Part shown: piece after piece, positions 1 to 64,000 of the stretch
Layout: each line of letters starts with the position of its first letter
Position numbering within the stretch: position 1 is the first letter of the stretch
Assembly (NCBI GenBank): GCA_951406725.2
Contig: OX597824.1
Location: 88,536,001-88,600,000, forward strand
Reading direction: 5' to 3'
DNA length: 64,000 nucleotides
Source of the DNA: Octopus vulgaris
Taxonomy: Eukaryota
Translations under genes and position numbers: made by a program
The notes under the pieces: model-generated
What the model saw: only the letters and a program-made list of their open reading frames with translations
What the model was told of the DNA's origin: nothing
Databases searched by the model: none

Positions 1-393
1 CAACTTTTCTTTCAAAAATAGGTTTATGCAGTAATAGAAACTTTTGTATTGTAATCGAATTCTTTATTCTTGGGTAAAAAGATAAGCGATCCTCAACCTT
101 TGTTTATTTTTGCTTATAAAAACATTCAGCATCTAAAGAATTCTGAACTTGGATCATTAACCACATCTTTTCTGTAGAATATATCCCTTTATTATTTAGA
201 AATGCTTGAAACAGAATGCAGTTATCTTGATAAATTGCATTCTGTTGCCAACAAATTTTGACTTTGCTTATTCTGATCTACATATCCCGAGACAGTTTTA
301 TTTTAATTAGGCACAAAGGCTCGTTATTTTAGTAGATCTAGAAACAAGATCATGTGACATCCATGCTTTTCTAATAGTATTAAACAGTGAAGT

Positions 394-803
394 GATATTT
401 TACTATATGGCTCAGAAACCTGGACGTTATCAAAGAAGCTTGAGAGGCAGTTGGATGGAACTCATACTCGCCTCCTTATGAGAACTCAAAATCTCTCGTG
501 GAAGCGTCATCCAACCAAAGTACAAATATATGGGAAATTACCACCTCTATCATCTCTTGTGAAAGGTAGAAGAGTCCAGTTTGCTGGACGTTGTAGAGCT
601 GAAAACGAGGTAATTTCTACTCTTCTCCTCTGGAAGCTATCTGCTCGCGATACCAGAGGGCGCACACGCTCCTACTCTGATGTAATCTCCAGGGATACAG
701 GCATCCAGCAACAGGACCTCTGTAATGCTATGATGGACCGTGAAGTCTGGCGTAACATAGTAAATTCCATTGTCTCGACCACGGCCGAACAATGATGATG
801 ATG
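394..803 (+). mobile_element. RTE-clade LINE 3' fragment
   Basis: Translates ILLYGSETWTLSKKLERQLDG...AMMDREVWR; ends in a (TGA)n tail. Confidence 0.8.
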
Positions 804-1997
804 TAGTATTTTTCTTGAGCTCTTTTTCTTTATTAGTTTTATAGAATAGTGCTATGGATACAAATTGTGACTGCATATATTATAAACTCTAACTACTTTT
901 CTATACCAGACTGAAATCTATAATCATTTGATTAGATGCTTCAACGAAACAATGGTAAAAGCCATGAAAATTACTAAGTTTTAGTTGAAAACTGGTTGGC
1001 AGTATCATGTTGATTGACTGAATTATTACTTGATTGATTGTTTGGTTAAAAAGTGAACCAATTGACAAATAAGATAGAAGTAAAATAGAACCAGTGTGTG
1101 TGTGTTTCGTATTGGCATAATGACCCTCCAAAGCTACAACAAAATATAGTGGTTCAAATAAAACTTATTTTTTTATTCTACAGATGTATACTGTCTAGTT
1201 TTGAGGCACTGGTCTATATATTTTTAATTACACTTTATTCTGTGTTATTGGAGAAGGAAAATTAGAATGGAACAGAAGAAATTTTAAATCAATGAAAACA
1301 ATAAAAATTTGAAAATATTTTCAATGTTAGCTTGAAAAATAAACTATTTTTAACATTTCTTCCTTCAGTTTTGAGTCTTAAAGTAAAGTGTTTTCTAATA
1401 AAATACTGAAATATGTAAGAAGCAAAATAAAATGATGCATTGATTAAGCAGTCTTCTGCCAAACAGGGATTTTTTTCATGGCTGGCTGAAGGAATTTCCA
1501 TTAAAAGATAAATTATATAGTCACAAAAATAAGTGATGGTCAGTATATTATTTACTAGTCTCAGTTAATCTGAAGCAATAATTAATTGAAACAAGAGTTT
1601 TTTTTAATTTTGAAGGTATAAATAGCAGTGTCAATTAGAGAGGGGGGGTAAGTCTGAAATTGGAGAAAACTCTGTGCTTTTTAAATCGTTAAATAAACAT
1701 TCATGCAATGTCACACTGTATGGTCTGACTGTTCATTTAATTTATCAGAACAGCCTTAATCTTGGCTCTATTTGTCTTCAAGAAAGATAGTATTTTTAAG
1801 GCCAACCATAAGAGTTAGATAGCAAGATCAAACTAAAAATAAAACAGTTACAGTCAAAGTAGGTACTTTTTAGTTCAGTAATCCAATCAGATATGTCCCC
1901 ATAATAGTTGACATTGTGCTTTAAGTAGTTAAATTTTTTTTTTAATATTTTAATGGCTTAGTCAGGGGAAGAAGAGCAGTGTTCATGACATTTTTTT

Positions 1998-2345
1998 TAT
2001 AATAATAATAATAATAATAATAATAATTGTGTACAGTGCTCAGGTGCACTACAACTCATCTAAAGTGTATATATAATCAGGTGTAGTTTCGGCGGATTTC
2101 GGAAAGCATGAGGGCCTTAAAGGATGCAGTGTCATGGCAGTCAACAACTGACGCAGGCAGTTTATTCCATGCTTCAGCAACTCTGAGCGTGAAAAAATGT
2201 TTCCGAAAGTCATGGGAGCTGTGTTGTTTTCTGACTTAGTAGGCATGTCCACGTGTGTTAAACACATGGAGATCAAAAAGGTGTTCAGTGTTGTTGTTGG
2301 TGAGGTGGTTGATAACTTTGTGGGTGTTTACCAAGTGTTAGATCA
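1998..2345 (-). mobile_element. CR1-like LINE 3' fragment with (ATT)n tail
   Basis: Minus strand reads FFTLRVAEAWNKLPASVVDC..SFK, the CR1 ORF2 C-terminal motif. Related piece at about 53115-53205 (+). Confidence 0.7.
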
Positions 2346-2530
2346 CTGAGACTTGTTGGAAGAAACCATGAATTGTAGATTATCCTTACTTAGGAAACCT
2401 GGTCTCAAAGAATGCAACAGGGTCAAATCTGCTTAGGTTAAGTCTACCTCCCCAAAACAGGTACAGTACAGTCAATGTGCTTCTACATAATTTCTGAATA
2501 CCCAGTTTAATTCATAAGGGTTGAATTGAC

Positions 2531-2760
2531 TTAACCCTTTAGTGTTCAGATTACTCTGTTAAATGTAATGCTTTTTTATTTAAATTGTTTTGAATTAATC
2601 ATGCATTACCTTATAGCTTTGAGGTTTCAATGATGTGATTGTTTATTTTTAGAATGTCAATGTAGGTTAGGTGTGAGAGGCTAGATATGGCCAGTTTGAA
2701 TATAAAATATGTAGAATAATATTGGGCTGGATTTGGCCAGTTTAAACACTAAAGAGTTAA
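2531..2760. mobile_element. piggyBac-type MITE, family 1
   Basis: TTAA|CCCTTTAGTGTT ... AACACTAAAGAG|TTAA. Confidence 0.75.
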
Positions 2761-3068
2761 AATAACTGTCACAGTGATTTAATAATTCTACAAAGGAAGA
2801 TGAGATAAGACTGATTGATCAATGAGTTCATTTAATCTGTAATTCTAGATTGATTGCAAAGGACATTGATGGTGTTGGAATGTTGCATCTCCTGGACTTA
2901 CACAAATTTTAAGGTCCAGAAATATTCATAGTTTGGTAGATTTTACTTGAAGAATATATGTGTAATATATATTAGGTAGGTGGGTGGGTATAGGCAAGTT
3001 TTTCAGCCTCGGAACTAGGAACTGATTAAAAGACGATAGGGTCATTATAGAAATCAGAAACTGAGTAT

Positions 3069-3460
3069 CTGCTCTTTTACTTGTTTCAGTCATGTGACTG
3101 TGGCCATGATGGAGCACCACCTTTAGTCGATCAAATCGACCCCAGGACTTATTCTTTGTAAGCCTAGTACTTATTTTATCGTCTCTATTTTGCCGAACCA
3201 CTAAGTTACGGGGACGTAAACACACCAGCATCGGTTGTCAAGCAATGTTGGGGGGGACAAATACAGACAAACACGCACACACACATATATATATATATAC
3301 AACGGGCTTCTTTTAGTTTCCGTCTACCAAATCCACACACAAGGCTTTGGACGGCCCAAGGCTATAGTAGAAGACACTTGCCCAAGGTGTCACGCAGTGG
3401 GACTGAACCCAGAACCATGTGGTTGGTAAGCAAGCTACTTATCACACAGCCACTCCTACG
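3069..3460 (-). mobile_element. tRNA-derived SINE family A
   Basis: Pol III A/B boxes (TGGCTGTGTGGT / GGTTCAGTCCC), CCTTGGGCAAG core, internal (TA)n(TG)n, GTAAAAGA tail; about 16 copies in the window. Confidence 0.85.
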
Positions 3461-3477
3461 TCATTAATTATAACATC

Positions 3478-3770
3478 TACGATGCCAGCACCGCCTCGAC
3501 TGGCTTCCGTGCCGGTGGCACATAAAATACACCAATCTGACCGTGGCCGTTGCCAGCCCCGCCTGGCACCTGTGCAGGTGGCACGTAAAAAGCACCCACT
3601 ACACTCACGGAGTGGTTGGCGTTAGGAAGGGCATCCAGCTGTAGAAACATTGCCAAATTAGACTGGAGCCTGGTGCAGCCTTCTGGCTTCCCAGAACCCC
3701 GGTCGAACCGTCCAACCCATGCTAGCATGGAGAACGGACGTTAAACGACGATGATGATGATGATGATGAT
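3478..3770 (+). mobile_element. Non-LTR family C (hairpin-unit array, conserved tail, (GAT)n)
   Basis: GTGCCGGTGGCACGTAAAAAGCACC units, then GGAGTGGTTGGCGTTAGGAAGGGCATCCAGCTGTAG...GGACGTTAAACGATGATG. Also at 4848-5150(-), 19870-20235(-), 28665-28935(+), 55202-55580(-). Confidence 0.75.
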
Positions 3771-3832
3771 CTCAATGGTAAGGGGAGGATGCTATGAGGA
3801 CTGAAAAAAAAGTGGTTAGTAAATTGCCATGT

Positions 3833-4060
3833 TTAACCCTTTAGTGTTTAAATTGACCATATCCAGCCGAAGCTTTCTACCTATTTTATGTTTAAACTGA
3901 CCAGATCAGGCCTCTCACACCTAACCTACATTGACATTCTAAAAATAAACAATCACATCATTGAAACCTCAAAACTATAAGATAATGCATGATTAATTAA
4001 AAACAATTTGAGTGAAAAAGTATTACATTTAACAGAGTAATCTGAACACTAAAGGGTTAA
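3833..4060. mobile_element. piggyBac-type MITE, family 1 (inverted relative to 2531-2760)
   Basis: Perfect TIR CCCTTTAGTGTT / AACACTAAAGGG flanked by TTAA. Confidence 0.8.
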
Positions 4061-4475
4061 TAAAAATTGAGGCATTTAAACTTATTAAACTTGTCCAACG
4101 TATGGCAAAGAATAAAAAGTATTGATGCAAACTCTGTTTTCTCTTTTCTTTAATAAAGAGGAGGGTGGAGTAGGAATATTTCGCTAATATGAGAGGTGGG
4201 GCTGATATGTGTCAGTTTGAAAACTGCTGACCGAGTTTAAGCTTCAGATAAACCACTGCAAGGACTGTTAATATGTTTGTTACTTCAGAAATGTTGTCTT
4301 GTCAAACTATCTGAAATACCACTTCTTTCTTTCTTTCTTTTCATTAATTGTATTGTCTGAAGATTATTGAGTTACATTCTATACATTTCTGACATTTTAA
4401 GCAAGCTCTCTTACTATCATCATCAAGTTCTCACAAGGCCCTAACTGTTTGTTGAATAACTATTATGATTTAAAC

Positions 4476-4675
4476 AAGGCGGAGAGCTGGCAGAAACGTT
4501 AGCGCGCCGGTCGAAATGCTTAGCGGTATTTCATCTGTCGTTACGTTCTGAGTTCAAATTCCGCCGAGGTCGACTTTGCCTTTCATCCTCGCGGGGTCGA
4601 TAAATCGGCTTAATCCCTTTGTCTGTCCTTGTTTGTTCCCTCTCTGTTTAGCCCCTTGTGGGTAGTAAAGAAATA
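4476..4675 (+). mobile_element. tRNA-derived SINE family B
   Basis: GGCGGxGAGCTGGCAGAA head, GAGTTCAAATTC B box, GCCTTTCATCC..GGGGTCGATAAA central domain. Other copies at 7186-7415, 17865-18075, 30787-31020. Confidence 0.82.
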
Positions 4676-6785
4676 ATTATGATTTAAACATGTACTGTTA
4701 TTTTTTTAAAACTCAGGTCTCTTCTTTCAAATACAGTTTAGTATTGACTTTTTTTTTAGCCCAAAAATCTCAATAAACCAACCTAACCAAAGGCACTTCC
4801 ATTTAAGCACTTTTGTGAGACAGTGAACTTCGGACTTCATTATTCAATCATCATCATCATCATCGTTTAACGTCCACTTTCCATGCTAGCATGGGTTGGA
4901 CGGTTCAACCGGGATCTGGGAAGCCAGGAGGCTGGACCAGGCTCCAGTCTGATCTGGCAGTGTTTCTACAGCTGGATGCTCTTCCTAACGTCAACCACTC
5001 CATGAGTGTAGTGGGTGCTTTTTATGTGCCATGGGAGGCTGGAAACGGCCACGATCGGTTGGTACTTTTTATGTGCCACCAGCACAGAAGTCAGTCAAGG
5101 CGGTGATGGCATCAGCCATGTATGGATGGTGCTTTTTACGTGCCACCAGCATTGAATGTGTCTTTTAATTTTTAAAATGGTTGGTGTGATTTGGAGGAGA
5201 TTGGGCTGTTATTTCTAACAGGTTGAGCAACCATGTTGAAGCTCCCTCACTGGTTTGTTATTCTTTTATTCTTCAGATAATGTCATATCAACAATATTTT
5301 TGTTATTCATTTACAGCAAAACATATGTTGCTGTTATTTGTATTCCTTGAATATTTTAGCATCAGATGAACAAGAATTCTTCTATACATTTTATATTTAG
5401 ATAAGAAAAAAAAACAAACAAAAAGGAAAAAAAAACATATCTGGTAATAAGTTTTGGAAGATTTCAGTATTTTCAAGTATCATCATCGAAAGCCTATCTG
5501 TTTACAAAGCAAAGATATGACATGTGTATGGTGTAAATATGATGTATATTTACTATGCCTACACAAACATGGATAACACTGGATCATATCCAAGAAGCCA
5601 TTCACTTGATAAACAAAACTTCACTCCCTGCCCAACACACTTGAGTCACCAACCATCATGCTCTGTTGTTCATTTGCTTTTCCTGCTCTATAGTTTAACT
5701 TTATACCATCCCAAGTTGAAGCTATTCGATATATCTACTTATTACCCATGCTGTCTCACTAATCCCTAGATACTGTGGAACTCCTCTCCTGCTCAGATTT
5801 TTCCTCCACTGACTAAACACTAACAGTTTTGCATTTATTACTACTAATTATCCTTAATGTCCCATGAGGTTTTTTTTTTTTTTTAAAGTTTAAAGAAGCT
5901 CCTCCCCTACGCCTACCATTTTCGACTGGCAAACTGAAAGAAGCTATTCAAATGTAACTAACACTTTTGGAAAGGAAAGAACTAAATACAGTAAAGCATT
6001 TTCGTCTACTGTGTTACTATTTCTGCCAATTTTTGATATTGAAATCAAGGTGTATAGGCAAGCTATTAACTATAATACCAGGTAGCTCTCAGTTACACAT
6101 TAGACACTAAAAGTACCTACTTGTAACAGAAAATAGCAGCAAGCAGCCGACTGTTGTGACACAAACCAGGTTTCTAATCTAGCACATGTTGGGTTACTTG
6201 TAACATCTTCTCAAAATAGGTACTATAAAGTGTTTTTGTTATCTTACCATCATAAAATAATGTCAGATATTTAGCGCTTAGATTACAAGGACAAGCATTC
6301 TACTAATTAATGTCCAACATAAGGAGAGGTCCCGGATCTAATTCAAAGTTTGGAATGATAGTTATTAAAATTGAACCCCGTCATAGAAGCATGTTGCTCT
6401 TATTTTTTTAATTTCTACAAATTGTCACCTATAATATTTTAATATCACTTACTTCAAAAATTTTAGCTGTTCATTAAATTCTTAATGCTTGGCTTGTTTG
6501 AACAATACTTTATAACTGGTCTCAGGATATTTTGTGTCTTTACTTTAAAATTGATGCAAAACAAATTTGAAACTGAGAAGCTTTTGCATATATTTTTATT
6601 GTTTCTGCAGCCTTGTTTCTGGTGCTCTATTCCGAGTTGATATTTAAAAAAAAAAATTACCATCAATGAATTAGTGATTTACAGTTCTACATTTGTAATC
6701 ATAGTGGAATTTCTTCATTGAAAACTACTTAAAACATTTATTTAATTTCATTAATTAGTACCTACTGTTTTCCTTTTAGTTTTCT

Positions 6786-6817
<32 letters not shown>

Positions 6818-8869
6818 CATACTATGTGTGTATATAACCTGTGGCTGTTCCAGAATATCAATCTAATTGAAGGAGCTACCATATGGGCACTCAGCATGTT
6901 AGAAATAGCTGCTAAATTCTAAACAAAATATACTTTACCATATTAAAAATCAGAGGACACATAATACAATCTTGGATATATTATGTAAAAAAAAAGAAAA
7001 AAATGGGACAGCCATGGTTAGAATCTTTTGATCATGACTACCTGATCAGAGCTGGTTTGGAGTTAAACAACTAATACTATCAATCCTACCATTGCAGCCC
7101 TTGTTTGTACTTCATAGTTTGTGAATGATGAAATTTGATGCCTGTACCCCCATCTATATATCCTGCTATAATATTATTTCATCCAGGCGGTGAGCTGGCA
7201 GAACCGTTAGCACGCCGGGCGAAATGCGTAGCCGTATTTCGTCTGCCATTACATTCTGAGTTCGAATTCCACCGAGGTTGACTTTGCCTTTCATCCTTTC
7301 GGGGTCGACAAATTAAGTACCAGTTACGCACTGGGGTCGATGTAATCGACTTAATCCCTTTGTCTGTCCTTGTTTGTCCCCTCTGTGTTTAGCCCCTTGT
7401 AGGTAATAAAGAAACATATAATATTATTTTATCCAGGTTCTTGTGAAGTTTGAATGTGTTAACATCTACTTCATATCGTTGAAATTTATAGAAAAACAAA
7501 AGATAAAGACAGGTGTGTGAATAATAAATAAGCAAGTGTATTAGTTTGACACTCGGGAAGGTGAGATAGTCTTTTACATTTTGAGCCTATGCTCTTCAGC
7601 AGAAAGGAATAAGAGGAATTAAACAGAGAGAGAATTTTCAGGAGTGGATATGGGGGTGGGTTGGGTGGAAACTGAGGTTATTTAGCTGAATGCAATACTT
7701 AGTTGGAAACTGGGTTGGAGAGGATTGGTATTTTTGACTCAATGCAATGGTGCCTATTTTGGGTATTTGCACATCTTCCAGTATTGAAATTTGAAGCCAG
7801 CTTTCCAAGGTTTTCTACATGTAAATTATTCTGAGGAATTGTCTTACAGCTTTGTCTCTCCCATAAGTATTAGCCAATACATAGAAGCATTCACATTGTG
7901 TAGTCATTAAAATGCTTTCAATTCTATATGAGCCTGATATTGTGTGTGCGTTTGCATGTATATTATTCTAGTTATGAGAGAGTGAAAGGGTTCATGATTG
8001 AAGTCCTCCCAGCTGATGTTAAGCTTGGACTTCTAGAGTTGTGGTAAAAATATTAACAGAAGGTCAATTCCAGAGAACTGCAGTTGTAAGTAAGAAGGAT
8101 TGAACAAAAATTTTTGTGAGATCTCAAGGTAGGCTTGGACAGTTGGGGTGATACACCTGTGTCTTAGAATGCAGCAAGTAGACCAAACCTGGACAGGGTG
8201 CAGTACATGGCTGGCCACCAATAACAACACAAAGCACAAAAAAAAAAGAAAACAAGATACCAAACAGAAAATATGGCAATGTACTCTCAGAGAAACAGAA
8301 CACCCATTCAACTAGATACTTAAGGAAATGAGTCGTTTAAACAAGACCACCCTCAGTTTGATTCCTCCGACCCATCACTTTCACAAGAGCAACCGACCAA
8401 TGGCATCCTAAGTGCAATAGTCCAGGAATTTCAAATCAGGAGAGCTAGGAGGTCACATGATGTTGGGAGTCACTTGTTTATATGAGACTTACCAGATAGA
8501 AACTTACCTTTCCTCTTGTAAGACTTAAACCGAACATCTGGTTGTAGACTCTATTACCTTGAGCTACTCTGTAATGACCCTTATTGGTCTCACTGGAGGT
8601 TGTTGATGACATCTTGGTCCCACTGGAAAGGATGAAAGGTGGAATTTGAACTTGGAGTGTAAAGTGCTGGTTAAAATATTGCAAGGCATTTTCCCTGGCA
8701 TCCTAATGATTCTACCATTCTATCACCTTTGTCTAACATAGGCATAAGGTTTGAAATTTTGATTGAGGGTTATATAGCTGATTAAATCAACCCCAGTACG
8801 TAACAGGTACTTCGTTGTACCAACCCCAAAGGGATGAAAGTAAAGTTGGCCTCTAAGGAATTTGAACTT

Positions 8870-9066
8870 ACATCATCATCATCATTGTTCGACCGTGGTC
8901 GAGACAATGGAATTTACCATGCTACGCCAGACTTCACGGTCCATCATAGCATTACGGAGGTCCTGTTGCTGGATGCCTGTATCCCTGGAGATTACATCAG
9001 GGTAGGAGAGTGTGTGCCCTCTGGTATTGCGAGCAGATGGCTTCCAGAGGAGAAGAGTAGAAATGT
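8870..9066 (-). mobile_element. RTE-clade LINE 3' fragment (same family as 394-803)
   Basis: Near-identical peptide STLLLWKPSARNTRG...STTVEQ* and (TGA)n tail. A further small piece lies at about 62297-62345. Confidence 0.8.
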
Positions 9067-9796
9067 AAACACCGGGAACAAATATCACAAAGCAATTTTT
9101 CCAACACGCAAATGATTCTGCGAACCCACTACCATAATAATAACTATAATAATAATGGTAATAATGATACATCCAAATTTGCTATCCTACAGCTGATAAA
9201 AATGTAATTCTTACAAATATATATTTGTTGTTTTGGCACAGCAATAAACATATTTGATTAAATTACAAAGTAGGTATTTATAGACATCTATTTTGATATA
9301 AAAGTCATCATCTACTTGGAAATTATCTGCGTATTAACGTCTACAAGTGGCTGTGTTTTTGTTGTTTTGTTTTGTTTTTGTGATAAAATGTTTTCTTTTT
9401 GCAGATGCATTACCTACATAACCTGGCACCATAACATTATTTGGTACCTTTCTCCTCAGAGGAAGTATCTAAATACTGTCTAGTTTATAAACAAATACAC
9501 ATGTTTGTATGTTTGTAGGTTAGGCTTTTTATCTTGCAGTAATCAGTATTTTCATTATATGGAATAACAGTAATTTCATAATTGCAAAGATTAATTAAAA
9601 CAATTTTTTTCAATTTTTTCATCTCCTGCTTTATATAAATTGTTTCTTCAGTAAACAAGGTGTACATGTTCAGATCAGGTTTATAATGGGGAAATGTCAT
9701 TTTGATCATTCACTCAATGCTGAAATTAAGATGTTATCTAATTTCAATTTCATTGGAGCAAATATAATTCCACTTGTAAATATTCCGCTAAGAAAC

Positions 9797-10522
9797 ACAG
9801 GTGTAGCTGTATGGTAAGAAGGGCAGTTAGCTGGTAGAAGCGTTAGCATGCTGGGCGAAATGCTTAGCGGTACTTCGTCTGCCATTACGTTCTGAGTTCA
9901 AATTCCGCCTAGGTTGACTTTGCCTTTTATCTTTTCGGGGTTGGTAAATTAAGTACCAGTTATGCACTGGGGTCTATGTAATTGACTTAATCCATTTGTC
10001 TGTCCTTGTTTGTCCTCTCAGTGTTTAGCCCCTTGTGGGTAGTAAAGTAATAGGTATTTCATCTGTCTTTACGTTCTGAGTTCAAATTCCGCCGAGGTTG
10101 ACTTTACCTTTCATCTTTTCAGGATCGATAAATTAAGTACCAGTTACACACTGGGGTCGATGTAATCGACTTAATCCCTTTGTCTATTCTTGTTTAGCCC
10201 CTTATGGACAATAAAGAAATACGCTTGCTTCCCATCCACATGGTTCTGGTTTTAGTCCCACTGCATGGCACTTCAGGGAAAGTGCCTTCTACTATAGCTT
10301 AGGGCTGACTAAAGTCTTGTGAGTGGATTTGGTAGGCAGAAACTGAGAGAAACCCTTCATGTGTGTGCTTGACAACTGGTATTGGTGTGTTTATTTCTGC
10401 CATAACTTAGTTCAACAAAACAGACTGATAGAAAAATACTGTGGTCAATTGGCTTGATTAGTATTCTTCAAGGTGGTACCCCAGCATGGCCACCGTCTAA
10501 TGACTGAAACAAGTAAAAGATA
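9797..10522 (+). mobile_element. SINE-A interrupted by tandem SINE-B (about 9820-10220)
   Basis: A head, then two B units, then the A body resumes at about 10222. Confidence 0.75.
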
Positions 10523-10866
10523 AGATCTTTCCACAAATACTCTGATGCAGATGAAGCCATTTTACAGTCTTCCCACATTTCTTCACATAAAATTTTCCCA
10601 GCAGACAACCTCCAACATATCTTCCATAAACATAGATTTACATGGAGCTGTTTGAAGTATGTTCGGTGGGGCTGATCAGTAATAATAACCTTTACAAACC
10701 TACTTGATGCATCCCACCTCTTCCCTTACGCCTGTCGGTGTTACTTTGGTGTGCGATCTACGTAGCTAATCAGATCTACAAGAGTCAAATTCTACTTCAG
10801 TATGTGGTCTTCATGTTTCATTTATTTATTTATGGCTTAAATGAAACATCCTTACTTTATACATTT

Positions 10867-11266
10867 ACTAGCAGTATCGCCCGGCGTTGCTCGAGTTTGT
10901 TTCGACCCTTTAGAATTGGAATTTTTGTAAAAATTAAAAAATAAAAATTATGTATTATGTTGCTTGTTATTCTCTTTAAGTGAACATTTTTCTGGTTGAA
11001 ATACACTGAAAAATGGTGATACAGCAGTCAAAAAATCGTAAAAAATAGGGATTTTCATAGAAAAAAAGCACCTTTTTTATGTAAATAATTTTTGGTGTTA
11101 ACATGGTCCGATTTGAATTTTTTCTTCTACGGAATGAAGAGCAAGCCTTCTTGTATCATATTCTCAATTTTGGTCAACTTGTGCCACAGGGTCTCAGAGG
11201 AGATAGTGTTAGTTGAAGGCTACAAAACCTGCCACACACAGAAAACTTCAGCTTTATATATAGAGA
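10867..11266 (-). mobile_element. Non-autonomous Helitron, family H1
   Basis: Minus strand: 5' TCTCTATATATAAA..., 3' GC hairpin (C.CGAGCAACGCCGGG) then CTAG|T, the canonical Helitron ends. Confidence 0.72.
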
Positions 11267-13682
11267 AATTTCGAAAAATTAAAATGAAGCAGATTTGAAA
11301 CGAGTTTACTAATTTTATGGGTGAATCAAACGAATAGCAGCTAGAAAAGTAAACTATAGACAATTAAAATGTTTATACATTTTATACATTTATTATTAAA
11401 AAGAAATTAAATGAAGCAATTTCGAAACAAGTTCACTAATTTTATTGGTGTTTTCCTTGTTCTTATTATGTATAACTTTCTTTGTTGTAGATCACAATAT
11501 AGTGTAGATTGCATACCAAACTAGCACCCAACTGTCTCCCCTGCTCCCCCTCTAAGACACCTGCTCCTGTCCCTCTCTCATTCTTTCATGTCCCTCAATA
11601 TTGTACCTCATTCAGTTAAGGGGTTTTATCTTGCGAGTAATCGGTGACTTCACCAGTGCTGGCATCACCAAAAGAAAAGAAAGAAAGCAAGAAAACATCT
11701 TGTAGACTCTCTGAAATGGTTGGTTTTAGGAAGGGTCACCAGCTGTAGAGATCATGCCAAGCAGACATAGTCGGTTTATGCTGAATCACACAACCCATGC
11801 CAGCATGGTAAAGGACATTCTGGTGATGTTCCTAAAACTTTTAATTGCCACTCCATTTTCCTTTCAACTCCAAATTCGTAACTGTGTAAGACAAATGTTC
11901 ACTGCATTGACCTTATTCACCTTTCTTATATTACTTTCCATTGTAGTTGAGTCTAAGAAAACTCTGATCCCTGAACAAACAAAAGAATGATACATTTGAT
12001 CAAGATATACTCTACAGTTACATAATCAATGACAATTTATTTGTCTAAAGAGTGGTTCAATCCATATAAAATATAATATTGTGCAGTGTATTTACTTTAC
12101 TAATGTAGTTTCAGTATAAATCCTTAGGTTTAGTCATTGGAATATCCGTGTGAAGTTGTTGCATTTATACCTTTCCTCTTGGTATTAGTATTGTGAGATA
12201 TTAAATACTTATGATCATTCAGGTGTTTTATATAACAATATAGAAAAATATTTACATCCTTTTCCAGTTATGTAATGATTTATATAGAAAAATATGTAGT
12301 TATTAAGGTGGTGCTCCAGCATGGCCACAGTCAGATAACTGAAACAAGTAAAAGAGTAAAAAAAATAATAAAGCTTTTTTTTTCATTATTATATTGCAGA
12401 TTTATTTTAGTAATATAATCAGACATTACAATACAGCTTTTGTTTTCTACCTTAGTATAAGTAAACATATACAATTATTTTACAGAATGCATTCTAAAGT
12501 AATTATTGTATCGAAATAGAATTTTCTATTTTTAATTTTTATCTTGAGATATTTATATTGACTGCTTTAAATGAAGAAAGATTTATCTAACTTAAGATAT
12601 TATTTGTGGAGGAACAATTTGTAAGCTGTTGCAACAGATACTGCAAGAGTGCCTGGCAACAAATTTGGTTTGGTGACTCAAACTTTTTAGACAGAAAATA
12701 ATTTGAAAGATCTCCAAGATTCTTAACTTTATGAATATCTCTTGTGTAGTTATTAAACTCGGTTGTAAGAGCATCAGATTGTTTTGTGGTAATCATTCTG
12801 GCTTTCTGTTCCCTGAGTTCAAATCCTGAGAGAGGGTATGTCATTGATGAGGTTGCAAACGACAAAAAATGGAATTAGAAAAGCCTGATCGTGTAATTGA
12901 CTGAATGATTAATCAAACAATTAGTTAATTGGTTAAATAGTTAATCAATTAACAAATAAATAATAAAGAAGTGAAATATAACTCTACTCTTGGTGGCTTC
13001 TATCTTTATTTGTTTTCGTGGACTTTAGCCAAGCTGGGGCACCACATGGAAGGGTTTGTTATATGAATCAACCCAGCACTCTTTCTTTTATAAAGTCTAC
13101 TTCTTATTCTATCCAAGTCTTTTGCTGAACTGCTAAGTTAGGGAGAGATAAACAAACCAACACTAGTTGTCAGGCAGTGGAGGGTGCCAAACACAAGCAC
13201 TCACACACATTAGGTTTTTTTCACACTTTCCATCTCCCAAATCCACTCATAGGGTTATAGAAGACATTTGCCCAAGGTGCCATACAGTGGGACTGAACCT
13301 GGATGCAACCTTCTTAACAACTCATCCACACTTGTCTTAATTATTTTGGGATATTAATTCAATGTCTGTGTGACAAATTTGAAATTTGGACAAATCTGAA
13401 TTGGTCTTAAGAAATCAGATTAGAAATTCTTTTGGTTTGACTTTATATCCGCTTGCAGTGTAACATTACTTTGACAATACAGAGGGTTTTCACATAGTTT
13501 CTATCTCTTGACCCAAGGGACCATAGTGGGAGTCACTTACTCAAAGTGCTGTGAGGTGAGATCAGACCAAGAACCATGTTGCAAAGCAAACTTCTTAACA
13601 ATACAAACATACCAATTAATAATTCTTTCTACTCACAAGGCTTAAAAATATGAAGGGAGGGAGCAATCGATTGCATTAGCTG

Positions 13683-13944
13683 TAGGGCTGTGGACTCGGG
13701 GTCGGAGTTATGGGGTCAGTCGAAAACCATTAAGGGGTAACTGGAGTCAAGAGTTGCTAAAACTATCTCAACTCTGACTCCAACTCACAATATCATTATT
13801 CTTTGATGTAAACCAGTTATAACATTTAGGCCTAGTCAAAGTACAAGCGTATGCATATGCTTTATGAGATATGTAGACCACAATCACTTAATTACATAAG
13901 GAGGAGTCGGAGTTGAAGTTTTTGGTTTCGACTCCACTGCCCTG
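13683..13944. mobile_element. hAT-like MITE inserted into a degenerate SINE-B(-)
   Basis: TAGGGCTGTGGACTCG ... CGACTCCACTGCCCTG with internal GGAGTC repeats. Confidence 0.6.
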
Positions 13945-14936
13945 CTTAACTGGTACTTATTCGATTGACCCCAAAAGGATGAAAACTGCAAAGTAAATCT
14001 GGTGATTTGAACTTAGAATGTAATGCTCAGAGAAATGTCGACTAGCATTGTATCCATTGTGCTAATGTCTCAACCAGTTCCCCCACTTCACATGCCAATT
14101 AATAGTACTTCTTCATTAGGCATCAAGACATTTTTAAGAAGAAATAAGTGATTATTTTTATCCAAACTCTGTGTTTTGGTTAGTCCACATTTCTCCATAA
14201 GGAGCATAGGATCAGTTTCCTTGTTTCTCTGGCATATATATCCCGCCACTCCCTGGACAGGCTGCCAGTCTATCACCGGATCACTCCCTTTTGCCAGCTG
14301 AGTGGACTGGAGTCACATGAAATGAAGTGTTTTGCTCAAGAACACAACACACTGCCTGGTCCAGGAATTGAAACCACAATCTTACAACCATGAGTCCAAC
14401 ACTCTAACCACTGAGTCATGTACCTCCACAAGCTCTGTATATTACTGGTACCAATTTCAGGAATTCCAGTGTTGTAAAAGGTAAAATTGGACCCAAAACT
14501 TAATAGCAAATCTTTGAAGTTTTGCTATAAAAAAAAAAAAATGTTTTTTAAATTTTGACCTGTCAGAACAGGATTAGATGTCACGTTGTTGAAATTCCTC
14601 AGCCATTTTAAATCTTTTTCTTTTTTTTAAAATTTCTTAGTTTTCACTTTAACAGACGTTTGTTTAAAATAACCCCTCTAGCATTAAATTTGGTATGAAA
14701 GCATATTTAGTCTTGCTGTTAAGTAATGTTTAGTTTAAAATTCTGAGAGCATGAGATCAGTAATCACGGCTTTGCTAGTTTTGACCTGTACTAGTTAGTC
14801 TTCAGCTGCAATGTAGCTGAAAATCCATGCTCTCTTGTTTATACTTAATAAATACCTCATGGAATTCTAAGATGACACTGTGGTACAGTTTCGAGGGGGG
14901 GAAAAGACTAAATATGTCTTATGTATTCAATTTAGT

Positions 14937-15605
14937 AGGGTTTTTTGTTTTGTTTTTTGTTTCATGTGTGTGTGTGTGTGTGTTGTGTGTATGGCAGTTT
15001 CTAAAAATTCATTGAGGTTGATGCAATCAGTTAGCCCCCTCTGCAAAATTTCAGGCCTTGTGTCTAGAGAATAGTGCTGAACCCTTAAAATACTCAGCCT
15101 CTTCCTAAATACTTAACAACAATACAAGTGACCAGTAATGGCATAAAAGACACCAATTTTAGCAATAGTACCTAGTCATGAAAAAAGATTTTAACATTTT
15201 AAAGCATATATATATATAGGTTCAATTTCACATATAGAACCCAGGGATTTTTGTTTCGTGTGTATGTATATATGTATGTATGGTGGTTTCTAAAAATTCA
15301 CTAATCATTTAGACCCTCTGCAAAATTTCAGGCTTTGTGTCTAGAGAATACAAGATTATTAGTTGAAGAAAGATGAGTTTTTATTCCATCAATAGTGCTG
15401 AACCCTTAAAATATTCAGCCTCTTCCTAAATACTTAACAACAATACAAGTGACCAGTGATGGTATAAAAGACACATGGGTATATTAGTTACACACCAATT
15501 TCAGTGCCTATTCATGAAAAAAAGATTTTAACATTTTAAAGCATATATATACAGGTTCAATTTCACATATAGAGCCTAGGGTTTTTTGTTTCGTGTGTTT
15601 TCTAA
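14937..15605. repeat. Local tandem duplication of about 300-350 bp, with a related copy at 18040-18172
   Basis: gtgctgaacccttaaaatactcagcctcttcctaaatacttaacaacaataca occurs at about 15074, 15395 and 18121. Confidence 0.85.
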
Positions 15606-16034
15606 AAAATTCTGTCAGGTCTGATTACTATTAACCTAAATAGCTTGATAAACAGTTTCTTTGATTTATACTCAACCCAAATGTTCAATTTATGCTAGCA
15701 AAGTCATTATGATCATTTAACATGTGTTTTTCTTGCTGATATGGGTTGGATGGTTTGACAGGATTTTGCAAGCAGCAGGGACGCATTGAGTGCCAACATC
15801 AGGTTTGACATGGATTCTTTATGACAATGCCCTTCTTAATGGCAACCTCTTTACAGTGCTTGCTAGGTGCCTTCTTTGGGCCACTAACTTGCAAGACAGG
15901 AAAAGAACAGGAAGAAGCCCTTTAACTAAGGGGCTAATGTCCGAGAGGGAAGTGGCTTTATGCTAAACAGATAGGGTATTACTAGCCTCCTCACAACAAA
16001 ATAGGCAAGACCAGGTTAAATTTTTTGTGTTCAG

Positions 16035-16441
16035 TTTTACTCTTTTACTTGTTTCAGTCATTTAACTGTGGCCATGCTGGAGCACCGCCTTTAGTCGAGC
16101 AAATCGACCCCAGGACTTATTCTTTGGAAGTCTAGTACTTATTCTATCGGTCTTTTTTTCTGAACCGCTAAGTTACAGGGACGTAAACACACCCAGCATC
16201 GATTGTCAAGCGATGTTGGGGGGACAAACACAGACACGAAAACGTACACACACACACACATACATATATATATATACGATAGGGCTTCTTTTAGTTTCTG
16301 TCTACCAAATCCACTCACAAAGCTTTGGTTGGCCCGAGGCTATAGTAGAAGGCACTTGCCCAAGGTGCCACGCAGGGGAACTGAACCCGGAACCATGTGG
16401 TTGGTAAGCAAGCTACTTACCACACAGCCACTCCTACGCCT
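16035..16441 (-). mobile_element. SINE-A
   Basis: Full-length copy. Confidence 0.85.
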
Positions 16442-16985
16442 GTGTTTTGCAAATTTTTTTACAGCAAATTTGTCCACTCTTAATATTCTGATTAACTAAA
16501 TAGTAAAATAGTAATCAAAAAAAAAAAAATTTATAGTTATTATTTGGGATGTGGATGAAAAACTAGAGTACAAAGCAAAATGCCTTGAAATATTTTGTTT
16601 AAACTTTTTTACATTTTGGATTCAAATTCCAGTACACTTTGCCTTTCTGTTTGATGAATTTTGGCCTTCTAATGTAATTTATAACATTTGTCGATTGTGA
16701 TGCATTGTTATTTAGGCTAATAGACAATACCTATTGGCTTTGCATCCTTTTTTGATTCTTGTAATTGATATTCAGCTTATACAAATTGGTGTATGGAAGG
16801 AAATATCAGGAGAGAGAGAGAGAGGCTGTTGTTAGGAGAGGCAAAGTATGAGTGCACAACCCAGACAAAAAAAATCACCAAGCTGTTGATAGTGTCCAGA
16901 ATGGCTGTGGATGAGAGTGGTGTACAGTTGGCTAGTATAGAGAAGCAGAGGTCATTTTAATATTCTCTTCAACATTTAAGTTTAA

Positions 16986-17036
16986 TTTGTCAAAATATTT
17001 TCGCCGCTTTAAGACCGCGACCTGTTCACTGACAAA
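16986..17036 (-). ncRNA. Minimal type I hammerhead ribozyme-like motif, G3-C8 variant
   Basis: Minus strand: UUUGUCA GUGAACA G GUCGC-loop-GCGGC GAA AAUAUU U UGACAAA. Perfect 7-bp stem I, 5-bp stem II, palindromic stem III. Confidence 0.6.
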
Positions 17037-17051
17037 AATCCGTGCTGCATT

Positions 17052-17102
17052 TTTGCCAGTGAACAGGTTGCGGTCTTAAAGCGACGAAAATATTTTGACA
17101 AA
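17052..17102 (+). ncRNA. Minimal hammerhead-like motif, G3-C8 variant (sense copy)
   Basis: UUUGCCA GUGAACA G GUUGC-loop-GCGAC GAA AAUAUU U UGACAAA; one stem I mismatch. Confidence 0.55.
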
Positions 17103-17464
17103 TTAAACTTAAATGTTGAAGTGAATCGAACGGTTTTTGTGTGTTTCTTAAATGGCTTACAAACACCTTCCACGCTGTAATTGTTTTTGTTTCAGCACAC
17201 GATCTCAGATCAAATCACTTGCTATGCAAGTACATCTCCATAATTATTCTAATATTAAATTAATATAATTTACTTTGTCATGAATATTACCTGGTTAGTA
17301 TTTCATTACATGATCTATTTTTAACCATCTCTTATATAAAACTTTTGTTTTTACCTGTATTAATACTTAATTATAATTGTCATTTTAAGACAAAAAATGG
17401 TGCTGTTTGAACATTAAGGAACATGCTATATGTTTGAAAATGTTTTTCTTTCAGAAGAGTCCAG

Positions 17465-55884
<38,420 letters not shown>

Positions 55885-58556
55885 TTAGTTTGGCTTTTGC
55901 GAGAACCTCCCCTCTGAAAAGAAATGCTAAATTCTAATGCTTGTTTGAATGCATTCATTGCTGAGTTGTGAATACCAGCTATAGATTGCTACATTTAATG
56001 AGCAAACCAAAGTTAATGTATTTTTGTACCACATCTGACATATTTACATATCTAGTTTTCTGACGAGAACAAAACAAACCAGGTAAAGGTCGTGGTAGGA
56101 AACCATTTACAAAACGAAATAACCATGCTCGATATTTTTCTTAAATTTTTTTTTTTTTTCAAAGAAGTAAAAAGAGATGCAAACTAAAACGAAATCTATT
56201 ATTTTGAGTAAAGCGGTATTAATGTATTTCAAACACTGTCCGAGACGACACCTAGTATTAATTCCATTATTTGAGAGATTTCTAAATATGTAATCCCCAT
56301 GTTTTTAAATGTTGGGTATATCTTCTTTTTCCTAAAAATATACATGGTTCTGAGCATAGCGTTCTGTGGGGAAGAAAATGGTTCTATACTGTGAATAGTT
56401 ACATCTAAGGAAGTGTAAACTGGAAAGGCCAACATATTTGCCAACTGGAACTATAATGAAATTTTATATTCTGAGAAACATTTTGTTTCCATCTCGACTT
56501 TTTATATTATTTTTATACTAATTGATATGAAAACATATAATTTTTTTTTATTTCACTCCTTGCATTTCATATTTCCTTCATTAAGCAAGAGTAACGAGTA
56601 CGTAAAGAATATTACTTTTAAATTGCCCACATACACATTTTTTCGATTAAAAACACTGATCGAATATAATATTCCCTTTTCTATTTAATAGTCGTTTCAT
56701 TAATAAATATTTACATTTCTATTTGAATATGCAAGATAAATTTTTATCACAATTTTATGAAAGCTATTTAAATATTTCTGGAAATCAATCTATTGTCTTG
56801 TGCCTTTGACGAAAAAATAATCTCTGCTTTTTAAGCAGACAAACTTTTCTAAGCAAAAATAGTAATTAAAAAGCTACAATAGACTAAAGCCTAAAATTTT
56901 ACATTTTAGAATCTTTCTTCAGATTTTTATATTGAAATCTCTCTATATATATATGTATATATATATATGTAAAATCCACAACCTACGTAATATAATTTAC
57001 AACAAAGTTTTCTTTGTAATTCCAGCTAAGCAATACTTTATACTTTTCATCCATCACTACGCACACACACAAACACAAACGCACCCTCTTTCTCTTGCTC
57101 CCATAATTGTAACTGTGCTGATAAACTAGCATACAGTCATTCCATCTATAATAATATCCTACCAACATTTCAAAACCTTTATAACTGATTACTTGCACCC
57201 CATCAGATCTTTCTGAAGCCTTATTATAACTGGTAATTTGCACACCACTAGAATCTTTATATATTTCCCTGATTTAGAAAGAAAATGCAAAGTAGAAAAG
57301 CGTGGACAGACAAATGCGCACAAACTTACGTATGCACACAAACATGTGCAGTGATATATAGATGCACATCGTATGGATGCTACAAGGAATATTCCAGTTG
57401 TTTGATCAGCTGAACTACTTATTAAATTCTAGTGTGAGTGGCCGAGTATTCCACAGACACTAGTAGCCTTACCATAATCCTCAGGTAGAATTAGTGTGAG
57501 AGTGTGTGGCCAGGCTGGCCTGTTATATTATTACAGGTGAAGTTCATTTGGTAGGCTTCCACACAGTTTCCGTCTACCCAGTTTTGTCTACAAGGCTTGG
57601 GTTCACTCGAGACTATGATAAAAAGACACTTGTCCAAAAATGACACACATTGAGATTGAACCTGAGTCGTCCATCATCATTGAGAAACTAACTCCTTAAC
57701 CACTCAGCCATGCTTGTGGTCACACGCTTATTTTAGAAAAGACTTACACATTTATAATGTACAAAATCTCTTTTTTCAAATTTGTTTGAATAATCTTTTT
57801 TCTGTAGATTCCTGCAGACTCAAAGCATTAAACTCCTGTAGATAAATTCTATAAATATTTTCAGACCCGACTTAATCTTTTGAAAAAAGTACTTTATATT
57901 AGTGTTATGTAGATGAAAGATCTAGCAGTTATTATTTATAGCTGCTAGCCATCTTAACTGTCATAACTGAATGTAAACTGACTTTTTTTTTTAATTTTTT
58001 TTTTTTACAAACTATTATATTATATTTAATTATTCTATTCAATATAAACCCTTTCAACAACTGCTAATGAATCATTCAAACCTGTGAGCAGAAAACTTTT
58101 CTGACAATATTCTAAACCATTTTTGTAAATATTTACATGGAATTTTGTTTAAAGCATTCTAAAAGTCATTAGCAAAAAAAAGGAAGAAAAATCTTAGAAA
58201 GATGAATAACTCGAAGAAGTTGAAGACTTTAGTGATTTGGTTTCGGTAGCATTAATCATATCCCCTAAAGGACATGATCAAACCATCAAACACCCATTAA
58301 TACAGATTTCAATTTTTTTTTTTTTTTCAATTATACATCATTGTGAAAGGGAAAAAAACTATATATTGCCTTACGTTTTTTTTTTTTATATATACAAAAC
58401 ATATACTGTGTATAATTCTGACTTTTTAATATTTTTATGAAAGAACTTGAACAATCATAACATTCAACCATTTGGAATGGAATTTCCAACACAGATAAGC
58501 GTGAGGATTAATTATTTGGATCCTAGTTTATTATCTCTTTGGATAAATCAATAGGC

Positions 58557-58586
58557 TACAAACACACACACACATACATACACACA

Positions 58587-58627
<41 letters not shown>

Positions 58628-58694
58628 TATCAAAAAGTTATTCAAATGTCTCCACAAAATATATTCTAAATATCTAGTTGAATTATTATTATTA

Positions 58695-58752
<58 letters not shown>
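58557..58752. repeat. (CA)n and (ATT)n microsatellites
   Basis: Visible runs at 58561-58624 and 58682-58751. Confidence 0.95.
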
Positions 58753-59900
58753 CAAGGTGGCAAGCTGGCAGAATTGTTAGCATGCTGGGCAAAATGTTTA
58801 GCATCATTTCGTTCATTCTTAGATTCTGAGTTCAAATTCCACTGAGGTCAACTTCGCCTTTCATCCCTTTTAGGGTCAATAAAATAAGTATCAGTTGAGC
58901 ATTGGGGGGTCAATGTAATCGACTTGCCCCTCTCCCTCCCCAAACTTACTGGCCTTGTGCCAAAATTTGAAACCATTATTATTATTATTATTATTATTAT
59001 TAATAATAATAATGTGTGAAACTGGCAGAATTGTTAGCACACTGGACATTTAGCAGCATTTCTTCTGGCTTAACATCCTCGGTTCAAATCCTGCCGGGGA
59101 CAAACTTGCCTTTCATATATTTAGGGCTGATAAGATATCAGTTAAGCACTGGGGTCGATGTAATTGATTAATCCCTTTCCCCAAAATTTCAGGCTTTGTG
59201 CCTATAATAGAAAGAACTACTACTACTACTACTACAGTAGTGTATTGACAGAATTGTTAAGGCATTGGCAAAAATTCCTTGCAGTATTTTTTTTTTCTGG
59301 TTCTTTTATTTTCTGGGGTTCAAATCCTGCTAAAGTCAATTATGCCTTTCCTCCTTTTGGGATCAATATAATCAAATACCAGAGTCGATGTAATTGGTTA
59401 ACCCCTCCTCCCCTCAAAAATTGCTGGCCCTGTGCCTAAACTAGAAACCATTATTACTACTGAGCAACAAGCTGGCAGAGTCGTTAACAAGCCAGGCAAA
59501 ATGCTTAGCAGTATTTTGCCCATTTTTACATTCTGAGTTCAAATTCCACTGAGGTTGACTTTGCCATTCATCTTTTTGGGGTTGATTAAAAATAAGTGCC
59601 AATTGAGTACTGGAGGTCGATGTTATCAACTAAACCCCATACCCCAAAACTTTCAGGCCTTCTGCCCACAGTAGAAATGATTGTGGTTATTGTTATCAGA
59701 GTGATAGAGTGATAAAAACACATCCCTGGACTAGAATTCTTGTGCTATTTTACATTGAGTTTGAATTCTGCCAGGATCAAAAACATTGCCTTTTATTCAT
59801 CCAGGAGTCACTAAAATGTGTATCAGATATGTTCTGAGATGGACCCAATGTATCAAAGCATTTCCCTAAAATCTATCTGGCCTTGTGACAATGTTAAAAA
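58753..59900 (+). mobile_element. Head-to-tail cluster of about 5 diverged SINE-B copies separated by (ATT)n/(ACT)n
   Basis: Repeated ctggcagaattgttagca ... ggccttgtgcc units. Confidence 0.7.
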
Positions 59901-60077
59901 TCATTATGGTCCTTTCCAAGGAATGTTTTTTTATCAATTTTGATAGATTTTCTTTTTAAAATTCAAATTCACTCTATTTCAGTATATAATTTTCACTATA
60001 AGAGAGTACAGAGCACACCTTAAATATTTATACACTAAACTAAGTTAGGCTTAATATATTTAAAATCATTCAACATA

Positions 60078-60599
60078 TACTGTAAATCCTCAAGTATAAT
60101 CTGCATTTTTTCCCCAAAATTTAAAGGTCAAAATCCCTAGTGTGTACTATATACGAGGTTAAAAATGAAAATATTTTCTAAGCAATGTCCGAGTCTCTAT
60201 TTGCTGTCCGGCAATGTTTATTCAAACGCATTTTGGGATGTCGGGTGCGAAAATACCTTAAGCCTGAAAGCAATGAAGTCATAAAAGAATCATCCATAAC
60301 TTGCAGTAAGCAACATTTATTAAAATAAAAGTATTCAGAACACAGAATAACATGTAACAAAAACAATTTGCAAACATATTTACATTCCCATATAACGGTT
60401 AAGAACATCACTATTATTGTATTACGCATGTGCGGAAGTGTTTGTTCGACTAGGTGCTGCTGGCTTAATTACACACGACTCAATTTAGGGAAGGGGTGCG
60501 TATTATACACAAGGTTTAGGTGTTTCAGAAGTACGCCTCCACCTAAAAATCCCCTGCGTATTATACTCAAGGGCGGACTATACTCGAGGATTTATGGTA
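60078..60599. mobile_element. pogo/Tigger-like MITE
   Basis: TA|CTGTAAATCCTCAAGTATA ... TATACTCGAGGATTTATGG|TA. Confidence 0.7.
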
Positions 60600-61339
60600 G
60601 TTAACCTATTCATGAAGCAATTAAACATTTTTTTTATTTTGGAGGATTAGAGAGAAGCTGAAAAATTTATGATTCAAAATCAAGATCTAAAGTACTCGTA
60701 GTTTTAGTTGGTTTTTTTTTTTTCTTTCTCCCCCCACCCCCATGTTCACATACTCCGAGTTGCAGATCAAACATGTATATTCTGATGACTAAACTCTATA
60801 TTATCGTAAAACATATTTTTGACTGCTGCTCTCCTAAAGCCATCAAATATTGCCATTATTAGTTTGGCTGCCTATCATTTATAGGAATAGCAATAATAAA
60901 CTGCTTGCTACTATTTGTAAATAAAATATATTTCTTTAGGAATAAAAATAAACAAATACAATCATATTTTTAGACTGAACTAATTTCAAATAAAAACAAA
61001 AAAAAAAACAGAAGCTTATCCTCTTCAGCTAAACATTTTGTTAGCAATATAATATTGTTGCAACGTGTCGGCAATATAGTGCTGCAATCATCACATTAAA
61101 GAAACGAATAAAGTTTTTTTTAAGAAAAAAAAGAAATCTGTCTTATGTATTTTTTCTCTTTTATTTTCAAGAACGATAAATTTATTTTGAAAGACTTTTT
61201 TTCTTGTAACGTTAACCTTTCCATTTTAGCCATTTTTCACCAAGTAGCTTATGATTATATGAGCTCAAGTTGTCCTACAGTGACCACTGTTAGTTTAAAA
61301 CTAGTAGAGTTTTTTAAAATTTGTATAATTTTATGGATT

Positions 61340-61739
61340 ACCAGCAGTATCGCCCAGCGTTGCTCGGGTTTATTTTGACCCTTTAGAATTGGAATTTTTG
61401 AAAAGTAAAAATTTTCCATTATGTAGCTTGTTATTCTCTTTAAGTGAACATTTTTTCTGGTTGAAATACACAGAAAAATGGCGACACAGCAGTGAAAAAA
61501 TCGTAAAAAATAGGGATTTTCATAGAAAAAAAAGCACCTTTTTGATGTAAATAATTTTTGGTGTTAACATGGTCCGATTTGAATTTTTTCTTCTACGGAA
61601 TGAAGAGCAAGCCTTCTTCTATCATACTCTCAATTTGGGTCAACTTGTGTTGCAGGGTCTCAAAGGAGATAGTGTTAGTTGAAGGCTACCAAACCTGCCA
61701 CACACACATAGACAACTTCAGCTTTATATATATAGAGAT
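61340..61739 (-). mobile_element. Non-autonomous Helitron H1
   Basis: Same body and ends as the other H1 copies (CTGG variant of the 3' end). Confidence 0.72.
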
Positions 61740-62844
61740 AAACTAAAACAAAGTACCCAGTATATGCTGTAAAGTGGTTGGCATTAAGAAGGGTATCCAG
61801 CCATAGAAACCAAGCCAAAGCAGACACACTATGTGGACCCGAGGCTCAGTTTTCAGACCTTCATATGGACATGTTTGGTGCTTTGTGAGTGCCATGCCCA
61901 TTTACTTCAAAGTGCTTGAGATGTTAACAATTACCAACAGCTTTTGTCTGTACAAGTCCAGTCTGCTTGTTATCGTCAACTGTAGTCATTTGCTATTTGG
62001 CCTCTGACTGTCTAAAGAATTCTGTCTTCTCTTGAAGACATTTTTGCAAGCCTGTCACTTCTAAAGCAATCATAGCTACCATGCCTCTGTAGGTGGGAGC
62101 CAAGAAGGTTTTTTAAATGAATTGACCAATTTTCTAAAAACTTCTTAGCTGATCCCCTTTTGATTCTAATTGATGACCCAGAATTTTTGCCTGATAGGTC
62201 TTTGATGGATTTCCAGGCAAGATGGTGTTTTTTACTAATGTGCTCTTTGGATAGTTTGCTAATTTTGCCATTGATAAAGTTTGATAAATTTTGCCGTTGG
62301 ACGTTATCAAAGAAGCTTGAGAGGCGGTTGGATAGAACTTACATGGCCTTTAAACTCTAGTGTTTGACCCGAGCAAAAATAATTTGTTTTACACCTATTA
62401 CACTATTTATTTTATTTTTATTTTTATTTTTGCTCGGGTCAAACCCTTTAGTTTGACCACATTTTCAATGTGTGAATTAATTGATTCGCTTCTATTTCAA
62501 TTAATAAAAATCTGTCATTAGTCTATAGTAGTAAAAACGAATTGGAGTGTTCGTTTGGCTTTCTGGTCCATAGATTCATACCCCTGGATGTCTCCCTCTA
62601 CACAGAACACAAATATGGAACCAAAGTAGCACCATGTTCCTGTACAACTCTGGTCCACCGGCATAAATTCAGACCTGTAAAATGCAAACTTACAAATATA
62701 ACAATGAAAGAAGCTGGATACAGGGTAAAAAATTATATTTAACAGATTCAAAAATTGGATGACAGCCTAGGAGAAGAATTATCATTTTTGGAATTCCTTG
62801 AATCCATTCTCCAAGAAGAAATATTTCTTTTCTTTTCTTTTTTT

Positions 62845-63046
62845 CCTTTTTACTTGTTTCAGTCATTTGACTGTGGCCATGCTGGAGCGCCGCCTTTAGT
62901 CGAGCAAATCAACTCCAAGATTTATTCTTTGTAAGCCTAGTACTTATTCTATCAGTCCTTTTTGCAGAACTGCTAAGTTACAGAGACGTAAACACACCAG
63001 CATCGGTTGTCACGCGATGTTGGGGGGGGGGGGGCACAAGCATATG

Positions 63047-63082
<36 letters not shown>

Positions 63083-63715
63083 CGACGGCCTTCTTTCAGT
63101 TTCCGTCTATCAAATCCACTCACAAGGCTTTGGTTGGCCCAAAGCTGCCAAGCAGTGGGACTGAACCCGGAACCATGTGGCTGGTAAGCAAGCCACTTAC
63201 CACACAGCCACTCCTGCCACTACGTTCTGAGTTCAAATTCCGCCGAGGTCGACTTTGCCTTTCATCCTTTCGGGGTCGATTAAACAAGTACCAGTTACGC
63301 ACTGGCGTCGATATACTCGACTTAATCCGTTCGTCTGTCCTTGTTTGTCCTCTCTGTGTTTGGCCCCTTGTGGGTAGTAAAGAAATAGGTATTTCGTCTG
63401 CTGCTACGTTCTGAGTTCAAATTCCGCCGAGGTCGACTTTGCCCTTCATCCTTTCGGGGGGTCGATTAAATAAGTACCAGTTACGCAATGGGGTCGATAT
63501 AATAGACTTAATCCGTTTATTTGTCCTTGTTTGTCCTCTCTGTGTTTAGCCCCTTTCGTCTGTCTTTACGTTCTGGGTTCAAATTCCGCTGAGGTCGACT
63601 TTGCCCTTCATTCTTTCGGAGTCGATAAATTAAGTACCAGTTGCGTTCTGAGGTCGATCTAATCGACTGGACCCCTCCCCCGAAATTTCGTGCCTTGTGC
63701 CTAGAGTAGAAAAGA
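62845..63715. mobile_element. SINE-A(-) 62845-63218 fused head-to-head with three tandem SINE-B(+) units
   Basis: Junction cagccactcctgcc|actacgttctgagttcaaattccgccgagg. Confidence 0.8.
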
Positions 63716-64000
63716 ATATAAACTTCTATTCACAGCAGTATTCTTCCAGTATGTGTATGAAGGGAAATAACTCCATATTTTAAGAATTTGCTCACCGCTG
63801 CGATATTGCGAACGATATTAGAATATCACAGGTAAAAAATTGCAAGACAGATTTTTCAAGCCAAGCCAACTGACAGGGGACATAAGAGTGCACAAGTACA
63901 AAATGGTTAACAAATATCTGTAGTCTCAGTTGCTCGTTCTTAGAAATCCAGCCGGAAAATGTAAGGACGGTTGCTTCTGGTAGGACCCTGTGGAGGAGGT

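Follow-up and report, generated by a model that had tools for sequence, protein, structure and literature searches.

Four short elements lying in the introns of, or just upstream of, a plus-strand PAK-type kinase gene of Octopus vulgaris raise two connected questions: what kind of element they are, and whether the changes at positions 3 and 8 of their hammerhead-like cores reflect selection for RNA self-cleavage. A preliminary description of the window, i.e. the whole 64-kb stretch of DNA analysed here, had read them as variant minimal hammerhead ribozymes with a co-varying 3-8 pair.

The window was searched with a descriptor consisting of N-Y-G-A-N-N-A, an optional insert, stem II, GAAA, a palindrome, UH and stem I, with positions 3 and 8 left unconstrained. 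Five minimal type I hammerhead motifs were found (Table 1), all on the minus strand, all with the type I topology (stem I, box, stem II, GAAA, UH) and all with a Watson-Crick pair at 3-8. The boxes GUGAACA, CCGACGA and UUGAAAA had previously been noted in a hammerhead layout, and this observation is upheld by the five motifs, since dinucleotide shuffles (n = 60) gave 0.15 matches per window at a score of at least 9 and 0.05 when 3-8 had to pair. None of the five motifs is a canonical CUGANGA hammerhead, and CUGANGA occurs in the window only as three loose text matches. When position 6 was freed in the descriptor no further motif appeared in the window, and the Rfam covariance models gave no hammerhead match in it at E ≤ 10; the Rfam miRNA matches in the window were hairpin and microsatellite artefacts below the gathering score. 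Stem III is palindromic and unstable in the window motifs, and E1, E3 and E4 have an extra base after A9 together with G10.1-C11.1, two traits common but not invariable among minimal PLE hammerheads, of which E2 has neither. Each of the four ranges originally assigned to the elements contains an intact motif, but two of them also include damaged plus-strand copies.

Table 1 Elements, hammerhead motifs and host exons in the 64-kb window (positions are those of the window)
Feature	Coordinates	Strand	Motif	Predicted cut	Remarks
PAK-type kinase gene exons, host context	17438..50342	+			PBD near 17490-17590; kinase exons near 43780 and 50000; only these exons located
E1 5′-inverted, truncated pLTR copy	16962..17039	-	16986-17036, intact, G3-C8	between 16993 and 16992	box GUGAACA 17029-17023, inserted G, 5-bp stem II, palindrome AUAU, 7-bp stem I
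E1 main copy with 3′ tail	17040..17240	+	17052-17102, damaged		C.A mismatch in stem I
E2 copy	39529..39603	-	39562-39599, intact, C3-C4-G8 (CCGACGA)	between 39566 and 39565	no insert, A10.1-U11.1, palindrome CUCnGAG
E2 inverted copy	39753..39835	-	39788-39825, intact, CCGACGA	between 39792 and 39791	
E2 main copy	39830..39985	+	39841-39878, G5A (CCAACGA)		predicted dead core; tail running to (TA)n
E3 pLTR end	44365..44492	-	44455-44491, U3-A8 (UUGAAAA)	between 44458 and 44457	inserted G, 6-bp stem II, palindrome AU, 3-bp stem I
E3 inverted 3′ piece	44491..44609	+			without hammerhead
E4 solo pLTR end	53880..54089	-	53985-54019, C3-C4-G8 (CCGACGA)	between 53989 and 53988	between (TA)n tracts; inserted A, 4-bp stem II, palindrome CG

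The elements are left-over 3′ ends (pseudo-LTRs, pLTRs) of four Penelope-like retrotransposon (PLE) families with hundreds to thousands of copies each. Walking 5′ from individual copies led in all four families to a GIY-YIG (+RT) Penelope-like ORF 0.6–2 kb upstream on the same strand, which bears out the PLE association suspected in the preliminary description; the lack of any such association, which was to count against that reading, did not materialise. The 5′ extension is graded among copies and reaches into the PLE ORF. Since each family is tied to such an upstream ORF, the elements are 5′-truncated pLTR ends. For E1, three loci (L252, L253 and L255) have an RT/GIY-YIG ORF whose end lies about 1 kb upstream, and L254 is colinear; all four have the head-to-head inverted arrangement known from PLEs, and L252 encodes a YVDD RT plus the endonuclease (EN). 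For E2, a GIY-YIG ORF with a CxCX5C motif ends about 1.3 kb upstream in L209, while L206 and L208 are colinear into the ORF end. A GIY-YIG ORF lies about 0.6 kb upstream of E3 in 3 of 30 pattern loci, and a broken RT+GIY-YIG ORF lies 1.5–2 kb upstream of E4 in L212–L214, which represent one local duplication, and in the independent locus L215. Of the E2 and E3 parents only the endonuclease/C-terminal part of the ORF was seen. The families show 5′ truncation, adjacent inverted copies and (TA)n targets, all of which are PLE traits (PMC8557442). The linker preceding EN is of the CxCX5C type in the E2 parent (L209), a motif of the Hydra clade (PMC8557442); the E1, E3 and E4 parents carry a CX2-5CxxC linker as in the Neptune/Nematis clades. 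No upstream same-strand PLE ORF was found in the first 75 loci examined. Copies of E1–E4 near GIY-YIG ORFs of other families (L080, L092, L104, L108, L123, L127, L140) were regarded as independent insertions and not as linkage, and L251, with three direct E1 copies, turned out to be a satellite without an ORF. A GIY-YIG search of the genome returned 6,136 candidates, among them an intact 781-aa RT+GIY-YIG ORF that is followed on the same strand by a U3-A8 motif in 12 of the 30 GIY-YIG loci listed. This PLE family (L106, L144, L145 and many of the GIY-YIG candidates) is young, has many uninterrupted 781-codon ORFs and is the best candidate for biochemical work.

First-look searches, with 515 (E1), 292 (E2), 409 (E3) and 1,027 (E4) candidates, identified each element as a dispersed repeat. 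Exact patterns with N at positions 3 and 8, covering families E1, E3 and E4 in the 2.8-Gb genome, gave 5,551, 2,429 and 12,304 matches, respectively, that is 20,284 for the three families, and reversed-pattern controls gave none. The genome thus holds the large under-catalogued variant set that had been predicted. The companion claim that a CUGANGA descriptor would miss the elements is correct for the window motifs; in the E4 family, about 23 of the first 100 listed copies have the canonical CUGANGA box. Chance matches in AT-rich, repeat-rich DNA are a negligible explanation: the relaxed descriptor does produce 5.2 false matches per Mb, but the excess of window motifs over shuffles, their fixed place behind PLE ORFs and the thousands of copies against empty reversed-pattern controls refute it.

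Most copies are 130–250 nt long and often adjoin an inverted copy and lie beside (TA)n, and sequence runs bearing the names of four organisms contain E1. Contigs from four runs, compared with L017:1480-1730, had neither pile-ups of starts or ends nor a joint at the predicted cut, a result neutral for cleavage because contigs would not display such ends. At one site (L219:6100-9991 and L220:1-1000; C2, about 17.908–17.913 Mb) 30 E1 units of 166 bp, each with a G3-C8 motif, follow one another head-to-tail, and there is a smaller E1 tandem array in locus L019. These arrays, together with the short and mostly solo copies, would suit independent, non-autonomous families, either retrozymes or SINE/MITE-like elements, mobile as short units or as circles. 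As an origin for the elements this is very improbable and largely refuted by the ORF-linked copies with their graded 5′ extension, and no window copy is arranged head-to-tail. Within the PLE reading, the 166-bp array may be a retrozyme-like derivative of a PLE pLTR, with arrays as a derived offshoot.

Positions 3 and 8 pair with each other in the active hammerhead conformation. In the octopus genome, ORF-linked lineages hold all four Watson-Crick versions of this pair, C3-G8, U3-A8, G3-C8 and A3-U8. Among 14 motif groups, delimited by eye, 13 are paired at 3-8 in comparison to 19 of 62 matches (31%) in shuffles (binomial p about 2e-6); due to the about five chance matches expected per Mb, some singleton groups may be false. 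Descriptor matches in 255 loci are paired in 236 of 239 cases; these cases are not independent, as many of the loci had been retrieved with the motifs themselves and some share sequence. On an endonuclease tree of the own genome (18 rows; 8 of 15 inner branches unsupported and long branches for E2 and E4) the 3-8 state changed at least four times. E1 and E3, whose motifs have G3-C8 and U3-A8, respectively, form a sister pair by their endonucleases (65/135 identical, clade support 100/100); as the inserted G and a GUYGC stem II are also common to both motifs, the earlier statement that the four elements are unrelated in sequence does not hold for this pair. A first metagenome scan for relatives found nothing. 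A second scan recovered 26 loci related to the E1 ORF, seven of them with a downstream motif, five C3-G8 and two U3-A8; four of these motifs were found by the descriptor and three by eye (L256 with C9, L258 with U15.1-A16.1, L271 with AAAA). No downstream motif was found in the other 19, many of which lack enough 3′ sequence. With these relatives included, the E1/E3 clade again requires at least four changes of the 3-8 state, with the E1/E3 change shared by the two trees. L256 and L258 come from other organisms, and L256 combines its C at position 9 with U3-A8.

Individual copies behave differently. The 3-8 states of the first 100 copies listed per family, scored by eye for E1, E4 and E3, were 96 G3-C8 and 4 unpaired by single changes in E1, 96 paired and 4 unpaired in E4, and 90 U3-A8, 8 C3.A8, 1 U3.G8 and 1 C3-G8 in E3 (91 paired). 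Therefore, the earlier claim that changes at 3 and 8 are always compensatory is valid between families but not between copies. The excess of C3.A8 over U3.G8 in E3 could be an amplified mismatched subfamily. Four E3 copies on C1 with one common loop II (28058689, 73059804, 112663158, 131232124) differ at 3-8 (U.G, U-A, C-G and C.A) and may have been caught in the middle of a swap. Judged from these sequences, 3-8 swaps are repeated and paired at the level of lineages, while single copies decay one change at a time, a pattern to be expected under selection on master elements. We infer selection for catalysis at the 3-8 pair, and the parent elements likely still use their hammerheads as self-cutting RNAs.

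Further cores in the genome widen this picture. The A3-U8 version belongs to a PLE lineage with the box AUGAAUA, a 2-bp stem II and a CCGG palindrome, present at two loci of which one is decayed (L096:2046-2078, oriented, and L124). Two more ORF-linked families have a C3-G8 core with U.U at 10.1-11.1 (L107) and a U3-A8 core read partly by eye (L109). In L103 and L129 a motif with an extra U beside C3 (8-nt box) and a 6-nt palindrome lies about 230 nt after the EN stop; it was scored C-G on the tree and left out of the 14 groups. An abundant related family (L126, L133, L166, L168, L172, L183) has U at position 6 (CUGUCGA/CUGUAGA), which is expected to lower activity. A U3-A8 family (L026, L094, L190) has the palindromes CGCG, CAUG and CUAG, self-complementary throughout. 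One unpaired counter-example, a repeated GUGUAAA match with G3.A8 (L167, L180), reached a score of 8–9 with position 6 free and is probably a chance match. No motif was found behind the own-genome EN types L076–L079, L091, L092, L097, L114, L125, L132 and L142.

How such minimal motifs could cut is suggested by predicted folding. In E3 and E4 the loop has 2 nt and stem III cannot close alone. A double hammerhead of E1 or E2 lies 11–12 kcal/mol below two monomers, and for two adjacent units of the 166-bp array it reaches −43.3 in comparison to −33.5 kcal/mol for two monomers, close to the free minimum of −46.5 kcal/mol. Two strands of E3 or E4 gain no energy from the double fold over two open monomers, and in all five isolated motifs the free cofold minimum is 1.6–16.8 kcal/mol below the double-hammerhead fold. 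We consider it likely that the four elements are 5′-truncated PLE 3′ ends whose motif self-cleaves the parent tandem transcript as a double hammerhead, probably assisted by protein. Two pLTR copies in one transcript would pair their palindromes to form stem III and exchange their stem I strands, cutting would release a unit-length element RNA, and the element's own protein would help cleavage. Selection would then act on the master elements, and inserted copies, those of the window included, would mostly be passive by-products that decay by single changes. Position 8 works through its 2′-OH, which is held by the 3-8 pair; therefore, a double swap should keep partial activity. Consistent with this, an engineered C3G/G8C swap partly rescues cleavage in the Anolis Poseidon element PAc (Frangieh et al. 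2024, PMC11167929; here and below, statements on cited papers refer to the parts of each source that were available). The Anolis hammerhead cleaves together with protein (PMC11167929), and minimal hammerheads have low activity in vitro (PMC4209133). The lower free cofold minimum fits both this low activity and the protein need of the Anolis element. Points against the mechanism are the stem I of E3 with only 3 bp and the lack of G10.1-C11.1 in E2; U4C, the change in the C3-C4-G8 cores, reduces activity in vitro (PMC3088659). Two findings on the Anolis element also count against it, namely the unaffected insertion of hammerhead mutants in vitro and the lack of RNA-seq reads ending at the cleavage site (PMC11167929).

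As the main rival to self-cleavage, the fold could be conserved for a signalling role of the RNA in the PLE RNP, such as binding of protein, dimerisation or choice of the template, with cleavage absent or incidental. Hammerhead mutants of the Anolis element leave insertion in vitro unaffected (PMC11167929). The weak in vitro activity of minimal hammerheads (PMC4209133), the A6U, U.U and inserted-U cores of other families of this genome and the C3.A8 pairs in 8 of 100 listed E3 copies would likewise suit a mere signal. However, even distantly related PLE lineages have kept G5, the GAAA box, the UH triplet and the 3-8 pair, and the Anolis PLE hammerhead does cleave when protein is present (PMC11167929). 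We therefore regard the signal reading as rather unlikely and retain self-cleavage of the parent transcripts as the preferred interpretation.

This interpretation concerns the parent elements and not the inserted copies in the window. The E1 main copy and its inverted copy pair in a 78-bp fold-back. With 150 nt of flank the mean hammerhead pair probability is 0.000 for E1 and both E2 copies, because the adjacent inverted copy forms a long hairpin, 0.63 for E3 and 0.34 for E4. The earlier statement that all four elements fold as hammerheads is thus adequate for the isolated motif, but not for E1 and E2 in their surroundings. All five intact motifs are antisense to the PAK-type gene, while both sense-strand copies (17052-17102 and 39841-39878) are damaged. 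With E1 and E2 locked in fold-backs and the intact copies antisense to the host gene, the window copies are probably inert insertions. Recruitment by the host as intronic ribozymes that regulate the PAK-type gene, suggested by the position of the copies within or just before it, is highly improbable given the same orientation and fold-backs and the fact that the window copies are ordinary family members. The damage of both sense-strand copies could reflect selection against cutting of the pre-mRNA, yet the numbers are tiny and both copies lie in fold-backs. The window contains no PLE ORF. Two short ORFs at 391-795 (+) and 62012-62338 (-) have no Pfam match; they resemble fragments of LINEs (RTE-type). 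Tandem 62–63 bp and 184–186 bp units of common interspersed repeats occur at 22823-23037, 47688-48047, 51734-52099 and 63220-63555, and no hammerhead motif was found in them.

PLE hammerheads cut poorly alone and could be dispensed with for insertion in vitro, which puts their role in vivo in question (PMC4209133, PMC11167929). If the active fold is selected, compensatory 3-8 swaps that recur from one PLE lineage to another are what one would expect, and the E1 (G3-C8)/E3 (U3-A8) sister pair and the intact 781-aa U3-A8 family offer ready natural test substrates. CUGANGA descriptors and Rfam undercount hammerheads in this genome by many thousands; PLE families reported as “lacking” hammerheads may therefore deserve a second look. 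More tentatively, and with considerable doubt, we speculate that the 3-8 pair is freely and repeatedly swapped in PLEs. The genome would then hold working natural ribozymes of all four versions, and the G3-C8 family with more than 5,500 copies would have spawned a 166-nt tandem retrozyme that makes circles by means of a double G3-C8 hammerhead, with family-specific palindromes and stem I strands serving as barcodes that limit dimer cleavage to the element's own RNA. If true, such free swapping would be evolutionary evidence that catalysis by PLE hammerheads is selected in vivo although it is dispensable in vitro.

In comparison with known systems, much of the architecture is familiar. Minimal type I hammerheads of metazoan PLEs were already described by Cervera and de la Peña (2014, PMC4209133), and ours share with them the type I topology without a stable helix III, the palindrome at 15.2-16.2, the pLTR location, the mostly solo truncated copies and, in E1, E3 and E4, the extra base after A9 with G10.1-C11.1. 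That study also used a descriptor with the U3-A8 core on Schistosoma PLEs, with about 1,300 matches. Different from it are E2, with A10.1-U11.1, no insert and a 7-nt palindrome, and the G3-C8, A3-U8 and C4 cores, which were not found in its available text; the searched part of its supplement has no octopus entry. Natural U3-A8, U4C, U10.1-U11.1, U15.1-A16.1 and position-6 changes were reported by Perreault et al. (2011, PMC3088659), in rare examples and with no G3-C8 or A3-U8 in the part available, in contrast to the high-copy family cores found here. Thus, minimal palindromic PLE hammerheads, the insert after A9, solo truncated copies and natural U3-A8, U4C and U.U are already known. For G3-C8 the available literature gave engineered variants only (PMC3884650, PMC8495972, PMC11167929), and no natural A3-U8 and no hammerhead study of octopus were found in it; the main text of the 2026 O. 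vulgaris repeat annotation, as far as available, never mentions ribozymes (PMC13282606). The closest study, Lünse 2017, as well as Przybilski 2007, Arkhipova 2017, Seehafer 2011 and Hammann 2012, lay outside the scope of this search and may list A3-U8 or G3-C8, so that the novelty of natural G3-C8 and A3-U8 cores is unproven. The comparison also draws on the available parts of PMC6765202, PMC6155905, PMC10085705, PMC7229834 and PMC7761336. PLE-associated variants that cleave as dimers were described by Lünse, Weinberg and Breaker (2017, as cited in PMC6765202 and PMC7761336); they share the short palindromic stem III and the PLE association with our elements, while dimer cleavage was found for theirs and is proposed for ours. 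The Anolis element PAc likewise has its hammerhead in a PLE pLTR (PMC11167929), but its G3-C8 is an engineered rescue, whereas here G3-C8 is a natural core with at least 5,551 copies. Finally, non-LTR retrozymes, tandem units of about 150–450 bp with a type I hammerhead, have been proposed to derive from PLE pLTRs (PMC7229834; bioRxiv 10.64898/2026.07.22.740005). The window copies are solo or inverted, whereas the 166-bp E1 array (L219/L220) fits the retrozyme layout and combines it with a minimal G3-C8 hammerhead.
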